Assembly (NCBI GenBank): GCA_001801865.1 | Contig: MGYT01000125.1 | Coordinates: 4,521-45,703, forward strand | Length of the DNA stretch: 41,183 bases | Direction of reading: 5' to 3' | DNA from: Gammaproteobacteria bacterium RIFCSPLOWO2_02_FULL_61_13 | Lineage (GTDB): Bacteria; Pseudomonadota; Gammaproteobacteria; Eutrophobiales; Eutrophobiaceae | Shown: in pieces, positions 1 to 41,183 of the stretch | Numbering within the stretch: position 1 is the stretch's first letter | Layout of the letters: each line of letters starts with the position of its first letter | Translations under genes and position numbers: made by a program | Notes under the pieces: model-generated | The model's input: the letters and a program-made list of their open reading frames with translations, nothing else | What the model was told of the DNA's origin: nothing | The model's database searches: none

Positions 1-898
1 GGATCCCGGCCAGCGTCGGCATGCGCGGGTCATCCCATCCGGCCACATGCCCGCCTTCCACCAGGGCGATGAGCCGCCGCTTGCTGAGCACGGCATAATC
101 GAGATTAAGCCGCGCGAACTCATACTGGCGCGGGCGGGATGGCGTCGACAGGTTGTCAATGAACCAGTCGTACAACGGGCGGTGATCCTCGAATTCCAGC
201 GTGCAGATGGAATGGGTGATGTGTTCGATGGCGTCGGACAGACCGTGGGTGAAGTCATACATCGGGTAGATGCACCACTTGTCACCGCTGCGATGATGCG
301 CGCTGCGCCGGATGCGATAGATGATCGGGTCGCGCAGATTCACATTCGGCGAGGCCATGTCAATCCTTGCGCGCAACACATGCGCGCCGTCGGCAAACTC
401 GCCTTGCCGCATGCGCTCAAACAAGGCCAGGTTTTCTTCCACCGAACGATTGCGAAACGGGCTCTCCTTGCCGGGCTCGGTCAGCGTGCCGCGATGGGCC
501 CGGATCTCGTCTCCGCTCAGGCTGTCCACGTAGGCCTTGCCCTGTCGGATCAGATCCACTGCGTAGGCATGCAACTGGTCGAAATAATCGGAAGCAAAGT
601 ACAACCGATCCTGCCAGTCGAAACCCAGCCAGTGCACGTCACGCTGGATGGCCTCCACATACTCAACGTCCTCAGTCTCGGGATTGGTATCGTCAAAACG
701 CAGGTTGCACAGTCCACCGAAGTCCGCCGCCAGCCCGAAGTTCAGACAGATGGATTTTGCATGCCCGAGATGCAGATAACCGTTGGGTTCCGGCGGAAAC
801 CGCGTGTGCACGCGGCCGCCGTGGGTACCGGCGCGCAGGTCGTCCTCGATGATGCGGCGGATGAAATTGTGCGCCGCGGCCGGCACCGGTTCCGTCAT
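1..898 (-). CDS. glnS: Glutaminyl-tRNA synthetase, N-terminal part (the rest runs off the left window edge)
   Basis: Absent from the ORF track because it is open at the window edge. Reverse-strand translation from the ATG at 898-896 reads [95 protein letters not shown]. This contains the class I HIGH motif and the GlnRS N-terminal block. The 47..979 + ORF is its antisense shadow. Confidence 0.9.
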
Positions 899-908
899 GG
901 CACGCAGC

Positions 909-2135
909 TTACCGTAAAACCGCCGAACCCAACGCGATGCCCGGCAGGTCGCCGGACAGTCCCATGGCACGGGCCATGAGCCAATGCTTGACCGGGCCCA
1001 GCGCGTTACACAAGTCGAGCCCGGCATTGCGCAGCCGTTGCATTGCCGGATCCCGGGAGCCGAAAAGTTTATGCATGCCGTCCAGGACCGAGATCATCAT
1101 TTCGTTCTCACCCCGGCGCCAGCGCTCATAGCGCCGCAGGGTATGCAGGGAACCGGGATCCCGCCCGGCCTGCCGGGACTCCAGCAACACCTGCGCAAGG
1201 CTCGCCGCATCCAGCAATCCCAGATTGGCGCCCTGACCGGCGAGTGGGTGAACACAGTGCGCCGCATCGCCGATGAGCGCCAGGCGTGGCCGGCAGTAAC
1301 GTTCTGCCTGGGCGCGCTGCAGCGGAAACACCATGCGCGGGCCGCTTTCCACCATATCACCCAGGATGTGCCCGCCGGCCGCGGCCAACTGGATGCGGAA
1401 CGCCGCCTCGTCCTGCAACTGCAGTCTTCGCGCCTGCTCCGGCGTGGTGGACCAGACAATGCCACAGGCATGCGGGTCCGCAAGCGGCAGAAACGCCAGC
1501 GGGCCCGAGGCCAGGAACCGCTGACGCGCCACCTGCCCGTGGGGAAGCGCCGAACGTGCTGTGCACGCCAGCGCGTGTTGTTCGTAGGCGTGCGAGGCAT
1601 AGCCGATGCCGGCCAGTTCCCGCACGCGCGACCGGGCGCCATCAGCGCCAACCACGAGTCGGGCCAGCAACCGGGAACCGTCCGTGCCGTGGGCAATGAT
1701 TTGGTCCGGCCCAAATTCCACGCGTTCGAGATCCGCGATCGGGATCACATGCGTGCGTGCATCATTGAGTGCCGCGCGCAATGCCGATTCCAAATCGGAC
1801 TGGTTGACGATGTAGCCGAGGGTGGAGAGACACAGGCTGGCGCTGTCGAATTCAATCCGTCCGGTTCCGGCGGCGTCCCAAACCTCCATGCGCTGAAACT
1901 CCCCGATGGACGCAGGCTCAAGCAGTGACCACGCGCCACACGCAGCCAGTATGGCGCGCGCAGCCGGCGTCAACGCCAGGGCGCGAGGATCGATCCGATT
2001 GTGGCTGGCGGCATCGGGGACGCGATCCGCGATCAGGCAGGCAACGCCCGCGCGGATCAGCAGGCAGGCCAATGCCAGGCCCACCGGTCCCGCGCCGATG
2101 ATGCACACGTCCGCCTGACGGGTGATTGCGGACAT
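909..2135 (-). CDS. ubiI: FAD-dependent ubiquinone-biosynthesis hydroxylase, UbiI/VisC-like (UbiH/UbiF/VisC/COQ6 family)
   Basis: FAD fold [15 protein letters not shown] and family motif [23 protein letters not shown]. It sits directly downstream of ubiH, as visC/ubiI does in E. coli and Pseudomonas. I moved the start to MSAITRQ (2135), 1 nt after the ubiH stop, with GGAG upstream. The symbol rests on synteny. Confidence 0.75.
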
Positions 2136-2136
2136 T

Positions 2137-3342
2137 TCAGACGCTGCTCCGGACGCACGCGGGCTGCCGGCCGCGCAACCCGGCTCCAAACAGCATCAAC
2201 TCCCGTTTCACCGGCGGTAACAAATCCGCAAGCAACATTCCCATCTGCCGCAGGCCCGCGAGCAGAGGATTATTGCTGGCGAAGGTTCGGGCCAGCCCAT
2301 GACTGAACCCCATTACCCGTTCACGGTCCTCGCGCCGTGCCTCCGCAAATGCCATCAGCAGAGCGGCCGCGCCAGGATCCGTGCCTGCGCCGGCCGCCAG
2401 CGTTTCCGCCAGCGCCGCCACGTCGCGCAGGGCCAAGTTGAACCCCTGCGCGCCATTGGGATGAATGTTCACCGCGGCGCTGCCCAGCAATATTGCGCGG
2501 CCGCAGACCTGGCGCTCAGGCAGAACCCGCTGCAGGGAATAGGTGCGGCGCGCTCCGCACTGGGCGATGCCGCCCAGGCGCCCGCCCAGGCGCTGTTCCA
2601 GTTGCGCACAATATTCCGCGTCCCCAAGGGCGAGCCACGCTGGTGCAGCGGAACTCGCGACGCAGTTCACGGCAACCATGCGCCACTGATCCAGCGGCAG
2701 CAATGCCAGCGGACCGGTGCCGCCGAAGCGCTCATAGGCCGTGTCAATATGAGGCTGACCCATGGTGACGTTGGCGACGATGGCAGTCTGCTGGTAGTCA
2801 TGGCGCGCAACCTCGATTCCCAACTGCGCGCGCAGGCTGGATTCGACGCCATCGGCCACGACCAGCAACCGGCAATGCAAACGGCCGCTGACATTGCATT
2901 GCGCAAGCATGGTTTCGGCGCGCTGTTCTATCTGCGTCACGGATTCCGGGCATAGCGCCGTAATATCGCTGCTGGCGCAGATGCATTCCCACAGTGCTCG
3001 GCCCAATTCGCGCGCAACGACCACGTATCCCAGCGCTTCCGTCCCAACGCGTGCCGCGTCCATGCGCACGCAGCCGAAACGCCCCTGCTCGGAGACATGT
3101 ACGTGGCGGATCGGCGTGGCAGATCGCCGCACCTGATCCCAGATGCCGATATGCTTTAGCACGCGCACGCTGGCCAGCGACAGTGCGATACCACGATCAT
3201 CGTAACTTGGCTGGGCCGGTTGCCCCGGGGCTACGGGCTCGATCAGGGCAATTCGGTGACCGCTGCTGCGCAGCGCCAGGGCCAGCGATGCGCCGACCAT
3301 TCCGCCGCCGGCGATGGCGATGTCAAAATCCAGCTTCGTCAT
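2137..3342 (-). CDS. ubiH: 2-octaprenyl-6-methoxyphenol hydroxylase (UbiH family FAD monooxygenase)
   Basis: 401 aa with N-terminal DIAIAGGGMVGASLALAL dinucleotide fold, in the conserved pepP-ubiH-ubiI position. Confidence 0.85.
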   Translation of the reverse strand: MTKLDFDIAIAGGGMVGASLALALRSSGHRIALIEPVAPGQPAQPSYDDRGIALSLASVRVLKHIGIWDQVRRSATPIRHVHVSEQGRFGCVRMDAARVGTEALGYVVVARELGRALWECICASSDITALCPESVTQIEQRAETMLAQCNVSGRLHCRLLVVADGVESSLRAQLGIEVARHDYQQTAIVANVTMGQPHIDTAYERFGGTGPLALLPLDQWRMVAVNCVASSAAPAWLALGDAEYCAQLEQRLGGRLGGIAQCGARRTYSLQRVLPERQVCGRAILLGSAAVNIHPNGAQGFNLALRDVAALAETLAAGAGTDPGAAALLMAFAEARREDRERVMGFSHGLARTFASNNPLLAGLRQMGMLLADLLPPVKRELMLFGAGLRGRQPACVRSSV

Positions 3343-3384
3343 GGCCGGTTATCAGCGGGTCTCCGCAAAACGTTATGAGCGCAG

Positions 3385-4695
3385 TCAGGCCGCACTGGCC
3401 ATGAGCGACTCGATCTCGGCGATTTGCTTCGGCGCGTCGCGGGTAATGACGTCGCGTCCCTGCTCGGTCACCAGCACGTCGTCTTCGATGCGAATGCCGA
3501 TATTCCACCACTTTTTCGCCAGTCCGCGGCGCGGCTGGAAATACAGGCCGGGCTCCACGGTCAACACCATGCCCGGCTCCAGCACCCGCCACTCGCCATC
3601 CAGCTTGTAATCACCCACATCATGCACGTCCATGCCGAGCCAGTGGCCGGTGCGGTGCATGTAGTAGTCGGCAAAGGCCTGATCCTTGATCAGGTTGCGT
3701 ACCCGGCCCTTGAGAATACCCAGTTCCACCAGCCCTTCCGTCAACACCTGCACCGCTGCGTCATGGGGATCATTCCAGTGATTGCCGGGGCGCACGGCAG
3801 CGATGGCGGCCGCCTGGGCCGCCAATACCAGTTCGTACACCTGTCTCTGGGCCGCGGTATAGGCACCGTTGACCGGGAAGGTCCGGGTGATGTCGCTGGC
3901 ATAGCCGTCATACTCCGCGCCGGCATCAATCAATACCAGGTCGCCGTCGCGCAACTCCGCGTTGTTCTCCGTGTAATGCAGGATGCAGCCATTGGCGCCG
4001 CCGCCGATGATGGCCGGATAGGCAGGCGAGCGAGCGCCATTGCGCATGTATTCGTGCAACAACTCCGCCTCAATCTCATATTCCATCATGCCAGGTTTGC
4101 ATACCGACATCGCACGCCGGTGTGCCCCCGCCGAAATGCGCGCGGCCTGGCGCATGGCGCGTACCTCCGACCGGCTCTTGTAAAGCCGCATTTCGTGCAG
4201 GATATGCGTCAGCGCCACGAATTCATCCGGCGCACCAACGCCGGCGCGACCCTTGCGCCGCACCTCGTTCACCCAGCCGAGCACGCGCTGATCAAACGCG
4301 GCATCCTGACCCATGGTGTAGAAGATGCGATCCTTTTCCTCCAGCAACCCCGGCAGGATGTCATCCAGGTCCGAGATTGGAAACGCGTCATCGGCTCCGT
4401 ACCTGGCACAGGCGCCCTCCACGCCCGCGCGCAACCCGTCCCAGATTTCCATCTTCGGATCGCGCTCGCGGCAAAGCAGCACGAACTCGCCCTGTGCGCG
4501 TCCCGGGATGATGATGGCCACGGCCTCGGGTTCGGCAAACCCGGTGAGATAGAGGAAATCACTGTCACCGCGGAACGGGAAGTGGGTGTCACGGCTGCGC
4601 ACGCGCACGCCGGCGGTGGGAATAATGGCGATACTGTCGTCGCCCATCATGTCCATCAGACGTTTGCGGCGCTTGGGAAATTCTTTCTGATCCAT
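3385..4695 (-). CDS. pepP: Xaa-Pro aminopeptidase (aminopeptidase P)
   Basis: 436 aa with an AMP_N-type N-terminus and pita-bread metallopeptidase motifs (DLVLIDAGAEYDGYASDITRTFP, HRTGHWLGMDVHD, LTVEPGLY, GIRIEDDVLVT). Confidence 0.92.
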   Translation of the reverse strand: MDQKEFPKRRKRLMDMMGDDSIAIIPTAGVRVRSRDTHFPFRGDSDFLYLTGFAEPEAVAIIIPGRAQGEFVLLCRERDPKMEIWDGLRAGVEGACARYGADDAFPISDLDDILPGLLEEKDRIFYTMGQDAAFDQRVLGWVNEVRRKGRAGVGAPDEFVALTHILHEMRLYKSRSEVRAMRQAARISAGAHRRAMSVCKPGMMEYEIEAELLHEYMRNGARSPAYPAIIGGGANGCILHYTENNAELRDGDLVLIDAGAEYDGYASDITRTFPVNGAYTAAQRQVYELVLAAQAAAIAAVRPGNHWNDPHDAAVQVLTEGLVELGILKGRVRNLIKDQAFADYYMHRTGHWLGMDVHDVGDYKLDGEWRVLEPGMVLTVEPGLYFQPRRGLAKKWWNIGIRIEDDVLVTEQGRDVITRDAPKQIAEIESLMASAA

Positions 4696-5243
4696 TATTG
4701 CAAGGTCTCCTGATCCATATCGATGCCATACATTCGCATTTCCTCCCGAATCAGCATCACACCGGTGCGCACATGCTCCATCACCTGCATCAACGCCGTT
4801 TCGTCTTCTTCGTCCGGCTCATCCACTCCGACGCGGCTGATCACGTCCATGTCCCGCAGCCACTCCTGGATCCCGTCGCCAAGCACCCGCGCCGGCAGGT
4901 CCTCCACCAGGCCCAGCCCGGACAGAAATCCCCGGCACCAGCCGGCCAGCGCCTGTACCCGCTCTGGCATTCCGGTATCATCGTCCGGCAACAGCATTTG
5001 AAAGTCGAACTCCTCCGATGCAAGCTGGCGCCGGGACTCGTACAACAACTGGCGCACGTGTTCATGGCAAGCTTCCGCCCGGGCGACATCCAGCGTGCGC
5101 AGATCCAGGAACTCCTGCCACAGTTCTTCTGCCGGGAAGTGCGGGCTGCATAATTGGCCGCACAGAAAGCCATGGCACTCCGCCGCCCCCACACCGGCGC
5201 CGGCCGCGGACAATGCCGATTCGAAATCCTGGTGCCCGGACAT
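4695..5243 (-). CDS. ygfB: UPF0149 family protein YgfB
   Basis: Acidic protein with AECHGFLCG and ALAGWCRGFLSGLGL blocks resembling E. coli YgfB, in the conserved ygfB-pepP position. The start is set at MSGHQDF (5243), preceded by GGAGGCGGGGGAA. The stop overlaps the pepP start by 1 nt (TAATG). The longer ORF-track N-terminus is Arg-rich and improbable. Confidence 0.8.
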   Translation of the reverse strand: MSGHQDFESALSAAGAGVGAAECHGFLCGQLCSPHFPAEELWQEFLDLRTLDVARAEACHEHVRQLLYESRRQLASEEFDFQMLLPDDDTGMPERVQALAGWCRGFLSGLGLVEDLPARVLGDGIQEWLRDMDVISRVGVDEPDEEDETALMQVMEHVRTGVMLIREEMRMYGIDMDQETLQ

Positions 5244-5342
5244 TTCCCCCGCCTCCGCGCGTTGCAAGTGATTTACGCGCCTGCATTTTGCCGGCCGGCA
5301 ATTCGCATCCGCCTGCCGGCCGTCCCGCGCCCGATCGACCTG

Positions 5343-5371
5343 TTGACCGTGATCAGGGCGCGCTCTATATT
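5343..5371 (+). promoter_or_regulatory. Putative sigma70 promoter for the coiled-coil gene-zapA-ssrS transcription unit
   Basis: TTGACC (5343-5348), a 17-nt spacer, then TATATT (5366-5371), about 60 nt upstream of the ATG at 5432. Confidence 0.45.
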
Positions 5372-5431
5372 GTCCCAAAAATCGCACTGCCATGCGTCAG
5401 TAAAGTGCGCATTGCCCTGCCAGATTGCACC

Positions 5432-5656
5432 ATGCCGGAATCCAAACCAGAAACACTCGACCTCGTAGCACTCGAATCTAGGGTGGACGACCTGATTCGC
5501 ACCGTGGGTCAACTGAAGACCGAGAACTCCGCGCTGCGCAGCCAGCAGGACAATCTGATCAATGAACGGGCGACACTGATTGAAAAAACCGAACAGGCCC
5601 GTTCCCGCATTGAATCCATGATCACGCGGCTGCGTGCCATGGAGACGCGGTCATGA
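5432..5656 (+). CDS. Small coiled-coil protein (ZapB-like / TIGR02449-type) upstream of zapA
   Basis: 74 aa, MPESKPETLDLVALESRVDDLIRTVGQLKTENSALRSQQDNLINERATLIEKTEQARSRIESMITRLRAMETRS, with heptad character. ATGA stop/start overlap with zapA. Pseudomonas-type genomes have a gene in the same position. Only the last 74 codons of the 5018..5656 ORF look real. Confidence 0.6.
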   Translation: MPESKPETLDLVALESRVDDLIRTVGQLKTENSALRSQQDNLINERATLIEKTEQARSRIESMITRLRAMETRS

Positions 5657-5967
5657 GCACCGGTCTGCGTCCGGTTACCATAACCATCCTGGAGAAGGAG
5701 TACCTGATCTCCTGTCATGAGGAGGAGCGTGATCAACTGCACACGGCCGCCGCGTTCCTGAATGACAAGATGCGCGAAGTGAAAAATGGCGGCAAGGTGG
5801 TCGGGACCGAACGCATTGCGGTGATGGCGGCGCTGAATATCACCAGCGAACTGCTCTCCCGGCGTTCCGAGACCGAGGAATTGAGCAGCTCCGTCGACTC
5901 GACCATCAGGCGCCTGCGCAGCAAGATTGACGCGGCCCTGACCCAGGGCGCACGGGTTGAGATGTAA
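5653..5967 (+). CDS. zapA: Cell division protein ZapA
   Basis: 104 aa. VTITILEKEYLISCHEEERDQLHTAAAFLNDKMREVK...RIAVMAALNITSEL matches the ZapA fold pattern, and 6S RNA follows immediately, as in other gammaproteobacteria. Confidence 0.85.
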   Translation: MSTGLRPVTITILEKEYLISCHEEERDQLHTAAAFLNDKMREVKNGGKVVGTERIAVMAALNITSELLSRRSETEELSSSVDSTIRRLRSKIDAALTQGARVEM

Positions 5968-6044
5968 TGAGGTTAACTGGCTGATTCAAGCCGTCGTGAG
6001 CAGGTCCGGCTGCGCGAAGCCGCGCAGCAGTCTTGAATCAACAA

Positions 6045-6240
6045 ATTTGGGTATCTTCTGCGGTGTTCGTGTGCCGGCTGGTGTTTCTTGAGCCGATTCT
6101 TAGTCGCAAAGGGAACTGAACCGCGGCCTGTTGTGCATGCCCGCACTAAGCGGGAAGCCTGAAGCGCCGCTCGCTGTTCCCACTTGAACCATTGGTTCAA
6201 GACTAAAGGCCGGTAGCGGCACTGCGGTTGATACCCACCT
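6045..6240 (+). ncRNA. ssrS: 6S RNA (SsrS); ends are approximate to about 5 nt
   Basis: Blocks shared with E. coli 6S: CTTGAGCCGAT, GCATGCCCGCACTAAGCGGGAAGCCTGAAG, and ACTTGAACCATTGGTTCAAGAC (E. coli CCUUGAACCAAGGGUUCAAGG). The closing stem GGGTATC..CTGCGGTG (6049-) pairs with CACTGCGG..GATACCC (-6236). Canonical location after zapA. Confidence 0.85.
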
Positions 6241-6251
6241 TCTGCGTAAAC

Positions 6252-6280
6252 TGCCGGCGTCGGGCCGGCATTGTTTTTTC
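6252..6280 (+). terminator. Intrinsic terminator after 6S RNA
   Basis: 7-bp stem TGCCGGC/GCCGGCA (6252-6258 and 6264-6270), 5-nt loop, then TTGTTTTTTC. Confidence 0.75.
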
Positions 6281-6298
6281 ACCGCCCGGGGTAACACC

Positions 6299-6763
6299 GT
6301 GAACTACTGGCTGATGAAATCCGAACCCTCGGTCTTCAGCATCGATGACCTGGCGCGCCGGCCCGGCCGGACTGACAGCTGGGACGGGGTGCGCAATTAC
6401 CAGGCCCGCAACATGCTGCGCGATGAGATGCAGCCCGGGGATTGCGCGTTCTTTTATCATTCAAGCTGCGAGGAACCGGGCGTGGCAGGCGTCATGAAGA
6501 TCGTTTCCCGGGGTCAGCCGGACACCGCGGCCTTCGACCGGCGCAGCGATTATTACGATTCCGGCAGCACGCCGGCGGCGCCGCGCTGGTACTCCGTGGA
6601 TGTGCAGCTGCAGCGCAAATTCAAACGTGTCATTACGCTGACGGAACTGCGGGCGCAACGGGCACTGGCGGGTCTCGCGTTGCTTCAGCGCGGCAACCGG
6701 CTGTCGGTGTTGCCGGTCAGCAGCGCGGAATGGAAATGCATCCTGTCTCTGGCGGCAGACTGA
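6299..6763 (+). CDS. EVE (PUA-like) domain protein
   Basis: 154 aa. NYWLMKSEP...WDGVRNYQARNMLRDEMQPGDCAFFYHS...GVAGVMKIV is the typical EVE-domain N-terminal pattern. GTG start. Confidence 0.8.
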   Translation: MNYWLMKSEPSVFSIDDLARRPGRTDSWDGVRNYQARNMLRDEMQPGDCAFFYHSSCEEPGVAGVMKIVSRGQPDTAAFDRRSDYYDSGSTPAAPRWYSVDVQLQRKFKRVITLTELRAQRALAGLALLQRGNRLSVLPVSSAEWKCILSLAAD

Positions 6764-8284
6764 TCACATCAGGAACATGCGGTAGGCGGGATTACCGGTC
6801 TCTTCCGTGAACACCATATCCAGGTTGGCCAGGAAGGCCCGGAATTCCGCCCGTTCCGCCACCGGCACCTGGATCCCCATCAACACCCGGCCATAGGCGG
6901 CGCCATGATTGCGGTAATGGAACAGGCTGATGTTCCAGCGGTCACCCATGCGTGACAGAAACTGCAGCAGGGCGCCGGAACGCTCAGGAAACTCAAAGCG
7001 GTACAACACCTCATCCGCAGCCGTCGGCGCATGGCCGCCAACCATGTAGCGCACGTGCATCTTGGCCAGTTCGTTGTCGCTCATGTCCACCACGTCGTAA
7101 CCGCGGTCGGCCAGCGCCTGGAGCAACGCCGCCTTTTCCTCCAGTCCATGGCGCAACTGGATCCCGGCAAAAACCCGTGCTTCGCTGGAATCCGAATAGC
7201 GGTAATTGAATTCAGTTATCTGGCGCGCCCCCAGGTCATGGCACAACGCGCGGAAACTCCCCGGCCGCTCCGGTATGGTGATGCAGATCAGCGCCTCCCG
7301 TTGTTCCCCCAGTGCCGCCAGTTCGGCGATGTGTCGCAGTCGATCAAAATTGACATTGGCGCCGCTGAATATGGCAACCAGATCGGCGTCCCGCAGGTGG
7401 TGTGCGGCCACGAACTGTTTCAAACCGGCCAGCGCCAATGCCCCGGCCGGTTCCGGGATCGCGCGCGTGTCCTCGAAGATGTCCTTCACCGCGGCGCAGA
7501 TTTCGTCATTCGTGACCAGCAGGATCTCATCCACCAGCGCCCTGCAGACACGGAATGTCTCGTCCCCCACCCGCCGCACGGCGGCGCCATCGGCAAAGAT
7601 GCCGATGTACGGCAATTCCACCGGCCGACCCGCCGCAAACGCCGCATGCATGGACGGCGCCTCATCGGATTCAACGCCGATGATGTGGATCCCGGGATGA
7701 GCCTGCTTGATGCAGCAGGCAATGCCGGCGATGAGCCCACCCCCGCCCACGGGGACAAAGACATACCGGGGAAGTGTTTTGCTCTGCTGCAGGATCTCCA
7801 CCGCCACCGTCGCCTGGCCGGCGATCACCAACGGGTGGTCATACGGTGGTATCAGCGTGCGACCGGAACCGGCCGCCAGTTCCTCGGCATGCAGCTTGGC
7901 CTCGTCATAGGTGTTGCCGTGCAATACCACATCCGCATTCAACCGCCGCACCGCATTGATCTTTATCTCCGGCGTGGTCTTCGGCATGACGATTAATGCG
8001 GAAACACCCAGATGCTGCGCTGCCAGCGCCACGCCCTGGGCATGATTGCCGGCCGATGCGGCGATGACACCGCGACCCTTTTCAGCAGCAGTCAGGGTCG
8101 CGAGCATGTTGTAGGCGCCGCGCACCTTGTAGGAGAACACCGGCTGCTGGTCCTCGCGCTTCAACCAGATGCGGTTACCCAGCAGCCGTGATAATTGCGG
8201 CGCCAGATCGAGCGCCGTCACCCGCGCCACGTCATAGACGCGCGACCCGGCTTCTGTGATCAACGATTGGTATTCGGGGAACAC
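6764..8284 (-). CDS. ilvA: Biosynthetic threonine dehydratase (threonine ammonia-lyase)
   Basis: 506 aa. PLP-lysine block FSYKVRGAYN, a glycine loop (GGGGLIAG), and tandem C-terminal ACT-like regulatory domains. GTG start. Confidence 0.93.
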   Translation of the reverse strand: MFPEYQSLITEAGSRVYDVARVTALDLAPQLSRLLGNRIWLKREDQQPVFSYKVRGAYNMLATLTAAEKGRGVIAASAGNHAQGVALAAQHLGVSALIVMPKTTPEIKINAVRRLNADVVLHGNTYDEAKLHAEELAAGSGRTLIPPYDHPLVIAGQATVAVEILQQSKTLPRYVFVPVGGGGLIAGIACCIKQAHPGIHIIGVESDEAPSMHAAFAAGRPVELPYIGIFADGAAVRRVGDETFRVCRALVDEILLVTNDEICAAVKDIFEDTRAIPEPAGALALAGLKQFVAAHHLRDADLVAIFSGANVNFDRLRHIAELAALGEQREALICITIPERPGSFRALCHDLGARQITEFNYRYSDSSEARVFAGIQLRHGLEEKAALLQALADRGYDVVDMSDNELAKMHVRYMVGGHAPTAADEVLYRFEFPERSGALLQFLSRMGDRWNISLFHYRNHGAAYGRVLMGIQVPVAERAEFRAFLANLDMVFTEETGNPAYRMFLM

Positions 8285-8333
8285 GCGCCTAAGATAGCAT
8301 TATCACGGCAGCAGCCCGAATTCGGATGCAAAC

Positions 8334-8990
8334 ATGAGCCAGGATGACCGGAAGAAACGCGCAGCAGAAGCGGCTCTGAAATACGTCGAGGACGACATGA
8401 TCGTCGGTGTCGGCACCGGTAGCACTGTCAACTTTTTTATAGACGCGCTGGCCGGCCTGCGCGGGCGTATCGAGGGCGCGGTCGCCAGTTCCGCGGCGAC
8501 GGAGGCCCGGCTCAAACAGCACGGAATCCCGGTGCTACCCCTGAACAGCGTCGCGGAACTCCCGGTTTATGTTGATGGCGCCGACGAAGCGACCCGGCAC
8601 CGCCAGCTCATCAAGGGCGGCGGGGGCGCATTGACGCGTGAGAAAATCGTGGCGGCGGTGAGCCGGCGCTTCATCTGCATCGTGGATGAGTCCAAGCTGG
8701 TGGGCGTGTTGGGACGCTTCCCGCTGCCGGTGGAGGTCATCCCCATGGCCCAGAGTCATGTCGGGCGGCAACTGGCAATATTGGGAGGGCAACCGGCGCT
8801 GCGCCAGGGCTTCACCACGGACAACGGCAACATCATTCTTGATGTGCACAATCTTTCCATCCCGGATCCGGTGGCACTGGAAGAACGCATCAACAACATT
8901 GCCGGCGTCGTCTGTAATGGTTTGTTTGCGCGCCGCGGCGCGGATGTGCTGCTGGTCGCCACCGGTAATTCTGTGAATTGCATCACATAA
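8334..8990 (+). CDS. rpiA: Ribose-5-phosphate isomerase A
   Basis: 218 aa with [23 protein letters not shown] and [12 protein letters not shown] motifs. Confidence 0.93.
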
Positions 8991-9077
8991 CGCCGAATCC
9001 GGTTTTATTGGCGCTTCGCCACGGCGTGATGCATAATTTCCCCCGCTTTCCAATTTTGCCAGCGCAGGGGCGTCCCA

Positions 9078-9239
9078 ATGACGGAATGGATTTTCTGGGT
9101 GGTATATGTGTTTTCCATCCTGGTGCTGATACTGCATTTCACCGGCTTCCTGGTTCGACGCAATATGGAGTGGGCCGTGCTGGTTGCCGCGGTGGCATTG
9201 TTCGGCGTCAATTTGCTGGATTTCCTGAAAATCATCTGA
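9078..9239 (+). CDS. Possible small two-TM membrane protein (53 aa), below the ORF-track size cutoff
   Basis: MTEWIFWVVYVFSILVLILHFTGFLVRRNMEWAVLVAAVALFGVNLLDFLKII has two hydrophobic helices joined by RRN. AGGGG lies about 8 nt upstream of the ATG. By my count third-codon positions are about 70 percent G/C, although the surrounding spacer is comparatively AT-rich. Confidence 0.4.
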   Translation: MTEWIFWVVYVFSILVLILHFTGFLVRRNMEWAVLVAAVALFGVNLLDFLKII

Positions 9240-9288
9240 ACCGCTGTTACAAGTCGTTTTACCCCGGCTTGTCAGCCCCCGGAATGTC

Positions 9289-10643
<1,355 letters not shown>

Positions 10644-10726
10644 TCATGGTGGTCAGGGTTCAGGTTATCCTAGCCTAAGCACCGGGCGCCGGTTAGACTG
10701 CGCGCCCTGATTTTGCAGCCCATGCC

Positions 10727-11323
10727 ATGACCCGAAAACGCACTGCATCCATCCGCCGCGAGACCCGCGAGACCCGCGTTGCGCTTGACCTGGGCGTCGA
10801 TGGCACCGGCAAGGGGGAGTTTCGCATCGGGATCCCGTTTCTCGAACACATGCTGGATCAAGTGGCGCGGCACGGCATGCTGGATCTCAAGATCATCGCG
10901 GAAGGCGATCTGGCTGTGGATGCGCACCACACCGTCGAGGACGTCGGGATCTGCCTGGGCCAGGCCTTGCGTGAGGCCCTCGGCGACAAGTCCGGGATCC
11001 GCCGTTTCGGCCACGCCTATGTGCCGCTGGACGAGGCCCTGTCGAGGGTGGTCGTGGATTGCTCCGGGCGTCCCGGACTGGAGTACCACGTCGAATATCC
11101 CCGCGCCCGCATCGGCGAGTTCGATGTGGACCTGATCCGGGAATTCTTTCAAGCCGTGGTCAATCATGCCGGCCTGACCATGCATGCAGACACGCTGCGC
11201 GGCCGCAACGCGCACCATATAGCGGAAACCCTGTTCAAGGGGTTTGGACGCGCATTGCGCATGGCGCTGGAAGCGGACGCGCGGCTGGCGGGCGAGACTC
11301 CATCCACGAAGGGTTCCCTCTAA
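10727..11323 (+). CDS. hisB: Imidazoleglycerol-phosphate dehydratase
   Basis: 198 aa. RETRETRV...[18 protein letters not shown]...[15 protein letters not shown]...HAGLT.H....[13 protein letters not shown]. Confidence 0.93.
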
Positions 11324-11339
11324 ATCCTTCGGCGCCGCC

Positions 11340-11963
11340 ATGGCCACGGTCGCAGTGCTGGATTACGGCAGCAGCAACCTTCGTTCCGTCGCCAAGGCGC
11401 TGCAGGCGGTGGCCGCGCCGGACATGAAGGTGCGCATCAGCACCACTGCCGCGGAGTTGCGCCGCGCCGATCGCATTGTCTTTCCCGGCCAGGGCGCCAT
11501 CGGCCAGTGCATGCAGCGACTGCAGGCGCTGGATTTGATTGAGGCCCTGACCGACTGCCTGCGCGACAAGCCCTTCCTCGGCATCTGCCTCGGCATGCAA
11601 AGCCTGTTCAGCACGAGTGAAGAGAACGGCGGCACGCCATGCCTGAACATCGTTCCCGGCACGGTGCGGCGTTTTCCTGCAGGCGCCGGACTCAAGGTGC
11701 CGCATATGGGGTGGAATCAGGTCCGGCAAAGGTTACCGCATCCGCTCTGGGAAGATATCCCCGGCGGCGAGCGCTTTTACTTCGTGCACAGCTACTATGT
11801 TGCGCCCGCAGATGACACGAACATCGCGGGCAGCACCGATTACGGTATTGATTTCACGTCGGCAGTGGCGCATGAGAATCTGTTCGCGGTGCAATTCCAT
11901 CCGGAAAAAAGCCAGCGCCCTGGCCTGGCACTACTGCGCAATTTTCTGCACTGGCAACCGTGA
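11340..11963 (+). CDS. hisH: Imidazole glycerol phosphate synthase, glutamine amidotransferase subunit
   Basis: The start is set at MATVAVLDYGSSNLRSV (11340). Class I amidotransferase catalytic Cys context (FLGICLGMQ) and C-terminal FAVQFHPEKS. Confidence 0.9.
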   Translation: MATVAVLDYGSSNLRSVAKALQAVAAPDMKVRISTTAAELRRADRIVFPGQGAIGQCMQRLQALDLIEALTDCLRDKPFLGICLGMQSLFSTSEENGGTPCLNIVPGTVRRFPAGAGLKVPHMGWNQVRQRLPHPLWEDIPGGERFYFVHSYYVAPADDTNIAGSTDYGIDFTSAVAHENLFAVQFHPEKSQRPGLALLRNFLHWQP

Positions 11964-11994
11964 TAGGTCCGGTTGGCCGGATTCCGCCCCCCGG

Positions 11995-12033
11995 AAAAAC
12001 AAATGGGCCATGGATCACGAGGATCCATGGCCC
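11995..12033 (-). terminator. Intrinsic terminator for the HU-fold gene; the hairpin may also stop hisH transcription
   Basis: Perfect 12-bp stem GGGCCATGGATC/GATCCATGGCCC (12005-12016 and 12022-12033) with loop ACGAG. On the minus strand it is followed by ATTTGTTTTT. There is no U-run on the plus strand. Confidence 0.7.
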
Positions 12034-12080
12034 GCTGAAACTACCGCGCCGGCAAACCGGCCGGGAGGATTAATCAGCAA

Positions 12081-12416
12081 TCAGCCTGCCGCCATGTCCT
12101 TCAACGCCTTCAGGGCGATGGCGCGCACGGAGTTGGTGGCCGGTTTGGCCTTGATCATGATCTCTTCGCCGGTGAAGGGATTAATGCCCTTGCGCGCGGC
12201 ACGCGCGGGCTTCATGACACGACGCAGCTTCACAGCGATTGACGGCACGGTGAATTCGCCCGAGCCCTTCTTGTTCAGGTGGCAACGCGCAAGTCCGGTC
12301 ATGGAATCGAGTACTGCGCCGACCTGCTTTTTCGTCAACCCGGTATCTTCCGCGATGGCGCTCAAAATCTGCGACTTGGTCTGTTTGCTGGTGATGACTG
12401 TTGGTTTCTTGGCCAT
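12081..12416 (-). CDS. HU-fold (bacterial histone-like) DNA-binding protein with a basic N-terminal extension
   Basis: 111 aa. Residues from about 14 onward align to HU/IHF (ILSAIAEDTGLTKKQVGAVLDSM...; arm RKGINPFTGEEIMIKAKP; C-terminal KALKDMA). They are preceded by the non-HU tail MAKKPTVITSKQTK. Confidence 0.8.
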   Translation of the reverse strand: MAKKPTVITSKQTKSQILSAIAEDTGLTKKQVGAVLDSMTGLARCHLNKKGSGEFTVPSIAVKLRRVMKPARAARKGINPFTGEEIMIKAKPATNSVRAIALKALKDMAAG

Positions 12417-12543
12417 TTAGATGTCCTCATTATTCTGCTGGTGATTTGGATGTTCGCTGCCCCAGAATGCCCCGCCCGGCACGCGGCCCGGCGGTCAATG
12501 CTGTAATTATTATTTGTAGCTCAAGGCGGGGTAATTATGCTAT

Positions 12544-13341
12544 TTAAATGGGACGATTGCCATCCGGAAATCCCGTTATTTCCCGCTTTTCCTGCCCAAT
12601 CCGTCCCTGCACTTCCCGCCACAGGGCCGCGAATGATGCACTGGACTCGCTGCCCGGGGCGCAGACGGGAAGCGGGGCGCGGAACTCCCCCATGCGCTCC
12701 ACCACGGCGGAATAACTGATGCTGGTACTCAACACCTCGGGGTGATCGCGGTGCACGTCCAGCATAGTGTCGCGGTGCAGACGGCGGCGCCGGTCAACCA
12801 TGGAGAAAAACGGCAGCAATCGCACCTGGAATTCCGGGTGCTTCCCGAACCAGGACTTGAGTCGTTCGTAAACACGCAACGACAGGATGGTCGGAATCAG
12901 GGGGATCAGCAGGACGTCCGCGGCCCGGAAGACATTCTCGGACACGATTGAAATCGCGGGCGCACAGTCCAGGAACACGTGGTCATATTCACCGCGCACC
13001 GGTGCCACGAGTTCGGCGAGGCGGCCGGCCCAGCGCTTTTTCCGCCCCAGATATTGATCCAGATTGCGATAGGAAAAATCCGCCGGCATCAAATCCAGAC
13101 CGGGATAGTTGGTTGCCTTGATGAAGTCCTGCAGTTCGCGCCGGCCCTTGATTAACTGCTTGCTGCCGCCGCGAATCCTGGGTTTCACACGGAAAAAGTA
13201 GCTGGCGGCGGCCTGGGGGTCCAGATCCCAAAGCAACACCTGGCCGCCGGAGGCGGTCGCCGCGTAGGCCAGGTTGACCGCCGCCGTGGTCTTTCCGACA
13301 CCGCCCTTCAGGTTGTAACAGGCGAAGACCCTGGCGCTCAT
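12544..13341 (-). CDS. Orphan ParA/MinD-family P-loop ATPase
   Basis: 265 aa. Deviant Walker A with signature lysine (NLKGGVGKTT), DLDPQ, and Walker B-like HVFLDCAP. Its ATG overlaps the stop of the upstream CHAD gene (ATGA at 13338-13341). No ParB-like gene is adjacent. Confidence 0.85.
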   Translation of the reverse strand: MSARVFACYNLKGGVGKTTAAVNLAYAATASGGQVLLWDLDPQAAASYFFRVKPRIRGGSKQLIKGRRELQDFIKATNYPGLDLMPADFSYRNLDQYLGRKKRWAGRLAELVAPVRGEYDHVFLDCAPAISIVSENVFRAADVLLIPLIPTILSLRVYERLKSWFGKHPEFQVRLLPFFSMVDRRRRLHRDTMLDVHRDHPEVLSTSISYSAVVERMGEFRAPLPVCAPGSESSASFAALWREVQGRIGQEKREITGFPDGNRPI

Positions 13342-14897
13342 GGCGGCCCTGCCAGCAAACGTTCCATGGCGGCGCGCACCGGCTCCGCCGCAAACCGCTC
13401 AAAGCGCCGGACGAAACCCTGTTGCGCCTCCAGCTCCAGCCGATCCAGTTCCAATCCCAGTTCCGCCATGGCAGCCAGCGATTGCGAGTCCGTGTCTGTC
13501 CGCGCCAGGAACTCCTGCTGCCATTGCCGCAGCCATTCGCGTTGCACGTGGTAGTCCACGATATCGCCCAGCACACCCTGCAGCTTACGCAACCGGCGCA
13601 GCACCTCGTCCACGTCCGCTGAAGGGTAAAGCGTGCGAAAGGCCTCAAGCAGGTAGCGCAGCTTCTTGCCGTCCTTGCGCAACTCATGCAAAACCGGGCT
13701 GTACGTGCCGACACCGCAGCGCGCGCCATCGCGCAGCAGGCGCTTGTGCAAGCGCCGCAATGCGTCGTTGGCGGCGTCCAGCACATAGGGCGCGGAATTC
13801 ATGCGCGGCGCATGGCGGCCGGCAAACCCCTCGAGGTAATGGCGCCAGTCCGGGAGGAAATTCCGAAACCTGATACCACTCAATGTCAGCACCAGATCCG
13901 CATGCGCCTGGCGCCGCCGTTCGACCAGTCCGTCCAGCAATGGCGCCAGGGCGCGCTCATGCCTGCCGCTGAGCCGGGCAGCCAGCCCCGGCAATGCCGA
14001 CAGGAACACATCCAGATCCCGCTGCGGAGATGTGTTCGCACTCAGCCACGCAAACGTGTCCCGGAATGACGCTGTTCCACGTCCGGGAAAGGCGCCGCGC
14101 ACCTGGGTCAACAGTGAGCGGCTGCGCCGGCATGCGATGCGGAAGTCATGCAGGAACTCGGTGTCCGTGTCGCTCCGGATCCCGTCCACATTGGCCGCCA
14201 GGATCCGCAACTGGCCCAGTAATATCAGGCCCAGGGCACGGGCGGCGGACTGGCGTGGGCGCAACGGAACCGGCGTATTTACTGGTGCCCCAGCCTGCAT
14301 TTTGCTGAACAAGGCGAGGAATTTCCGCGCCGGGTCGCTTTCCGGGCCGGCGCCATCCAGCACGGCATCAAGTTCCGCGAACAGGCGCCGGCAGGACTTC
14401 TCATAACCCCGCAACGGCCAGAGTCGCAATACATTCAGCAGAGTGGTGCCGCGTCCGGTGGAGGCGGCCCCAATTACCTGTTCCCGCGACAACGTGGCGC
14501 GGATCTTACCTTCGCCGTCGACCACGCGAAAATCAGTGATGCGCATGCACAGCAGGCACTGCACCAGCAACGCCCGGCCACCGAGCAGCGGCTGGATTGC
14601 AGACTCCACCGGCCCGGCCGGCACCACGAATGGCTCGGGTACGGGTGTGATCAGCGGCTGTTCCACATAGTCCACTTCCGCACCGGCACCGTACAGGCGC
14701 ACGCGCGACTCGCCATCCACATCCAGCTCCAGAAAACGTCCGGCCCGGCGTAATCGATGATCAAACGTGTCAAACAGCAGGCGCTGAATCTGGCGTGTGC
14801 CGGACTGCTGGAGATCGAAAGAGGACGCCACCAGGTTGCGCGCGGAAACGAACTCCCGCTGGGTCGCAAGGACACGTTGGAACAACCTTCCGTTCAT
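13338..14897 (-). CDS. CHAD domain protein with a divergent CYTH-like N-terminal domain
   Basis: 519 aa. The C-terminal half carries the conserved-histidine helical motifs of CHAD (EFLHDFRIACRRSRSLL; VLHELRKDGKKLRYLLEAF; LQGVLGDIVDYHV). The N-terminal roughly 200 aa resembles CYTH (QIQRLLFDTFDHRLRRAG) but I see no ExExK motif. Confidence 0.85.
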   Translation of the reverse strand: MNGRLFQRVLATQREFVSARNLVASSFDLQQSGTRQIQRLLFDTFDHRLRRAGRFLELDVDGESRVRLYGAGAEVDYVEQPLITPVPEPFVVPAGPVESAIQPLLGGRALLVQCLLCMRITDFRVVDGEGKIRATLSREQVIGAASTGRGTTLLNVLRLWPLRGYEKSCRRLFAELDAVLDGAGPESDPARKFLALFSKMQAGAPVNTPVPLRPRQSAARALGLILLGQLRILAANVDGIRSDTDTEFLHDFRIACRRSRSLLTQVRGAFPGRGTASFRDTFAWLSANTSPQRDLDVFLSALPGLAARLSGRHERALAPLLDGLVERRRQAHADLVLTLSGIRFRNFLPDWRHYLEGFAGRHAPRMNSAPYVLDAANDALRRLHKRLLRDGARCGVGTYSPVLHELRKDGKKLRYLLEAFRTLYPSADVDEVLRRLRKLQGVLGDIVDYHVQREWLRQWQQEFLARTDTDSQSLAAMAELGLELDRLELEAQQGFVRRFERFAAEPVRAAMERLLAGPP

Positions 14898-14969
14898 GGA
14901 AAATACCGGCCGCTGCCGGATGACGGCGGAGGACGCGTCAGTATCAACGCGGGCATGGGAGATTCGAGA

Positions 14970-16256
14970 TCAGGAACGCGACAGGGCCCGATGCGCGATA
15001 TCCCGGCGATAGAACATGCCCGGCCAGTTGATCCGGTCCACGGCCGCATAGGCGTGCCGCCGCGCCTCCGCCACACCCGTGCCCAATGCGCCCACGCACA
15101 GCACGCGGCCACCGCTGGTGAGCGTGTCGTCACCGCGCAGCACCGTGCCGCCGTGAAACACTTTGACGTCCTGACCAAAGTCCTGCTCCAGTCCATGAAT
15201 GACATCACCCTTGCGCGGTTCGTCGGGATAGCCTTCGGCGGCGAGCACCACTCCCAGCGCAACACGATCATCCCAATGCAAATGATGGCCCGCCAACCCG
15301 CCTGCCACCGCTGCCCTGCACAACTCGACCAGGCTGCTTTGCAATCGCAGCATGATGGGCTGCGTTTCCGGGTCGCCCATCCGGCAGTTGAATTCCAAAA
15401 CCGTTGGTGCGCCATCGGCACCAATCATCAAACCGGCATAAAGAAACCCGACATAGGGCTTGCCCTCCGTCGCCATGCCGGCGACGGTGGGCAGAATAAT
15501 GGCGGACATGACCCGGTCATGCACGTCCGGGGTGACCACCGGCGCCGGTGAATAGGCGCCCATGCCACCGGTATTCGGCCCCCGATCACCGTCATCCCGC
15601 GTCTTGTGATCCTGGGAACTGGCCAGCGACACAACGTTTTGGCCGTCGCTGACCACCATGAAGCTGGCCTCTTCACCGGGCAGAAAATCCTCCACCAATA
15701 CCCGTTGCCCGGCCGCGCCAAAGCGATTCCCGGCCAGCATGTCACGGGCGGCGGCGGTGGCCTCGGCCTGATCCTGCGCCACCACCACACCCTTGCCGGC
15801 AGCCAACCCATCGGCCTTCACCACCACGCGCCCCGGACGGCTGCGCACGAATTCCAGGCACGCTTCCAGTTCCGTGAAACTGCCGTAGGCTGCCGTCGGT
15901 ATGCGGTGCCGGGCCAGAAAATCCTTGCAGAAAGTCTTCGATCCTTCCAGGGCCGCGGCCGCCGCCGATGGCCCGAAACAGCGCAGACCCCGGGCGCGGA
16001 ACCTGTCCACGCAACCCGCGACCAGCGGCGCTTCCGGCCCGATGATGGTCAGCGCAACGTCCTGTTGCACGGCAAACTCCACCAGCGCCGCGGTCTCTTC
16101 GGCGCGAATCGGAACATTGGTCAGTTTATTTTCCCGCGCCGTGCCCGCGTTACCCGGCGCCACAAACACCTGCGCCACGTCGTCATCCTGCGCCGCCTTC
16201 CAGGCCAGTGCATGTTCACGTCCACCACCGCCGACAACGAGTATCCGCTGCGTCAC
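14970..16256 (-). CDS. purD: Phosphoribosylamine-glycine ligase
   Basis: 428 aa. [16 protein letters not shown] at the N-terminus, an ATP-grasp core, and C-terminal GGRVLCV. Confidence 0.95.
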
Positions 16257-16270
16257 ACGTTGTCCGCGCG

Positions 16271-17830
16271 TCAGTGGCGAAAGTGCCGCATGCCGGTAAA
16301 CACCATGGCGATATCATGCTCATCCGCGGCGGCGATCACCTCCGCATCGCGTATTGAACCGCCCGGCTGCACAACGGCGCGAATCCCGGCGGCGGCCGCG
16401 GAATCAATGCCGTCCCGGAACGGAAAAAATGCATCCGACGCCATGACCGCAGCACCGATATCAAGCCGTTCATCCGCGGCCTTTATGGCCGCGATGCGGG
16501 CACTGTAGACGCGGCTCATCTGCCCGGCGCCGATGCCCAGAGTGCGGCTTCCGTGCGCATACACAATGGCGTTGGACTTGACATACTTGGCAACGCGCCA
16601 GGCAAATTGCAGGTCTGTCAATTCCTCCCGGGTCGGTGCGCGACGGGTGACGGTTTTCATATCCTGCACAGTTACAACCCCTGAATCGCTGTCCTGGATC
16701 AACAACCCGCCACTTATCCGTTTCATCTCCAGTTGCCGCAGGACCTGCGGTCGATTCCCGGTAACCAGAACCCTGACCCCTGGTTTCAGCGCCGTGGTGC
16801 GCAGTGCCGCATCGGAGACCTCCGGCGCCAGGATCACCTCAACGAATTGCCGCTCAACTATGACCGCCGCTGTGGCTTCATCCAGTGGCCGGTTAAAGGC
16901 GATGATGCCGCCAAAGGCGGATGTGGGATCGGTGGCATAGGCATGCTCGTATGCACTGAGGAGTGTGCCGGCCTCCGCCACGCCGCAAGGGTTGGCATGC
17001 TTGACTATGACACACGCGGGATCAGCAAACGCCAGCACGCACTCCAGTGCCGTATCGGCATCCGCGAGGTTGTTGTAGGACAGTTCCTTGCCCTGCAACT
17101 GGCGCGCACCGGCCAGCGTCCCCACCGGCGGTTGCGGCTCGCCATAAAGGGCCGCTGCCTGGTGCGGATTCTCTCCGTAGCGTAAATCCTGCAGCTTGCG
17201 GAACTGGAAGGTAAACGTGCGCGGAAAATCCAGCGGTTCCCCTGCCGCATCCATGGAGCCGAGATAATTGGAAACGGCGGCATCGTATTCTGCGGTGTGC
17301 GCGAAGACCTTCTGGGCCAGGCGAAAACGCAAGGCATCACCCAACTCGCAGTCATTGCCGGCGAGTTCGCGCAATACCTCATCATAATCAGCCGCATCCA
17401 CCACCACGCCGACGCGGGCATGATTCTTGGCCGCGGCGCGCAGCATGGCCGGTCCGCCGATGTCGATGTTTTCAATGGCTTCGTCCAGCGTGCATTCGGG
17501 GCGGCTGACCGTGGCGGCGAAGGGATAGAGGTTCACCACCAGCAGGCCGATGGCGTCGATGCCGTGGGCAAGCATGACCGCGTCATCCACGCCGTCGCGA
17601 CCCAGTAACGCGCCATGCACCTTCGGGTGCAGCGTCTTCACGCGGCCGTCCATGATCTCCGGAAAACCGGTGTAGTCGGAGACCTCCTCGACCTGAATAC
17701 CGCTGCCCAGCAACAGCCGGGCCGTGCCGCCAGTGGACAATATATGAATGCCGAGGCCGGCCAGGCCGCGTGCCAGTGCCACAATGCCGGTCTTGTCGGA
17801 AACGCTGATGAGTGCTCTGCGAACGGCCAT
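16271..17830 (-). CDS. purH: Bifunctional AICAR formyltransferase / IMP cyclohydrolase
   Basis: The start is set at [15 protein letters not shown] (17830; the ORF-track start is a TTG five codons upstream). MGS-like domain plus AICARFT domain, ending in the typical FTGMRHFRH. Confidence 0.95.
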
Positions 17831-17940
17831 GAACCTGTTGCCCAAGTTGCGCCGCTGCCGGCCTTAAAGATCAGTCGGGGACAGTTTTCAACTCTGTCGC
17901 TGTTACAAATCCTGCTGCACTGCGCTTATACACCAACCCG

Positions 17941-18210
17941 TCAGGCATCAATACCGTACTTGTCCAACCGGCTGCGCAGCGTGGCGCGGTTCAAACCCAG
18001 AAGTTGCGCGGCGCGGCTGATGTTACCCCCGGTATTTTTCATGACCACCTCGAACAGCGGCTTTTCCACCTCGGACATGAACAAATCATAAAGCCCGGCC
18101 GGATCATGGCCGTCCATGTCGCGGAAATAACGCTCCATGGCCTCATGCACGTTGTCGCGCAGTGACGCCACGGCGCGGCCTCCGGCGGTGAACTTGCGCA
18201 CCGCATTCAT
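17941..18210 (-). CDS. fis: DNA-binding protein Fis
   Basis: 89 aa starting at MNAVRKF. The C-terminal HTH GNISRAAQLLGLNRATLRSRLDKYGI is the Fis signature. ATGA overlap with the dusB stop, as in the conserved dusB-fis operon. The 184-aa ORF-track version is an artefactual upstream extension. Confidence 0.9.
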   Translation of the reverse strand: MNAVRKFTAGGRAVASLRDNVHEAMERYFRDMDGHDPAGLYDLFMSEVEKPLFEVVMKNTGGNISRAAQLLGLNRATLRSRLDKYGIDA

Positions 18211-19187
18211 GCCGCCGCTGCCAGTGCCTGTTGTCCAAACCACGCCGACAGGGCGGCCGTCTGATCGGTGCCGCGTTCCGCCCGGTTGACCTGCGCCCGA
18301 AGTTCCTCTGCGCCCCCCAGCGCACGCAAGTACCAGCCCACATGTTTCCGCGCCACGCGCACGCCCTGATGCTCGCCATAAAACTCGTACAGCCGCTCCA
18401 GGTGCCGCGACAGAATCGCCCATATGGCAAGCGGATTCGGCGCGGGCAGCATTGTGCCGTGTTCGAGGAAATGCCGGATCTCGCGAAATATCCACGGGCG
18501 ACCCTGGGCCGCGCGCCCGATCATGAGTCCATCGGCCCCGGTCTGCGCCAGGACCTCGCGTGCCTCAGCGGCACTGCTGATGTCGCCATTGGCCAGCACC
18601 GGGATGGACACCGCCGCCTTGACGGCGCGCACGGTGTCATGTTCCGCGCGCCCCTGGAAACCACAGGCCCGTGTGCGTCCATGCACCGCGAGCGCCTGCA
18701 CGCCGAAGTGTTCCGCCATGCGCGCCACCTGCACTGCATTCCGGCGCGTGCTGTCCCAGCCAGTGCGAATCTTCAGGGTCACCGGCACGGACACTGCGCT
18801 CACGACACTTTCCAGGATCCGGGCCACCAGGAACTCATCCCGCAACAGCGCGGAACCGGCGGCGACATTGCATACCTTGCGGGCCGGGCAGCCCATGTTG
18901 ATGTCGATTATCTCCGCGCCGCAGTCCGTGTTGAAGCGTGCCGCCGCCGCCATCTGCCGCGGGTCTGCGCCTACGATCTGAACCACCCGCGGTCCCGGTT
19001 CGCCGGCATGATCGCGTCGTAACCGCGTCTTGCGGCTGTCCTGCAGTTGCGGTGCGCTGCTCACCATTTCGGAAACGGCCATGCCCGCGCCCAGTTCGCG
19101 GCACAACAGGCGAAAAGGACGATCCGTGATTCCGGCCATGGGTGCCAGCACGAGATTATTGCGCAACAAATACGGTCCTATTTTCAT
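18207..19187 (-). CDS. dusB: tRNA-dihydrouridine synthase B
   Basis: 326 aa. LAPMAGITDRPFR, DINMGCPA.KV and the TIM-barrel Dus pattern. AAGAAGGGA ribosome-binding site just upstream of the ATG. Confidence 0.92.
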   Translation of the reverse strand: MKIGPYLLRNNLVLAPMAGITDRPFRLLCRELGAGMAVSEMVSSAPQLQDSRKTRLRRDHAGEPGPRVVQIVGADPRQMAAAARFNTDCGAEIIDINMGCPARKVCNVAAGSALLRDEFLVARILESVVSAVSVPVTLKIRTGWDSTRRNAVQVARMAEHFGVQALAVHGRTRACGFQGRAEHDTVRAVKAAVSIPVLANGDISSAAEAREVLAQTGADGLMIGRAAQGRPWIFREIRHFLEHGTMLPAPNPLAIWAILSRHLERLYEFYGEHQGVRVARKHVGWYLRALGGAEELRAQVNRAERGTDQTAALSAWFGQQALAAAA

Positions 19188-19529
19188 TCCCTTCTTAAAC
19201 CGCTTTTTTTATGTGAAACAAACGCCCCGCACGAGCCGGCGATACCGGCGCAAGAACGTGTCGGGCAAAGCGCAGATCGGGCGATCTGTTTATCGACTGC
19301 GCGCATCGAAATTCTCCAGCACGTTTCGATCCACACAGCGGCTTTTGCGATTGGCAATCATAACGACAAGCAGGCCGCGTTGAAAGTCGCCGACGCAGAA
19401 AATTCTTTGCAATAAGTTGCGCCGCATACCTCAAACTTGCATGTCACGGGAATCAAGCAGTTGCGCGTTACACTGGTGGAAGGACCTGCGAATGCATTGA
19501 TAAGTCCATCCTGGACCTGTCAGAGTTCC

Positions 19530-20303
19530 CTACATGAACCCGATCTCGAAACTCACTGCCTGCGGGCCAACACCGACAATCTCCAGCACTACCTGCACCG
19601 GCGCGCCGGGCGCCATACCGAGTTGCTGATCGATGCTGGCATCCAGGTATTCCGCGGGCGCAAACGCGCGCGCTGCCAGGATCCGGCCATTGCTGTCCGA
19701 GAGGGCCAGTTGAATGCGTGGAAATGGTTGTGCAAATCGGGCGCCATTGCTGATGGTGGCATTGACCAGCAGTGCATCCTGGTAGCGGGGATGCACACGC
19801 ACATCCCGATTCACCACGGAAATGGCAGGCAGGTCGCGCCCACGCAGAGCGACACAACCCAATTGCAGACACAGCCGTTCTATATATGGCGACAATGCCG
19901 GGTACCTGGCACGCAGGACATCGCGTTGAAACCACGCAATCTGCCCTGCGCCAATCAGTAACAGTACCAGCACCGTGATGGACCAGCCCCAGCGCCAGCC
20001 CGGACCTGCCGTGGCGCCCTCTTCCTCGATACTTACCGGGGGTCTCCAGGCCGGGGCGGACCGTTCCGGCGTGACCACGGACGGCGGCGGCTCCGCGCTG
20101 GCGATATCAAATTCCGGCTCCTCCAATTCCGGCTCCGGGACCATGACCGCCGCCGCGGGACGATCCAGCGGCGCGTCATGCAGCCGCATCAGGGCGTTGA
20201 AGCGGGCGCCACAATACCCGCAGCGCACCAGGCCCGCGGCCGCGGACAGGTGGCGCGCCGTCAGTCGGAATTGACGCTGGCAGGTCGGGCAATCGGTAAA
20301 CAT
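19530..20303 (-). CDS. Zinc-ribbon (MJ0042-type) / DUF3426-like membrane protein
   Basis: The start is set at MFTDCPTCQRQF...CGYCGARF (two CxxC pairs). This is followed by a Pro/Glu-rich linker, one TM segment (WSITVLVLLLIGAG) and a C-terminal beta-rich domain. Pseudomonas has a gene in the same slot between prmA and dusB. Confidence 0.7.
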   Translation of the reverse strand: MFTDCPTCQRQFRLTARHLSAAAGLVRCGYCGARFNALMRLHDAPLDRPAAAVMVPEPELEEPEFDIASAEPPPSVVTPERSAPAWRPPVSIEEEGATAGPGWRWGWSITVLVLLLIGAGQIAWFQRDVLRARYPALSPYIERLCLQLGCVALRGRDLPAISVVNRDVRVHPRYQDALLVNATISNGARFAQPFPRIQLALSDSNGRILAARAFAPAEYLDASIDQQLGMAPGAPVQVVLEIVGVGPQAVSFEIGFM

Positions 20304-20320
20304 GAAGTCCCGGGGAAGGC

Positions 20321-21214
20321 TCAGTCGGCAGATGCCGCGCTGCGGCGCCGGCCCTGCACCAGAGCCCACTCATTGCGAAAAGTCATACTGCCCATGCTAA
20401 ACCAGGGGTCATAGGCGGCCAAACAGTCGCCGGCCTGGGTTGCCAGCAATCCGGACAACGCCAGCGACGCCCCGGGGCGGACCAGGCGCGAAAAATGCGG
20501 AGCCAGATCCAACAGGGGATTCAGCAGGATGTTGGCAACCAGAAGATCCGCCGGCCGATCCGGCGCCGCGCCGGGTGACAGGAAACGCACGCGATCCAGC
20601 AGAAGATTGCGCTCCGCGTTGACGCGGCACGCCTCCAGCGCCTGGGCATCAATGTCCACGAGCCATGCTTCCGCGGCGCCAAGCAGCACGGCGCTGAGTC
20701 CCAGGATGCCCGAACCACAGCCGTAATCGACCAGCACGCTTCCACGCAGGTCGCGCGCCGACAGCCAATCCAGGCAAAGTGCCGTGGTGGGGTGGGAACC
20801 TGTGCCAAACCCGAGACCCGGATCCAGCGTCAGTACTCGCCGATCCGGTGGCGCAGCCACCCAACTGGGACAGATACTTAATTGCTCGCCGAACAGTAGC
20901 GGTTCCAGTCCGATGCGCCCGCTCAATGACCAATCCTGATCATCGAGCTCATCAATACATAAAGATTCCGCGCGCGCTGTACCCAGCCGATTGCGCAGGC
21001 AGGCGATCAGAATGTCCGGCTCTGCATCGATGGGAAACAGCGCCTGCAGCCGGCTCTGGCGCCAGTACTCCGGGGCGGCCGGGTCATCGCTGTACAGCGC
21101 ACCGTCCCCGCGCGCGACGATGCTGACGGAATCGGCGCCGAGCCGATCCAGGAACTGCAGCAGGGGTTCCACGTCGGCGCGCGCGCAGTCCATGGAAATT
21201 CGCAGCCAGGGCAA
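20321..21214 (-). CDS. prmA: Ribosomal protein L11 methyltransferase
   Basis: SAM motif VLVDYGCGSGILG. With a TTG start at 21214 the N-terminus reads (M)PWLRISMD, matching the E. coli PrmA N-terminus MPWIQLKL, and GGGGAG lies 8 nt upstream. An ATG at 21193 is an alternative. The ORF-track start at 21319 is an artefact. Confidence 0.88.
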   Translation of the reverse strand: MPWLRISMDCARADVEPLLQFLDRLGADSVSIVARGDGALYSDDPAAPEYWRQSRLQALFPIDAEPDILIACLRNRLGTARAESLCIDELDDQDWSLSGRIGLEPLLFGEQLSICPSWVAAPPDRRVLTLDPGLGFGTGSHPTTALCLDWLSARDLRGSVLVDYGCGSGILGLSAVLLGAAEAWLVDIDAQALEACRVNAERNLLLDRVRFLSPGAAPDRPADLLVANILLNPLLDLAPHFSRLVRPGASLALSGLLATQAGDCLAAYDPWFSMGSMTFRNEWALVQGRRRSAASAD

Positions 21215-21263
21215 TTTGTTCACTCCCCAACGGGAAGCCGCACAGTGGTTGCGTGCCGGTCCG

Positions 21264-22607
21264 TCAGCGCGGAACCAGTTTGTTCTGCAGATAATGAATG
21301 TCAGTCCCGCCCGCGGCAAACGCCGCGTCGTGCAGGATCTTCTGGTGCAGCGGAATATTGGTCTTGATGCCGTCGATAACGATCTCGGCCAGCGCCGTGC
21401 GCATGCGCGCTATGGCAAGCTCGCGGGTCTCGCTGTGGGCGATGAGCTTGCCGATCATCGAGTCATAATGGGGCGGCACGCGGTAGCCGTCATATATGTG
21501 CGTGTCGATGCGTATCCCCGGGCCACCGGGATGATGGATGTGCTCAATCAGGCCGGGGCAGGGCATGAACGTCTCCGAATCCTCGGCATTGATGCGGCAT
21601 TCAATGGCGTGACCGCGCCACTGTATGTCCTCCTGGCGATAGGAGAGCGGGTCGCCGTTGGCTATGTGCAATTGTTCCTTGACGATGTCCACGCCGGTCA
21701 CCATTTCGGTCACCGGGTGTTCCACCTGGATGCGCGTATTCATTTCAATGAAATAGAACTGCCCGTCCTGATACAGGAATTCCATGGTGCCGGCGCTGCG
21801 ATAGCCGATGGCCGCGCAGGCCTCCACGCAGCGCACGCCGATCCGGCGCTTCAACTCGGGGTCGATACCGGGCGCCGGGGCCTCCTCCAGCACCTTCTGG
21901 TGCCGGCGCTGCATGGAACAGTCCCGCTCGCCCAGGTGAATCACATTGCCATGCTCATCCGCAAGCATCTGGAACTCCACATGGCGGGGGTGTTCCAGGA
22001 ATTTTTCCAGATACACCGTATCGTCGCCGAAAGCGGCCTGCGCCTCGGCGCGCGTCAATTGCACCGCATTGCGCAGCGATGCCTCACTGTGCACGACGCG
22101 CATGCCGCGGCCGCCGCCACCGCCGGAGGCCTTGATGATTACCGGGTAGCCTATGTGACGCGCGACACGCGCCATTTCCTCCGCGTCCTCCGGCAACGGC
22201 CCATCGGAGCCGGGAACGCAGGCGATACCGGCATCGTGCATGACCTTGCGCGCGCCGATCTTGCTGCCCATGAGCCGGATGGTTTCCGACTTCGGGCCGA
22301 TAAAGATGAAACCGCTTTGTTCCACGCGTTCGGCAAAGTCCGCGTTTTCGGACAGAAAACCGTAGCCGGGATGAATGGCGACGGCATCAGTGACCTCGGC
22401 CGCGCTGATCACCGCCGGAATATTCAGATAACTCAGCGTCGCCAGTGCCGGACCGATGCACACGGCCTCATCGGCGAGCAGCACATGCTTCTGCTCCCGA
22501 TCCTGCTCGGAAAATACCGCCACCGTGCGAATTCCCAACTCGCGGCAGCCGCGCAGAATGCGCAGCGCAATTTCGCCGCGATTGGCGATAACCACCTTCT
22601 CTAGCAT
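21264..22607 (-). CDS. accC: Acetyl-CoA carboxylase, biotin carboxylase subunit
   Basis: The start is set at [19 protein letters not shown] (22607). ATP-grasp, with the typical [14 protein letters not shown] block. Confidence 0.95.
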
Positions 22608-22646
22608 TGCGCCTGCCTCATGACGCAATAAACAAAAGCACCGGCC

Positions 22647-22911
22647 CTGGCAGGTTGATGCAGAACGTCATGAGCGCAGCCGGGCACGGATTGTTCCCGG
22701 CAATCCATTGCATTTCCTCCAGCGGAAAACTGCTCCATGCGTTTTCCGCACTTCCGCCGTCCCTGGCGGTCGTCCTTGGAAGTCATACACAGCGCGAGTC
22801 CCGACAGTACGGAACGTACACGGCAGTACGTGAGGCCAGGAAGAGACAAAGCATGAGGGGGCGAGCAACGCCGTAACGGCAAGCACAATAGTTTTGCATC
22901 AACCTGTCAGG
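22647..22911. repeat. Inverted-repeat-bounded, hairpin-rich insert in the accB-accC spacer (MITE/REP-like element or structured RNA)
   Basis: The terminal inverted repeats CTGGCAGGTTGATGCAGAAC (22647-22666) and the reverse complement of 22891-22911 (CCTGACAGGTTGATGCAAAAC) match at 18 of 20 positions, with a perfect 12-bp core. Internal stems include GCGGAAAAC/GTTTTCCGC (22722-22730 and 22741-22749) and ACGTAC/GTACGT (22814-22831). Confidence 0.5.
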
Positions 22912-23359
22912 CCTCGCGGATCACAAACAGCGGCTGGCCGTACTCCACGGGATCACCGTTCTCCACCTGGATCTTTGCGATGACGCCTCCGACGTCGGCT
23001 TCGATCTGATTCATGATCTTCATGGCCTCAATGACACACAGCACGTCGCCCTTGCGCACTGTCTGTCCCAGCGTCACGAATGCAGGCTTGCCGGGCGCCG
23101 CCGCCTCGTAGAAAAGCCCCACCATCGGCGCACGCACCACGTGGCCATCCGCTTCGACCGGGGATTCCTGTTCCGCACCTGTCTCTGCGGCGGTGGTTGA
23201 GACGGTGCCCTGTGCTTGCGCCATTAAGCTCACACCGGCGACAGGCGCCGCGCTGGCCCGACTCACGCGCACGGATTCCTCGCCCTCGTGGATCTCGATC
23301 TCACTGATACCGGATTCCTCCAGCAGTTCGATGAGTTTTTTGACCTTGCGAATGTCCAT
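22907..23359 (-). CDS. accB: Acetyl-CoA carboxylase biotin carboxyl carrier protein
   Basis: 150 aa with the biotinylation motif CVIEAMKIMNQIEAD and an Ala/Pro-rich linker. Confidence 0.93.
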   Translation of the reverse strand: MDIRKVKKLIELLEESGISEIEIHEGEESVRVSRASAAPVAGVSLMAQAQGTVSTTAAETGAEQESPVEADGHVVRAPMVGLFYEAAAPGKPAFVTLGQTVRKGDVLCVIEAMKIMNQIEADVGGVIAKIQVENGDPVEYGQPLFVIREA

Positions 23360-23362
23360 GGC

Positions 23363-23812
23363 CTATTTGTGTCGCTTGCCCAGGTGACGGTCCGCCGCCC
23401 GCAGCGCCAATTCATACCCCTGTACACCCAGGCCGCTGATGATCCCCACTGCGATGTCGGTCAGGAAGGAATGGTGTCGAAATGGCTCGCGCGCGAAGAC
23501 ATTGGAGATGTGAACTTCGATGAAGGGGATGCCCACGCCCAGCAGCGCGTCCCGCAGTGCAATACTGGTGTGGGTCAGGGAGCCGGGGTTGATAACGACG
23601 AATTCCACCCCTTCGTTCTTGGCCTGCTGTACCCAATCCACCATGGCGTGTTCGGCATTGGTCTGGAAACAGGCAATGGAATGGCCCAACTCGCCCCCCA
23701 GCCGGGCCAGTGCGGCTTCCACATCCGCCAGCGTCGCCGAGCCATACACCTCGGGCTCACGTGTACCGAGCAAATTCAGGTTGGGTCCATTCAGGACCAG
23801 GATTTTTGCCAT
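23363..23812 (-). CDS. aroQ: Type II 3-dehydroquinate dehydratase
   Basis: 149 aa. [31 protein letters not shown] and IEVHISN motifs. Confidence 0.93.
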
Positions 23813-23899
23813 GGGAGTTCTGGAGATAAAGGAATTTGGCGGGAATTTTCCACCGTTTTGAAGATACTACCAGAAGTTCTTCCAATTACGGAAGCCGGG

Positions 23900-24472
23900 C
23901 TACAGGAGGGGAGACAGGGCCTCCTCCGCCTGTTGCGTGGATAACGGTCCCGCATGCACAAATGCGATCTTGCCGTCGCGACCCACCAGCACCGTATAGG
24001 GGAGCACCCCGGCCAGATTACCGTAGGACTCCGCTACCTGGATGACCTCCATTTCGCCGACCAATACCGGGTAGTTCACCTGATGTTCCGCCGCGAAACG
24101 ACGCACCGGATCCGGCTGTTCCAGCGCCACTCCGACGAATTGCAACCCACGGTCGGCATATTTACTCTGCAGCGCCACGAATTCGGGGATTTCCTTGCGG
24201 CAGGGCGGGCACCAGGTGGCCCAGAAGTTGATTGCCAGTACCTTGCCATCCCACTCCCCCACATTGTGCATCACCCCCTCCAGGTCCGGCAGGGTAAAAT
24301 CCGGCCGCTCTGCACCGACAACGGCCGTGGCGCGGATGGCGGCCGTCATTGTCGTTGCCGTGGGCTGGTCTGCCGCGCTGCGGTCATGCTGCCAGCGGGC
24401 GAAAATAAACCCTGCGGCGGCGGCGACCAGGCACAAGCCTCCGGCGAGGGTTGCGGCGCTGATCCGGGTCAT
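23900..24472 (-). CDS. TlpA/ResA-like periplasmic thiol:disulfide oxidoreductase (thioredoxin fold)
   Basis: 190 aa with an N-terminal signal anchor and the active site FWATWCPPCRKE. ATGA overlap with the dsbD stop. Confidence 0.75.
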   Translation of the reverse strand: MTRISAATLAGGLCLVAAAAGFIFARWQHDRSAADQPTATTMTAAIRATAVVGAERPDFTLPDLEGVMHNVGEWDGKVLAINFWATWCPPCRKEIPEFVALQSKYADRGLQFVGVALEQPDPVRRFAAEHQVNYPVLVGEMEVIQVAESYGNLAGVLPYTVLVGRDGKIAFVHAGPLSTQQAEEALSPLL

Positions 24473-26328
24473 GAACGGATGACCCGTTCCAGATGCGCGA
24501 CAAATTGATCGGCGTCCAGAAACTCGCCCACCCGCTGTTGCTGCAATTCACCCGCCTCGGCATCAAAAAACAGGATCGCCGGCGGACCATACAGGCTGAA
24601 TTCATCCAGCAACTGCTGGTCGGCGCCCGTATACCCGGTAACATCAACCTGCAGCAGCACCACGTCCTGCAACCGCGCATGCACCCGTGGATCAGGGAAA
24701 GTTTCCCGTTCGAGCTCCTTACAGGTAATGCACCAGTCCGCATAAAAATCCAGCATTACCGCGCGGCCCTGATTGCGCGCGCGGTCCAGTTCCACTTGCA
24801 GGCCGGCCAACGTACTGATGCGTTTGAAGGGCAATGGCGCGGCGTGATCCGCGCCCCTGGCACCTGTCAGCGGCGCCAGCGGACGCAGCGGATCATCGCC
24901 ACCGCTGGCAGCCCCGACCAACAGCGTGGCACCGTAAACGAGAAATGCGAGTCCCAGACCCTTGCCCGTTCTGCGCCAGGACAGATTGCCTTCGAGCGGA
25001 TCCAGGGCGCCCATGAACATAGCAGCCAAAAGGAACAGCACGCCCCATAGCAGGAGGGTGAGTGGGCCGGGAATAATTCGACTCAGAAACCAGACAACCA
25101 CCCCCAGCATCACAAAACCGCAGGCGCGCCGCACCGACTCCATCCAGTACCCGGCGCGCGGCAACAGGTAGCCCGCCGATGCACCCAGTACGAGCAGGGG
25201 GATGCCCATGCCGATGCCAAGCGCGAACAGGGCCGCGCCGCCAAACGCTGCGTCGCCGGTCTGGGTGATGTACACAAGCGCGGCAGCCAACGGCGGCGCC
25301 ACGCAGGGCCCGACAATCAGCGCCGACAGTGCGCCCATGACTGCAACACCGCGCAGGGAGCCGCGGCGCTGATGATGGGTGAGGTGGCTGAGCCAACTTT
25401 GAACACGGGTCGGAACTTGCAGGCGGAACAGGCCGAACATGGACAGTGCGAGCAGCAAAAATACGCCACTGAACAGCACGATAACCCATGGGGCCTGCGC
25501 GGCCGCCTGCAGATTGAAACGGGTCATTCCGGCGAACATTCCCAGGATTGCATAGGTGGCCGCCATGGCAGCCACGTAGGCCAGTGACAGGGTGAACCCA
25601 CGCCCGCGCGACACGGGCTCGCCGTGCCCGATGATGATCCCGGACAGAATCGGGACCATGGGGAAGATGCACGGCGTCAGGGACAGCAGGATGCCGAAAC
25701 CAAAAAATGCGATGAGGTTGGCCAGAAATCCAGCCCCTTTCAGGCCAACCAGGGAGCCGAATGATGAAGATTTTGCGGCCTCGGCAATCCCGCCGGCGGG
25801 AGGCTGCGACACGGAACTCCCTGGCGGCAGCCGGATCGCCACTTCCTGGATCTGGGGCGGGTAACAAACCGACTTGTCCTTGCAACCCTGGAAGCCGACA
25901 CGCAGGCGAACAGGAATTTCACCGCCCACATGCCGGATCAGCGGGACTTGAACCGTCAATGCCCCAAAATAGACCTCAACCCGCCCAAAGGCCTCGTCCT
26001 CCTTGACCTCGCCCTGAGGTAGAGAAAGGGTGGCTGAATCAATGGCCGCGTTCCCTTCCACCACCGTGAAAGTGAACTTGTCGCGATAAAGGTAATAACC
26101 GTCCTGGATATCCCAAGTGAGTTTTACCCCGGCGGCCTCCGCCTCGGCGGACAGCGGGAACGCCTGATCCGGGGGCAATATCCCGTCGTTACCGGTGCCG
26201 GCGCCGACAAACTCCTGCAAGCGCTCACTTACCGAGATCGCTTGTGCTGGAGCGAAAATCAGCGCAAGAACCAGCGCAAACAGGAAACGAATCAGGTTGG
26301 AGGAAGCTCCGTGCAAGTCTTGATCCAC
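24469..26328 (-). CDS. dsbD: Thiol:disulfide interchange protein DsbD
   Basis: 619 aa: signal peptide, periplasmic N-domain, multi-TM core, and a C-terminal thioredoxin domain with DFYADWCITCKE. The annotated start overlaps cutA by 37 nt, so the true start is uncertain. Confidence 0.88.
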   Translation of the reverse strand: MDQDLHGASSNLIRFLFALVLALIFAPAQAISVSERLQEFVGAGTGNDGILPPDQAFPLSAEAEAAGVKLTWDIQDGYYLYRDKFTFTVVEGNAAIDSATLSLPQGEVKEDEAFGRVEVYFGALTVQVPLIRHVGGEIPVRLRVGFQGCKDKSVCYPPQIQEVAIRLPPGSSVSQPPAGGIAEAAKSSSFGSLVGLKGAGFLANLIAFFGFGILLSLTPCIFPMVPILSGIIIGHGEPVSRGRGFTLSLAYVAAMAATYAILGMFAGMTRFNLQAAAQAPWVIVLFSGVFLLLALSMFGLFRLQVPTRVQSWLSHLTHHQRRGSLRGVAVMGALSALIVGPCVAPPLAAALVYITQTGDAAFGGAALFALGIGMGIPLLVLGASAGYLLPRAGYWMESVRRACGFVMLGVVVWFLSRIIPGPLTLLLWGVLFLLAAMFMGALDPLEGNLSWRRTGKGLGLAFLVYGATLLVGAASGGDDPLRPLAPLTGARGADHAAPLPFKRISTLAGLQVELDRARNQGRAVMLDFYADWCITCKELERETFPDPRVHARLQDVVLLQVDVTGYTGADQQLLDEFSLYGPPAILFFDAEAGELQQQRVGEFLDADQFVAHLERVIRS

Positions 26329-26630
26329 GACAGGTAGCCGGCGAGACCGCCACTGATGGGGACCGTCACGATCTCCGGAAGTTCATAGGGATGCAGCGCC
26401 ATGATGCGCTCTTCCAGGGCCTGGTATCGATCTGCGGTGGTCTTGATGATAAGCAGATATTCTTCCTTGTTATCCACCTTGCCGACCCAGTGGAAAAACG
26501 ACTGTACGCCGGAAACAATCTGCACACAGGCCGCAAGGTGATCCGACACAAGGGTACTGGCGATCTTTTTGGCTGTGATCGAACCAGGACATGTGCTCAA
26601 TACGAGCAGAAACTGGGGTTTGCCGGGCAT
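26292..26630 (-). CDS. cutA: Divalent-cation tolerance protein CutA
   Basis: 112 aa. LAACVQI....S.F.W.GKV..........KT......LEERI...HPYE.PEI is the CutA1 pattern. cutA-dsbD order as in E. coli. Confidence 0.88.
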   Translation of the reverse strand: MPGKPQFLLVLSTCPGSITAKKIASTLVSDHLAACVQIVSGVQSFFHWVGKVDNKEEYLLIIKTTADRYQALEERIMALHPYELPEIVTVPISGGLAGYLSWIKTCTELPPT

Positions 26631-26830
26631 ATTAACTCTGCGATTTAAGCTGCCATTCTACCGCGAAAATCCCCCCAACACCTTGAATTTCTTGCCAATG
26701 AACATGATGAGTTACGGGGCGCACGCGGTCCGATGCTAAAATTGACACCCTAGGCCGACTGACTTTGATCGGCGCCATTCCCCGCATCCTCACGGAGGAG
26801 AAGATCCCGGCACGCCGGGACCATTTGCCC

Positions 26831-27655
26831 ATGACCGCCAAAACCCGCGTATATCGCCGCCGGCCCAGCCAGGCTGAGCGCAGTGACCCGCATGTTTTGT
26901 ATGAACGCGCAGTGCAACACGTTGGCGCAGAAATCGATTTCATTGACGAGACCTTCAGCGCATTACGCGGCCGCCGTGCTGAGCGATTGCGGGAGGACTT
27001 TTGCGGCACGGCGAACACCTCCTGTGAATGGGTGCGAAGGCGTAGCGGCAATCAGGCCTGGGGAGTGGACCTGGATCCGGCCGTGCTCGACTGGTCGCGC
27101 ACCCACAAAATCCCAAAATTGACCCCGCGCCAGCGGCAACGCCTGCGCCTTTTGAATGTCGATGTCCTGCGCGTGCGCATCGAGCCGGCGGACGTCGTGC
27201 TGGCCATGAATTTCAGTTACTGGGTGTTCCGCGACCGCGGCACGATGAAGCGTTACTTCCGCAAGGTGCGCGCTGGACTGGCTGCCGATGGAATATTCTT
27301 CCTGGATGCCTTTGGCGGTTACGAAGCATGCCAGGAACTTGAGGAAAGCACTGTCCATTCTGGTTTCACCTATATCTGGGACCAGACCAGATTCAACCCG
27401 ATCAACAGCGACATTACCTGTCATATTCACTTCAAGTTCCGGGACGGATCGCGGCAGGAGAAAGCCTTCACTTATCATTGGCGCCTGTGGACGCTGCCGG
27501 AACTGACCGAATTGCTGGAAGAATGCGGTTTCAAGGCGACCGTCTATTGGGAGGGCACGGACAAAAATGGCGACGGGGATGGCAATTTCACTCCCGCCAC
27601 GATGGGCGAGGCTGATGCCGGATGGATCGCGTACATCGTCGCCGAAAATCAATGA
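26831..27655 (+). CDS. Class I SAM-dependent methyltransferase (substrate unknown)
   Basis: Motif I-like REDFCGTANTS and post-I GVDLD, in a Rossmann-type arrangement. I prefer the start at MTAKTRVY (26831) over the TTG at 26765, but neither has a clear SD. Confidence 0.7.
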   Translation: MTAKTRVYRRRPSQAERSDPHVLYERAVQHVGAEIDFIDETFSALRGRRAERLREDFCGTANTSCEWVRRRSGNQAWGVDLDPAVLDWSRTHKIPKLTPRQRQRLRLLNVDVLRVRIEPADVVLAMNFSYWVFRDRGTMKRYFRKVRAGLAADGIFFLDAFGGYEACQELEESTVHSGFTYIWDQTRFNPINSDITCHIHFKFRDGSRQEKAFTYHWRLWTLPELTELLEECGFKATVYWEGTDKNGDGDGNFTPATMGEADAGWIAYIVAENQ

Positions 27656-27686
27656 GCGCGATGCGATCCGGCACCCGGTGTTTATT

Positions 27687-28238
27687 TCAGACGGCGTCTT
27701 CCGGCCCGGCGCGCCTGATTTCCCGCGGCCGCACCAATTGCAGCACGCGGCCGCTGCCGGGTCTCGTCCCGATCTTGCCGTTGAATTCCAGCACCGCCAC
27801 GGCCGCCGTGGTCATGAGTTTCCCGCGCTCGTCGCGCGGCGGTGGTTCCGAGGCCAGATGCGCGATCAGTTCCTCCAGGCCCGGATTATGGCCGACCAGC
27901 AGCAACGTATCGCTGCCGGCGGCATGGGCGGCGATTACATCCAGCAACTGGCGCAGCCCGGCCTCGTAGATGCGATCATCGAAAATGATGCGTTTGCGCC
28001 GGATGTGCAGCCTTCCCACCACCAGCTCGGCGGTGGCCCGCGCCCGTTGCGCCGGCGAACTGACCACCAGGTCGGGGACCAGACCGTTTTTTTGCAGCCA
28101 CTTGCCCATGCGCAGCGCGTCCTTTTCCCCGCGCGCCGCCAATGGCCGGTCGAAATCGCGCCGCAGATTTTCCGGCCAGTCCGATTTTGCGTGGCGCATC
28201 AGCAGGAGCAGGCTTTTTTTCATCGTCATTTCATCCAT
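27687..28238 (-). CDS. SixA-like histidine phosphatase family protein
   Basis: Catalytic RH motif in LLLMRHAKSDW, and a second His in LLVGHNPG, typical of the SixA/PGM branch. Three in-frame ATGs (28238, 28229, 28223) leave the start ambiguous. Confidence 0.7.
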   Translation of the reverse strand: MDEMTMKKSLLLLMRHAKSDWPENLRRDFDRPLAARGEKDALRMGKWLQKNGLVPDLVVSSPAQRARATAELVVGRLHIRRKRIIFDDRIYEAGLRQLLDVIAAHAAGSDTLLLVGHNPGLEELIAHLASEPPPRDERGKLMTTAAVAVLEFNGKIGTRPGSGRVLQLVRPREIRRAGPEDAV

Positions 28239-28289
28239 GGCACCATATTCAAAACATTATAACGCCGCAAACCCGCGGCGCCGGTCCCG

Positions 28290-29786
28290 ATGAGTCAGCC
28301 CGGTACTGATTCCTTCGCCGCGGTGGATCTGGGCTCGAACAGCTTTCACATGGTCGTGGCCACCTACACTGATGGCCACTTGCAGATCATTGACCGCATC
28401 AAGGACATGGTGCGACTGGCTTCGGGCCTGGATGAAAAACGCGATCTGACGCAGGACTCCATGGAACGTGCCATCCAGTGCCTGGAACGATTCGGTCAAC
28501 GCATTGGCGAGGTGCCGCGCTCTCATGTCCGCGCGGTGGGAACCAACACGTTGCGCCAGGCGCGCAATGGCGCCGCCTTTCTCGTCCGTGCGCGCAAGGC
28601 GCTTGGACACCCGATCGAGATCATTGCCGGACGCGAAGAGGCACGCCTCATTTATCTGGGGGTTTCACATTCGGTGTACGGTGCCGGCGAGCGGCGCCTG
28701 GTGGTCGACATCGGCGGCGGCAGTACGGAGGTGATCATCGGACGCGGCTTTGTGCCACGGCTGATGGAAAGTCTGTATATGGGCTGCGTGAACATGAGCG
28801 AACAATATTTCAGCGGCGGGGAAATCACCGCCAAACGCATGCGTCGCGCCATGTTGTTTGCGCTCCAGGAACTGGAAAGCATCGAGACCACGTACCAGAA
28901 AGCCGGCTGGGACGCGGTCATTGGCGCGTCCGGAACCATCCAGGCGATCCACGATGCCATTCGCGCCAAAGGCTGGGGCGAGGAGGGCATCAGCGCCGAA
29001 GGGTTGCAGCGGTTGCGCGAATTCCTGGTGGAAACGGGGGACCAGAAAAAACTGGTGCTGGAAGGCGTGTCGGATCGGCGCATGCCGGTTTTCATCGGCG
29101 GCGTCGCCATCCTGAGTGCGGTATTTGAGGCGTTGCGAATCGATCAGATGCTGATCTCGGACGGCGCACTGCGCGAGGGCTTGCTGTATGAACTCATCGG
29201 CCGCACACAGGACAAGGACACCCGTGACCAGAGTATTGCCGAACTTGCTTTGCGTTATGGCGTGGATGGTGAGCAGGCCAAACGGGTGGCAACCGCCGCC
29301 GGCAGGCTGTTCAAACAGGTGCAGGGGTCATGGCTGCTGGATGCGCGCGCGGACACGAAATTGCTGGAGTGGGCGGCGCAGATACACGAGATCGGACTCG
29401 CGGTGGCCCATGCCCAGCATCATCATCACGGCGGCTACCTGCTGACGCATTCGGACATGGCGGGGTTTTCACGCCAGGAACAGCGCCACCTGGCGGTGCT
29501 GGTGCGCCTGCACCGGCGCAAGTTCGATACACAGGAACTCGCCGGCATGCCCGATGACGAGCGCGAACGCCTGCAGCGACTGTGTGTCCTGTTGCGCCTG
29601 GCCGTGGTGTTGAACCGCAGTCGCTCGAGCGCCGCGCCGCCGTCTGTCAGTGCCAGCGCGGAGAAGAACCGCATCACCCTGCGCTTTCCGTCCCGCTTCC
29701 TGTCCGAGCATCCGCTGACGCTGGCAGACCTGGAGGGCGAACAGGAGTTTTTGCGCGCCGCGGATTTGGAACTGGCACTGGAGTAG
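28290..29786 (+). CDS. ppx: Exopolyphosphatase (Ppx/GppA family)
   Basis: 498 aa. AAVDLGSNSFHMVV and VVDIGGGSTE are ASKHA phosphate-binding motifs. The C-terminal HD-like domain has HEIGLAVAHAQHHHHGGYLL. Confidence 0.9.
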   Translation: MSQPGTDSFAAVDLGSNSFHMVVATYTDGHLQIIDRIKDMVRLASGLDEKRDLTQDSMERAIQCLERFGQRIGEVPRSHVRAVGTNTLRQARNGAAFLVRARKALGHPIEIIAGREEARLIYLGVSHSVYGAGERRLVVDIGGGSTEVIIGRGFVPRLMESLYMGCVNMSEQYFSGGEITAKRMRRAMLFALQELESIETTYQKAGWDAVIGASGTIQAIHDAIRAKGWGEEGISAEGLQRLREFLVETGDQKKLVLEGVSDRRMPVFIGGVAILSAVFEALRIDQMLISDGALREGLLYELIGRTQDKDTRDQSIAELALRYGVDGEQAKRVATAAGRLFKQVQGSWLLDARADTKLLEWAAQIHEIGLAVAHAQHHHHGGYLLTHSDMAGFSRQEQRHLAVLVRLHRRKFDTQELAGMPDDERERLQRLCVLLRLAVVLNRSRSSAAPPSVSASAEKNRITLRFPSRFLSEHPLTLADLEGEQEFLRAADLELALE

Positions 29787-29815
29787 CGGGCCAGCGCCGC
29801 GTTCACGCCGTACGA

Positions 29816-31894
29816 TCACTGGGAATAATGGCAATGGTGGTCCAGCAGGGTGCGCTGGGCGGAGCGCGGCTTGTGGCTGCCGGGTCGAAGCCGCCGGTAG
29901 CCACCATCGCTTTGCAGGATCCAGGCCTGGGTATTGTCGGCCAGGTAGTTGAGCAGCCCGAATTCGATGATCTGCTCGCGCGGCCGTTTTTCGTCAATCG
30001 GGAAACAGGCCTCGACACGGTGATGCAGATTGCGCGGCATCCAGTCGGCGCTGGAGCAGAACAGCAATTCGTCGCCACCATTAAGAAAGTAGAACACGCG
30101 GCTGTGCTCCAGAAAACGCCCGACGATGCTGCGCACCTGGATGTTGTCGGATACCCCCTTCACGCCGGGGCGCAGGCAGCACACGCCGCGAATGATCAGG
30201 TCAATCTTCACACCCGCCTGTGAGGCGCGGTACAAGGCCTGAATAATGTCCGCATCCACCAGTGCATTCATCTTGGCGATGATGCGCGCCTCCCTGCCGC
30301 CAAGCGCATTCTGTATCTCGGTCTCAATGCTGCTGATGATGCCCTTGTAAAGGGTAAATGGCGACTGCAACAGCTTCTTCAGCTTGCCGGCGCGCCCGAG
30401 TCCGGTGAGCTGGTGGAACATGCGGTTGACGTCCTCCACCATGGCCTTGTCGCAGGTAAGCAGGCTGTAGTCCGTGTACTGGCGGCTGGTGCGAGCATGG
30501 TAATTGCCGGTGCCCAGGTGCGCGTAGCGGCGCAGGCTGCGGCCTTCCCGCCGCACTACCAGGATCATCTTGGCATGGGTTTTATAACCCACGACCCCGT
30601 AGACGACATTGGCCCCGGCCTCCTGCAATTCATTGGCGAGTTCAATGTTGGCTTCCTCGTCGAACCGGGCGCGCAGTTCCACGACCACAGTGACTTCCTT
30701 ACTGCCCCGGGCCGCCTCGATCAACGCATCGACCACCGCCGAATCATTGCCGGTGCGATACAACGTTTGTTTTATGGACAACACGTCCGGATCGGCGGCC
30801 GCTGCGCGCAGAAAATCAATCACCGGCGCAAACGACTGGAAGGGATGATGCAGCAGGATGTCGCCGTTGCGCAGTACATCAAAAATATTGGCGTCTTTCT
30901 GCAGACGCGGGGGCACATCCGGGCTGAACGGCGAGAAGAACAGCTCCGGCCGCTTCACCAGTTCGTAGATGGCCAGCAACCGGTTCAGGTTCACGGGGCC
31001 GGGCACCTGGTATAAATCACGCGCCTCGAGCCCGAATTTGTGCAGCAGGAACTGGCTCAGTTCGCCGGGACAGTTGTCAGCCACTTCCAGACGCACCGCG
31101 TCGCTGAAACGGCGTGATGGCAGTTCGCCTTCCAGTGCCCGCAGCAGGTCATCCACTTCCTCGTCGTCGACCAGCAGATCGCTGTCGCGTGTCACCTTGA
31201 ACTGATAACAACCGGTGGCCTTCATGCCCGGGAACAGATCGCCCACGTGCGCATGAATGATGGCAGACAGCAACACAAATTCGTGCGGCCCGCCGCTTTG
31301 CGCGGCCGGCACATGCACGACGCGCGGCAGTGAGCGCGGGGCCTGCACAATGGCGAGCCGGGTCTCGCGCCCGAAGGCATCCTTGCCCTCCAGCGAGATG
31401 ATGAAATACAGGTTCTTGTTCAGTACGCGCGGGAACGGATGTGCCGGGTCGAGACCGATCGGACTCAGCACCGGCAGTACATTCTGATTGAAGTAACTGC
31501 GCACCCAGCGCGCCGTGTTCGGGTTCCATTCGGATCGACGCTGCACCCGGATGTGCTCCCGGGCCAATGCCGGTTGCACCACCTCGTTCAGGACCCGGTA
31601 TTGCTCCGCCACCAGCTTGTGTGCCACATCGCTGATGCGATCCAGCAGGAATTGCGGGGCAATGTTGTCCGGTCCGGATTGCGTGGACCCGTATTTCACC
31701 TGTTGCCGGATCCCGGCCACCCGGATCTCGAAGTACTCATCCAGGTTGGTGCTGGCGATGCACAGAAACCGCAACCGCTCCAGCAGCGGCACGTCCTCGT
31801 CCATGGCCTGGTCGATGACGCGCCGGTTGAACTCCAGTTGGCTGAGTTCCCGATTGAAATACAGTTCCGGATTCTTGAGATTGACCGCGTCCAT
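29816..31894 (-). CDS. ppk: Polyphosphate kinase 1
   Basis: The start is set at MDAVNLKNPELYFNRELSQLEFNRRV (31894), the canonical PPK1 N-terminus, with AGGGTGA upstream. It has tandem PLD-like C-domains and an autophosphorylated-His context (VGYKTHAKM). Confidence 0.95.
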   Translation of the reverse strand: MDAVNLKNPELYFNRELSQLEFNRRVIDQAMDEDVPLLERLRFLCIASTNLDEYFEIRVAGIRQQVKYGSTQSGPDNIAPQFLLDRISDVAHKLVAEQYRVLNEVVQPALAREHIRVQRRSEWNPNTARWVRSYFNQNVLPVLSPIGLDPAHPFPRVLNKNLYFIISLEGKDAFGRETRLAIVQAPRSLPRVVHVPAAQSGGPHEFVLLSAIIHAHVGDLFPGMKATGCYQFKVTRDSDLLVDDEEVDDLLRALEGELPSRRFSDAVRLEVADNCPGELSQFLLHKFGLEARDLYQVPGPVNLNRLLAIYELVKRPELFFSPFSPDVPPRLQKDANIFDVLRNGDILLHHPFQSFAPVIDFLRAAAADPDVLSIKQTLYRTGNDSAVVDALIEAARGSKEVTVVVELRARFDEEANIELANELQEAGANVVYGVVGYKTHAKMILVVRREGRSLRRYAHLGTGNYHARTSRQYTDYSLLTCDKAMVEDVNRMFHQLTGLGRAGKLKKLLQSPFTLYKGIISSIETEIQNALGGREARIIAKMNALVDADIIQALYRASQAGVKIDLIIRGVCCLRPGVKGVSDNIQVRSIVGRFLEHSRVFYFLNGGDELLFCSSADWMPRNLHHRVEACFPIDEKRPREQIIEFGLLNYLADNTQAWILQSDGGYRRLRPGSHKPRSAQRTLLDHHCHYSQ

Positions 31895-31899
31895 ATTCA

Positions 31900-31963
31900 C
31901 CCTGGTTACCCTGGTTTGCGCCGGGCCAGGCGCACGCCACCAGTATGCGCACGCCACCAGTAT
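31900..31963. repeat. Two sets of tandem direct repeats in the phoU-ppk spacer
   Basis: GCGCACGCCACCAGTAT occurs twice, perfect and head-to-tail (31930-31946 and 31947-31963). CCCTGGTTA/CCCTGGTTT are head-to-tail (31900-31908 and 31909-31917). Confidence 0.9.
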
Positions 31964-31974
31964 CGCAGAAAGGG

Positions 31975-32694
31975 TTAGCGCGGGGTGCGCAACTTGTCCT
32001 CTATCTCCTCAAAGCTGATGTGACGCACATCCTTGCCCTCGACAAAATAGATGACGCTTTCGCAGATATTACGTGCATGGTCACCGATACGCTCCATGGC
32101 GCGGGCCACCCAGATCGCGTCCATGGCGCCGCCGATGTTGCGCGGATCCTCCATCATGTAGGTAATGAGCTGTCGCATGATGGCATCGTACTGATCGTCG
32201 GAGGTCGGCTCCTTGCGCGCCACGGCCAGCGCCGCCTGGGAGTCCATGCGCGCGAAGGCATCCAGAGCGTCATGCACCATTCTGCGGACGAAATTGCCCA
32301 TGGAACTGATGCCGATGTAATACTCGCGCGGGCCCTGCTTTTCGCTCAGGTCAATGGCCATCTTCGCGATCTTTTCGGATTCATCCCCGACCCGCTCCAG
32401 GTCAGTGATGGTTTTGGCCACGGCCATGACCAGGCGCAGGTCCCCGGCGGCCGGTTGGCGCCGCGCCAGGATATTCGTGCACTCTTCGTCTATGGCCACT
32501 TCCAGCGAATTCACCTTGAACTCGTTTTTAAGCACCTCCTCGCCCAGTTCCGGGTTGGAATCCGTGAGGGCGCGCAGCGCGTCGATGAGTTGTTGCTCCA
32601 CCAGGCCGCCCATGCCCAGCACGCGCGTGCGGACGTGCTCCAGGTCATTGTCGTACTGGCGGGAGATATGTTGCGGGATGGTGCCGTTTGCCAT
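31975..32694 (-). CDS. phoU: Phosphate signalling complex protein PhoU
   Basis: 239 aa. Two PhoU repeats with E(R)(I/V)GD motifs (DLERVGDESEKIA; AMERIGDHARNI). Directly downstream of pstB. Confidence 0.93.
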   Translation of the reverse strand: MANGTIPQHISRQYDNDLEHVRTRVLGMGGLVEQQLIDALRALTDSNPELGEEVLKNEFKVNSLEVAIDEECTNILARRQPAAGDLRLVMAVAKTITDLERVGDESEKIAKMAIDLSEKQGPREYYIGISSMGNFVRRMVHDALDAFARMDSQAALAVARKEPTSDDQYDAIMRQLITYMMEDPRNIGGAMDAIWVARAMERIGDHARNICESVIYFVEGKDVRHISFEEIEDKLRTPR

Positions 32695-32707
32695 GCGCCT
32701 GCTCCGT

Positions 32708-33625
32708 TCAACCGTAACGCCCGGTGATGTAATCCTCGGTCATCTTCTGCGAGGGATTGGTGAATAATGTGCTTGTGTCGGTGAATTCAATCATCTCGCC
32801 CAGGTACATATAGGCCGTGTAGTCGGACACGCGCGCCGCCTGCTGCATGTTGTGGGTAACGATGATGATGGTGAATCTGTCCTTCAATTCATAAATAAGT
32901 TCCTCGATTTTCAGGGTCGAGATGGGGTCCAGCGCAGAACAGGGTTCGTCCAGCAGCACCACTTCGGGCTCGATGGCGATGGCGCGCGCAATCACCAGGC
33001 GCTGGGCCTGGCCGCCGGACAGGCCAAGGGCGTTGTCGTTCAATCGATCCTTTACCTCGTCCCAGAGCGCGGCGCTCTGCAACGATTTCTCCACGACCGC
33101 ATCCAGCGTGCGCCGGTCATTGACGCCCTGGATGCGCAACCCATAGGCCACGTTCTCGTAGATGGACTTCGGAAACGGATTCGGCTTCTGGAACACCATG
33201 CCGATCCGGCGCCGCAATTCGGACACGTTGACGCCCTTGTCGAAGATATTCTCCTCGTGCAACGTGATCTTACCTTCAATGCGCACGCCGTCGATCAGAT
33301 CATTCATACGATTGAAGCAGCGCAGCAACGTGGACTTGCCACACCCGCTCGGCCCGATGAACGCGGTCACGCGTTTTTCCGGCAATACCAGGTTGATATC
33401 CTTCAGTGCCTGCTTCTCCGAGTAGAACAGATTGAAGCCGCGCACGTTGATGCAGGGTGATTCCCGATCAAGGCTGAGCCGCGTCGAGGATTGGGATAAC
33501 GCGGACAAGTCGATGGCATGGGACGGTACGTCTTCCCGATCCGCAGATGCCAAAACAGACATGGGCGGCTTGCTGGTCTCTTCATTCATGGTGTCGGGCA
33601 CGGGATTAATTCTGTTCTGCTGCAC
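32708..33625 (-). CDS. pstB: Phosphate ABC transporter ATP-binding protein
   Basis: Walker [10 protein letters not shown], signature LSGGQAQR and Walker B VVLLDEP. The GTG start at 33625 is preceded by AAGGGAGAA with a 5-nt spacer. It overlaps the pstA 3-prime end by 20 nt. Confidence 0.93.
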
Positions 33626-35276
33626 GGTATTTCTCCCTTAGCCTATTACGAATGCGAATGGCTGTCAGGTTCAGGGCCACGATGATGAGCACCAGCAGGA
33701 ATGCGCTGGCGTAGACCAGCGGGCGGGCCGCTTCGACATTGGGGCTCTGAAAGCCAACGTCGTAAATATGGAAACCCAGGTGCATGAACTTGCGGTCCAG
33801 GTGCAGAAACGGGGTATTGCCGTCCAGCGCCAGCGACGGCGCGAGCTTGACCACGCCCACCAGCATCAGCGGCGCCACCTCGCCGGCGGCACGGGCCACG
33901 GCCAGGATCAGCCCGGTCATCATCGCGGAGGCGGTCATCGGCAACACCGTGCGCCACAGTGTTTCGGCCTTGGTGGCCCCCAGCGCGAGGCTGCCTTCGC
34001 GGATGGCGCGCGGTACACGCGTCAGCCCTTCCTCGGTAGAGACAATGACCACCGGCACGGTAAGCAACGCCAGTGTCAGCGAGGCCCACATCAGGCCCGG
34101 CGTGCCGAAGGTGGGTGCCGGCAGTGACTCGGCGAAGAAAAGTTCATCAATGTTCGAACCGGCAAAATAAACAAAGAATCCAAGACCAAAGACGCCATAC
34201 ACCACCGATGGCACGCCGGCCAGATTGTTGACCGCGATGCGGATAAGCTGGGTCAGGGTCCCCTGCTTGGCATATTCACGCAAATACACCGCGGCGATAA
34301 CGCCGAAGGGCGTCACCAGCACGGCCATGATCATGACCATCAACACGGTGCCGAAGATGGCGGGAAAGATGCCGCCCTCGGTGTTTGCCTCGCGCGGCTC
34401 ATCGCTGACGAATTCCCAGAGCTTGGCCGCATAAAAACCCGCCTTGCCGGGCAGTGTCATTTCATTCGGGCGGTAGGCGCGCACCACCTTGGCCACGGGC
34501 AATTCGTGTTCTGTCCCGTCCGCGAGACGTATGACAAACGTGGCCGCGTTGAGCTCAGCGTAAAGGCCGGCCAGCTCCGCGGTATGCCCATCATATTGCG
34601 CCTGCTGATCCGCCTGGTCGGCCTGGATGCGCGCCCGGAGTTCCGGGTCATCGTTGTGCTCCAGTTCCAACGCACGCGCTTCCAGGCGCAGCCGTTCCAT
34701 GCCGTAATTGATGCCACCGATAAGATCGCGCTCAATATGCCGGATGGTGTCGAAGACCGCACCGGTTTCCTCGACCTGCCGGCGCATGGCCTGCCAGGGC
34801 ACTGCGCCGTCCGCGATTGACTTGCCGCCCCTTTTTACCGCCACCAGATAGCCGTACAGATTGCCCCATTCCCGCCGCTCCACGGTAATGGCCTCCGGCG
34901 GGAAGGTGATATCGCCCATGCCCGCGCCCAGTACCCAGCGAAAATCAATCCCGAGGAAATCGCGATTGCCGGTTTTAACCAAATGGCGCTTTACCAGTTC
35001 CTGATCGGCAGGGATGCGCGGGTCCGCCTCCCCAAGCCTGGCCCGCGGCACCACCTCGTGATCGGCAAACTCGCCCAGCACCTGTTCCACGGTTCCGTCC
35101 GCGCCGGTGTACGCAAAGCTGGCGATGCGTCCGGGCCAGAAGTGCCCGAGCCCGCGCACTGCGATCAGCAGCAGCAGGCCGACCACCATGATCACGGAGA
35201 CGCTGACGGCACCGGCGTTCAGCCAGATGTACGGCCCGCCCTCTGAAATCCACTTTTTCAGTCCCTGCTGCTTCAT
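33606..35276 (-). CDS. pstA: Phosphate ABC transporter permease PstA (long form)
   Basis: 556 aa. The C-terminal roughly 270 aa is the PstA permease core with an EAA-like loop ([20 protein letters not shown]). A roughly 260-aa insertion follows TM1, as in Pseudomonas-type PstA. Confidence 0.9.
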
Positions 35277-37549
35277 AGATTGCTGTACTTGGCGCGCAGC
35301 CGCTGACGCACCACCTCGGCCACCGTGTTGAACATGAACGTGGCAAGGAACAGCACCAGCCCGGCAAGAAACAGGATGCGGTAGTGGGTGCTCCCGACCT
35401 CGGACTCCGGCATCTCCACGGCAATGTTCGCGGACAACGCGCGGAAGCCCTGAAAAATATTAATATCCATGACTGCCGTGTTACCCGTGGCCATGACCAC
35501 GATCATGGTCTCGCCCACGGCCCGGCCGAGCCCGATCATCACGGCGGAAAAGATGCCCGGACTAGCCGTCAGCAGCACCACCCGAACCATCGTCTGCCAC
35601 AGCGTGGCGCCCAAGGCCAGGGAACCGGTGGTGAGATGCTTGGGAACGCCAAAGATTGCATCTTCGCTGATGGAAAAAATGGTCGGGATCACGGCGAAGC
35701 CAATGGCAAAACCCACCACCAGCGAATTGCGCTGGTCATAGGTGATGCCCATTTCCTGGCTCAGCCACAGCGGCATGTTGCCGTTGAAAAACATCACCTC
35801 CACCGGCTGGCTCAGGGCGATGGCGAGCGCGAATGCCGCCACCAGTACCGGGATCAGCAGGATTGCCTCCGACCCCTCCGGCACGCGCTGGCGCACACGC
35901 TGCGGCAGCACCTCCCAGAGGATTCCGAATGCCAGAATGGAGAGCGGGATGCTGAGCAGGATCAGGAAAATCCCGGGCAAGTGGTTCTCGACGAAGGGCG
36001 CGAACCACAGGCCGGCCAGGAACCCGAGGATCACGGACGGCAATGCGGCCATGATCTCAATGGTGGGCTTGACCAGGTTGCGCATGCGCGCTTCCATGAA
36101 ATACGCCGTGTAGATCGCCCCCATGATGGCGAGCGGGACTGCAAACAGGCTCGCATACAGCGCCGCCTTGAAAGTACCGAAAGCCAGCGGCGTCAGGCTG
36201 AACTTGGGCTCGAAGTCACTGCTCGCGGAAGACGACTGCCAGATGTATTCCGGCTGCTGGCGGCTTTCATACCAGACCTTGCCCCAGAGCGAGCGCCAGG
36301 AAACCTCCGGATGTTCGTTTTCCACATCCAGGACACTGAGCCGTCCCCCAGGCCGCTCCACCAGCACCGCATCGGCCCGGGGCGCGATCGCCATCTGCGA
36401 CACCGCCCCGCCCGCGATCTGTTCCAGTGCGAGCGTACGTTCGGCCGTGGAGTGATAAACACCCAACCTGCCACCGGCATCCGCCGCCAGAAAGCCCTTG
36501 CGAAAATATTCCGGCACCAGGGCAGTAATCGGGCTGGACTGGGAATCGAACGAACGCACTTTCTTCAGTGAATAGTTGTTTTCATCGTCCCGGACCGGGA
36601 ACCACTGCGCGACCTGTCCACTGCTGTCCCCGACCAGGATTGAAATCCCGCCGCTCAGGAATGCCAGCGTGGTGATCCGGACACCATCGGCCACGGCGGC
36701 GACCCGCTCCACCAGGCGTGGATCCGATTTGTTGCTGATGTCGTAGTAATACAGAGTGCCCTGGGTGTCGGCGGCGTAGAGTTCCTGCTGGTCCACGTCC
36801 ACTGCCAGGTGCGTGGCCGGATATTCCAGCGACAGCTTGGTGCGCGTCCGCACCGTCTCCACTTCCTTGCTGGCCAGGGATTTACGCTTGCGTGTCAGCG
36901 ACACCAGCCAGACGCGGCTTTCGCCGGTGGCGGCCGCAATCGTGGTTTGCTTGTCGTCGGATCCGGCGCTGATGACGCGCAGGGGCTGACTTGCGCTATC
37001 GACCGGTATCGGTTCCCGGCCCAGCGGAAAGTCCAGGCGTGGTTTTATCAAGCGGATGTCATTGGGATAGGAAACATCATAGGCGTGGCGCGCCAGTACC
37101 GCGCTGCCATTGGACATGCCCACCACCAGCAAGCCCCCGGCCGGATCGCCGGCAGAGAAGGCGGTAATGGACGCGGGCACGCTGCCCGTCAGCGGCTTGC
37201 GCTCCACGATGGCGCCGTCCTGCGTGGCAAAAAAGATCACCTCGCCGGCCGCAGTCACGCGCATGCCGATTTCCCGCTGCTCCTCAAGTGCGTAATGCAG
37301 CGTGGCCGAATCAGTTCCGCCAGGCAGTACGAACTCAGTGGTCTGCGCGACATGCGCAGGACGAAACAAAGGCAGCACGACATAAACGAGGTAGAAAGCG
37401 ATCAAGACGATGGCGAGGATGACGCTGATGCCGCCGACCGCCATGATCCAGCCGGCTATCCGGTCCTTGATGCCGCGCCAGCGACGATGCCGCGCAGCAG
37501 CAGGGGATCTGAAATCAGGGAGCAGAATGTCTGTTGCTATCACGGCCAT
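35273..37549 (-). CDS. pstC: Phosphate ABC transporter permease PstC (long form with a large N-terminal periplasmic domain)
   Basis: 758 aa. The C-terminal roughly 300 aa is the PstC permease core ([19 protein letters not shown]). The N-terminus has one TM segment followed by about 330 aa of seven repeat units. ATGA overlap with pstA. Confidence 0.9.
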   Translation of the reverse strand: MAVIATDILLPDFRSPAAARHRRWRGIKDRIAGWIMAVGGISVILAIVLIAFYLVYVVLPLFRPAHVAQTTEFVLPGGTDSATLHYALEEQREIGMRVTAAGEVIFFATQDGAIVERKPLTGSVPASITAFSAGDPAGGLLVVGMSNGSAVLARHAYDVSYPNDIRLIKPRLDFPLGREPIPVDSASQPLRVISAGSDDKQTTIAAATGESRVWLVSLTRKRKSLASKEVETVRTRTKLSLEYPATHLAVDVDQQELYAADTQGTLYYYDISNKSDPRLVERVAAVADGVRITTLAFLSGGISILVGDSSGQVAQWFPVRDDENNYSLKKVRSFDSQSSPITALVPEYFRKGFLAADAGGRLGVYHSTAERTLALEQIAGGAVSQMAIAPRADAVLVERPGGRLSVLDVENEHPEVSWRSLWGKVWYESRQQPEYIWQSSSASSDFEPKFSLTPLAFGTFKAALYASLFAVPLAIMGAIYTAYFMEARMRNLVKPTIEIMAALPSVILGFLAGLWFAPFVENHLPGIFLILLSIPLSILAFGILWEVLPQRVRQRVPEGSEAILLIPVLVAAFALAIALSQPVEVMFFNGNMPLWLSQEMGITYDQRNSLVVGFAIGFAVIPTIFSISEDAIFGVPKHLTTGSLALGATLWQTMVRVVLLTASPGIFSAVMIGLGRAVGETMIVVMATGNTAVMDINIFQGFRALSANIAVEMPESEVGSTHYRILFLAGLVLFLATFMFNTVAEVVRQRLRAKYSNL

Positions 37550-37555
37550 CCGCGC

Positions 37556-37589
37556 AGTCTAGGGGGGCCATATGACAGAACCGTGACCA
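37556..37589 (-). promoter_or_regulatory. Pho box plus -10 element immediately upstream of pstC
   Basis: The minus strand reads TGGTCAC GGTT CTGTCAT ATGG CCCCCC TAGACT GCGCGG ATG. That is two 7-mers at 11-bp spacing, 10 nt, a -10-like TAGACT, and 6 nt to the pstC ATG. The 16-mer GTCACGGTTCTGTCAT is identical to the box at 40958-40973. Confidence 0.55.
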
Positions 37590-37660
37590 TTCCATGTCTT
37601 TGAAATAACGGCTGAATGGAATGGTTCACGTCAGGCAACGTTGCGGGTTTTCATGGAACT

Positions 37661-37711
37661 AAAATGCGTCCGGCCGGTGGGAATCCCTGCGGGATCCCGC
37701 GCCGGCCGGCG
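37661..37711 (-). terminator. Large GC-rich hairpin after pstS (partial terminator, attenuator or mRNA stabiliser)
   Basis: CCGGCCGG (37670-37677) pairs with CCGGCCGG (37702-37709), with an inner stem GGGAATCCC/GGGATCCC. On the minus strand ACGCATTTTAG follows, an imperfect U-run. Confidence 0.45.
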
Positions 37712-37728
37712 AGTGAAACTCAGTAATA

Positions 37729-38694
37729 TTATTGCAGTTGCTGCAACTGCTCCGACGCCAGGTCAGCCGGCAGGGGGATGTAACCGTCCCGTACCACGAC
37801 CTCCTGCCCCGCCTTGGACAGGATCATTTTCATGAACTCCAGCTCCAGCGGCGGCAGCGGCTTGTTGGGCGACTTGTTCACGTAGACATACAAAAGTCTG
37901 GACAGCGGATACGCACCGGAAATGGCATTCTCCGGCGTGGCCTCCTCGAATTTACCATCTGCGCCCGCCAGCGGCACGGCGCGGACACCGGACGTCTTGT
38001 AGCCGATACCCGAGTAACCAATACCGGTCAGTGACTTGGTGACGCCCTGCACCACCGAGGCCGAACCCGGCTGTTCATTCACGTTGTTCTTGAAGTCGCC
38101 CTTGCACAACGCGAATTCCTTGAAGTAACCATAGGTGCCGGACACGGAATTGCGGCCGTACAACTGCACCGGCTTGGCGGCCCAGTCCCCGGTCAGACCG
38201 GCTTGTCCCCAGGTCGTCACGTCCTCCTTGTAACCGCACTTGCGCGTCGCCGAGAAGACGGCATCAACCTGCGCAATAGTAAGTCCGGCCACCGGATTGT
38301 CCTTGTGCACGTAGACCGCCAGCGCGTCGATTGCCACGCCCACGGCTGTAGGTTTGTACCCATGCTTGCTCTCGAAGGCCGCGATTTCCTCGGCCTTCAT
38401 TTCCCGGCTCATGGGGCCGAAATTGGAGGTCCCCTCGGTGAGCGCCGGTGGCGCCGTGGAGGACCCGGCGGCCTGGATCTGCACGTTGACGTTCGGATAC
38501 TGCTTCTTGAAGTCCTCGGCCCAGAGGGTCATCAGGTTCGCCAGGGTGTCGGAGCCCACACTGTTGATGTTGCCGGAAACACCGCTGGCCTTGGCGTAGT
38601 CCGGCAACGCCGGATCAACGTCCGCTGCCAGGACGGTTGTGGACAGGAATATCGCCGCTGTAGCGGTGGCCAGTCTCGCAATTTGCATGCTCAT
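37729..38694 (-). CDS. pstS: Periplasmic phosphate-binding protein PstS
   Basis: 321 aa. Signal peptide ...STTVLAADV, then GSDTLANLM and [12 protein letters not shown] typical of the PstS family (Pseudomonas type). GAGGAG SD upstream. Confidence 0.9.
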
Positions 38695-38729
38695 GGGAAC
38701 TGTGTCTCCTCAGGGGTTGTTTCCGTTGC

Positions 38730-38785
38730 AGTGTGGCGGCTTCATATGACAGACGTGTTAACAGCCTGTTACAGATGCGCGACAG
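38730..38785 (-). promoter_or_regulatory. pstS promoter: four tandem PhoB half-sites (two Pho boxes) plus a -10-like element
   Basis: The minus strand reads CTGTCGCGCAT CTGTAACAGGC TGTTAACACGT CTGTCATATGA, four 11-mers at 38785-38742. Then AGCCGC and CACACT follow, so the hexamer starts 10 nt after the last 7-mer, the same spacing as at E. coli pstS and phoA. Confidence 0.7.
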
Positions 38786-38789
38786 ACGA

Positions 38790-40118
38790 TTATCCGGCGG
38801 CAGGACCCGCCGCCCGGCGCGGCCCGGCGTGGCGAATGATGCGGGTCGCTGGGAAATGACAGGTAAAGGTACTGCCTTTGCCCGGCTCGCTCCGGATTTC
38901 CAAGCTGGCGTCGTGGCGCGCCAGCGCATGCTTGACGATGGCCAGCCCCAAACCGGTGCCGCCATAGGCGCGGGAGCGCCCCTTGTCCACGCGGTAGAAC
39001 CGTTCGGTCAGCCGCGGAACATGCTCGGCCGCGATCCCCTCGCCTTGATCGCAGACCGCCAGATGCGCACCTTGATCATCGCTGTACCAGCGCATGCTGA
39101 TGCCGCCGCCGGCCGGTGTGTACTGCACCGCATTGAAGACGATGTTGGAAACGACACTGTACAGGTCGCGCTGGCTGCCGTTGACCCAGAGACCCGGTTC
39201 CGCTTCCAGCGTGATCTGGTGCGCCGAGGAACCGCTCAGGGTTTGGGCCTCTTTCTGCACGGCCAGCAGCAGTTCGCCCACCGGCGTTTCTTCATTGAAG
39301 GCCTGCTCACCGGCACTTTCCAGGCTGGACAATTGCAGCAGGTCCTCAATCAGCCGCTGCATGCGCAACGCCTGCCCGCGCATTTGCTGGATCTTCGGAC
39401 CCCAGTCCGGCGGGCAAAGCGCCGCGTCGTCCTCAAACGCCTCCAGGTAGCCGCCAATCACGGTCAGCGGCGTGCGCAATTCATGTGAGGCATTCGCGAT
39501 GAAATCCCGCCGCATGCGGTTCAACCGTTGCAGTTCGGTAACGTCCCGGGCCACGAACAACGTGTCGGCATCGCCGTATTCCGCCATGCGAAGTTCCAGC
39601 AATTGTCCTTCACTTTGCGGCGATGGCATTTCCAGCACGCGCGAGGCAGCACGGGTTTCGTGGATGGCCAGCGCCTCCGTCAACAGCGGGTGTCGCACGA
39701 GATTGGTGATGCGCTGGCCGGCGTCCCGGGGAAACTCGATGCCGAGATAGGCCTGAGCCCGATCATTGGCCCATTTGATTCGCCCACTGCGGTCAGTGAT
39801 GATGACGGCATCGGGTAGCGCGGCGGCAGCGTCCCTAAAGCGCGACAGGTAATCCGTGAGCTTGGCCTCCCATTGCGTGTGATGGGAACGGGCAATCTGG
39901 AATTCACGCGCCAGTTCGTTAATCACCCCCGGTACATCAGGCAAGCTTTCGTCGGCCTCGTGACGCACGCACTCGACGACCTGCTGCAACATCCGGAAAT
40001 ACCAGATCCCCAGCCCGACCAGCCCGATGGTTATGAACAGGAATGGATGACCGAAATACAGGCCTGGAACAAGGAACACGGTGACACAGACCAGGACCCG
40101 CAGCAGATCGAGACGCAT
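38790..40118 (-). CDS. phoR: Phosphate regulon sensor histidine kinase PhoR
   Basis: 442 aa: two N-terminal TM segments, a PAS-like region, the H-box FIANASHELRTPLT, and N/G boxes (NAVQYTP; DQGEGI; GGTGLGLAIVKH). Downstream of phoB. Confidence 0.9.
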   Translation of the reverse strand: MRLDLLRVLVCVTVFLVPGLYFGHPFLFITIGLVGLGIWYFRMLQQVVECVRHEADESLPDVPGVINELAREFQIARSHHTQWEAKLTDYLSRFRDAAAALPDAVIITDRSGRIKWANDRAQAYLGIEFPRDAGQRITNLVRHPLLTEALAIHETRAASRVLEMPSPQSEGQLLELRMAEYGDADTLFVARDVTELQRLNRMRRDFIANASHELRTPLTVIGGYLEAFEDDAALCPPDWGPKIQQMRGQALRMQRLIEDLLQLSSLESAGEQAFNEETPVGELLLAVQKEAQTLSGSSAHQITLEAEPGLWVNGSQRDLYSVVSNIVFNAVQYTPAGGGISMRWYSDDQGAHLAVCDQGEGIAAEHVPRLTERFYRVDKGRSRAYGGTGLGLAIVKHALARHDASLEIRSEPGKGSTFTCHFPATRIIRHAGPRRAAGPAAG

Positions 40119-40141
40119 GATGCTGCCCGCGCCTGTTGCCG

Positions 40142-40855
40142 CTACCTGGCGGAGAATCGATAGCCGACGCTGCGCACGGTCTGGATGAAACGGTCATAAC
40201 CATACGCTTCGAGGGTCTTGCGCAGCCGCCGGATATGCACGTCGATGGTGCGCTCTTCCACGTAGACATTCTGGCCCCAGACCTGATCCAGCAACTGCGC
40301 CCGGCTGTAGACCCGTTCCGGATGGGTGATGAAAAAATGCAGCAGCCGGAATTCCGTCGGGCTGATTTCCACCGGCTGCCCGTCGGCGGTGACGCGAAAG
40401 GTTTCATTGTCCAGTTTGAGCCCGGCAAAACTGACCACGGCGTCGGCCGGTTCCGGTGCCGCCCGGCGCAGGATGGCACGCACCCGCGCCAGCAGTTCGC
40501 GCGTGGAAAACGGCTTGGTGATGTAGTCGTCGGCGCCGGTGTCCAGGCCGCGCACCTTGTCGGCCTCGTCACTGCGCGCGGTCAGCATGATGATGGGGAT
40601 GTCGCGTGTCTGCGGATCATTGCGCACGCGGCGGGCGTAGTCCACGCCGCTCATGCCCGGCAGCATCCAGTCCATCAGGATCAGATCCGGCTTCTGGCGC
40701 GCGATCAGCGGGCGCGCCTGTTCCACGTCCGCTGCCTCTTCAAACTGGAAGCCTTCCCTGACCAGTGCATAGCCCAGCATTTCACGGATCGCGGCCTCAT
40801 CTTCGATGATGAGCACGCGTCCCTTCATGGTTGATTCAACCGCGCTGACGGGCAT
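40142..40855 (-). CDS. phoB: Phosphate regulon response regulator PhoB (OmpR family)
   Basis: Receiver domain (RVLIIEDE...LILMDWMLPG...IIMLTAR) plus winged helix (TVRSVGYRF). There are two candidate starts, ATG 40855 (MPVSAVEST...) and ATG 40828 (MKGRVLIIEDE, the classical length of 228 aa). Neither has an SD. The promoter geometry described in the findings favours 40855 as a leaderless start. Confidence 0.92.
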   Translation of the reverse strand: MPVSAVESTMKGRVLIIEDEAAIREMLGYALVREGFQFEEAADVEQARPLIARQKPDLILMDWMLPGMSGVDYARRVRNDPQTRDIPIIMLTARSDEADKVRGLDTGADDYITKPFSTRELLARVRAILRRAAPEPADAVVSFAGLKLDNETFRVTADGQPVEISPTEFRLLHFFITHPERVYSRAQLLDQVWGQNVYVEERTIDVHIRRLRKTLEAYGYDRFIQTVRSVGYRFSAR

Positions 40856-40861
40856 GGACGC

Positions 40862-40897
40862 ATATTAGACAGGTGCCATATTACAAATTCGTGACCG
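40862..40897 (-). promoter_or_regulatory. Putative Pho box and -10 element of the phoBR promoter
   Basis: The minus strand reads CGGTCAC GAAT TTGTAAT ATGG CACCTG TCTAATAT GCGTCC ATG. Each half-site matches CTGTCAT at 5 of 7 positions. The -10 is TCTAAT or TAATAT, 6-8 nt before the ATG at 40855. Confidence 0.45.
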
Positions 40898-40955
40898 CAA
40901 GGGTAACCCGTCGGGGCGGTTTCGTCAGAATCCGGGGCTTGGAACGCCCAGGGCG

Positions 40956-41000
40956 CTGTCACGGTTCTGTCATGGGATCTTCACATCGAGGTAATAAAAA
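40956..41000 (+). promoter_or_regulatory. Pho box (three 11-bp-phased half-sites) and -10-like element for the right-edge gene
   Basis: CTGTCAC GGTT CTGTCAT GGGA TCTTCAC (40956-40984), then ATCGAGGTAA (10 nt), then TAAAAA (40995-41000). Confidence 0.6.
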
Positions 41001-41128
41001 AGTCATTGCCCGGTAACAGCCCCTGCCTATCGTCGGCCCCCGAAATGTCCCGCGCCCCCGCCTTGGTTTTGTGCAGCCGGGTATTGGCGATTTACTCAAT
41101 TGCATGCAAACAAATAAGGAGAGCAACG

Positions 41129-41183
41129 ATGTTCGGCAAAGAAAAATTGAGGATCCTGTCCGGGGCTGCCATTCTGGGGATGG
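41129..41183 (+). CDS. 5-prime end of a probable secreted/envelope protein gene (Pho-regulated by inference); truncated by the window edge
   Basis: AAGGAGAG SD 4 nt upstream of the ATG. MFGKEKLRILSGAAILGM looks like the start of a signal peptide. Identity cannot be determined from 18 codons. Confidence 0.5.
   Translation, partial: MFGKEKLRILSGAAILGM

Follow-up and report, generated by a model that had tools for sequence, protein, structure and literature searches.

Why should a ParA-type ATPase with no ParB partner be encoded together with a CHAD-domain protein? The question is posed by a group of three genes in the window, the whole 41,183-nt stretch of DNA analysed here, which the first-pass annotation had read as a candidate three-part module positioning polyphosphate (polyP) granules. 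Our analysis points to a smaller unit: the CHAD and ParA genes probably make up a self-contained two-gene module that organises polyP granules in space, as judged from gene order and predicted structures. We found no ParA assigned to polyP granules in the searchable literature; because the pair recurs over many phyla and has polyP enzyme genes as neighbours, it would be the first concrete candidate machinery for placing these granules in cells.

Table 1 Positions of the CHAD-ParA pair, its domains and motifs, and other features of the window
Feature	Position	Strand	Basis	Remarks
CHAD gene	13338..14897	-	ORF list	519 aa; degenerate CYTH-like domain plus CHAD domain
ParA/MinD-family ATPase gene	12544..13341	-	ORF list	265 aa
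HU-family gene	12081..12416	-	ORF list, Pfam	111 aa; judged outside the module
CHAD stop/ParA start overlap, ATGA	13338..13341	-	Minus-strand sequence	
Deviant Walker A, KGGVGKT	13288..13308	-	Sequence letters	ATPase residues 12-18; signature lysine K12
Predicted N-terminal CYTH-fold domain	14253..14897	-	Foldseek, motif comparison	CHAD protein residues 1-215
CHAD domain	13338..14252	-	PDB phmmer, alignment	CHAD protein residues 216-519
ppx	28290-29786	+	Pfam Ppx-GppA	
ppk1	29816-31957	-	Pfam	All four PP_kinase domains

The ORF list places the three minus-strand genes one after another exactly where they had been put, and the letters of that strand (...GGGCCGCCATGAGCGCC at the CHAD-ParA junction) bear out the reported overlap, in which the TGA stop and the ATG start share ATGA. 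Also present as described are the Walker A with its signature lysine and the flanking blocks, hisB/hisH on one side and purD/purH on the other, as seen in translations and in Pfam-annotated syntenic loci. The HU gene is indeed next downstream of ParA, across a gap of 127 nt rather than 125. No ORF anywhere in the window carries a ParB GERR box, and repeat searches around the module (11900-15100) returned chance two-copy matches only, so that the ATPase is rightly called an orphan ParA lacking a ParB partner and parS-like repeats.

Pfam assigns the ATPase to AAA_31/CbiA. Its AF2 model (pLDDT 84) matches Myxococcus xanthus ParA (8RAY) at a TM score of 0.83 and Soj structures, including those of Thermus thermophilus and Helicobacter pylori, at 0.76-0.81 (Foldseek); in profile searches it scores 118 bits against ParA/Soj and 59 bits against McdA. 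Clustering and motifs indicate that it is a member of a distinct, basic, ParB-less ParA clade, in keeping with the distinctness asked about in the first-pass annotation: these proteins form a cluster of their own and share the motifs PADFS, FFSMVDRRxxLH and VERMG. Within the clade, KGGVGKT is kept in 98-99% of sequences, K12 and K17 in 99%, and the Walker A'/B aspartates D39, D41 and D125 are conserved; all of these are invariant in other ParAs. With K12, K17, D39, D41 and D125 retained and a predicted fold close to ParA/Soj (TM ~0.8), the ATPase looks active. It reaches no curated equivalog cut-off in NCBIfam, scoring 75.8 bits for ParA_partition (cut-off 180), 32 bits for minD_bact (cut-off 213) and far under the cut-offs for RepA, SopA and PrgP. 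The C-terminal amphipathic membrane-targeting helix of MinD is absent, most clade members stopping after the last core helix; the 16-residue tail of the window protein is variable and modelled with low confidence.

Strong evidence for a functional pair comes from gene order in other genomes. Of the clade loci for which upstream sequence was available, 89 once redundancy was removed, 57 have CHAD as the immediately preceding, co-oriented gene, against 0 of 64 control loci of other ParAs scanned for CHAD within 6 kb (Fisher p = 3.8e-19). The junctions are tight: the genes overlap in 30 of 56 cases, 24 of them by 4 nt as at ATGA here, and lie within 30 nt of each other in 19 more. The upstream gene is of the two-domain type, and the adjacency is seen across nearly all subclades of the ATPase and in at least six phyla, with Acidobacteriota, Actinomycetota, Alpha- and Gammaproteobacteria, Thermodesulfobacteriota and Calditrichia among the groups represented. 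In the reverse direction, all four distant CHAD homologues inspected (29-34% identity) are followed directly by a ParA of this clade (4/4). The prediction that the adjacency would be conserved outside this genome has thus been borne out. The pair also behaves as a cassette, for it occurs in unrelated genomic contexts and the purD...HU-hisH synteny is found both with and without it. In roughly one third of the clade loci CHAD is missing from the neighbourhood, so the link is not obligatory in cis and the partner may be encoded elsewhere.

These comparisons also bear on whether we are dealing with a conventional DNA-partition ATPase, be it chromosomal, plasmid-borne or a remnant, that lies beside CHAD by chance. 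Its best solved relatives are chromosomal ParA/Soj proteins, and RefSeq attaches the GO term 'chromosome segregation' to the Paracoccus homologues. A ParB-like gene nevertheless follows 0 of 99 clade ATPases, compared with at least 35 of the 64 control ParAs, and the window has neither ParB nor parS-like repeats. Relatives (E < 1e-20) turn up in only 11 of 72,556 plasmid records, the Paracoccus copies sit within CHAD operons distant from replicon starts, and no relative was found among 2.9 million viral contigs. Together with the CHAD adjacency and the partition equivalogs, all far under their cut-offs, these data refute the partition reading, which we regard as exceedingly improbable.

What would the CHAD protein contribute? 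Its CHAD domain is unambiguous in Pfam (PF05235, E = 3e-49 over residues 225-457; 168 bits, cut-off 25.6) and in a phmmer search of the PDB, where 6qv7 and 3e0s match residues 230-516 at E = 1e-34. In the AF2 model (pLDDT 89) the domain resembles 6qv7, 6qva (polyP complex) and 3e0s at TM 0.88-0.90 (Foldseek; 0.88 normalised to the target), and full-length YgiF (5a60) is also among the matches of the 519-aa protein. The domain is basic (pI 10.2) and 32% identical to CtCHAD, and H250, R253, R257, R260, R293, H404, R407, K411 and R414 are invariant in our alignment (A3). CtCHAD has been crystallised with polyP, which it was demonstrated to bind (PMC6537752). By homology, the protein encoded here is predicted to bind polyP as well, and we presume it to be a polyP-granule-binding adaptor.

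The N-terminal domain is less conventional. Profile searches had been proposed as a means of confirming a CYTH domain; the Pfam CYTH profile found no match here even at E = 1, although it does match the homologues at L154 (4e-12) and L018, and the assignment comes instead from the predicted fold, for which Foldseek returned YgiF, thiamine triphosphatase and bacterial and archaeal TTMs (E = 1e-5 to 1e-4). Motif comparison revealed that ExExK and LRIR are both missing, beta-strand 1 reading RLFQRVL and LRIR being replaced by LELD, a loss common to most ParA-linked homologues. A CYTH fold without these motifs makes the domain look like a pseudo-enzyme. Used as a lone query, it retrieved 177 cluster representatives; most are full-length proteins (~500-560 aa) that carry it N-terminally, and the shorter sequences may be fragments.

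Polyphosphate metabolism is tied to the pair by its neighbours in several lineages. CHAD genes in general are known to cluster with polyP enzyme genes (PMC6537752), and an Acidithiobacillus folD-ppk-parA-CHAD cluster was drawn, without interpretation, in a figure of a 2024 paper (PMC10892726). Among our loci, one from Calditrichia reads PPK2-CHAD-ParA-PPK1-Ppx on one strand, another CHAD-ParA-His_Phos_1-Ppx-PPK1 and that of Paracoccus CHAD-ParA-CYTH-NUDIX; a Ppx gene lies upstream at L114, and the Methylophaga ATPase gene overlaps the end of ppk1. Conserved adjacency and ppk1, ppk2 and ppx neighbours therefore support the core of the original proposal, namely a single polyP-related module made up of the orphan ParA and the CHAD protein. 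The phosphate genes listed for the window are all there as well (ppx, ppk1, phoU, pstB, a Pst-type permease gene, pstS, phoR and phoB). Clusters of ppk, ppx and pho genes are ordinary in proteobacteria, however, and ppx and ppk1, whose products degrade and synthesise the presumed cargo, lie ~15 kb from CHAD-ParA, unlinked to it in this genome; for both reasons they lend the module little weight, and the real polyP-gene support, as gene orders indicate, is that from other genomes.

The same neighbourhoods could suggest that the ATPase regulates polyP synthesis in space or time, setting the nucleation site, granule size or the localisation or activity of Ppk1, rather than acting as a positioning motor. 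Precedents exist in BcsQ, which localises cellulose synthase, and in MipZ and PomZ, which mark sites. BcsQ-type profiles match the ATPase weakly and BcsQ appears among its structural matches; the Methylophaga gene directly follows ppk1 with no CHAD gene present, other loci place the ATPase between PPK2/CHAD and PPK1/Ppx, and the third of clade members without a CHAD neighbour would fit too. We nonetheless think this role unlikely, given that the dominant and tightest partner is the non-enzymatic CHAD protein, often overlapping, and not Ppk1, and that in sequence and fold the ATPase is closer to the cargo-moving ParA/Soj proteins than to BcsQ or MipZ.

The third gene of the original proposal does not belong with the other two. 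Its product is an HU-family protein (Bac_DNA_binding, E = 5e-13; 49.5 bits, cut-off 22.4) that reaches none of the HU-alpha, HU-beta and IHF equivalog cut-offs of NCBIfam and has African swine fever virus (ASFV) pA104R as its best solved relative. Lysines do occur in the N-terminal tail, described as Lys-rich, although they number only 4 among the first 14 residues. A role as nucleoid- or polyP-side partner of CHAD-ParA might be read from its strongly basic character (pI 10.6), from its place beside the pair in the window and in relatives sharing the pur/his synteny, and from the effect of the histone-like AlgP on granule spacing in Pseudomonas (PMC9239181). Four loci (L170-L173, drawn from three look-ups), however, keep the order dusB-fis-purH-purD-HU-hisH-hisB-hemF without CHAD-ParA, and at none of the loci lacking the purD/hisH synteny does an HU gene accompany the pair (80 metagenome clade loci, the clade loci of an 80-locus genome scan, L003, L167-L169 and Paracoccus). 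The gene is flanked by a promoter-like site (12563-12534) and a strong terminator (12033-12005) of its own, and its product, at 70-80% identity, is far better conserved than the pair, as would befit a nucleoid protein with a housekeeping role. On gene order, then, the HU gene is a resident of the purD/hisH junction and not part of the module; the three-gene version is very unlikely and HU as a component is largely refuted.

For the two-gene module, we propose a working mechanism. The basic CHAD domain of the 519-aa protein would bind the polyP granule, leaving the CYTH-fold domain, its catalytic residues lost, free as an interaction surface. The co-translated ATPase would bind a polyanionic matrix as ATP-sandwich dimers, the nucleoid being the likeliest such matrix, and the granule-bound CHAD protein would recruit and stimulate it. 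Recruitment and stimulation could then produce depletion-gradient (diffusion-ratchet) behaviour of the kind that spaces or partitions cargo in ParABS and McdAB, and would presumably control the number of granules, their spacing or their inheritance. Physical contact between the two proteins and the nucleoid as matrix are both steps that we infer.

The choice of matrix deserves scrutiny. Clade ATPases have a median pI of 9.2 and a net charge of +6, compared with 5.3 and -5 for other ParAs (p = 1e-22), a shift of ~+11 per monomer; such strongly basic proteins fit binding to a polyanion. The arginine used for non-specific DNA binding (Soj R189, M. xanthus ParA R238) aligns with V213, a position that varies in the clade, and the motif around it, PRNVRLSEAPSxG, has become PYASxVERMGxxR. 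Nucleoid binding of the ATPase hence cannot be assumed, and R51, R92, R156, H189 and R221 are conserved specifically in the clade. Since polyP is a DNA-like polyanion, the ATP-bound form might bind polyP directly, instead of or besides the nucleoid, with the CYTH-CHAD protein as ATPase activator. We give this proposal a small though real chance; if true, a ParA cycle running on an inorganic polymer would govern granule size, fission and fusion, and inheritance. A stricter version, in which polyP replaces DNA altogether, dimers bind the granule or its chains, CHAD modulates them and fusion, fission or surface organisation proceeds without the nucleoid, strikes us as quite improbable. A basic surface would suit DNA just as well, and ParA/Soj and McdA, close and well-studied relatives that transport cytoplasmic cargo, do so on the nucleoid. 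PolyP granules are, moreover, nucleoid-associated in Pseudomonas and cyanobacteria (PMC9239181; PMC13081873).

Set against known systems, the CHAD protein resembles the phosins (Ralstonia eutropha PptA/PptB, Chlorobium tepidum CtCHAD, Escherichia coli YgiF) in its CHAD domain with conserved His and basic residues, and YgiF also in its two-domain CYTH-CHAD layout. It differs in a CYTH-like domain that lacks ExExK/LRIR and is invisible to Pfam, and in belonging to a subfamily specifically coupled to a ParA-type ATPase, a coupling that the readable CHAD literature does not discuss. Counting against the proposed module, phosin deletion has had little effect on granule formation in some organisms (PMC13081873). 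AlgP of P. aeruginosa, which resembles histone H1 and makes granule spacing more even (PMC9239181), is likewise a protein that affects how polyP granules are arranged on the nucleoid, yet it has no ATPase and is unrelated in sequence and mechanism; the HU-like protein of the window is superficially analogous to AlgP and is not linked to the module.

ParABS offers the closest relatives in sequence and fold, M. xanthus ParA and T. thermophilus and H. pylori Soj (TM 0.76-0.83), which share the deviant Walker A with its signature lysine and the Walker A'/B aspartates. Identity is at most 35%, though, and the module differs in having no ParB or parS, in the loss of the DNA-binding arginine, in many clade-specific substitutions, in basic rather than acidic ATPases and in meeting no NCBIfam equivalog cut-off. 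ParB activates its ATPase through a disordered basic N-terminal peptide, as do ParG and McdB theirs; no such peptide is obvious on the CHAD protein, whose chain opens with CYTH-like beta-strand 1 in the alignment and AF2 model. McdAB is distant in sequence by the profile scores above, its adaptor McdB is disordered and condensate-forming whereas the presumed adaptor here is folded and consists of CYTH-like and CHAD domains, and its carboxysome cargo differs from the inorganic polymer granule presumed here; McdAB is explicitly not needed for polyP spacing in Synechococcus elongatus (PMC13081873). In architecture, however, the two are alike: each combines a small ParA-type ATPase without ParB (fold TM ~0.75 to Cyanothece McdA, Foldseek) with a non-DNA-binding adaptor, presumed in the case of the CHAD protein, for a cytoplasmic, non-genetic cargo, and here, as in McdAB-like systems, the gene of the presumed adaptor is kept beside the ATPase gene.

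The first-pass annotation described three consecutive minus-strand genes between his and pur blocks, and the ORF listing of the window places all three where it had put them; window translations and syntenic annotated loci show hisB/hisH on one side and purD/purH on the other. The ATGA overlap between the CHAD gene and the ParA-type ATPase gene is likewise present in the sequence. A Pho box or clear promoter before the CHAD gene was rejected, as the purD stop lies only 72 nt away and inspection of this gap by eye revealed no Pho box. As had also been stated, the region lacks a cluster of parS-like repeats and the window lacks an ORF with a ParB box. The phosphate genes reported elsewhere in the window (ppx, ppk1, phoU, pstB, a Pst-type permease gene, pstS, phoR and phoB) were all recovered, 15–28 kb from the CHAD-ParA pair. 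Just 5' of ppx, two overlapping ORFs occupy positions 26765-28262.

Coordinates of genes in the window and in homologous loci (L handles; positions internal to each locus)
Feature	Locus	Position	Strand	Details
CHAD protein gene	window	13338-14897	minus	519 aa; Pfam CHAD E = 3e-49, residues 225-457
ParA-type ATPase gene	window	12544-13341	minus	265 aa; Pfam AAA_31/CbiA; KGGVGKT at residues 12-18
HU-family gene	window	12081-12416	minus	111 aa; Pfam Bac_DNA_binding
ORF 5' of ppx	window	26765-27655	plus	weak sub-cut-off methyltransferase match only
ORF 5' of ppx	window	27567-28262	plus	231 aa; no Pfam match
HU gene of purD-HU-hisH without CHAD-ParA	L170-L173	5001-5333		
Polyphosphate gene cluster	L168	2501-9536		Calditrichia genome
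CHAD-ParA operon	L174	4296-7648		Paracoccus aestuarii p296221
CHAD-ParA operon	L177	4285-8246		P. marcusii
SixA-like phosphatase between CHAD and ParA	L139	3560-4228		
SixA-like phosphatase between CHAD and ParA	L140	811-1317		
SixA-like phosphatase between CHAD and ParA	L154	1772-2314		
SixA-like phosphatase between CHAD and ParA	L165	177-500		
SixA-like phosphatase just after ParA	L169	6648-7154		
ATPase, freshwater lineage	L102, L120, L131, L159	~4776-5528		no CHAD neighbour
Gene after ATPase, freshwater lineage	L131	5512-8115		
Mg2+ transporter gene beside ATPase	L111	3423-4745		no CHAD neighbour
Mg2+ transporter gene beside ATPase	L160	3398-4873		no CHAD neighbour
Large serine recombinase gene	L167	9187-9671		~2.7 kb downstream of CHAD-ParA
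ATPase	L175	104-829		Halomonas sp. PA16-9, 1.83-Mb replicon
ATPase	L176			Pontibacter plasmid
ATPase	L180	3998-4744		Marinobacter pMAQU02; near pyruvate kinase and phbB

A homologue search with the window ATPase returned a large family of ~247–270 aa at 53–83% identity. In a first genome scan, which used generic ParA motifs, matches split sharply into at least 17 relatives at E ≤ 1e-52 (39–54% identity; Acidobacteriota, Actinomycetota, Alpha- and Gammaproteobacteria, and Thermodesulfobacteriota) and ordinary ParAs at ≤ 35%, which made up most of the sample and served as our control set. A second scan with clade-specific motifs yielded at least 80 metagenome loci; the loci of both scans are samples rather than censuses. 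Distinctness of the clade from other ParAs, a question posed in the first-pass annotation, is borne out by the identity split, by average-linkage clustering, which set 97 clade sequences apart from 64 others, and by motifs private to the clade (PADFS, FFSMVDRRxxLH, VERMG and LW). Catalytic residues K12, K17, D39, D41 and D125 are all kept.

Against curated NCBIfam equivalogs, the window ATPase reached no cut-off. Its nearest solved structures are Myxococcus xanthus ParA (8RAY) and Soj, with McdA, MinD, FleN and BcsQ more remote, and its AF2 model (pLDDT 84) is confident except for a variable 16-residue tail; a MinD-like C-terminal membrane helix is not conserved in the clade. Membership of the MinD, FlhG, BcsQ, McdA or MipZ families was rejected, as all matches were weak and far under cut-offs. 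A role in anti-phage defence was dismissed on a PADLOC match at P-loop level only (26 bits), and phage origin on the lack of any match in the viral contigs searched. Plasmid origin was similarly discarded, since matches were limited to 11 plasmid records, in which the copies from Paracoccus sit in CHAD operons.

The clade is strongly basic, with a median pI of 9.2 and a net charge of +6 versus 5.3 and -5 in other ParAs (p = 1e-22; loci L001-L020 and L086-L169), a shift of ~11 charges per monomer. In addition, the non-specific DNA-binding Arg of Soj and M. xanthus ParA (R238) corresponds to a variable clade position within a rewritten motif. Because of this basic charge and the lost canonical Arg, the idea that polyphosphate (polyP) itself forms the matrix for the ATPase is worth testing, even though we rate it as quite improbable.

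A CHAD gene lies immediately 5' on the same strand in 57 of the 89 non-redundant clade loci sampled whose upstream sequence extends to 150 nt or more, a count that takes in L022, a locus in which both genes are frameshift-split. In the control set, by comparison, no CHAD gene turned up within 6 kb of any of the 64 ParAs (Fisher p = 3.8e-19); the profile applied to all loci had been built from the CHAD matches themselves, which are ParA-linked proteins, and might miss very divergent CHAD domains among these controls. Among 56 CHAD-ParA junctions, 30 overlap, and in 24 of these the overlap is the 4-nt one of the window; at 19 others the two genes are at most 30 nt apart. This adjacency is spread across nearly all subclades of the ATPase; roughly one clade member in three lacks a CHAD gene nearby. 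In the reverse look-up, a clade ATPase stood directly downstream of all four CHAD homologues chosen from long contigs (29–34% identity). Together, the two directions of search show that the adjacency described in the first-pass annotation is conserved outside this genome. A ParB-like gene was found downstream in at least 35 of the 64 control loci versus none of 99 clade loci, and we give almost no credence to an ordinary DNA-partition ParA.

The AF2 model of the CHAD protein is confident (pLDDT 89). Its C-terminal half resembles the Chlorobium CHAD domain, including its polyP complex (32% identity, TM 0.88), for which polyP binding has been demonstrated experimentally (PMC6537752). The conserved CHAD His/Arg/Lys positions are invariant in the family alignment and the domain has a pI of 10.2; the window protein is presumed to bind polyP. 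Profile searches matched the CHAD, AAA_31/CbiA and Bac_DNA_binding domains anticipated for the three genes but not CYTH, for which Pfam gave no match to the CHAD protein even at E = 1. Structure comparison of the model nonetheless assigned residues 1-215 to the CYTH/triphosphate-tunnel fold and aligned Escherichia coli YgiF to the whole protein. ExExK and LRIR are missing from the window protein and most ParA-linked homologues, which, with the absent Pfam match, led us to reject a canonical CYTH enzyme for this subfamily. All complete, unfragmented upstream CHAD proteins are two-domain and at least 480 aa long; the degenerate CYTH-like domain as sole query retrieved 177 cluster representatives, mostly full-length proteins of ~500–560 aa with the domain N-terminal. 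A canonical CYTH domain (ExExK; Pfam CYTH 4e-12) occurs in one minority subclade, the same one in which a SixA-like histidine phosphatase (His_Phos_1, ~165 aa) is inserted between CHAD and ParA. The phosphatase might be connected with the phospho-histidine intermediate that Ppk1 forms.

The HU-fold protein had been proposed as a partner of the pair. Its family assignment stood. Its gene lies 127 nt from the ATPase gene, not 125 as first given, and its supposedly Lys-rich N-terminal tail holds only 4 Lys in 14 residues. This HU variant of about 110 aa is highly conserved (70–80% identity across many relatives) and holds a fixed place between purD and hisH in many gammaproteobacterial genomes. 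Three look-ups gave four loci (L170-L173) that keep the order dusB-fis-purH-purD-HU-hisH-hisB-hemF without CHAD-ParA, and beyond purD/hisH synteny the HU gene was absent beside the pair in all other contexts examined; on these grounds we rejected it as a module member. In the window, a promoter-like site precedes it and a strong terminator follows. The HU gene belongs to this junction as a resident; the CHAD-ParA pair acts as a cassette of two genes, found there in some genomes and missing in others. A three-gene version including HU is very unlikely. Among solved structures, the HU protein comes closest to the histone-like pA104R of African swine fever virus (E = 6e-10), which outranks bacterial HU.

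Several loci link clade ATPases independently to polyP genes. In Methylophaga, ppk1 overlaps the ATPase gene, and in L114 a Ppx gene lies upstream. The most complete polyP cluster seen with the ATPase embedded, PPK2-CHAD-ParA-PPK1-Ppx/GppA, lies on a single strand in the Calditrichia locus; another locus, L169, reads CHAD-ParA-His_Phos_1-Ppx-PPK1. Cultured Paracoccus carry on large secondary replicons (296 kb and 369 kb) an operon in which CHAD and the clade ATPase come after a small hypothetical gene and before genes for stand-alone CYTH and NUDIX proteins; the RefSeq GO term on this ATPase is 'chromosome segregation'. Sedimenticola has pepN-CHAD-ParA. For Acidithiobacillus, a conserved folD-ppk-parA-CHAD-pepN cluster is drawn in a 2024 study of CHAD and copper, whose sole remark on parA is that ParA partitions plasmids (PMC10892726); the pepN-CHAD-ParA and ppk1 neighbours that it shares with clade loci are suggestive of a clade member. 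That the ATPase instead regulates where or when polyP is made we consider unlikely.

Other settings lack a CHAD neighbour. In one freshwater lineage, the ATPase is flanked on one side by a hybrid histidine kinase paired with a response-regulator-GGDEF protein and on the other by glycogen phosphorylase, which acts on a different storage polymer. Genes for the Mg2+ transporters CorA and MgtE adjoin further CHAD-less ATPases; Mg2+ is a main polyP counter-ion, but this proximity may be coincidence. Three ATPases are found on plasmids or chromids without a nearby CHAD gene. Those of Halomonas and Pontibacter lie at the start and the end of their records, a position that makes a replicon-partition role possible for them. 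In an unrelated context, the serine recombinase gene of L167 might bear on cassette movement.

We favour, as the most likely reading, a ParA-type cargo system for polyP granules. On this reading, the granule would be bound through the CHAD domain, and the catalytically dead CYTH-like domain would be free to serve as an interface to the ATPase, whose ATP-bound dimers, sitting on a polyanionic matrix, would space and partition the granules in the manner of ParABS and McdAB. The analysis establishes the domains and folds, the intact ATPase motifs, the separateness of the clade and the gene linkage, while polyP binding by the window protein, contact between ParA and CHAD, the nature of the matrix and the phenotype are inferred from these. 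Among cultured organisms, Paracoccus aestuarii DSM 19484, P. marcusii and Rhodothalassium salexigens DSM 2132 have the module, as does Acidithiobacillus according to PMC10892726, and experiments are therefore feasible; uncultured Sedimenticola genomes also carry it. The conserved cassette offers a genetically testable hypothesis for granule spacing and inheritance and for the cellular role of CHAD ('phosin') proteins, with relevance reaching phosphorus-removal biotechnology and starvation physiology.

Granule spacing and inheritance in bacteria are an acknowledged open question, and both a review of 2025 and an mBio paper of 2026 describe the mechanism as undefined. In that review, carboxysomes and DNA are the sole cargos for which ParA-family positioning is treated; a ParA/MinD cargo survey and a ParA/MinD review leave polyphosphate unmentioned. 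Full-text literature yielded no described system joining polyphosphate with ParA, CHAD or positioning, though mention in older papers is possible, and the sole literature trace of the pair is the uninterpreted Acidithiobacillus gene map. The system would extend the ParA/MinD cargo list by an inorganic storage polymer, a new cargo class, and bring to it a new adaptor class, a folded pseudo-CYTH and CHAD protein.
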